The notes below the pieces were generated by a model. The model was not told the origin of the DNA and searched no databases. It saw nothing but the letters and a program-made list of their open reading frames with translations. Below are positions 1 to 32,000 of a DNA stretch of 32,000 bases, piece by piece (the first letter of the stretch is position 1; each line of letters opens with the position of its first letter). Where the stretch lies: contig NZ_WUUQ01000001.1 of NCBI RefSeq assembly GCF_009831105.1, positions 630,001 through 662,000 of the forward strand, written 5' to 3'. A program made the position numbers and the translations under genes. The stretch is from Copranaerobaculum intestinale (GTDB lineage Bacteria; Bacillota_I; Bacilli_A; Erysipelotrichales; Erysipelotrichaceae).

Positions 1-349
1 CCTAGTGATTATGTTAGAAAAAATATGTCAAATCTTTATCGGATTTAACGAAAAGAAATACTATTTCTTACTACTCTGCCTTTTTAAATCAAAATAATGT
101 AGGGAGGAGGATATATTTTTTAGAACACTTTTAGAACAATTTTTAGTGAAAAATAAAAATATGATAGAAAAAACTATAATTTATATGTTTTTAAATGGTC
201 TAAATTAGCTAAAATCATCAATATTTTGTATTTTTTTAATTCTCTTCTGCTGCACCATTTGTTAAATAAGCCCTATTCAAAGGAATTTTTTAATGTTTGC
301 TGAAAAAAAGACGAAATGATCTGTAAATTAAAGTAACCGATTAAATTGT

Positions 350-378
350 TTGACACATATCCTTGTTCATGGTATAGT
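350..378 (+). promoter_or_regulatory. sigma-70-type promoter of the cold-shock gene
   Basis: TTGACA at 350-355, a 17-nt spacer, then TATAGT at 373-378 preceded by TGn (extended -10). It lies about 135 nt upstream of the csp ATG, which gives the long 5' UTR typical of csp genes. Confidence 0.5.
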
Positions 379-516
379 TAATCACAGATAACAAGCAATA
401 TAACTATGATTCACATGATATGTAAATTGTAATTATGTCTCAAGGCTAACAATCTTACATTTATGTGATTTTTTATTTCTTGAGTGCTTCTTATTTATAA
501 TAAGGAGGTACTATAC

Positions 517-717
517 ATGAGTACAGGTAAAGTTAAATGGTTTAATGCAGACAAAGGTTTCGGTTTTATTACAAGTGAAGCAGGGAAAGACATTTTCGTT
601 CACTATTCAGCAATTCAGACCGGCGGTTTCCGTTCTTTAGAAGAAGGACAGAATGTAAGCTTTGAGATTACAGACAGTGACCGCGGTCCTCAAGCTTCTA
701 ACGTAACGATCGACTAA
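517..717 (+). CDS. cspA: cold-shock protein, CspA family (66 aa)
   Basis: [18 protein letters not shown]...VHYSAI carries the RNP1/RNP2 motifs of the CSD fold. AAGGAGG RBS at 503-509. The track ORF start at 484 is a non-ATG upstream extension; the ATG at 517 is the likely start. Confidence 0.93.
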
Positions 718-753
718 ATAAAAATTCTGAAATCCATAAAAGGACAGTGAGGA

Positions 754-796
754 AAGGATCAATGCCTATACTTGTTAGGGCTTGATCCTTTTTTTG
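754..796 (+). terminator. rho-independent terminator after csp
   Basis: AAGGATCAA (754-762) pairs with TTGATCCTT (782-790), followed by a T-run. Confidence 0.7.
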
Positions 797-942
797 TTTG
801 TATTTTCTGAAATCAATCGAATTGAAGGTTGTATTGATGAATGGTTATGTTAGAATATAGCTAATAAATAACGGTGTATTTTAGAAAACGCATAAAGCAA
901 AACAGATAATATTTATGTTGTTGAAAATGAGGGGTATTAGCA

Positions 943-2512
943 ATGGACAAAGGGAAATCATCAAAACCGCAATATAAAAATGACCTTTTATTCACAGCCG
1001 TGCGTAAAAGATTCTTTTTGCTTGCTTTGATCTGCATTTTGCTGATAACCTCGGGCGGCATTTATTTAAGTACCAGATCAATGCAGCAGTCCGCGAAAAA
1101 TGCTTATCAGAGTGTATCCTCGCTGATTTCACAAAAAATTGATGAATCCTTGAAGCTGCTGACATCGCTATCATCACTTCCTGAGTTTTATGATCCGCAG
1201 ATACCATGGGAAGAAAAAGTAGCCAAATTGGATAAGATCAACGAACAATACGGTTATATGTTCATTTGTTATATGGATGAAGATATACAGGTATATACAC
1301 TGGGTGAAAAGAGCCTGCGAGCTTAGCAAGCCGCGAGCATATGCAGAAGCTGTACGCTACCAGAAGCAATGTTGTTACAGACAGCTTTGTTGCCGGTGCA
1401 GACGGCGTTACTCTGAACTACACAGTGGCAGTTCCGCTTTTGATGAATGGTGAGATGACCGGTGGTTTGTTCTGTTCGATCTATTTTGATGAAATTATTC
1501 ATTTATTGAATCAAGCAATGTCCTCAGACGGGGTAGAAGCCGTTTTAATCGGTTCAAAGGGGCAGATTATGTCCTCGACAAATGGGTTAAGTTATGGTGC
1601 GGATTACATGGATATTCTGCGAGATACAACGATATTTCAACTAACGACTGATCAGCTTGAATCTTTGCTGTTAAGCCGGAAATCAGGTTCATTTACCAGT
1701 ATGAATAGCGGCAACATTCAACATACCTCCTTTGGACCGATCAAGCGGACGAATTGGGATGTATTGGTTACGGCTGATTTCTTATCTGCTTTGCTGCCGA
1801 TCGTACCTGAAATCATACTTATGAATGTGGCTATGCTTCTGTTTCTGGTATTGCTTTATTTGTATACTGTAAAACAGATGAAGAAACAGGCAGAAGCAAA
1901 TAATTCCCTTTTAATGACATTTCATGATCTTGAAAAGAAACTATTTCATAGTGATGAAGTCGAGCAAATTGATTATGAGAATATCCTGCAAATGTCGAGC
2001 AAGGGTCTGAAGGATGAGTTAACCGGTCTTTCAACAAGAACATTTTTCTTAACCAAGCAAATAAATTATTAAGCTCAGATGATGAGGATACATTGATTAC
2101 ACTTTGCTTTGTGGATTTGGACGATTTGAAAATATTAAATGATACATATGGACATAGCGTAGGTGATATCGCATTAAAACAGGTCGGTATAATTCTGCGT
2201 GAGTATGAAAAACGGTATGACGGATTTTCCGGCAGATACGGCGGTGATGAATTTATTCTGATCCTTCGTGATATTGACGATCTTGCGGAATTGCATTCGA
2301 TCCTGCAGGAGCTTGTTCAGCGCTTTCATTTTTCAGTAACGTGGAAAGATCAGGATATAAGCATACATTGCAGTATCGGAGCATGCTCATGGGATAGAAA
2401 AGCATCCTTAGATACTCTGATCGCCAATGCTGACAAAGCACTTTATGATGTGAAACGACACGGAAAAGGCTGTTATTCGCTTTATCTGAACGGAGAACAG
2501 GAGTATGAATAG
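943..2512 (+). pseudogene. Cache-sensor / GGDEF diguanylate cyclase interrupted by two single-nucleotide frameshifts
   Basis: Three consecutive ORFs (943-1326, 1341-2072, 2093-2512) together read as one protein: N-terminal TM, Cache-like sensor, TM, GGDEF. Across the first break the +3 frame continues ...GEK|EPASLASREHMQKLY through an A4 run at 1307-1310. Across the second break the sequence continues ...GLSTRTFF|LNQANKLLSSDDEDTLITLCFVDLDD through a T5 run at 2043-2047. An intact GGDEF motif (RYGGDEFILIL) sits in the last segment. Confidence 0.8.
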
Positions 2513-3776
2513 GAAGACAAAGGTCTTGTTCATCGGTCTCGCCATCCTGATTTTGGTATTATCGATGTTTTTTAAAAATATGGCAGTGCGGACTTTAGAG
2601 GATCAGCATCGCCAGCAAGCAAAAACGATGGGAACGATATTTGCAAGTAAGCTAAAAGAAAATTTCAATCATATGAATTATGCCGCATTTGCTGAGCTTA
2701 ATCTGGGAGATTCAGGAGATATTCAGGCCTTTGAAACAATCAGTCAGCGTTTATTGTCAAAGCATGATGAGATTGTTTATCTTGCATATTTTAGACATGA
2801 TGCTTTGGAAAATATTCAGCCCCAGACATATGATGCATTAAAAGGTAAAAAGTTAAGTGAATTTCCGTATAGTCATACATTAGCTAAAGTGATAAAAGAT
2901 AAAGTTATCGAAGGACCGGAAGCTCTGCCTTCGTATGACGGAAAGGTATTTTACTTTATTTACCCGATCATGGATGCAGGAAATGAATATCAGGGTGAAA
3001 TCGTAGCAGCTTTGGATCAAAACAAGGTCATGAAACGCCTGCAGTTAAAGATGCTTGAGGAAGCAGATTATGATTATGAATTATGGCGGGTAGATGAACT
3101 GGGACAGAACAAGACGGTGATCGCAGTGTCAGATAAAACCGTAGATTTTTCTGATGCGGTTAAACTGGAATTTCGTTTGCCGGCAAAATGGAGCATTAGT
3201 TTACTGCCAAAAGAAAAGTGGGTATCCGATTTCACAAATATCACGATCACTGTTGGCTGTATGATAAGCGGCATTGTAATATACGGCTTGATCTGGCTTC
3301 TGTATTTGTTGAATAAAAAGAATAAGGACTTGAAACGTGAACGGTTTACCGATCCCGAAAGCGGTCTGCTGAATTTAGAAGGATTTCGCTATTATGCGAA
3401 CCGAGAAATGGATAAGAATGATTCTTTTTTGAAGCTGGTATATATTAGAATGACAAACTTTTATGAAGTATCTATGAAGGTATCGAATACCCAGAAAAAA
3501 GAATATCTGACTCATGTATCTCAAAGTATTACAGAATGTTTTCAAAAAGGTACGCTTGCAGCGAGATTAAACGAAGAAATCATAATTATTGCCTTATTTC
3601 AGGAAGCTGGCAATAATATTGATGAATTTATTTTACAAATGATTTGGAAATTGCATGTTCATGGGAAAAAGGAATTCATCCTACCTTCTTATTGTTGTGT
3701 ATGTAAGCCAGAGGATGGATCAAATGTTGATGAGCTGCTGGAGACAGCTGAAAAGCAGTTTCACCAGGATAAATAA
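2505..3776 (+). CDS. membrane sensor protein with a degenerate (probably inactive) GGDEF domain
   Basis: N-terminal TM, a periplasmic Cache-like region and a second TM (ITITVGCMISGIVIYGLIWLLYLL), then a GGDEF-like fold (FTDPESGLLNLEGF...). The signature position reads RLNEEII instead of GGDEF. The gene overlaps the upstream gene by 8 nt. Confidence 0.65.
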   Translation: MNRKTKVLFIGLAILILVLSMFFKNMAVRTLEDQHRQQAKTMGTIFASKLKENFNHMNYAAFAELNLGDSGDIQAFETISQRLLSKHDEIVYLAYFRHDALENIQPQTYDALKGKKLSEFPYSHTLAKVIKDKVIEGPEALPSYDGKVFYFIYPIMDAGNEYQGEIVAALDQNKVMKRLQLKMLEEADYDYELWRVDELGQNKTVIAVSDKTVDFSDAVKLEFRLPAKWSISLLPKEKWVSDFTNITITVGCMISGIVIYGLIWLLYLLNKKNKDLKRERFTDPESGLLNLEGFRYYANREMDKNDSFLKLVYIRMTNFYEVSMKVSNTQKKEYLTHVSQSITECFQKGTLAARLNEEIIIIALFQEAGNNIDEFILQMIWKLHVHGKKEFILPSYCCVCKPEDGSNVDELLETAEKQFHQDK

Positions 3777-3898
3777 GAGATCATGCGCAGTCTGATAGGC
3801 TGTTAAAGTATTTTTTTTGATTCGTCAAATTCGCTGATTCACAGCATATATATAATAAAGATTCGTAACAATCAGCTTAAAGAAAGTAGGAATTTTAC

Positions 3899-4264
3899 AT
3901 GTCGATGTTTGAGAAGGATTGGATCATGCGTCAGATCAAAGACTTGACAAAAATGATCGCGATCGGAGTACTGCATAAGGCTGGTCCTGAATATGAAATA
4001 GTGGATGAACAAAACCTTAGTGAGTCAGATAAGCTTCATTTGCAGCTGATGAAACTGCTTGAAAGCAATCGCGTAAAGGATGCGATGCAGCTGCTTCAGG
4101 ATTCCATTACCAACACAGATCTGGATCATTTGAAGGTTGCTATGGATTTTTATGACCGCCTCAGCGCCCTCAGTGACGAAAAGCGGCTAGCTGCCGGTAT
4201 TTCCATATCGGATATTCAGGCTGGTCTGGACGCGGTTACCAGCTGTTATGGTATTTATTTATGA
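3899..4264 (+). CDS. hypothetical small helical protein (121 aa)
   Basis: An uninterrupted ORF with coding-like composition. I recognise no motif. The start is uncertain; in-frame ATGs also occur at 3905 and 3926. Confidence 0.5.
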   Translation: MSMFEKDWIMRQIKDLTKMIAIGVLHKAGPEYEIVDEQNLSESDKLHLQLMKLLESNRVKDAMQLLQDSITNTDLDHLKVAMDFYDRLSALSDEKRLAAGISISDIQAGLDAVTSCYGIYL

Positions 4265-4380
4265 GTCTGATTGTGTTAACATAACAGAATAATCACGTAA
4301 CTTTGGACAAAAATACCATAATTTTGCGGCATTGTTGCGTGATAATAGAAACGTTATCGAATGATAGGAAGGAAAGAAAC

Positions 4381-4728
4381 ATGAACAAGAAAAAAGTATC
4401 AGTTCCCGTTATTACCCTTTATGTGTTAGCCGTTATTTTTCTGCTGATCGGAGCTTTTTCCGTTTGGCACAGTTATGAGTACATTAGTGGTCTTGTAACG
4501 ACAAACGGATTTTCAATCTCGGATAACATGAAGGACGTGTGCAAATATTATTTTACCGAATGTTCCTCTTATTTTGCATATGCATTTCTGTTGTATACCG
4601 GTGGTGTAATTATTGACCGTTTAAACAATCTTGCGCATCCGATGAAAGAGGCGGTTGAGCTGGAAATGGAAGCAAGACCACAGGAAAACGAGGAAGTTGA
4701 AGAGGTAGAAGCAGAAATCGTAGAATAA
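4381..4728 (+). CDS. small membrane protein with an acidic C-terminal tail
   Basis: MNKKKVSVPVITLYVLAVIFLLIGAF... has two predicted TM helices and a C-terminal EEVEEVEAEIVE tail. A GGAAGGAAAG RBS precedes the ATG at 4381, so the track ORF start at 4303 is probably too early. Confidence 0.6.
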   Translation: MNKKKVSVPVITLYVLAVIFLLIGAFSVWHSYEYISGLVTTNGFSISDNMKDVCKYYFTECSSYFAYAFLLYTGGVIIDRLNNLAHPMKEAVELEMEARPQENEEVEEVEAEIVE

Positions 4729-4737
4729 ATATGGTAA

Positions 4738-4766
4738 TAAAAATTGTCCGTGACGGACAATTTTTG
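4738..4766. terminator. bidirectional rho-independent terminator between convergent genes
   Basis: A perfect 10-bp stem, AAATTGTCCG / CGGACAATTT, with a 3-nt loop. It is flanked by an A-run upstream and a T-run downstream. Confidence 0.85.
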
Positions 4767-4767
4767 T

Positions 4768-5769
4768 TTATAGAAATGTTTCCGCAATCTGTACCGCATT
4801 GGTAGCTGCTCCTTTGCGGATTTGATCGCCGCAGCACCAAAGAGAAAGTCCATGTTTATCCGTGCTGATATCTTCTCGGATGCGGCCAACATAGATCAAG
4901 TCCTGATTTTGACTTTCCAGCGGCATCGGATATCGGGCATTTATCGGATCATCGACAAGCTTGATGCCTGGTGCATTTATCAACAATTCTTTGGCTGTTG
5001 AAACATCAATCGGTTCATCAAATTCCACCGTGATTGACTCCGCATGAGAACGCATGGTTGGGACTCTTACACAGGTACAGTTGACGGCCAGATTTGGAGC
5101 GTTTAATATTTTTCTTCCCTCATTCTGCATTTTCATTTCTTCACTGCTGTATCCCTTATCATTAAAATCACCAATCTGCGGGATCAAGTTGTATGCTATT
5201 TGATATGGAAAATATTTAGTTTGGATCGGTTTATGATCAGCCAGTGCCTGCATCTGATCATTGAGCTCTTTCATTCCGCCGATTCCAGCGCCGGATACTG
5301 CTTGATAGGTAGAAACGATCATCCGCGTGATGTGTGCATAGCGATGAAGCGGGGCAAGTGCCACCAATGCGATTATGGTCGCACAGTTAGGATTTGCGAT
5401 GATTCCTTGATGATGCTTAATGGCTTCTTTGTTTACTTCCGGAATAATCAGCGGTACTGACGGATCTAATCGATAAGCACTGCTGTTGTCAATGACGATC
5501 GCTCCCGCTTTAACGGCATAGGGGATAAAGAAACCAGCTACATCGTTTTCTGCGGCACAAAGTACCAAATCGACTCCCTTAAATGATTGCGGAGTCGCTT
5601 CCTGAATGACAAAATTCTGTCCGTTTACACTTACTTCCTTGCCCGCGCTTCGACAGCTTGCCAAAAGGGTGAGCTTACGGTAGGGGAATTTTCGTTCCAG
5701 CAGCATCTCCAGCATGGTCTGGCCTACCGCTCCGGTAGCACCTAATATCGCAATATGAATGGATTTCAT
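4768..5769 (-). CDS. asd: aspartate-semialdehyde dehydrogenase
   Basis: N-terminal Rossmann motif IAILGATGAVGQ, active-site Cys context ANPNCATI, and a length of 333 aa. Confidence 0.92.
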   Translation of the reverse strand: MKSIHIAILGATGAVGQTMLEMLLERKFPYRKLTLLASCRSAGKEVSVNGQNFVIQEATPQSFKGVDLVLCAAENDVAGFFIPYAVKAGAIVIDNSSAYRLDPSVPLIIPEVNKEAIKHHQGIIANPNCATIIALVALAPLHRYAHITRMIVSTYQAVSGAGIGGMKELNDQMQALADHKPIQTKYFPYQIAYNLIPQIGDFNDKGYSSEEMKMQNEGRKILNAPNLAVNCTCVRVPTMRSHAESITVEFDEPIDVSTAKELLINAPGIKLVDDPINARYPMPLESQNQDLIYVGRIREDISTDKHGLSLWCCGDQIRKGAATNAVQIAETFL

Positions 5770-6015
5770 AGGCTTTCCTCCTCATTTATGTTTGATACTG
5801 TATTATATGTGAGCCGCTAAGCTTATGACACGCCTTGCAGCGATTTTAAGGGATGCTCAAGAATACTGGATAACGTAGGATTAAATACTTTCGTTATGGA
5901 CGATATTAACTATATGTGGTAAAATTTAAAACTGAAGAATAGTTGTTTTTTATTAGGAAAAAGGTAAGACATCAATCTAATAGAATGGATGTTTGATGAT
6001 AAAGGAGGTATCGTT

Positions 6016-6450
6016 ATGGAAAAGTATTTGATAGTAGAATCCAGTATTCTGCCGGAGGTCTATGAAAAAGTTGTAGAAGCACGGAATTTGCTTCAGGAAG
6101 GTGAAGTTAAACAGATTTCCGAAGCAGTCAAGCGAGTTGGCATAAGCCGCGGTACCTATTACAAATATAAAGATTATGTATTTCTTCCCTCACAGAATTT
6201 CATGGGAAGAAAAGCGGTAATTTCATTTACGCTGATGCATAAAAAAGGCATTCTGTCCGAAGTTCTCAATGAGCTTTCCAGTATGAATGCCAATATCCTG
6301 ACAATTAATCAAAATATACCGATCCACGATCGGGCTAATGTCGTGATTTCTATGGATATGAGTGATATGGATATCATGATGGATCAGGTAATTAAGCAGC
6401 TGGCAAATTTAAATGGGGTATATAATATGCAGCTTGAGGCGATTGAATAA
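6016..6450 (+). CDS. pheB: ACT-domain protein, UPF0735 / PheB-like
   Basis: MEKYLIVESSILPEVYEKVVEARNLL...ISRGTYYKYKDYVF plus the C-terminal ACT region parallels B. subtilis PheB. AAAGGAGG RBS at 6001-6008. Confidence 0.75.
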   Translation: MEKYLIVESSILPEVYEKVVEARNLLQEGEVKQISEAVKRVGISRGTYYKYKDYVFLPSQNFMGRKAVISFTLMHKKGILSEVLNELSSMNANILTINQNIPIHDRANVVISMDMSDMDIMMDQVIKQLANLNGVYNMQLEAIE

Positions 6451-6541
6451 AGGGAGCGAATCAAATGATTCGTTCTGTTTTTATGTTGGTAAAGAAAAAC
6501 GACTTGTGTTATGATAGGTCTGCTTATTAGGAAGTGATGAT

Positions 6542-7267
6542 ATGCAGCGAATAAAAAAATTTATAGCCGTGGCAGTAGCTGTTTCTGTGATTGCGATATT
6601 ATTGATAACCAGTGTCGATATCAATGCGTTTAATCGTGGTTTCTTTGAAGATGAATATGCCGCAATGAATACCGCGGAGCATATCGGCATGAGTCAAAAG
6701 GATCTAATGCGTGCCACCAATACATTGCTTGATTATTTGCAGGATGACCGTGATGATATTCTGGTAAAAGCTCAGGTATATGGAGAAACACGAGAAGTTT
6801 TCAATAAGCGAGAAAGCGATCATATGATCGATGTAAAAGATCTTTATCAAAATGTGCGGAAAGTACGACTGGCTGCTGTGATTGTGTTGATCATTGGAAT
6901 AGCGGTGCTGCTATGGAAACGGCAGGAAGGGCTGTTGGGATCGCTGGCTTATCGGTTCATGCAGGTTTCTTTAGCTTTTTTGGTTATTATCGGCATGCTT
7001 TGTATATGGGCATTGATTGATTTTTACTCTTTTTGGACGAGTTTCCATGAGCTGTTTTTCACCAATGATCTATGGCTGCTGAATCCCGCTACGGATATCA
7101 TGATTCAGATGTTTCCGCAGGATTTCTTTTTCCACATGGTCATGCGAATCGTGATCGGCTTCACAGTTCCGTTTGCGGCATTGTTTGGAGGCAGTTTGTT
7201 ATATGTAAAGCATTGGATAAGGAAAGAACCGAAGATCACAGATTGTACGGAGGCGAGCGAATCATGA
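6542..7267 (+). CDS. lit: TIGR01906/DUF1461 integral membrane protein (lipoprotein intramolecular transacylase Lit family)
   Basis: Family-typical motifs FNKRESDHMIDVKDLY and FHELFFTNDLWLLNPATD, plus several TM helices. Confidence 0.65.
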   Translation: MQRIKKFIAVAVAVSVIAILLITSVDINAFNRGFFEDEYAAMNTAEHIGMSQKDLMRATNTLLDYLQDDRDDILVKAQVYGETREVFNKRESDHMIDVKDLYQNVRKVRLAAVIVLIIGIAVLLWKRQEGLLGSLAYRFMQVSLAFLVIIGMLCIWALIDFYSFWTSFHELFFTNDLWLLNPATDIMIQMFPQDFFFHMVMRIVIGFTVPFAALFGGSLLYVKHWIRKEPKITDCTEASES

Positions 7268-7821
7268 AACGTGTTATCCTGGCGAGTAATTCACCGCGTC
7301 GCAGGGAATTATTGGCAAGAATGGATATTCCTTTTACCGCAAAGGGAGTACAAACAGAAGAATTTATCAATACGAGTTTACCGCTGGGCAAAGCCATTGA
7401 AGAAATAGCCCGACAAAAAGCACTGGCCGTTAAGGAATCTTTTCCGGAAGATATCATCGTCGGCGCTGATACCATTGTATGCATTGACGGTGAAGTATTG
7501 GGCAAACCACGTGATAAACAGCAGGCATTTGAAATGCTGAAACGACTTTCCGGTCGCACGCATCAGGTAATTACCGGGGTTGCAGTTTTGTATCCACAGG
7601 AAGAAATCACCTTTCATCAGCACACTGATGTCACATTTTATTCACTTCATGATGATGAAATTTGGGAATATATTGATACCAATGAACCGATGGATAAGGC
7701 TGGTGCCTATGGAATTCAGGGAAAAGGTGCTTTTTTAGTTGAAAAAATTGTCGGAGACTATTATAATGTAATGGGTTTGCCGATGGCAAGTCTCTATCGG
7801 GTTCTGAAAGAACACGGTTAA
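7264..7821 (+). CDS. maf: Maf-like nucleoside-triphosphate pyrophosphatase (septum formation inhibitor family)
   Basis: MKRVILASNSPRRRELL...GADTIV...AGAYGIQG. The ATG at 7264 overlaps the lit stop codon (ATGA). The track ORF start at 7072 is an out-of-context extension inside lit. Confidence 0.9.
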   Translation: MKRVILASNSPRRRELLARMDIPFTAKGVQTEEFINTSLPLGKAIEEIARQKALAVKESFPEDIIVGADTIVCIDGEVLGKPRDKQQAFEMLKRLSGRTHQVITGVAVLYPQEEITFHQHTDVTFYSLHDDEIWEYIDTNEPMDKAGAYGIQGKGAFLVEKIVGDYYNVMGLPMASLYRVLKEHG

Positions 7822-7830
7822 GACCCGAAC

Positions 7831-7904
7831 GCCGACATAGTATAATGGTAATACAGAGCAATGGTAATGCTCAGCTCGCAGTTCAATTCTGCGTGTCGGC
7901 ACCA
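7831..7904 (+). tRNA. tRNA-Thr (anticodon GGT), CCA encoded
   Basis: Hand-folded cloverleaf. The acceptor stem is GCCGACA/TGTCGGC and the D arm is GTAT-AATGGTA-ATAC. The anticodon arm is GAGCA-ATGGTAA-TGCTC, giving anticodon GGT, and the T arm is CGCAG-TTCAATT-CTGCG. The molecule ends in a discriminator A followed by CCA. Confidence 0.85.
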
Positions 7905-7914
7905 TAAATAAAGT

Positions 7915-7941
7915 AACCCCTCTAAGTAAAGGGGTTTTTTA
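7915..7941 (+). terminator. rho-independent terminator after tRNA-Thr
   Basis: AACCCCT / AGGGGTT stem followed by a T6 run. Confidence 0.75.
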
Positions 7942-8170
7942 TTGTTTTAATGTGTAAAAAAACAAAAAAGACGAATATTCATCATATTTCATACATACTG
8001 TTTATCAAATCTGCATGACAGCAATGTAAGAAATGACGATTTTGATTTATTATATGGATTCATAAATGATGCTTCTTTGCTTGTTGAAAAATGATATCTT
8101 TTTGCGCTTTCGTCATATCATATGGTCTGTTGATACATGATGGTTTAAGATGATAAAAGGATATAAGAAA

Positions 8171-8196
8171 AGCCGCTTTTTCAGCGGCTTTTCTGC
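8171..8196 (-). terminator. terminator of the yjzC-like gene
   Basis: AGCCGCT-TTTTC-AGCGGCT hairpin. On the minus strand it is followed by a T-run. Confidence 0.7.
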
Positions 8197-8217
8197 TCAG
8201 AATATTACATCGGTAAA

Positions 8218-8379
8218 CTACTGAGCCTTGTAGTAACAGTTTTTCTGCTGTGACGGTGGGAATCTTTTGCCTTTTTCCACGTCGATGTCTTCATTCAGAA
8301 GTTTGCCCTTTTCGTCATATAAACTGTATTTGTCAGTCTGTTCACAGTTCTGACCCGGACGGTATTTCTTTTCAGCCAT
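8218..8379 (-). CDS. YjzC-like small protein (53 aa); not in the supplied ORF track
   Basis: My minus-strand translation is MAEKKYRPGQNCEQTDKYSLYDEKGKLLNEDIDVEKGKRFPPSQQKNCYYKAQ. An AGGAGGTG RBS lies 7 nt upstream of the ATG and a terminator lies downstream. The PGQ...KG.RFPP pattern resembles the Bacillus YjzC family. Confidence 0.65.
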   Translation of the reverse strand: MAEKKYRPGQNCEQTDKYSLYDEKGKLLNEDIDVEKGKRFPPSQQKNCYYKAQ

Positions 8380-8505
8380 GAATAACACCTCCTGATACTA
8401 TTGTGGTTATCTGATAGTTTGGTATTCCAGTAATTTATGGAAATGAGTTTTGTTATTGAAAGAACTTTGTTAAAATAGAGAAGATTGATTTCGTGGAGGT
8501 GCAGG

Positions 8506-9276
8506 ATGAAAATTTTCGCAAGTGATTATGATGGAACGCTCCGTATTGGTCAGGATGTGAGTGAAGAAAATAAAAGGATGATACAGAAATGGCGGGATGC
8601 CGGCAATCTGTTTGTCATAGTAACTGGACGCAGTATGGAGTCGATCCTATCTGAGATTGAACGAAATACATTATCCTGTGATTATATCATCGGGAATAAT
8701 GGCGGGGTCATATATGATTGGGAAGGAAATCTGCTTCAGGAGACAGTTATGGATTTTGAGCGGGCTTTAAAGGTATTGGAATATATCAAGACCGTGCGCT
8801 GCTTTTCCTATGTGATCAATGACGGTTTTCATCGAGCTAAGGTGGTTGTGGATGCTTCTCGGCCGGATCGTAAATACGGCATGATCAAGGCTACAAAATC
8901 AGTGGAGGAAGTATTGGCAAATCGAAAGATTGCTCAGTTTGTACTCTCTTTAGATAATATGGAATTGGCGAAACAGACTGCCCAAATCATCAATGAGCGT
9001 TACGCAGATACAGTATGTGCCTATGTGAATGTGGACTGCATCGATGTAGTACCCAATTGTATCAGTAAGGCAAAGGGCATTCAATTCCTTCAGGAGTATG
9101 TTAAGGCAGCGAAAGATGAGATCTTTGTCATCGGTGATTCCTATAATGATTTGCCGATGATTGAAGCCTATCATGGTTTTACTCTTAATCACGCAGAAGC
9201 AATCATTCAAAAACAGGCATCCGACAGCTTTGAAAGTGTTGCCGCCGCGATTGGCAGCCTGCTTGATAAAAATTAA
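8506..9276 (+). CDS. Cof-type HAD-IIB family hydrolase
   Basis: MKIFASDYDGTL (DxD motif), VIVTGRS, and GDSYNDLPM (HAD motif IV). A GGAGGTG RBS sits just upstream; the track start at 8485 is a TTG. Confidence 0.85.
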   Translation: MKIFASDYDGTLRIGQDVSEENKRMIQKWRDAGNLFVIVTGRSMESILSEIERNTLSCDYIIGNNGGVIYDWEGNLLQETVMDFERALKVLEYIKTVRCFSYVINDGFHRAKVVVDASRPDRKYGMIKATKSVEEVLANRKIAQFVLSLDNMELAKQTAQIINERYADTVCAYVNVDCIDVVPNCISKAKGIQFLQEYVKAAKDEIFVIGDSYNDLPMIEAYHGFTLNHAEAIIQKQASDSFESVAAAIGSLLDKN

Positions 9277-9359
9277 GATCGCTGGTAATTTCCAATGGAA
9301 AATAATAAGGCTTGCATACAGTTTTATGCTATAATGTAAAATGCGAAAGGAGTGTTCTT

Positions 9360-10736
9360 ATGCTTGATTATTTCACATATAACAATTTTATAGCACTCTT
9401 GCGGCTGTTAGCCGATATCGGCTGTGTTTGGGTCGTTATTTATTATTGTATCAAGATTGTTAAAAACAACTCTCGTACCATTCAGATTTTTAAGGGAATT
9501 CTGCTGATTTTTATCATCCATGCACTTGCGGTATTCTTGGGTCTGAAAACGGTGCGTTATATTTCAGATTTATTTGTTAAATGGGGGTTTCTGGCAATTA
9601 TCATCGTATTCCAGCCGGAAATTCGCGCGTTATTGGAGAAACTCGGTAAGACCAGTATTTTCTCTAAAATTACAACGCTTACGGTCAATGAACGGGAGAA
9701 ACTGGTTGATGAACTGGTAAAAGCGTGCTCTGAGATGTCAAAAAGTAAGACCGGTGCACTGATTTCTTTGGAACAGGGTCATTCCCTGGCCGATTATATT
9801 AAAACCGGTACTCCGATGAATTCCGTTGTCACCTCTGAACTGCTCTGTTCGATTTTTATGGTAGGTACTCCGCTCCACGATGGTGCTGTGATTATTCAGG
9901 GGGTTAAGATTGCCTGCGCGGCTGCTTATTTCCCGCCGACCACGATTGATTTTCCTTCCAGCTATGGTGCACGTCATCGGGCCGCGGTGGGAATTTCGGA
10001 AATAACCGATTCGGTAACGATCGTTGTTTCGGAAGAAACCGGTAATATCTCTATTGCCGAAGGCGGTAAGCTGACCGTAGTAAGTGAAAAGAGCCTGCGT
10101 GAATATCTGCTGATGGTAATCTGTCAAACACAGAATGAAATAGTTTCTCATAAGATTAAACGGGAAAGCGATTTAGAAAATCCGAATAATCTGCTGATCG
10201 ATACCGATTCACCGGATCATAAAGCGAATTCCTTTATTGCTCATTTCCGCGGTAAAAACAAAAAGGATAAACCAAATGAAGCAGTAAAAAATTCTCGGTT
10301 CAAACGGACGAAAAAGACGGTGGATGCGCCGGAGCCGGAGCCGATTTTGGATCAGGCAGCGGCAGCAGAGCCGCGGACAGAGGATAAACTGGAATCTATG
10401 TTTGAAGAGGTTGTAAAGGATGCAGAGGAAACGATGCAGGAGCTTCCAAAAGCTGAAGCAAATCCTGATACTGAACAACCAAATATGAAAAAAGCCGCAG
10501 CGAAAAAAGCGGATTCAGATAAAGCAGAAGCGAAACCGGCGAAAAAACGGGCTGCTGGAACGAAGAAAACCGCTGCAGCGAAAAAAACAAAAACAGTGAA
10601 GAAAAAAACGGATCAGCTGGATATGGATGAGATGATCGAAGCAGAGACGATTTCATATAAGACGTCTAAAACTGCGAAAAAGAAAACACCGAAGAAAAAA
10701 GCTGAAAAAGATAATTCCGAAGGGAGTGAATCCTGA
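9360..10736 (+). CDS. cdaA: diadenylate cyclase CdaA (DisA_N/DAC domain) with a ~190-aa Lys/Ala/Glu-rich C-terminal extension
   Basis: Three N-terminal TM helices, then DAC motifs GALISLEQG, GTPLHDGAVII and RHRAAVGISE..DSVTIVVSEETG. AAAGGAG RBS at 9345-9351. First gene of the conserved cdaA-cdaR-glmM order. Confidence 0.9.
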   Translation: MLDYFTYNNFIALLRLLADIGCVWVVIYYCIKIVKNNSRTIQIFKGILLIFIIHALAVFLGLKTVRYISDLFVKWGFLAIIIVFQPEIRALLEKLGKTSIFSKITTLTVNEREKLVDELVKACSEMSKSKTGALISLEQGHSLADYIKTGTPMNSVVTSELLCSIFMVGTPLHDGAVIIQGVKIACAAAYFPPTTIDFPSSYGARHRAAVGISEITDSVTIVVSEETGNISIAEGGKLTVVSEKSLREYLLMVICQTQNEIVSHKIKRESDLENPNNLLIDTDSPDHKANSFIAHFRGKNKKDKPNEAVKNSRFKRTKKTVDAPEPEPILDQAAAAEPRTEDKLESMFEEVVKDAEETMQELPKAEANPDTEQPNMKKAAAKKADSDKAEAKPAKKRAAGTKKTAAAKKTKTVKKKTDQLDMDEMIEAETISYKTSKTAKKKTPKKKAEKDNSEGSES

Positions 10737-12109
10737 TGGCAAGAAAGAAAAAGACCGAGCTGAGCCGGGAAGGGAAAACTGAACTGGCTAAGTCAATCGC
10801 AGAAAAAGGACAAAAATTCACTCGAACCTATGCCAATGTGGAAAATACGGTTGCGAAATTCTTCCGCTGGATATCCACTTGGGTCGATAAAATATTATTT
10901 AATCAGAAGCATGGTAAAGCAGTTGCGCTGGTTTTAGCGGTGCTGCTGTATATGGTGGTAAATGCCGGTGATGATTCCAGCAATATCTTTGCGACCAATA
11001 AGAGCACTACGACCATTGATAATATTCCGGTATCGACAGTGGTTAGTAATGAGGTATATGAAGTGAGCGGACTGCCGGAATCGGTCAGTGCGGTAGTAGT
11101 CGGTGAATTAAGCGATATTCAGCTGCTGAACTCACAGAAAAACTTTCAGGTCGTGGCTGATTTGAGTGAATTTACCGAAGGAACCCATGAGGTAACCTTA
11201 AAGCCGGTGAACTTTTCACCGCGGGTAAAAGTAACATTGAATCCGAGTACCGCAATGGTAACGATCAAGCGAAAGACCAGCAAGGTATTTACTCTGGGCT
11301 ATGATTTCGTCAATACGGATAAGATGGATAAAATATACTCATTGGGCAAGCCGGAATTTGAACAGGGTGAAGTCATTGTGCACGCCTCACAGGAAACGGT
11401 TGATAAAATCGCATTTGTGAAAGCGCTGATTGATGTATCCGGAGTTACGAAAACGTTTGAGACAGAAGCGGAAATTGTAGCTTATGATCAGAATGGAAAC
11501 CGTATCGATGTCGATATCCTGCCAAGCAAAATGAAGGCCAAAGTAGAAGTTACCACACCAACCAAGGATGTGCCGATCACAGTAGTTCCGGTTGGCAAGG
11601 TTCCAAATGGGAAAGCGATAGAATCCTATACGCTGGATCATGATTCAGTTACCCTGTACGGTCCAAAAGAAGTGCTGGATGAGATTTCCGAGCTGCAGAT
11701 ACAACTGCCGGCCAGCACGTTGAACGGTGATAAGACCGTACCGATGCCGATCATTTTGCCAACCGGCGTCACCAAAGCTTCCATTCAGCGAGTGAACATC
11801 GAAGTGAAGCTGGCAGATCGAGAGGAAACCACGATTAAGAATATTCCGATCGCCTTCAAAAATAACAAGAAGGGATTCCAGGTCGCTACGGAAAACAAGG
11901 AAGATGCTTATGCGGATGTTATCGTGTCCGGGGCGAAAAAAGTGCTTGATAAGTTAAAAGCAGAGGATATCAGCGTTTATTTTGATTTAAGTAAAGTTAC
12001 CCAGCCGGGAACGCAGGAAGTTCCGCTGCTCGTCTCGGGTAAAAATAAATTAGTAAGCTATTCGTTATCAAAATCAAGCATCAAGATTAAACTGGTATTA
12101 CCTGACTAG
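10736..12109 (+). CDS. cdaR: CdaR, YbbR-domain regulator of CdaA
   Basis: One TM helix followed by repeated YbbR-like beta modules. Its position between cdaA and glmM fits. Its start overlaps the cdaA stop (TGATG). Confidence 0.85.
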   Translation: MARKKKTELSREGKTELAKSIAEKGQKFTRTYANVENTVAKFFRWISTWVDKILFNQKHGKAVALVLAVLLYMVVNAGDDSSNIFATNKSTTTIDNIPVSTVVSNEVYEVSGLPESVSAVVVGELSDIQLLNSQKNFQVVADLSEFTEGTHEVTLKPVNFSPRVKVTLNPSTAMVTIKRKTSKVFTLGYDFVNTDKMDKIYSLGKPEFEQGEVIVHASQETVDKIAFVKALIDVSGVTKTFETEAEIVAYDQNGNRIDVDILPSKMKAKVEVTTPTKDVPITVVPVGKVPNGKAIESYTLDHDSVTLYGPKEVLDEISELQIQLPASTLNGDKTVPMPIILPTGVTKASIQRVNIEVKLADREETTIKNIPIAFKNNKKGFQVATENKEDAYADVIVSGAKKVLDKLKAEDISVYFDLSKVTQPGTQEVPLLVSGKNKLVSYSLSKSSIKIKLVLPD

Positions 12110-12126
12110 TAAAGGAGACTGACAAT

Positions 12127-13461
12127 ATGGGTAAATATTTTGGTACAGACGGCGTGCGCGGCAGAGCGAATGACAATTTAACGCTGGATATGGCGGTTGC
12201 CATCGGAAAGTATATCGGAAGTTATTTCGGACAGGATCGTCATGCCCGCATCCTGATCGGAAAGGATACGCGTCTTTCCGGCAGTATGTTTGAAATGGGG
12301 CTGGCAGCCGGTGCTACTTCTGCCGGCGCAAATGTCTATCTGCTGGGTGTATGTCCTACTCCGAGTATTTCATATTTGGTACAAAAAGAACGCTTTGACT
12401 GCGGAGTAATGATTTCCGCCAGTCATAATCCGTACTATGACAACGGAATTAAGCTTTTCAACCATGAAGGCAAGAAAATGCCGGAAGAAATACTGCTGGG
12501 AATCGAATCCTATATGGATGGTGAAGGCGATGTGGAACTGGCGATCAATGATGCGCTCGGTTCAGTGATTCGTTGGGAAGACGGCTTGGAGCTGTATATC
12601 AGTTATTTAAAAGCGTGTGTCGATATAGATTTATCCGGCATGAATATCGCATTGGATCTTTCGAATGGTTCAGCGACTGCTACTGCGGTTGAAACATTGA
12701 AGGATCTGGGGGCAAATCTGAAAGTGATCCACGCACAGCCGGATGGTGTCAATATCAATACCGACTGCGGATCTACGCATCCAGAGAGTTTACAGGAGCT
12801 GATGTGCAGCGGACATTATGATGCGGGTTTTGCCTTTGACGGTGATGCAGATCGTTTAATTGCCGTAAATGAGAATGGAGAATTGATCACCGGCGATCAT
12901 ACTCTGTATATCTGCGGCTGCCACATGCATAAAAACGGCACCCTAAAGGATAATAAGGTCGTGACGACAGTTATGTCCAACCTGGGATTATACCGTGCCT
13001 TCGATCGTGCTTCAATCAGTTATGAGCAAACGGCAGTCGGTGATAAATATGTGTATGAGTGCATGGAGAAGAATGACTATTCTATCGGCGGTGAACAATC
13101 AGGACATGTGATTTTCAACGCCTATGAAAATACCGGTGATGGTTTATTTACGGCATTGATGCTTTTAAAAGTAATGCGGGAAACCGGTAAGAAATTAAGT
13201 GAATTAACAGAAGATCTGTTTATCTATCCTCAATTGCTGATCAATGTTAAAGTAAATGATAAGCATCGTGCGCTGGAAAACGAAGAATTATTGGAACAGG
13301 TTGATCTGGTAAGCAAGGAACTGGGTGACGAAGGCCGTATTTTGGTGCGTCCAAGCGGTACAGAGCCATTGGTTCGGGTCATGGTCGAAGCCAAGACAGA
13401 TGAATTGTGTGATTTATATGTAAACCGTGTAGTAAATTTTATAAAAACAAAGGGACTTTAA
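12127..13461 (+). CDS. glmM: phosphoglucosamine mutase
   Basis: MGKYFGTDGVRG, active-site SASHNPYYDNGIK, GDGDADR-like FDGDADR, and GGEQSGH. Confidence 0.95.
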   Translation: MGKYFGTDGVRGRANDNLTLDMAVAIGKYIGSYFGQDRHARILIGKDTRLSGSMFEMGLAAGATSAGANVYLLGVCPTPSISYLVQKERFDCGVMISASHNPYYDNGIKLFNHEGKKMPEEILLGIESYMDGEGDVELAINDALGSVIRWEDGLELYISYLKACVDIDLSGMNIALDLSNGSATATAVETLKDLGANLKVIHAQPDGVNINTDCGSTHPESLQELMCSGHYDAGFAFDGDADRLIAVNENGELITGDHTLYICGCHMHKNGTLKDNKVVTTVMSNLGLYRAFDRASISYEQTAVGDKYVYECMEKNDYSIGGEQSGHVIFNAYENTGDGLFTALMLLKVMRETGKKLSELTEDLFIYPQLLINVKVNDKHRALENEELLEQVDLVSKELGDEGRILVRPSGTEPLVRVMVEAKTDELCDLYVNRVVNFIKTKGL

Positions 13462-13516
13462 GAAAGTCCTTTTTTTTTCAAATCATTTGGGCTAAAATAA
13501 GCATAGAGGTGAGCTT

Positions 13517-14176
13517 ATGAAAAAAGTTATCTGCGTTGTAGAAGATGAAAAGAACCTGAATGATCTAGTCAGTCAGTATTTAAGAAAAGAGGGTTATGAG
13601 GTTCGTTCCTACTATACGTATGAAGAAGCCAACGCCCATGTTACAGATGATGATGTGCATCTGTGGATTTTGGATATCATGCTGGATGATAAAAGCGGCT
13701 TTGATCTGATCGAAGCAATTAAATATTCGGGTAAAGAGATTCCGGTTATCTTTATGTCTGCCCGGGATAAAGAATTTGATCGCATCATTGGTCTGGAAAA
13801 GGGCAGTGATGACTATATCACCAAACCGTTTTCGCCAAAGGAATTGGTACTGCGGGTAAACAATGTTATGAAGCGTACGTATAAAACGGAAAATAAGCGG
13901 GTTCTGATCGATGGTTATGAACTGGATGAAGAACAGCGCAAAATTTTTGATAACAATGCGGAAATTGATTTAACGACGAAAGAATTTGATTTGTTGATGA
14001 TGTTTATCAAAAATAAAGGAATTGCCTTCAGTCGTGAAAAGATTTTGGAGAATGTCTGGGAAGAGAACTATTTCGGCAGTGACCGCGTTGTGGACGATAC
14101 ACTCAGAAGACTGCGTAAGAAGCTTCCTAAACTGAATATTCATACGATTTACGGTTACGGATACCGTTTAGGATAA
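13517..14176 (+). CDS. OmpR/PhoB-family response regulator
   Basis: Receiver domain (VEDE...ILDIMLDD...KPF) plus a winged-helix output (LTTKEFDLLMMF...YGYGYRL). Confidence 0.9.
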   Translation: MKKVICVVEDEKNLNDLVSQYLRKEGYEVRSYYTYEEANAHVTDDDVHLWILDIMLDDKSGFDLIEAIKYSGKEIPVIFMSARDKEFDRIIGLEKGSDDYITKPFSPKELVLRVNNVMKRTYKTENKRVLIDGYELDEEQRKIFDNNAEIDLTTKEFDLLMMFIKNKGIAFSREKILENVWEENYFGSDRVVDDTLRRLRKKLPKLNIHTIYGYGYRLG

Positions 14177-15537
14177 TGCGTAAATTTCAAACATGGGTAA
14201 AACAGCTGTCTTTATCCCAGCAGCTGTTTGCCCTTATTTTCTTCTTTGTGACATTCTTCTGTGTGTTTTTCTTTGTGTATTTGAATGGCAATATCAATAA
14301 AGTAATTGAATCACAGATGTTTTCAACGATTGATCGCACGCAGAAAGAGATAATTTCACGGCTGAAAGATGAGCAGCTCGCGGTCAATGACCTGGATCGG
14401 CTCATTCAGGATCCTTATCTTTCACATATGATCATTGTACAAACGGACAAGCAGATCAATTCCATTATTGACCGCAGCGACCGTAAGCTGCAGTTAGATA
14501 CGGGATTATCAAAGGACATTATTACAAAAGTAAAGGAAATGAAGGGTGACAGCCAAGAGTTTTCCTATCATGGTAACAGTGTCACAACGTATTATAAAGC
14601 GGTGAAGGTGTTCAGCTCAAAGGGGCAGTCGCTTACCTTGGTAACAGCGATTGATTCAGCCTACATGGAAGGCTTCCGAACAACACTTGTAAGCAGTGTA
14701 ATCAACGTTACCGTAGTGGTAGTCGGACTGTTTTTTATCATTTTGATGGTATGGATGGCAACCATGATTCATCCCTTGAATCAGATCCGAAATTACATAG
14801 AAAAGATCAAGACCGGAGAAGATGCGGACTTGAAAATTACACGGCGGGACGAGATCGGCGAGCTGGCTGATGCGCTGATGAGCATGCGTCAGGAACTAAA
14901 ACGTCAAGAAAAAACCAAGGAAGAAATGATTCACAATATATCTCACGATCTGAAAACGCCGATCGCTACGATCAAATCATATGGAGAAAGCATCAAGGAC
15001 GGTATTTATCCGTATGATACGCTGGAAAAGAGCGTTGATGTTATCATCGACAATGCAGATCGTCTGGAAAAGAAAGTACATTCCTTACTGTTTTTGAATC
15101 GCGTTGAATATCTGATATCGCAGGATAATAACGGAGCGATTACCGACATGCATCAGGTCATTGAAACCGTAGTGCTGGCTACGAAGGCAATCCGCTCTGA
15201 TATTGATATCATTACTGAGCTCGATGATGATATTTTCTTTGAAGGCCTAGAGGAATCCTGGCGGGTAACCGTTGAAAATATATTGGAAAATGCACTGCGC
15301 TATGCGAAAACGAATATAACGATACGGCTTCACGAATCGGAATTAACGATCAGCAATGATGGTCCTTCCATGAGTGATGATCGTTTAAAGGTACTGTTTA
15401 AGCCATATGAAAAAGGGCAAGGCGGACAGTTTGGTCTGGGCTTATCCATCGTAGCGAAGGTCGTTCATGCCAATGGCTTTGAGGTAGCAGGTGAAAATAC
15501 CAGCGATGGTGTGATTTTCAGGATCTATAAAAAATAA
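14176..15537 (+). CDS. sensor histidine kinase (2 TM, HAMP, HisKA, HATPase_c)
   Basis: H-box HNISHDLKTPIATIKSY, an N-box (ENALRYA) and a G-box (GLGLSIV). The start overlaps the regulator stop (TAATG). Confidence 0.9.
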   Translation: MRKFQTWVKQLSLSQQLFALIFFFVTFFCVFFFVYLNGNINKVIESQMFSTIDRTQKEIISRLKDEQLAVNDLDRLIQDPYLSHMIIVQTDKQINSIIDRSDRKLQLDTGLSKDIITKVKEMKGDSQEFSYHGNSVTTYYKAVKVFSSKGQSLTLVTAIDSAYMEGFRTTLVSSVINVTVVVVGLFFIILMVWMATMIHPLNQIRNYIEKIKTGEDADLKITRRDEIGELADALMSMRQELKRQEKTKEEMIHNISHDLKTPIATIKSYGESIKDGIYPYDTLEKSVDVIIDNADRLEKKVHSLLFLNRVEYLISQDNNGAITDMHQVIETVVLATKAIRSDIDIITELDDDIFFEGLEESWRVTVENILENALRYAKTNITIRLHESELTISNDGPSMSDDRLKVLFKPYEKGQGGQFGLGLSIVAKVVHANGFEVAGENTSDGVIFRIYKK

Positions 15538-15646
15538 ACAGATGAAAGCACAATGCCATTTTGTTAAGACATTGGGTGAACATCTGTTTTTCTTTATGTC
15601 TAAAAGCTTACATTTCTACATATACATGATATGTAGGAGGATTTCT

Positions 15647-16378
15647 ATGCTTATAACGGTAAAGGGACAAACTGTCAATGTGGAGACGGCAGGAAGCGGA
15701 CAGAGTGTTGTACTGCTTCATGGATGGGGTCAGAATATGGAAATGATGCGGCCCATTTTTGATCATATGAAAGAATGGTTTCAAGTGATTATGATGGATC
15801 TTCCCGGTTTTGGGGAAAGTGAGGAACCGGATACCGCATGGTCGATACAGGATTATGCGGATTTTTTATCGGAAGTTTTGGATGTATATGAAGCAGAGAA
15901 TCCGATTTTAATCGCTCATTCATTTGGAGTCAGGATCGCTTTTCGCTACGCGCTCAATCATTCTGTGCATAAGATGATATTAACTGGTGCAGCAGGTATT
16001 CGTCCGCATCACAGCATGGAGTATTATGGAAAGGTATATTGGTATAAAATAAAAAAACATCTGGGTCTTATTAAGGGAAACGAGGGAAGCCGAGATTTTC
16101 AAGATGCCTCATCAATCATGCGGCAGATTCTTGTAAAATGTGTCAATGAGGATATTACTCCGATGTTATCCTCGATTCACACAGAAACTTTATTGGTATG
16201 GGGCACGCTGGATGAACAGACACCGCTCTGGATGGGAAAAAAGCTTGCGAAAAAGATGCCGAATGCGGCGCTGGCCATTTTCGATGGGGATGATCATTTT
16301 GCATACTTTCATCAAATGAACCGTTTCCTGAGGGTATTGGATTGTTTTCTGGTAAGGGAGCGTACGGATTATGAGTAA
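15647..16378 (+). CDS. alpha/beta-fold hydrolase
   Basis: HGWGQN oxyanion region, nucleophile elbow AHSFG, and a C-terminal DDH. An AGGAGG RBS at 15635-15640 supports the ATG at 15647 rather than the track start at 15542. Confidence 0.8.
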   Translation: MLITVKGQTVNVETAGSGQSVVLLHGWGQNMEMMRPIFDHMKEWFQVIMMDLPGFGESEEPDTAWSIQDYADFLSEVLDVYEAENPILIAHSFGVRIAFRYALNHSVHKMILTGAAGIRPHHSMEYYGKVYWYKIKKHLGLIKGNEGSRDFQDASSIMRQILVKCVNEDITPMLSSIHTETLLVWGTLDEQTPLWMGKKLAKKMPNAALAIFDGDDHFAYFHQMNRFLRVLDCFLVRERTDYE

Positions 16379-17945
16379 GGTGATTTTGTTTGTAAGCATC
16401 TATTGCTTTGAATTGGTTTCCATCAAGCACGCGCTGCATATTCTTCAGCAAAATCGCTATAATTTAAGACGTTATATAGACTGGTGCGCAAAGCGCATAA
16501 AATCATCGAACGTATCATTTGCTTTGATGATCTGGTTTATTCCTTGTCTGGGTATTGCCATGATGAATCGAACATCTATTATGATGACCTTAATGACCTT
16601 GCTGATGCTGGTTTACAGCTATGTGCTGTATCAGGCAGACCATCGCCATACCGCGATTCTGCCGTTGGTATGGACAGCACGAATAAAACGATTGTCGCTT
16701 ATGATGAGCCTGCTTACATGGGGCTGGCTGTACTTGCTTTACCGATTGCTCGGTATTCGAGCCTTCATCTGTCTTGCCTGTTTGCAGTTCTTCTCGCCAT
16801 GGCTTTTGATTCTGCCCTCCCAATGGCTGATGATGCCGATTGAACAGGGTATCCGCAAGTGGTATGTCCGTGATGCCAAACGAATCATGCAAAAATATTC
16901 AAATCAGATGCGCATCGGCATCACCGGCAGCTATGGCAAAACATCAGTGAAAAATATTATGTATCATGTATTGAGTGAACAATTCTATTGTTTTAAAACA
17001 CCAAAGTCCTATAACAACCTTATGGGTATTACCCGATCGATCCGAGAACAGCTCAAGCCGGTTCATCAGGCCTTTATCTGTGAAATGGGAGCTGATCATA
17101 TTCATGAGATAACAAGGCTGGCAGAATTTGTGAAGCCGCGCATCGGTGTAGTCAGTGCGGTGGGGCCTCAACATCTTCAGACATTTCATTCGATTGATAA
17201 TATCTTACAGGAGAAAATGCAGCTGATTGAACATCTTCCCAAAGACGGTCTGGGTGTAATCAATATGGATAATGATTATATCCGAAATTATGAAATTAAG
17301 AATACCTGTAAAATTATTCGCTATGGTATTCATCAAAAGGATGCAGATCTGCGGGCTTATAATATTATAAGCGATGCCGGGGGAACCACCTTTCAGGTAG
17401 ATGCAAGCGGGGAGTCCTATACCTTTCACACAATCTTACTGGGAGAACATAATGTTCTTAATATCTTGGCTTCACTGGCGGTCGGCTGGTATATGAATAT
17501 TCCGTGGAAGGCGATGCAGCAAGCGGTGGAACGCGTACCGTTCATCGAACATCGATTAGAGCTGAATCATCAATATCCGTTTACGATGATTGACAATTCT
17601 TATAATTCCAACCCAGTTTCTGCACGTCTGGCACTTGGTGTATTGGCGCAGATGCCCGGGAGGCATATTCTGATAACGCCTGGTTTTATCGACTTGGGAA
17701 GTGTGGAAAATGAAGAAAACCGACAATTTGGCGAGGTGATACCGCAGTATGCGGATGAGGTCATTTTGGTCGGTGAACAGCAAACGCGCTATATCTATAA
17801 GGGGCTGCTTCGAACGGAGATGGATCAAAGCAGAATACATGTTGTCAAAATGACAAAGGATGCGCTTGCCTTATGCCGAAAGATCGCTGCACCCAGTGAT
17901 ACCGTTTTGATTGAGAATGATCTGCCGGACGCCTTTAATCATTAA
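16371..17945 (+). CDS. murF: MurF-type Mur ligase (UDP-MurNAc-tripeptide--D-Ala-D-Ala ligase) with a polytopic membrane N-terminal region
   Basis: P-loop GITGSYGKTS and the MurF-typical DNSYNSNP motif, with ddl immediately downstream. The first ~175 aa are strongly hydrophobic (4-5 predicted TM helices) instead of the soluble MurF N-domain. Confidence 0.8.
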   Translation: MSKVILFVSIYCFELVSIKHALHILQQNRYNLRRYIDWCAKRIKSSNVSFALMIWFIPCLGIAMMNRTSIMMTLMTLLMLVYSYVLYQADHRHTAILPLVWTARIKRLSLMMSLLTWGWLYLLYRLLGIRAFICLACLQFFSPWLLILPSQWLMMPIEQGIRKWYVRDAKRIMQKYSNQMRIGITGSYGKTSVKNIMYHVLSEQFYCFKTPKSYNNLMGITRSIREQLKPVHQAFICEMGADHIHEITRLAEFVKPRIGVVSAVGPQHLQTFHSIDNILQEKMQLIEHLPKDGLGVINMDNDYIRNYEIKNTCKIIRYGIHQKDADLRAYNIISDAGGTTFQVDASGESYTFHTILLGEHNVLNILASLAVGWYMNIPWKAMQQAVERVPFIEHRLELNHQYPFTMIDNSYNSNPVSARLALGVLAQMPGRHILITPGFIDLGSVENEENRQFGEVIPQYADEVILVGEQQTRYIYKGLLRTEMDQSRIHVVKMTKDALALCRKIAAPSDTVLIENDLPDAFNH

Positions 17946-18001
17946 CATAAATATCCTAGGCGCATACACTAAAATGAAACATGCGTAAAGGAGCGGGTTT
18001 A

Positions 18002-19162
18002 ATGAAAATTCGTGTAGCAGTTATTTTTGGAGGACGATCCGTTGAACATGAAATCAGTATTTTGTCAGCACAGCAGGTCATGTTGGCCTTAGATCCCTCA
18101 AAATATGAAATAGTACCGCTTTATATTGCCAAAAGCGGCTTGATGTACAGTGATCGCAGCCTTTGTGAGTTGAATACCTTTAAGGATATGGAGAAGCTTG
18201 ATCATGATCTCGATCCGGTGCAGCTGATTCGAAACGGCAGTCAATATGAAATACGCTTCATTCGCCGCACATGGAAACATAAAGCAATACCGGTCGATCT
18301 GGCATTTCCGGTAATTCACGGCACCAACGGGGAGGATGGAACCCTGCAGGGTTATCTGGAGCTATTGGGTATACCATATTGTGGATGTCGGGTGCTGGGA
18401 GCGGCGATCGGCCAGGATAAAACGATCATGAAACAAATTCTTGATCGGCAGAATATCCCAACTCCACCGTGGTTCTATGTGACTGCCTATGAATTGTTGG
18501 ATGATAATATTTTGAAGAAATGCAATGAATTGGGATATCCACTGATTCTAAAGCCGGCTTGTCTGGGAAGCTCAGTAGGCATTCAGATCGTCAAAGAGGA
18601 AAAAAACATGCTTTCTGCCCTGCGCCAGGTATTCCAATATGATGAAAAAGCAGTTGTGGAAAAACTGATTGAGCCGATGCGGGAAGTAAACTGTTCGGTA
18701 TTGGGAGACCTTTCTAGGGCAGAGTCATCAGAAATTGAAGAAGTGATGAAATCCAGTGAGATTTTGAGTTATCAGGATAAATATGAAGGAGAATCAAAAA
18801 GTAAGGGCATGGCAAGCGCCGCGCGTAAAATGCCTGCGGATCTTCCTAAGGATATGTATGAGGAAGTAAAACGACTGGCATTAAAAACCTTTCATGCCCT
18901 TCATGCATCCGGTGTATGCCGCATTGATTTTCTGATTGATGATGTAAATGATCAAGTATATGTCAATGAGATCAATACCATCCCCGGTTCGCTGTCCTTT
19001 TATTTATGGGAAGCAATAGGTATTGGTTTTAGAGAACTGCTTGATAAAATCATTCAGCTGGCTTTTGATCATATGCGGCGAAGTGAACAGCGCATTTACT
19101 CCTATGATACAAATCTGTTGGCGAATTATCATGAAGGTGGATTAAAAGGAATCAAGAAATAA
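18002..19162 (+). CDS. ddl: D-alanine--D-alanine ligase
   Basis: MKIRVAVIFGGRSVEHEISILSA, ATP-grasp motifs, and EINTIPG. The omega-loop region keeps a KY (SYQDKY), consistent with D-Ala-D-Ala specificity. The AAAGGAG RBS favours the ATG at 18002. Confidence 0.9.
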   Translation: MKIRVAVIFGGRSVEHEISILSAQQVMLALDPSKYEIVPLYIAKSGLMYSDRSLCELNTFKDMEKLDHDLDPVQLIRNGSQYEIRFIRRTWKHKAIPVDLAFPVIHGTNGEDGTLQGYLELLGIPYCGCRVLGAAIGQDKTIMKQILDRQNIPTPPWFYVTAYELLDDNILKKCNELGYPLILKPACLGSSVGIQIVKEEKNMLSALRQVFQYDEKAVVEKLIEPMREVNCSVLGDLSRAESSEIEEVMKSSEILSYQDKYEGESKSKGMASAARKMPADLPKDMYEEVKRLALKTFHALHASGVCRIDFLIDDVNDQVYVNEINTIPGSLSFYLWEAIGIGFRELLDKIIQLAFDHMRRSEQRIYSYDTNLLANYHEGGLKGIKK

Positions 19163-19294
19163 TTGTAAAAATCCTATTATCAAAAATGGTATGAATATGT
19201 AATCGTTTTGTTGGCTGATCAACTTTCCGAGTTCATTTTTATCATAATGATAACAGGATTTTTTTAGTAAAGAATACCGCATTACAGCATTTAG

Positions 19295-19750
19295 CTATTG
19301 TATATCCTTCAACAGAAGCAGCAGCCGTTTTTGATCAGACGGCGAAATCGGATCTTTGGGATTATAGAAGTAATGATCTAATACATCACTGTTTTTCAAA
19401 AGTTCATCATACACATCGTGGATGTGTTCTTTATCACTATGATGAGCGATTGCACTTGTAATGATCGAAATTTCATCGGCAGTAAATAACTGGGTATGAT
19501 TGAGAATTTCTAAAGACAGCTCTGCCCCTCGTACGGCGTGATCGGCACTATTCTCAAGGTATCTGGCAATATCGTGAAGCATACCGGATACCGCCGCAAT
19601 TTCCGGATCGAGGTTTTCCTTCATAGCCAGAAACGCTGCCCATTTTGATACGCCGTATAAATGGATATAGGCGAATTTCTGCTCCTCCGCGGATGGTATC
19701 CGCTGTAGAATACGGTCTGTTTGAACCCGAATATATTCTAATCGATCCAT
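19295..19750 (-). CDS. HD-domain phosphohydrolase
   Basis: H...HD motif (HLYGVS...GMLHDIARY) and a later AIAHHSD. An AGGAG RBS lies upstream on the minus strand. Confidence 0.75.
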   Translation of the reverse strand: MDRLEYIRVQTDRILQRIPSAEEQKFAYIHLYGVSKWAAFLAMKENLDPEIAAVSGMLHDIARYLENSADHAVRGAELSLEILNHTQLFTADEISIITSAIAHHSDKEHIHDVYDELLKNSDVLDHYFYNPKDPISPSDQKRLLLLLKDIQ

Positions 19751-19872
19751 ATTGTTTCTCCTTTTTTACATTTTATCACCGGGTTGGGAAAATGTATAGA
19801 ACTCCGGCTTGAATCACTCGCGAAATAAAGCGAGAAGGCGTATAATGAACATAGAGAACGGGAGGGAGAATT

Positions 19873-21318
19873 ATGCTGATCAAGGATGAAGCATTACTGG
19901 AAGCGCTGCATAACTATCTTCATAAACACGAGGATGAGGAAATAACCGTGGATGACCTGGTTCAGCTGACATCGTTCAGTGCCCGTAAGGCGGATATCCA
20001 TGACTTGTCTGGCTTGGAGCATGCAATCAATTTAACCTATCTTGACTTAACCGGTAACTATATAAATTCACTGGACGTTTTATCCTCGATGGAACAGTTA
20101 TCCTATTTAAATGTATCAAAAAATCAGATACGAGAGTTATGGCCGATTAGTCAGCTGCGGGAGTTAAAGCGGCTCGATCTTTCCAACAATAATTTGTATA
20201 TGATGGATTTAACTGCCATATCACGACTGGATAATCTGGAAGAATTGAATTTAGATCGCGCCAAGATCAACAGCATTGAACCGCTTGAGGGGATGAAGCG
20301 GCTGCGGGTGCTTCATTTGGGAGTAGCTGGTCAGGCACCTAGTATTTATCCATTGGCTACCCTGCCTTCGCTGGAAGTGCTGACGATGAATCATATGTGG
20401 ATGTATGATATCAATGATCTTACGTATCTTAGCAATTTAAAGCATCTGGAGCTTTCGACCAATTTATTCAGTGATCTTTCGCCGTTAAAAACGATGAAGC
20501 ATCTTCAGGTACTGGATTTATCAAATAATGAATATCTGCGTGATGTCAGTGTGCTTAGCGAATTGACTGAGCTGAAGGACTTGAATCTTTCCTACGATCC
20601 GGTTGATGATTTCGGATTTTTGAAAGATTTGGATCAGCTGAGCGCACTTCGCCTGGCCCAGACTGGTCTTCGTGATGTTTCGGTTCTGGAACACCTGTTG
20701 CATTTGGAAAAATTGGATTTGTCTGATAATCATATTCATCATATAGAAAGATTATCCGATTTACGAGAATTGATTTATTTCAAAGCCAGCAACTGTCAGC
20801 TTCATACGATAGATTTTCTGAAGCATGCGGGGAAGCTGGAAGAGCTCAGCCTTTATAATAATATGATCAAAGATATCGATATTTTGAATCATTGCAATGG
20901 TTTGACCACGCTTGATGTCAGTAATAACAATATCCGCCGTATTGACGCGTTGAAAGAGCAGTACAATCTGGAGTGTCTGCTGCTTGCCAATAACAGTATC
21001 CGCGATATAGAACCATTGAAAAACCTGACCAATCTTGGCGTTCTCGACCTGTATAATAATGTCGTGGAGGATTTGCATCCATTATCAAACTTAGTGAACT
21101 TGATTCGATTGCGTCTGGATCATAACAGTATTATTGACTTACAGCCGCTGGATAAGCTTATCTATTTGAGCAGTCTGTCTTTGAAAGCGAATTATATCAT
21201 TGATGTCTCGCCATTAAAGAAGCTCACGTCGCTGTATGAGCTGCGTTTAGATGATAATCCGATCATGGATATCAGTGTTCTGGAGGATCTGGAATATTAC
21301 GATAAATTTAGCAGCTAA
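19873..21318 (+). CDS. leucine-rich repeat protein (~19 tandem 22-aa LRRs), no signal peptide
   Basis: A regular LxxLxxLxLxxNxIxDIxxL periodicity runs through the protein. The N-terminus is acidic and hydrophilic, and I see no LPXTG or cell-wall anchor. Confidence 0.85.
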   Translation: MLIKDEALLEALHNYLHKHEDEEITVDDLVQLTSFSARKADIHDLSGLEHAINLTYLDLTGNYINSLDVLSSMEQLSYLNVSKNQIRELWPISQLRELKRLDLSNNNLYMMDLTAISRLDNLEELNLDRAKINSIEPLEGMKRLRVLHLGVAGQAPSIYPLATLPSLEVLTMNHMWMYDINDLTYLSNLKHLELSTNLFSDLSPLKTMKHLQVLDLSNNEYLRDVSVLSELTELKDLNLSYDPVDDFGFLKDLDQLSALRLAQTGLRDVSVLEHLLHLEKLDLSDNHIHHIERLSDLRELIYFKASNCQLHTIDFLKHAGKLEELSLYNNMIKDIDILNHCNGLTTLDVSNNNIRRIDALKEQYNLECLLLANNSIRDIEPLKNLTNLGVLDLYNNVVEDLHPLSNLVNLIRLRLDHNSIIDLQPLDKLIYLSSLSLKANYIIDVSPLKKLTSLYELRLDDNPIMDISVLEDLEYYDKFSS

Positions 21319-21553
21319 TGCTTGTGAACCCTACATGAAATTATTTTTGATGCAGGGTTTCTTTTATAGGATTTGATACAATAGGCAGAAAGGAGATTGC
21401 ATGAAGCGGTATATGCTTTAAGAGAAGGCATGAAAGTGATCGATGTAATGAAATATCAATATGGATCGCAGGATGTGTCTGTCAGTCTGTTAAACAATCG
21501 TGCATTATCTTCGTAAGGATGTTTTTCTGATGATGTATGAATTAGAAGGAAAA

Positions 21554-21583
21554 TTGGATAATCTGCATATATTGTGATATAAT
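21554..21583 (+). promoter_or_regulatory. promoter of the DEAD-box helicase gene
   Basis: TTGGAT (21554-21559), an 18-nt spacer, then TGATATAAT (extended -10, 21575-21583). Confidence 0.5.
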
Positions 21584-21674
21584 GTTAAAACTGACTTAAT
21601 ATTATGCAGGAGAAGCGATACTTTAAGTTATACCATGTATCGCTTTTTCATTGTTTAAGTAGAAAAGGAAAATC

Positions 21675-23078
21675 ATGAAATTTAATAAATTAGACATTAT
21701 CGAGCCTTTATTAAGGGCTGTGAAAGAACAAGGCTATGAAGATGCGACGCCTATTCAGGAAAAGGCAATTCCTCAAGCACTTCAAGGAAAAGATATTTTA
21801 GGTTGTGCACAAACCGGAACCGGGAAAACCGCGGCTTTTTCAATTCCTACGATTCAGCAGCTGTATCAGGCAGGAAAGCGGGATTATATCCGCGCATTAA
21901 TCTTAACCCCCACTCGAGAACTGGCAATTCAGATTCAGGAAAATATGTGCGCGTATGCAAAGTATACCGAAATTAAGAGTGCGGTCATTTTTGGCGGCGT
22001 TTCACAGAAACCACAGGAACGAGCAATCCAAAATGGTGTGGATATCGTAATTGCGACACCGGGACGTTTGAATGATTTAATAAAACAAAGCATTATTGAT
22101 TTATCACATATCGAAATTTTTATATTAGATGAAGCCGATCGGATGTTAGATATGGGTTTTTTGAACGATGTAAAGAAAATTATCGCCCAAATTCCTGTAA
22201 AAAAGCAAACTTTATTTTTCAGTGCAACGATGCCGAAGGAAATTCGCACCCTTGTACATACGCTTCTTGTTGATCCGGTTAGTGTGGAAGTCACACCTGT
22301 TTCCAGCACGGCAAAGCAAATTGATCAAACCCTATATTATGTAGATAAAGCGAACAAGAAGCATTTATTGTTGGATATTCTGGAACATAATGATGTCCAG
22401 AATGCCCTTATCTTTACCAGAACGAAGCACAATGCGAATCGGTTAGGAAAGTTTTTAATCAACCACAATATAAAAGCCGGGGTGATCCATGGTAATAAGT
22501 CACAGAATGCCCGTCAAATTGCCTTAACCCAATTTAAAGAGGGTAAAATCAGAATATTGGTCGCAACGGATATTGCTGCAAGGGGCATTGATGTCAGTGA
22601 ATTAAGCCATGTTTTTAATTACGACATGCCGAATGAGGCAGAAGCATATGTGCATCGCATCGGAAGAACCGGGCGGGCAGGAAAGACCGGCACTTCTATT
22701 TCCTTCAGTGATATCGATGAAATCGATTATGTGAAAAGTATTCAGAAATTAATTGACTGTGATATCCCAGTGAACCGCGAACATGCTTATCCGATGCTTG
22801 TGACAACACCTACTCCAAAGAAAAAACAGGGGCAAGGTAGAAATACCAGTCCAAAACAGGGGAAACAGTCTAATAAATCAAAGAATTCAAAATCATCAGA
22901 TACTGGTGTTACAAAAAAATCCTATAACAATAATAAGCAGACTCCATCAAAATCTAAGCAATTTGGTAAGGATACAAAAGCAAATGACAGCAAAAAACGT
23001 GATAGCTCATCGCATGCTTATCAAGATAAAAAACGAAATTCCGCAAGCTCCTCAATTTATGCAATGCGAGGCAAGTAA
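21675..23078 (+). CDS. cshA: DEAD-box ATP-dependent RNA helicase with a basic Ser/Lys-rich tail
   Basis: Q-motif region, AQTGTGKTAAF (motif I), DEAD, SAT, and HRIGRTGRAG (motif VI). The C-terminal ~90 aa are low-complexity K/S/N-rich. Confidence 0.9.
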   Translation: MKFNKLDIIEPLLRAVKEQGYEDATPIQEKAIPQALQGKDILGCAQTGTGKTAAFSIPTIQQLYQAGKRDYIRALILTPTRELAIQIQENMCAYAKYTEIKSAVIFGGVSQKPQERAIQNGVDIVIATPGRLNDLIKQSIIDLSHIEIFILDEADRMLDMGFLNDVKKIIAQIPVKKQTLFFSATMPKEIRTLVHTLLVDPVSVEVTPVSSTAKQIDQTLYYVDKANKKHLLLDILEHNDVQNALIFTRTKHNANRLGKFLINHNIKAGVIHGNKSQNARQIALTQFKEGKIRILVATDIAARGIDVSELSHVFNYDMPNEAEAYVHRIGRTGRAGKTGTSISFSDIDEIDYVKSIQKLIDCDIPVNREHAYPMLVTTPTPKKKQGQGRNTSPKQGKQSNKSKNSKSSDTGVTKKSYNNNKQTPSKSKQFGKDTKANDSKKRDSSSHAYQDKKRNSASSSIYAMRGK

Positions 23079-23120
23079 TCGGATGAACATGTTTCTCTGG
23101 TTCTAAAATAATATAATAAA

Positions 23121-23156
23121 AATGTATCATACTTCTATAAGTAGATACATTTTTTG
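23121..23156 (+). terminator. rho-independent terminator after the helicase gene
   Basis: AATGTATC / GATACATT stem followed by TTTTT. It coincides with the compositional switch to AT-rich DNA. Confidence 0.7.
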
Positions 23157-23293
23157 TATTCCTCTATCTAATATTTTCAGAATATCGTAAAAGTAGCCGA
23201 ATTCATTGATTATTTTGTAACAGTTCCTTATTTTGATCCAAGCATAATCATCTTGTATTGATTCTTTTTTCTACAAAAAAGGTAACTACCTAA

Positions 23294-24274
23294 TTATTTT
23301 GAAGCGTATTTCTTTAAATTACATTTTAGGATATCAATGAATTCTTCTCTCACGTCAGCTGGTTCAATAATTGTGCAATAGTTCATATATTGTAAAGCAA
23401 AATACAGCATTCCTTGTTTAGAGGATTTGATAATTGCTAAGAATTCTTTATCGTTCTTTTTCTGAATATATATATCCTGACCAAAACGATCAATCATGTC
23501 ATCTAATATGAAATGATCGCAAAGTATCGTGAACGTTTCTACATTACCGCCATACATATATATTTTGGTTTTACAATATTCGTAAGGGTTGAAATCTTTT
23601 TCTATCGGTCTTATCGGCAGTGCGGTAATGATTATGTTTTTCATTTTATCAATCCGATAATGACTTAAATTTGTATAATCATCTTTTTGACAAAGCAGAT
23701 AATAATTTTCATTTGCATAAACAATATGATAAGGATGAACGATGTATTTTTTATCTTTTCTGGGAATCATTTTCTTATTATAATCATATTTCATATAGTC
23801 AAACGATATTGCTTTATTTTGTTGGACTGCTTCCAGTATCACTTCGATGTTAAGGAAGAAATCGTGATTTAAAGATTTGTTTGAATTTTTTAAATATATG
23901 TTTGGATAAAAGGATTGATATACATATTTGCTTTGGGTATGAAGCAACTTCTGTATTAACTGTTTCGATTCTGTTTCAGGGATGAAATGGGAAGAATATA
24001 TGGCATTGCACAGTAAATGTATTTCTGATTTTTCGAATGATCTTTCACCAAGAAAAAAACGCAGTGCGGTACCATTTGAGTTATCATCCCTTGATTGTAT
24101 ATCCACACCAGCTTCAATAAGGGCGTCTATATAAGAAGTAAATGTGTGTCTTTCAATTTGGATGTCATATTGAGTTTCTAAGAGTTTTTGAATTTCACGA
24201 CGAGTGAGCGGGTGTTCCTCATCGGAAAATGTCTTTAATATTTGATAAATATGAAATAGTATTGTTTTCTTCAT
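23294..24274 (-). CDS. WYL-domain transcriptional regulator (wHTH - WYL - WCX architecture)
   Basis: N-terminal winged HTH (IYQILKTFSDEEHPLTRREIQKLL...YIDALIEAGVDI). Central WYL-like core (KYIVHPYHIVYANENYYLLCQKDDYTNLSHYRIDKM). C-terminal extension domain. The 326-aa length fits the BrxR/CapW/PafBC-type family. Confidence 0.75.
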   Translation of the reverse strand: MKKTILFHIYQILKTFSDEEHPLTRREIQKLLETQYDIQIERHTFTSYIDALIEAGVDIQSRDDNSNGTALRFFLGERSFEKSEIHLLCNAIYSSHFIPETESKQLIQKLLHTQSKYVYQSFYPNIYLKNSNKSLNHDFFLNIEVILEAVQQNKAISFDYMKYDYNKKMIPRKDKKYIVHPYHIVYANENYYLLCQKDDYTNLSHYRIDKMKNIIITALPIRPIEKDFNPYEYCKTKIYMYGGNVETFTILCDHFILDDMIDRFGQDIYIQKKNDKEFLAIIKSSKQGMLYFALQYMNYCTIIEPADVREEFIDILKCNLKKYASK

Positions 24275-24386
24275 CTTGATCCCTCTTTTGCTTTCATTCT
24301 ATCATAAATAAATTTACAAATTTTGAAAACCTGGTTGGATTTTCTACCATACTGCTATTTTATAATGATAACGCGAGGTGATAGAG

Positions 24387-24851
24387 ATGACGGATTGGCT
24401 TATTACAAAAAATCATATCGTTCATTATTGTGATTGTCCATACGTGACGAGCGGTATGAAATGTACAAATTTATGGATTGCGTTAGAACAAGGCAATCGA
24501 ATTTGTAAACATTGCTTACATAAGTATTTAAGCTGTGAATGTGATCAAATCTTCCAAACTTTTCATGGAATCATCAAAAATGTTTATTGGGAATATAATT
24601 ATTTATTTTTTGGAACAGCTTACTCCTACTGGTGTCTCAATTTGGTGGACTTTAAATTGTGGCATACACGTAACTTGGATTATCCGGCGCCCTTTTCTGA
24701 TAATTTTCATTTTCAAAAAGAATGTATATCGCTTTATGATGCTGTTTCTTATGGAGTTGAACATGATAAACATCATCCATATGTTTCTAAAAAACCTTTT
24801 GGCAATTTTTCTGTTTATCAGAAAATTATGATAATAGAGGCACAGCTGTAA
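24387..24851 (+). CDS. hypothetical Cys/His-rich protein with an N-terminal zinc-ribbon-like motif (154 aa)
   Basis: A GAGGTG RBS lies 6 nt before the ATG at 24387. The N-terminus, HIVHYCDCPYV...(22 aa)...NRICKHCLHKY, resembles Ada-like H/C-x-C...CxxC metal-binding modules. I do not recognise the aromatic-rich C-terminal half. Confidence 0.55.
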   Translation: MTDWLITKNHIVHYCDCPYVTSGMKCTNLWIALEQGNRICKHCLHKYLSCECDQIFQTFHGIIKNVYWEYNYLFFGTAYSYWCLNLVDFKLWHTRNLDYPAPFSDNFHFQKECISLYDAVSYGVEHDKHHPYVSKKPFGNFSVYQKIMIIEAQL

Positions 24852-24899
24852 TTGGTATTTCACGAATAATTATTGGAAGAAATGGAGGGAGCTGAAACG

Positions 24900-25187
24900 A
24901 TGAGATTGATAACGATAACAGGTATTGAACATTATTTTGGACAGGAAATTTTTCGGCCAGGTCAAACTTTAATATTGAAAAAAGATCTTGATAATTCTTA
25001 TGACAGCGAGGCAATTCAAGCGGAATTAGAAACCGGTGTAAAGGTTGGATACGTTGCTAATAGTATTCATACCGTAGCAAGGGGATCGCATAGTGCTGGA
25101 CGTATTTATGAAATTATAAATGACCGGCAGCCTGTAAAAATATTATGTATTTTATATAACTGTGTTATAGCAGAATTAGATTTATAA
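24900..25187 (+). CDS. stand-alone HIRAN-domain protein (95 aa)
   Basis: ITGIEHYFGQEIFRPGQTLILKKDLDNSYDSEAIQAEL..GVKVGYVANS follows the HIRAN consensus (GxxxYxG...G..l.L.rep.N.yD.nAi.v....g..iGYv). The GGAGGGA RBS sits 9 nt before the ATG at 24900; the track start at 24873 is a TTG. Confidence 0.65.
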   Translation: MRLITITGIEHYFGQEIFRPGQTLILKKDLDNSYDSEAIQAELETGVKVGYVANSIHTVARGSHSAGRIYEIINDRQPVKILCILYNCVIAELDL

Positions 25188-25252
25188 AAAATGTGAAAGA
25201 AAAGATACATATTATGATACAATACTAAGTGTAAACGGTTACATTTTTGGGG

Positions 25253-25281
25253 TTGACAGGGTCTGGGGAATTTGTTAATAT
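25253..25281 (+). promoter_or_regulatory. strong sigma-70 promoter driving tracrRNA (and probably cas9)
   Basis: Consensus TTGACA (25253-25258), an exact 17-nt spacer, then TGTTAATAT (extended -10, with the -10 at 25276-25281). Confidence 0.7.
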
Positions 25282-25287
25282 GGTTTT

Positions 25288-25406
25288 GCAAGAGATATCT
25301 TGCTATAAGTACAAATTCATTTTGCAAGACTTTCTATCAGAGTTTCTCTCGTAGAGAGTAACTGCAAGAAAAAGCCCTAATAGGTAACTATAGGGCTTTT
25401 TCTTTT
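25288..25406 (+). ncRNA. tracrRNA: tracrRNA
   Basis: The anti-repeat at 25303-25338 matches the reverse complement of the CRISPR repeat at 31 of 36 positions, and two of the five differences are G:U-compatible. Downstream come a CTCTC-GTA-GAGAG hairpin and a terminator (AGCCCTA...TAGGGCT plus T-run, 25371-25406). The 5' end is inferred from the promoter, not measured. Confidence 0.8.
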
Positions 25407-25423
25407 ATAGGAGGAACGTACAT

Positions 25424-28400
25424 ATGAAAAAAGAAAATTACATTATGGGACTAGATTTGGGAGTTGGATCGGTTGGCTGGAGCTGCATGGCAGTAAATGA
25501 TAATCATGAGCCGTGCCGTTTGATTGCCGCAAACAGTAGAATTTTTCCATCGAAAAACGGAAGCATGGAAGAACGCAGAAACGCACGGGGATTAAGAAGA
25601 TTGATTCGCCGTAAAAAAGCCCGCATCAAAAAAGTAAAAAATTTATTTGTGGAATATGATTTCTTTACAAAAGAGCAGATCAATGAATTTTTTGATTTTG
25701 AAGCAAAAAATTATGAAAATCCTTATCGCTTGAAATGTCGTGGACTCACTTCAGCTTTAACAAAGGAAGAATTATTGATCTGTTTGGTTCATTATGCAAA
25801 ATATCGTGGCTTTAGGAGTAATCGAAAGAATAAGGAAGTAGCTAAGGATACCAAAAGTGCGAGTGAAGAACAGAAATTATTATATTCTATTGAACAAACA
25901 CAAACTTTTTTGGATGAAAATAATTGTACTATTTCTCAATATATTTTAAGTGATCCAAAATTTAAAGATAAGATCAAAAATACAAGTGGCAATTTCAAAA
26001 TTGGTGTGACCAGAAAAATGATCACCGATGAAGCAGAGCAGGTATTGGATACCCAGATTACATGTGGATTAATTGATGATTCTTTCAAAAAATCTTATTT
26101 AGATATATTAACATATCAGCGTTCCTTTTCAGAAGGACCTGAATCCGGTCCCTATAGCAATCCAATAGTTCATATGATTGGTACCTGTTCATTTGATAAA
26201 CAATTGCGAGCACCGATAGCAGCACCTACCTATGAAGTATTCATACTGCTTCAAAAGCTCACAAATATTTACTACTATAAAGATTCATATCGAGATAAAA
26301 AGCAGCTGTCTGTAGAACAAATACAGGCAATTGTGGAGAAGGCGAAGAAAACAAAAGAAATTAAGTATAAACATGTGATGGAAATTATCGGTGAGGATGT
26401 TCATTTTACGGGTTTAACATTAAGCCGAAAGGATTATGCGGAAATCAATAAGAAAGGTAAAAAGCATCCTGAACGCAATCTTGACGATTTGCGAAAGAAA
26501 CAAAAACTAGAAACTTCAATATGTAAAATGGAGATAACATCTTATTTTAAAAATGCGTTTAAGAAAGTCCATCGGATTGATGATTTAAAGCTTTTGGATG
26601 AAATAGCAGACTTGCTTTCAAAATATAAAACGGATAAGGAAATAGAAAAGTACTTAGATCATGATGATTATCCATTGTTGAGACAACAAGACGAGGATAT
26701 CAAGGGTGTAGTGAAAGGTCTTGATGAGGGAAAGTTCATACGATTCGGTAAGTTATCTTTCCATGTTTTGTATGAAATTGTTCCTTTGATGTTGGAAAAA
26801 GGATATATGTATTCGGATGCTATGAGAGAAGCAGGCTTTGATCACGTGAATAAAAAAAGCGATGATAAGGTACATGATCAGCTTCCATCAGTTTCAGATA
26901 TTTTTGACGATTTAGATATGAGCGTAACAAATCGTTGTGTGCGTACGACCTTGCAGGAAACCAAGAATCTTATCAATGCGTTAATTCGTAAATATGGAAA
27001 ACCGGAAGAAATCCATGTTGAAGTAGCTCGCGAACTCACAAAAGATGAAAATGAAAGAGCGAAAATCATGGATTCACAAATATCGAATAAAGTAGAAAAA
27101 ATCAACTTAAAACGACAAATTTTAAGCAAGTTTGATTGTTTTTATTCAGAAGATCAAATCAAACATAATGATCTGTTGAAGTATAAACTTTTTATTGAGC
27201 AGAAAGGTATTGATCCCTATATGCTGGCTTATACAAATGATGAGAATGTATCAAAAATACATGAAAAGGATATTTTTGATAATGATGCTTATGAAATTGA
27301 TCATATTTTGCCTTATTCAATGTGTTTCAATGATCTTTATTCTAATAAAGTATTGGTATCGACAAAAATGAACCGTGAAAAAGGAAATCGGATTCCGTAT
27401 GAAGCATTTCATGCCCGTCCGGGATTTTTGAAATTTCAAAGTTGGGTGTATAAGAATATTCATGATGCACGCAAGCGAGAAAATTATCTAACAAAGAAAG
27501 TAACAGAAGAAATGTTAGAAGAGTTTAGTGCGAGGGCATTAAACGATACCCGGTATGCTACAAAAGTTCTTTGCAAAATTATTTCTTATTATTTTTCTGA
27601 TGTGAAGGTGAGAAGCTTCACCGGACAAGTTACATCAAAATTAAAAGGAATATGGCATTTGAATACTCTTACTCACTCTTATCAAAGTGGAGATCTTTTA
27701 CGTCATGATAAACGAGACGAGAAGTTGGATCAGCTGTATAAGCGTATGGATGATGAAATGGATATTATCAAGCAAAAGGAAATCAAAAGTAAGATTATCT
27801 CAATGGAAAAAGATATAGAGAAAAAAGATCGAAGCAATCATTTGCACCATGCACTTGATGCGACGATCATCGCCTGCGCAACCGATACTTTAAGAAGACG
27901 AATTGAGATGCATGAAATGTATATTCGTCAAAGAACGCTGAATATACAGCGATATCGCATACCGGTTATTGAAGAAAAGACCGGAGAATTGAAAGAATAT
28001 CGTTATGAAGAAAAGGCAACACAAGATTTAAGCGATTATTTTGATATTACTAAGAATATGAATTATCGCCAATTTCCGGTACCTTATGCTAATTTTGTTG
28101 AAGAAATTAAACTGAGAATTTATGAACGAGATGAGGAAGTGCTGAGAAAATCACTCTGTACTTTCCCAAATTACACAAAAGAACAAATTGAAAAAGTTAA
28201 GCCATTGATGATTTCTCATAAAATTATTAAAAAACAAAATAGCAGATTACATGAAGCTACCATTATGGGGGTGAGAAAGAATCCTGAAAATCAACAAGAA
28301 ATTGTATTAACAAAACGTATTAGCATTGATAAAGATAGCTTTAAGCTTGATAGTGTAGAAAAAATATATGATTCTAAAGGTACACAAAAAGCGATATATG

Positions 28401-28996
28401 ATGCAGTTAAGGTGTGGCTAGCTGGTTACGATAATGGTTCAAAGGCGTACACTGCTCATCAGGGATATCCAATTGCACCCAATGGACATGAGATTAAAAA
28501 AGTGAAAATAAATTTAGAAGATGTGAAAGAAAGAATCTGTATACATCCTGAGAAAAAACAATATGTGGATAAAGATGATGTAATCCAGGTATATGTTTAT
28601 AAGCGTAAAGATGATGATCGATTATATTTTGCTGGAATGGATCAGTATCGTTTAATGAACTTGGATAAAAATCCGATGATAATGTTGTGGTATGGACAAG
28701 ATAAAAACTTTAAATATGTGCTTTACAATGATCTTGAAAAAGAAGGTTACATACCTTATTTAAAATTAAACCGGAATCAACTCATTCGGATAACCCTACA
28801 GTCAGGAGTAGAAGGAATATGTTTAGCAGGAGGAACTTCATCTGGAATGTTTGAAGTATATAGCATTTTAGGCGATGGTTTGGATTTACTTGCATCAGGA
28901 ATCCAAAGACAGGTTAAAACCCGATATCAAATAACAGTGTCCACAATCAAAGATATCCAAATTCTTCACTCTAATATTTTAGGAGAAATATTTTAA
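25424..28996 (+). CDS. cas9: Cas9 (type II-A, 1190 aa)
   Basis: RuvC-I IMGLDLGVGSVGWS, Arg-rich bridge helix RRNARGLRRLIRRKKARI, HNH YEIDHILPYS...NKVLV...N..KGNRIPYE, and RuvC-III NHLHHALDATIIAC. AGGAGG RBS at 25409-25414. Confidence 0.95.
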   Translation: MKKENYIMGLDLGVGSVGWSCMAVNDNHEPCRLIAANSRIFPSKNGSMEERRNARGLRRLIRRKKARIKKVKNLFVEYDFFTKEQINEFFDFEAKNYENPYRLKCRGLTSALTKEELLICLVHYAKYRGFRSNRKNKEVAKDTKSASEEQKLLYSIEQTQTFLDENNCTISQYILSDPKFKDKIKNTSGNFKIGVTRKMITDEAEQVLDTQITCGLIDDSFKKSYLDILTYQRSFSEGPESGPYSNPIVHMIGTCSFDKQLRAPIAAPTYEVFILLQKLTNIYYYKDSYRDKKQLSVEQIQAIVEKAKKTKEIKYKHVMEIIGEDVHFTGLTLSRKDYAEINKKGKKHPERNLDDLRKKQKLETSICKMEITSYFKNAFKKVHRIDDLKLLDEIADLLSKYKTDKEIEKYLDHDDYPLLRQQDEDIKGVVKGLDEGKFIRFGKLSFHVLYEIVPLMLEKGYMYSDAMREAGFDHVNKKSDDKVHDQLPSVSDIFDDLDMSVTNRCVRTTLQETKNLINALIRKYGKPEEIHVEVARELTKDENERAKIMDSQISNKVEKINLKRQILSKFDCFYSEDQIKHNDLLKYKLFIEQKGIDPYMLAYTNDENVSKIHEKDIFDNDAYEIDHILPYSMCFNDLYSNKVLVSTKMNREKGNRIPYEAFHARPGFLKFQSWVYKNIHDARKRENYLTKKVTEEMLEEFSARALNDTRYATKVLCKIISYYFSDVKVRSFTGQVTSKLKGIWHLNTLTHSYQSGDLLRHDKRDEKLDQLYKRMDDEMDIIKQKEIKSKIISMEKDIEKKDRSNHLHHALDATIIACATDTLRRRIEMHEMYIRQRTLNIQRYRIPVIEEKTGELKEYRYEEKATQDLSDYFDITKNMNYRQFPVPYANFVEEIKLRIYERDEEVLRKSLCTFPNYTKEQIEKVKPLMISHKIIKKQNSRLHEATIMGVRKNPENQQEIVLTKRISIDKDSFKLDSVEKIYDSKGTQKAIYDAVKVWLAGYDNGSKAYTAHQGYPIAPNGHEIKKVKINLEDVKERICIHPEKKQYVDKDDVIQVYVYKRKDDDRLYFAGMDQYRLMNLDKNPMIMLWYGQDKNFKYVLYNDLEKEGYIPYLKLNRNQLIRITLQSGVEGICLAGGTSSGMFEVYSILGDGLDLLASGIQRQVKTRYQITVSTIKDIQILHSNILGEIF

Positions 28997-29910
28997 TGGG
29001 TTATCGACAAATATATATTCGGAAAGCGAATAAACTGGCTGTAAAACATCATTCTTTAATAATACTAAATGATACTCAAGAATTAGATATTCCGTTAGAA
29101 GACATAGCAAGCATTTTATTGGAAGATCAGCGGACGGTTATCACTTCTCGATTACTTTCTGCTTTATCGGAAAACTATATAACTTTCATTATTTGCAATG
29201 AGCGTTATCAACCTTCGTCCATATCAATGCCAATATACATGCATTACCGACAATTGAAAGTATTTTATCAACAAATGGAAGTTAAAAAACCTTTATTATC
29301 CCAGATATGGGCAGGTATTGTAAAAGCTAAAATTATGAATCAGATAAACATCCTGGAATTGAATAAGTGCAGTGATGAAAAAATACAGAAATTAAAAACC
29401 GAAGTAAAACAAATTCAATCTGGTGATAAAACAAATCGAGAAGCTGTTTGTGCAAAACTATTTTTTAATGCTCTTTATGGTTCGTTTTTTATAAGGGATC
29501 ATACCGGAGATGATGGCATCAATATGGCGCTGAATTATGGATATACGATCATCGCCGCGCAAATTACCCGGGTTTTGACCATGTATGGTTTTCATACCAT
29601 GCTAGGTATTCATCACTGTTCACAACAAAATAATTTCAATCTTAGTTATGATTTTGTAGAACCTTTCCGGGCGATCATAGATAAATATGTATATGATCAT
29701 AAGGATGAGCTTGATTCCTCACTGGCGATCCAAACAAGAAAAGATTTGATAGCCTTGCTTCAAGAAAGTGTGATCATAAATGATAAACGTTTTTCTGTTC
29801 AAAACGCGATTGAAGAAATGGTTTTAAGCTATATAAAATGTTTAGATAATAATGATTCCTCTTATTTTGTAACACCTATATTACTTTATGAATCAGGAAG
29901 CAATTTCTAG
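28996..29910 (+). CDS. cas1: Cas1 (type II)
   Basis: Collinear with S. pyogenes Cas1 (...NREAVCAKLFFNALYG..., LNYGYTIIAAQ..., FNLSYDFVEPFRAIIDK). The start overlaps the cas9 stop (TAATG). Confidence 0.93.
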   Translation: MGYRQIYIRKANKLAVKHHSLIILNDTQELDIPLEDIASILLEDQRTVITSRLLSALSENYITFIICNERYQPSSISMPIYMHYRQLKVFYQQMEVKKPLLSQIWAGIVKAKIMNQINILELNKCSDEKIQKLKTEVKQIQSGDKTNREAVCAKLFFNALYGSFFIRDHTGDDGINMALNYGYTIIAAQITRVLTMYGFHTMLGIHHCSQQNNFNLSYDFVEPFRAIIDKYVYDHKDELDSSLAIQTRKDLIALLQESVIINDKRFSVQNAIEEMVLSYIKCLDNNDSSYFVTPILLYESGSNF

Positions 29911-30232
29911 TTTTCGAATCATGCGTTTGATTGTATTGTTTGATTTGCCTATGCAGACAAATAGTGAAAAAAGAGAATATCAACATTATCGTAAATTTTT
30001 ATTAGAAGATGGATTTCAAATGCTTCAGTTTTCTGTTTATATAAGATTCTGTAAAAATATACAAGATGCTTCAAAACACACAGCAAGAGTGAGTGCGTTA
30101 ACTCCAAAGAAAGGAAATATCAGAATATTAAGTATTACGGAAAAGCAATTTGAAGATATGATACTTGTGCTCGGTGAGAAAATTCCAAGCGAGTATATTG
30201 TCAATGAACAATACACAATGGTGATAGAATGA
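29888..30232 (+). CDS. cas2: Cas2 (type II)
   Basis: SSFRIMRLIVLFDLP...REYQHYRKFLLEDGFQMLQFSVY...KKGNIRILSITEKQF closely parallels S. pyogenes Cas2. It overlaps the cas1 end by 23 nt. An alternative ATG at 29921 would remove the conserved SFRIM residues. Confidence 0.9.
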   Translation: MNQEAISSFRIMRLIVLFDLPMQTNSEKREYQHYRKFLLEDGFQMLQFSVYIRFCKNIQDASKHTARVSALTPKKGNIRILSITEKQFEDMILVLGEKIPSEYIVNEQYTMVIE

Positions 30233-31107
30233 AAATCTTATGTAATTATAATGAACGTATAAAAGAAATGTATTTCGAGAAGATCGTCTTTTTCCATGGT
30301 AATCACAACAACTTGAATACCTTATATCAAACTGTTTTAAATGGATTAAACGGACAAGATAAGAGTTTCCTTTTAAATAATCAAATAATCGAGAAAAAGG
30401 AACTTAATGTTATTGAATTTGATAATAATGGAATTATAGATGATTTGAAGTTTACAGCAAAGAGTTACTTTAGTAAATTAATGCAGATACAGATAAATAC
30501 TGATGAACTTGAAGAAATAAAAGACGAATATGATTTAATCAATGTGAAATTGGCAAATTTAGTAGCGCATTCTTTCTGTAATTTGCATAGCAAATATATG
30601 TTCATAAACCCTCATTTATCTAATTTTTGTATAGAAAAATATATTCAAGACAGTTTTAGTTTTGTAAACAAAGAGGAAATTGATTTTGCCACGAATACTG
30701 AATTACAATTATGTATCGTATTAGAATTCATTAATAGCCATCCTGAAACATTCTATCATGTTTTAATTAAAGATTTAGATCGTAATTTGGATTTATCTCA
30801 GATTCTTTATATTATAGAGATCATGAAGACTGTATCCAATGCTTCATTTTATATATTTTTACGATGCTTTGAATTATATGAAGCATATCATAATTTTGAA
30901 CAATATTTAGTCCTGGAGAATACTGTTTTGCATCGTGTTGAGGAAGAACAGAATTGTATATATAGCCCACTATTAACGCCAAAAGAAAATGAGTATTATA
31001 GTAAAGCTATGACGTATTTAAAACACAAAAAATTGTATGATGAAAGTACTTCTAAGCATCCTGAAATTTTTAAAAGTGACATAATTGATGTAATATTACG
31101 TGAATAA
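30229..31107 (+). CDS. csn2: Csn2-position protein (292 aa), divergent Csn2-like
   Basis: It is the fourth gene of a cas9-cas1-cas2 operon, lies immediately before the array, and is ATGA-coupled to cas2. It shows only loose pattern similarity to known Csn2 sequences, so the assignment rests mainly on position. Confidence 0.6.
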   Translation: MKILCNYNERIKEMYFEKIVFFHGNHNNLNTLYQTVLNGLNGQDKSFLLNNQIIEKKELNVIEFDNNGIIDDLKFTAKSYFSKLMQIQINTDELEEIKDEYDLINVKLANLVAHSFCNLHSKYMFINPHLSNFCIEKYIQDSFSFVNKEEIDFATNTELQLCIVLEFINSHPETFYHVLIKDLDRNLDLSQILYIIEIMKTVSNASFYIFLRCFELYEAYHNFEQYLVLENTVLHRVEEEQNCIYSPLLTPKENEYYSKAMTYLKHKKLYDESTSKHPEIFKSDIIDVILRE

Positions 31108-31146
31108 TGTATGAATTCCTATAAAATATATATTAAATAACTAGCG

Positions 31147-31172
31147 AAAGCCCTGTTACAATGGGCTTTTTT
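31147..31172 (+). terminator. rho-independent terminator after the cas operon
   Basis: AAAGCCC - 9-nt loop - GGGCTTT followed by a T-run. Confidence 0.7.
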
Positions 31173-31192
31173 ACTTATATATATTGATATCT

Positions 31193-31822
31193 AATAGAGA
31201 ATCTTGTAAAATGAATTTGTACTTATACATTATGATTTTGAGGATAATAATGGGAAGCAATAGAGAATCTTGTAAAATGAATTTGTACTTATACCTGTGC
31301 AGAAGGTGGTAGCTGCTGGACAAGAATAGAGAATCTTGTAAAATGAATTTGTACTTATACCCTTTCACCTTCTATGGCTCTATGCAGATAAATAGAGAAT
31401 CTTGTAAAATGAATTTGTACTTATACCAGCGCTTATTATCCTCGTAAGTGGTAATGAAATAGAGAATCTTGTAAAATGAATTTGTACTTATACCATTGAG
31501 CGTTATCGGCACTACTGTAACATAATAGAGAATCTTGTAAAATGAATTTGTACTTATACAGCGCTATCAGCTGGTGTGCCTGCAACAAAATAGAGAATCT
31601 TGTAAAATGAATTTGTACTTATACTTTTCAATATATCTTGATATTGTAATTCTAAATAGAGAATCTTGTAAAATGAATTTGTACTTATACCAGCGCTTAT
31701 TATCCTCGTAAGTGGTAATGAAATAGAGAATCTTGTAAAATGAATTTGTACTTATACACAAAGACACCATCTTTGTTGATCTCAACAATAGAGAATCTTG
31801 TAAAAAGTTACAGAAATATATC
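31193..31822 (+). CRISPR. type II-A CRISPR array: 10 repeats (the last degenerate) and 9 spacers
   Basis: The 36-nt repeat AATAGAGAATCTTGTAAAATGAATTTGTACTTATAC starts at 31193, 31259, 31325, 31391, 31458, 31524, 31589, 31655 and 31722. A tenth copy at 31787 keeps only the first 19 nt. Spacers are 29-31 nt. The transcribed strand is inferred as + from the tracrRNA anti-repeat strand and from the degenerate repeat being cas-distal. Confidence 0.95.
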
Positions 31823-31922
31823 TATATTTGAAAGTACATTTAAAAAATTTGAATTTTACTGTTCATCGAAAATCTACAAATTAAAAAGATTGTCTTATAT
31901 GATTAGGACAATTTTCTTTTAA

Positions 31923-32000
31923 TTACATCATCAATTCCTTACATTCTTCCAAGGTTTCCTTAAAGAATGTGAATGCATCATCATAAACTTGATCATTGCG
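31923..32000 (-). CDS. 3' end of an unidentified minus-strand gene running off the window
   Basis: An open frame, ...RNDQVYDDAFTFFKETLEECKELMM*, ends at a TAA (31923-31925). A hairpin plus T-run at about 31887-31920 could serve as its terminator. Only 25 codons are visible. Confidence 0.25.
   Translation of the reverse strand, partial: RNDQVYDDAFTFFKETLEECKELMM

What the first reader, a model, noticed from the sequence alone, without database searches (positions are those of the whole stretch)
23294..25187. Uncharacterised three-gene module (WYL regulator <-> Cys-rich Zn-ribbon-like protein + stand-alone HIRAN protein) directly upstream of tracrRNA-cas9
Seen in the sequence:
- The first three genes of the AT-rich island are a 326-aa wHTH-WYL regulator on the minus strand and a divergent two-gene operon on the plus strand.
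- The operon encodes a 154-aa protein with an H-x-C-x-C...C-x-x-C motif and an unrecognisable aromatic-rich C-terminal half, followed 48 nt later by a 95-aa protein matching the HIRAN consensus.
- Both small genes have good RBSs, share the ~30% GC of the cas genes, and point into the tracrRNA/cas9 unit. Only a weak hairpin (25229-25247) lies in between.

Established knowledge:
- WYL regulators (BrxR, CapW, PafBC, DriD) control defence or DNA-damage regulons, and some are activated by ssDNA.
- A WYL protein modulates Cas13d.
- HIRAN domains (HLTF/Rad5) bind 3'-OH ssDNA ends.
- I know of no type II CRISPR accessory or defence system built from a HIRAN protein plus this Cys-rich protein.

Inference, three alternatives:
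- A DNA-end or ssDNA-sensing accessory/regulatory module for the type II-A system, for example coupling damage or invader-DNA fragments to cas9/tracrRNA expression or to adaptation.
- An independent, WYL-controlled mini defence system sharing a defence island with CRISPR.
- Mobile-element cargo.
Basis: partly seen in the sequence, partly recalled or inferred. Interest (0 to 1): 0.78.

Follow-up and report, generated by a model that had tools for sequence, protein, structure and literature searches.

The report
WYL–HIRAN gene pair beside swappable Cas9
A DNA-damage-type (WYL) regulator and a small DNA-end-binding (HIRAN) protein form a gene pair found in many Firmicutes; here the pair has gained an orphan gene and borders an exchangeable CRISPR-Cas9 cassette, so it neighbours CRISPR and may switch it on, but is not a dedicated three-gene CRISPR accessory.

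Summary
All three ORFs are real genes under purifying selection, and the WYL and HIRAN assignments hold. HIRAN is confirmed by Pfam, by PDB profile and by an AlphaFold model with pLDDT 94.7 whose best matches are HLTF HIRAN. The WYL protein is closest to the ssDNA-activated activators DriD and PafBC.

The block is not a three-gene module. The Cys-rich protein is an orphan, with one 77% orthologue among 1.84 billion representative proteins. The conserved unit is WYL plus HIRAN. The two genes are adjacent in 45 of 92 HIRAN-anchored loci, in two layouts, across Erysipelotrichales, Gemella, Oscillospiraceae and Lachnospiraceae, mostly without CRISPR. A pseudo-palindrome sits 9-12 nt upstream of the -10 box of the HIRAN promoter, where a -35 box would lie.

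Compared with a sister genome, about 80% DNA homology stops exactly at the HIRAN stop codon. Beyond it the type II cassette is non-orthologous (Cas9 24% identical). A conspecific pair of Massilicoli sequences differs by presence or absence of the cassette. Type II CRISPR follows WYL-HIRAN in 4 of 14 divergent-layout lineages and Wadjet in one.

Best reading: an ssDNA-responsive WYL switch driving a 3'-end-binding HIRAN protein, with defence cassettes as facultative downstream cargo. New variant of a known kind; moderate interest.

The parts
23294..24274 (-). wHTH-WYL-WCX transcription factor, 326 aa
   Evidence: Pfam WYL 5.8e-11 and PADLOC WYL 8.5e-23. A family profile hits DriD at 1.5e-13 and PafBC at 4.7e-11 across the WYL and WCX regions. 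It is 85% identical to the L001 orthologue, dN/dS 0.05.
24275..24386 (.). Divergent control region holding the promoters of the WYL gene and of the Cys-rich/HIRAN operon
   Evidence: -10 TATAAT at 24361-24366, ribosome-binding site GAGGTG at 24375-24380. A minus-strand promoter-like site lies at 24329->24301. The blocks holding the two candidate operators are conserved in L001.
24313..24330 (+). Candidate operator site 1 (TTTACAAATTTTGAAAAC), overlapping the -35 of the predicted WYL promoter
   Evidence: The unbiased Gibbs motif search chose this site in the window. It occurs once in the window. Function is inferred.
24333..24349 (+). Candidate operator site 2 (GGTTGGATTTTCTACCA), 11 nt upstream of the -10 box
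   Evidence: It has the same position as the family element GGyrCA-W5-7-TGnAC, which lies 9-12 nt upstream of the -10 in 11 of 15 lineages. It is identical in L001 and occurs once in the window. Function is inferred.
24387..24851 (+). Orphan Cys/His-rich 154-aa protein: possible Zn-binding N-terminus, aromatic-rich C-terminus
   Evidence: Only a 99% and a 77% relative exist among 5.8 billion and 1.84 billion proteins. dN/dS is 0.076. No Pfam, PADLOC, NCBIfam or PDB hit. AF2 pLDDT is 36.7.
24900..25187 (+). Stand-alone HIRAN protein, 95 aa, predicted to bind 3'-OH ssDNA ends
   Evidence: Pfam, PDB profile, AF2 and Foldseek all agree. D35, N32 and Y34 correspond to HLTF D94, N91 and Y93 (PMC5773155). 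The family has at least 7,769 clusters of stand-alone proteins.
25188..25188 (.). Junction between the conserved backbone and the swappable CRISPR-Cas cassette
   Evidence: blastn homology to L001 (about 80%) runs 23307-25188 and ends at the HIRAN stop. Downstream, Cas9 is 24%, Cas1 35% and Cas2 40% identical.
25253..25404 (+). Neighbour, not part of the module: tracrRNA unit with promoter 25253-25281, anti-repeat about 25305-25338 and terminator hairpin 25366-25404
   Evidence: Promoter scan gives TTGACA-17-TAATAT with TG. Fold energy is -46.4 kcal/mol, z = -6.9. The anti-repeat is complementary to the 36-nt repeat.
25424..31107 (+). Neighbour: cas9 (1190 aa), cas1, cas2 and a 292-aa Csn2-position gene, followed by the CRISPR array from about 31193
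   Evidence: NCBIfam Cas9 5.1e-161. ORFs. Nine 36-nt repeats.

Best explanation
The block is a chromosomal two-gene unit that has gained one lineage-specific gene.

Shown:
1. A wHTH-WYL-WCX transcription factor is transcribed divergently from a short operon. The conserved member of that operon is a stand-alone HIRAN protein.
2. The same WYL-HIRAN pairing recurs across Firmicutes.
3. The HIRAN promoter has a good -10 box. Where the -35 box should be, it carries a pseudo-palindromic element.
4. The cas cassette downstream is exchangeable.

Inferred mechanism:
- The WYL dimer binds that element. Like its closest solved relatives DriD and PafBC, it is switched by single-stranded DNA produced by DNA damage, stalled replication or processing of foreign DNA.
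- It then turns on the operon, most likely as an activator that substitutes for the missing -35 contact.
- The HIRAN protein keeps the 3'-OH-recognising Asp and the stacking aromatic of HLTF. It binds free 3' ends of ssDNA or of regressed forks. It could protect or mark those ends. It could also compete with WYL for the ssDNA signal and so shut the response off.
- The orphan Cys-rich protein is an extra regulon member of unknown activity.
- The type II CRISPR-Cas locus is cargo in a variable slot just downstream. It may receive read-through transcription: into tracrRNA in this window, and straight into cas9 in L001. That would couple cas expression loosely to the same signal, but it is not what the pair exists for.
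For: Real genes and domain assignments.

Cys-rich gene is an orphan.

WYL and HIRAN are linked.
- They are adjacent (330 bp or less) in 45 of 92 HIRAN-anchored loci, in a divergent and a co-directional layout.
- From the WYL side, most of the closest WYL homologues (41% identity or more) have a divergent HIRAN: 12 of the 15 assessable loci. More distant homologues do not.

Contexts are mostly housekeeping:
- purC (SAICAR synthetase) in Oscillospiraceae.
- ileS and secA in Gemella.
- EF-Tu/EF-G and a GH31 glycosidase.

The module belongs to the backbone.
- Homology with L001 ends at the HIRAN stop, and dS matches the flanking genes.
- L027 and L118, 99% identical in DNA, differ by presence or absence of the CRISPR cassette, starting 60 nt before cas9.

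The closest solved relatives are the ssDNA-activated DriD (1.5e-13) and PafBC (4.7e-11). No BrxR or CapW hit appears at E <= 1.
- DriD ssDNA contacts Y192, W206 and Y240 are kept as Y, Y/F and Y/F/H (PMC9186387).

Shared promoter element: information content 9.9 bits against 6.85 +/- 0.26 for shuffles. It ends 9-12 nt upstream of the -10 in 11 of 15 lineages. The geometry resembles the DriD site that overlaps -35 (PMC13004042) and the PafBC -26 element (PMC11804915).

The HIRAN 3'-OH pocket residues are invariant (PMC5773155).
Against: - No expression or binding data exist. Activator versus repressor is inferred from geometry only, and a repressor could equally sit over the -35 position.
- DriD contacts K202, R204 and R288 are not conserved here, so ssDNA as the ligand is unproven. 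Another WYL factor senses c-di-GMP (PMC11880434, abstract only).
- The cross-lineage position weight matrix is too weak to find sites by scanning, and the window's own sites are not top-scoring.
- Adjacency to DNA-targeting defence (4 CRISPR, 1 Wadjet in 14 divergent lineages, against 0 cas in 15 WYL-less HIRAN loci) exceeds what a pure housekeeping damage module predicts.
- Half of the HIRAN loci have no adjacent WYL gene.
Confidence: 0.45

Rival explanations
1. Dedicated defence-island regulator. WYL, with HIRAN as a co-sensor of invader DNA ends, exists to control the defence cassette downstream (type II CRISPR-Cas, Wadjet), as BrxR does for BREX and CapW for CBASS. Infection or damage would then raise cas9/tracrRNA expression.
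For: - Type II cassettes lie directly downstream and co-oriented in four lineages with two unrelated Cas9 types.
- Wadjet jetA starts 59 nt after HIRAN in Traorella.
- In L001 the gap from HIRAN to cas9 is 95 nt with no hairpin.
- In the window there is no terminator before the tracrRNA promoter.
- WYL and Cas9 pairwise identities give discordant groupings. This hints that cassettes were exchanged yet kept landing beside the pair.
- More distant members of the same WYL family sit beside GmrSD and PD-(D/E)XK genes.
- The best PADLOC hit is the cas-associated WYL model.
- CapW-type repressors sense ssDNA (PMC11662680, abstract).
Against: - Most WYL-HIRAN pairs have no defence gene nearby.
- The cassette is swapped or absent while the pair persists.
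- In the window a strong tracrRNA terminator lies 20 nt before cas9.
- No second copy of either operator candidate lies near tracrRNA or cas9.
- Enrichment over WYL-less HIRAN loci is weak (4/14 against 0/15, one-sided Fisher about 0.04, my arithmetic) and is not phylogenetically independent.
Confidence: 0.25
2. Independent mini defence or stress system. WYL acts as switch, HIRAN as sensor of foreign or damaged DNA ends, and a variable neighbouring gene as effector. The effector would be the Cys-rich protein here, a MazF-like protein, NERD, a PedC-like protein or ARPP elsewhere.
For: - The gene next to HIRAN varies between lineages.
- The recurrent 229-374-aa partner has weak MazF/PemK similarity.
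- HIRAN occurs in the predicted HipA-HIRAN candidate system PDC-M03 (PMC11706625).
- ARPP-HIRAN and ARPP-WYL pairs have been noted in conflict systems (PMC9503650).
Against: - Several lineages have only WYL and HIRAN between housekeeping genes, with no candidate effector.
- None of the variable partners hits a PADLOC model.
- The MazF similarity is below threshold (E about 0.04).
- The Cys-rich protein has no recognisable catalytic domain.
Confidence: 0.15
3. Mobile-element cargo or an anti-CRISPR/Aca-type locus that happens to lie beside cas9.
For: - G+C is lower than in the flanking core genes.
- Small proteins sit next to an HTH-type regulator beside cas9.
Against: - The block is syntenic with backbone genes, and its dS equals that of the flanks.
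- No integrase lies nearby, and the only tRNA is at 7831.
- The HIRAN family is found in 2 of 50,697 phage records and 13 of 2.9 million viral contigs.
- The Cys-rich protein has no phage homologue.
Confidence: 0.03

Closest known systems
DriD (Caulobacter crescentus), ssDNA-activated WYL transcription activator
   Same: - It is the best solved-structure match to the family profile (1.5e-13 across WYL and WCX).
- It has the same homodimer-type wHTH-linker-WYL-WCX architecture and a similar length.
- Three ssDNA-contact positions are retained.
- Its operator overlaps the -35 position of its target promoters (PMC13004042).
   Different: - Identity is low and the N-terminal half does not align.
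- K202, R204 and R288 are not conserved.
- DriD targets didA and repair genes, not a HIRAN gene.
- The hosts are Firmicutes, not Alphaproteobacteria.
PafBC (mycobacteria), ssDNA-activated WYL regulator acting by sigma adaptation
   Same: - Its WYL domain hits at 4.7e-11.
- Its regulated promoters lack a -35 box and carry a specific element just upstream of the -10, the '-26' motif (PMC11804915). The geometry is similar here.
   Different: PafBC is a heterodimer, or a fusion of two WYL proteins, and controls a large regulon. Here there is one 326-aa protein whose only evident target is its neighbour.
BrxR / CapW, WYL repressors of BREX, CBASS and other defence operons
   Same: - The wHTH-WYL-WCX architecture is the same.
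- They sit at the 5' edge of defence operons.
- CapW senses ssDNA (PMC11662680).
- More distant homologues of this WYL protein sit next to GmrSD and PD-(D/E)XK genes.
   Different: - No BrxR or CapW structure is hit at E <= 1.
- Most WYL-HIRAN pairs are not next to defence genes.
- No HIRAN partner is known for BrxR or CapW (my knowledge).
HLTF/Rad5 HIRAN domain and the stand-alone bacterial HIRAN protein lp_0118 (PDB 3K2Y)
   Same: - The fold matches (Foldseek probability 1.0, TM 0.61-0.70).
- The N-x-Y-D motif is kept. HLTF D94 recognises the 3'-OH and Y93 stacks a base (PMC5773155); these correspond to invariant D35 and Y34 here.
   Different: - The protein is a 95-aa stand-alone domain with no helicase or RING partner.
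- HLTF Y72 is His here, and R71 is not conserved.
- No function is known for any bacterial stand-alone HIRAN protein. PMC11090510 calls them uncharacterised.
PDC-M03 / HipA-HIRAN ('HipI') candidate system
   Same: The HIRAN protein gives weak hits to PADLOC PDC-M03B models (about 2e-5).
   Different: No HipA kinase lies in the window or in any of the loci examined. The hit reflects the shared domain only (PMC11706625).

Membership tests
WYL-domain transcription factors (wHTH-WYL-WCX) | WYL (Sm-like) domain | tested here: met
   Pfam PF13280 at 42.7 bits against a cutoff of 21.8. PADLOC WYL 8.5e-23. The YYL motif at 191-193 aligns with DriD N-Y192-L.
WYL-domain transcription factors (wHTH-WYL-WCX) | C-terminal WCX dimerisation domain | tested here: met
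   The profile alignment to DriD runs through its WCX domain to profile position 321. Pfam WCX (PF25583) is on record for co-family members next to HIRAN.
WYL-domain transcription factors (wHTH-WYL-WCX) | N-terminal winged HTH DNA-binding domain | tested here: inconclusive
   No Pfam HTH hit reaches threshold. There is only a weak winged-helix-like FokI_D3 hit (0.0041). PADLOC full-length WYL model PDLC01457 covers residues 9-307. The N-terminal 100 residues are conserved across the family.
ssDNA-sensing WYL regulators (DriD/PafBC/CapW type) | Conservation of ssDNA-contacting residues | tested here: inconclusive
   DriD Y192, W206 and Y240 are kept as Y, Y/F and Y/F/H. K202, R204 and R288 are not kept, and Y168, S172 and R178 lie outside the aligned stretch (PMC9186387).
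ssDNA-sensing WYL regulators (DriD/PafBC/CapW type) | ssDNA binding that changes promoter activity | not testable with these tools
   This needs EMSA or fluorescence polarisation with purified protein, plus reporter assays.
HIRAN domain | HIRAN fold and sequence signature | tested here: met
   Pfam hit above cutoff. PDB profile hits. AF2 pLDDT 94.7, with the top 16 Foldseek hits all HIRAN.
HIRAN domain | 3'-OH pocket residues (HLTF D94, Y93, N91, Y72) | tested here: met
   D35 and N32 are invariant in 26 sequences. Y34 is the consensus residue. Y72 is replaced by His (PMC5773155).
BrxR/CapW defence-operon repressors | Detectable sequence relationship to BrxR or CapW | tested here: not met
   The family profile finds no BrxR or CapW chain in the PDB at E <= 1, while DriD and PafBC are found.
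BrxR/CapW defence-operon repressors | Consistent position at the head of a defence operon | tested here: not met
   Only 5 of 14 divergent-layout lineages have a defence cassette downstream. The co-directional lineages have none that is recognised.
PDC-M03 (HipA + HIRAN) | Adjacent HipA-family kinase | tested here: not met
   No HipA lies in the window or in the related loci.
Type II CRISPR-Cas core or accessory genes | Co-inheritance with the cas cassette | tested here: not met
   The cassette has been swapped and shows presence/absence variation, while the module is retained.
Ada-type Zn-binding domain (Cys-rich protein N-terminus) | Significant profile similarity to the Ada N-terminal domain | tested here: inconclusive
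   hhalign pairs ALEQGNRICKHC with Ada EALAAGFRPCKRC, but probability is 2.3%. No Pfam hit at E <= 10.
Anti-CRISPR / Aca locus | Location in a phage or mobile element, and homologues in phages | tested here: not met
   Backbone synteny. HIRAN in 2 of 50,697 phage records; the Cys-rich protein in none.

The most novel reading that the evidence does not exclude
WYL-HIRAN is a widespread, undescribed two-protein sensor-switch for free ssDNA or 3' DNA ends in Firmicutes. DNA-targeting defence cassettes (type II CRISPR-Cas of at least two unrelated kinds, and Wadjet) have repeatedly been captured directly downstream of its promoter. Cas9 and tracrRNA expression in these bacteria would then be induced by DNA damage or invader DNA. 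HIRAN would act as a co-sensor or feedback partner of the WYL regulator.
Probability: 0.25. Interest if true: 0.7.

Novelty: new variant of a known kind. Interest (0 to 1): 0.5.

Why it matters
WYL regulators have become established as bacterial ssDNA sensors for damage responses and for defence control. Stand-alone bacterial HIRAN proteins are a large family (at least 7,769 clusters) with no assigned function.

A conserved WYL-HIRAN pair with a shared promoter element gives that family its first concrete, testable context: a regulator, a cis element and a likely signal. If read-through into tracrRNA or cas9 is real, it would be a natural damage- or infection-responsive control of type II CRISPR-Cas, for which few native regulators are known.

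The exact break at the HIRAN stop codon also marks a hotspot where whole type II cassettes are exchanged.

Tried and rejected
- **AlphaFold of the Cys-rich protein.** With only 3 sequences in the alignment, pLDDT was 36.7. The model is unusable, so no fold search was run on it.
- **Ada-type Zn finger.** This was recalled from memory. hhalign aligns the expected motif but with probability 2.3%. I do not claim it.
- **P0072.** It was the only other hit in the exhaustive search. It is a repetitive junk ORF.
- **Rfam on 23000-32000.** No match at E <= 0.1.
- **Terminator scan.** It found none. It missed the tracrRNA terminator because the loop exceeds 8 nt; folding shows the hairpin.
- **Inverted-repeat search of the intergenic regions.** No shared operator emerged.
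- **First Gibbs run.** It found only the -10 box and ribosome-binding site. Anchoring on the -10 was needed.
- **Position-weight-matrix scan of the window and loci.** It was not discriminating, and no extra site appeared at tracrRNA or cas9.
- **PADLOC, NCBIfam and Pfam on variable partner genes.** These included the cl29 family (my label for the recurrent partner ORF next to HIRAN), NERD, the PedC-like protein and a 248-aa protein. No defence assignment resulted.
- **The PLD protein upstream of Bacillus HIRAN genes.** It hits DrmC models, but its size (474 aa, two PLD domains) fits cardiolipin synthase (my knowledge), so I did not count it as defence.
- **Anti-CRISPR and mobile-cargo readings.** Rejected on synteny and phage rarity.
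Full report
**1. Observation.**
- The WYL gene is 23294-24274 (-), 326 aa.
- The Cys/His-rich gene is 24387-24851 (+), 154 aa, with a GAGGTG ribosome-binding site.
- After a 48-nt gap comes the HIRAN gene, 24900-25187 (+), 95 aa, with a GGAGGG ribosome-binding site.
- G+C drops to 0.29-0.33 from about 23.1 kb.
- The sequence between the HIRAN stop and the next promoter has no significant structure (z = -0.5).

Downstream lies a complete type II locus.
- A tracrRNA unit has a promoter at 25253-25281, an anti-repeat at about 25305-25338, and a strong terminator hairpin at 25366-25404. The fold has z = -6.9.
- cas9 (NCBIfam 5e-161), cas1, cas2 and a 292-aa gene follow.
- A 36-nt-repeat array comes last.

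**2. Domain assignments.**
- WYL: Pfam 5.8e-11 and PADLOC 'cas-associated WYL' 8.5e-23.
- A profile of 16 HIRAN-linked WYL proteins hits the solved structures of DriD (1.5e-13) and PafBC (4.7e-11). Both are ssDNA-activated activators. No BrxR or CapW structure is hit at E <= 1.
- HIRAN: Pfam hit above its cutoff. The profile hits lp_0118 and HLTF HIRAN.
- The AlphaFold model has pLDDT 94.7, and its top 16 Foldseek PDB matches are all HIRAN.
- HLTF D94 reads the 3'-OH, and Y93 stacks the terminal base (PMC5773155). Together with N91, they correspond to invariant D35, Y34 and invariant N32.

**3. The Cys-rich protein is an orphan.**
- The word-indexed search of 5.8 billion proteins found only a 99% and a 77% relative.
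- The exhaustive search of 1.84 billion representatives found the same 77% relative.
- The only other hit in the exhaustive search is a repetitive junk ORF.
- It is nevertheless a real gene. dN/dS against the orthologue is 0.076, and the other two frames hold 8-15 stops.
- No family or PDB match exists.
- AlphaFold failed, with pLDDT 36.7.
- The H-x-C-x-C motif is not conserved.
- A resemblance of the N-terminus to the Ada zinc site is not significant.

**4. The conserved unit is WYL plus HIRAN.**

A scan of 185,579 species genomes with the HIRAN profile found 283 relatives, of which 80 loci were fetched. With my own ORF calling and HMMs, a WYL gene lies within 330 bp of HIRAN in 45 of 92 loci. 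Two layouts occur.
- Divergent: Erysipelotrichales such as Longicatena, Traorella, Dielma, Massilicoli and Solobacterium.
- Co-directional, HIRAN then WYL: Gemella, Oscillospiraceae and Sellimonas.

Starting instead from WYL, most of the closest homologues (41% identity or more) carry a divergent HIRAN: 12 of the 15 assessable loci. Homologues at 34-39% identity do not. Those sit by GmrSD, PD-(D/E)XK genes or ICE-like genes.

The HIRAN family itself is very large, at least 7,769 clusters. Its best 120 members are all stand-alone proteins of 94-172 aa, with no fusions. It is almost absent from phages: 2 of 50,697 records and 13 of 2.9 million viral contigs.

I found no paper describing a WYL-HIRAN pair. 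The nearest statements are ARPP-HIRAN and ARPP-WYL pairs (PMC9503650) and HipA-HIRAN (PMC11706625).

**5. Relationship to CRISPR.**

*The sister genome L001.*
- DNA homology of about 80% runs through the flanking genes and the three-gene block. It ends at 25188, the HIRAN stop.
- Protein identities up to that point are LRR protein 95%, DEAD helicase 79%, WYL 85%, Cys-rich 77% and HIRAN 91%.
- Beyond it, Cas9 is 24%, Cas1 35% and Cas2 40% identical. A different type II cassette occupies the same slot.

*Other lineages.*
- The roughly 1,090-aa Cas9 type of L001 also follows WYL-HIRAN in Massilicoli timonensis (L027) and in a gut-metagenome lineage (L108-110, L114).
- Sequences 99% identical to L027 lack the cassette from 60 nt before cas9. 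They carry ParE and MNT toxin-antitoxin genes and housekeeping genes there instead.
- In Traorella the pair is followed after 59 nt by a Wadjet type II operon.
- Elsewhere the neighbours are housekeeping genes or small unknowns.

*PADLOC comparison.*
- cas genes occur in 4 of 14 divergent-layout lineages.
- They occur in 0 of 15 HIRAN loci that lack WYL.
- This gives a one-sided Fisher p of about 0.04 (my arithmetic). The lineages are related, so the number of independent events is between one and three.

**6. Promoter.** When the upstream regions are aligned on their -10 boxes, a pseudo-palindrome appears: GGyrCA, then 5-7 A/T, then TGnAC.
- It ends 9-12 nt upstream of TATAAT in 11 of 15 lineages, in both layouts.
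- An unbiased sampler gives 9.9 bits, against 6.85 +/- 0.26 for shuffled sequences.
- The element occupies the place of a -35 box. DriD's site overlaps -35 (PMC13004042), and PafBC uses a -26 element (PMC11804915).
- In the window there are two candidates, both conserved in L001: 24313-24330, and 24333-24349, which lies 11 nt before the -10 box.
- The cross-lineage matrix is too degenerate for scanning. Neither window site recurs near tracrRNA or cas9.

**7. Interpretation.**

The evidence fits an autonomous, chromosomally inherited, WYL-controlled HIRAN operon that responds to ssDNA. This lineage has added an orphan gene to it, and a variable defence slot lies directly downstream.

Coupling to CRISPR can only occur by read-through.
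- It is plausible in L001, where the gap is 95 nt with no hairpin.
- In the window it could reach into tracrRNA, but the strong tracrRNA terminator then insulates cas9.

The ligand, the direction of regulation and the role of HIRAN are inferred, not shown.

I rate the WYL-HIRAN pairing as a new variant of a known kind (WYL-regulated, ssDNA-linked units), of moderate interest.

Noticed in passing
window 25188 onward; L001 10810 onward: Whole type II CRISPR-Cas cassettes differ between two closely related genomes, with the left junction exactly at the HIRAN stop codon. Cas9 is 1190 aa in one and 1087 aa in the other, 24% identical. L188 shows that the right flank of the window-type locus is a peptidase M3 gene.
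   Followed up: partly
window 25366-25424: The tracrRNA is co-directional with cas9. Its strong terminator hairpin ends only about 20 nt before the cas9 start codon, and no separate cas9 promoter is evident. cas9 expression may therefore depend on terminator read-through.
   Followed up: partly
window 31389-31493 and 31653-31757: A 105-nt stretch of the CRISPR array, with one whole spacer and part of its neighbours, is duplicated exactly within the array.
   Followed up: no
window 30229-31107; L001 15484-16347: The gene in the Csn2 position (292 aa here, 287 aa in L001) has no Pfam, NCBIfam or PADLOC Csn2 hit. The two are essentially unrelated to each other. It may be a divergent or novel fourth adaptation gene.
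   Followed up: partly
window 19873-21318: The leucine-rich-repeat protein is 95% identical to its L001 orthologue (dS 0.95), while its neighbours are 77-91% identical (dS 1.3-1.9). This suggests stronger constraint or more recent exchange.
   Followed up: no
L027 8290-8979; L015 8320-9378; L024 8309-9346; L017: A recurrent 229-374-aa gene I labelled cl29 lies directly after HIRAN in four lineages, with overlapping stop and start codons in L027. It shows weak, sub-threshold similarity to MazF/PemK toxins (PDB E = 0.04; Pfam 0.046).
   Followed up: partly
L031-L053 (Gemella), e.g. L035 7977-11260: In Gemella a HIRAN-WYL-NERD three-gene cluster (NERD-domain protein of 632 aa) is inserted between ileS and secA.
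   Followed up: partly
L014 8353-9846: In Traorella massiliensis the Wadjet jetA (DUF2397) downstream of HIRAN is split into two ORFs of 200 and 291 aa. This could be a frameshift or a pseudogene.
   Followed up: no
L081 7610-8282: Two tandem HIRAN genes of 121 and 100 aa follow one divergent WYL gene.
   Followed up: no
L157 6981-8720; L126 6981-8222; L145 4791-5981: WYL homologues at 34-39% identity that lack HIRAN sit beside GmrSD type IV restriction genes, PD-(D/E)XK nucleases, and sigma70_r4/DUF6076 genes that look ICE-like.
   Followed up: partly
L084 4114-5531: In one locus a HIRAN gene is followed by an ARPP-1 gene. This matches the ARPP-HIRAN pair noted by Iyer et al. 2022 (PMC9503650).
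   Followed up: no
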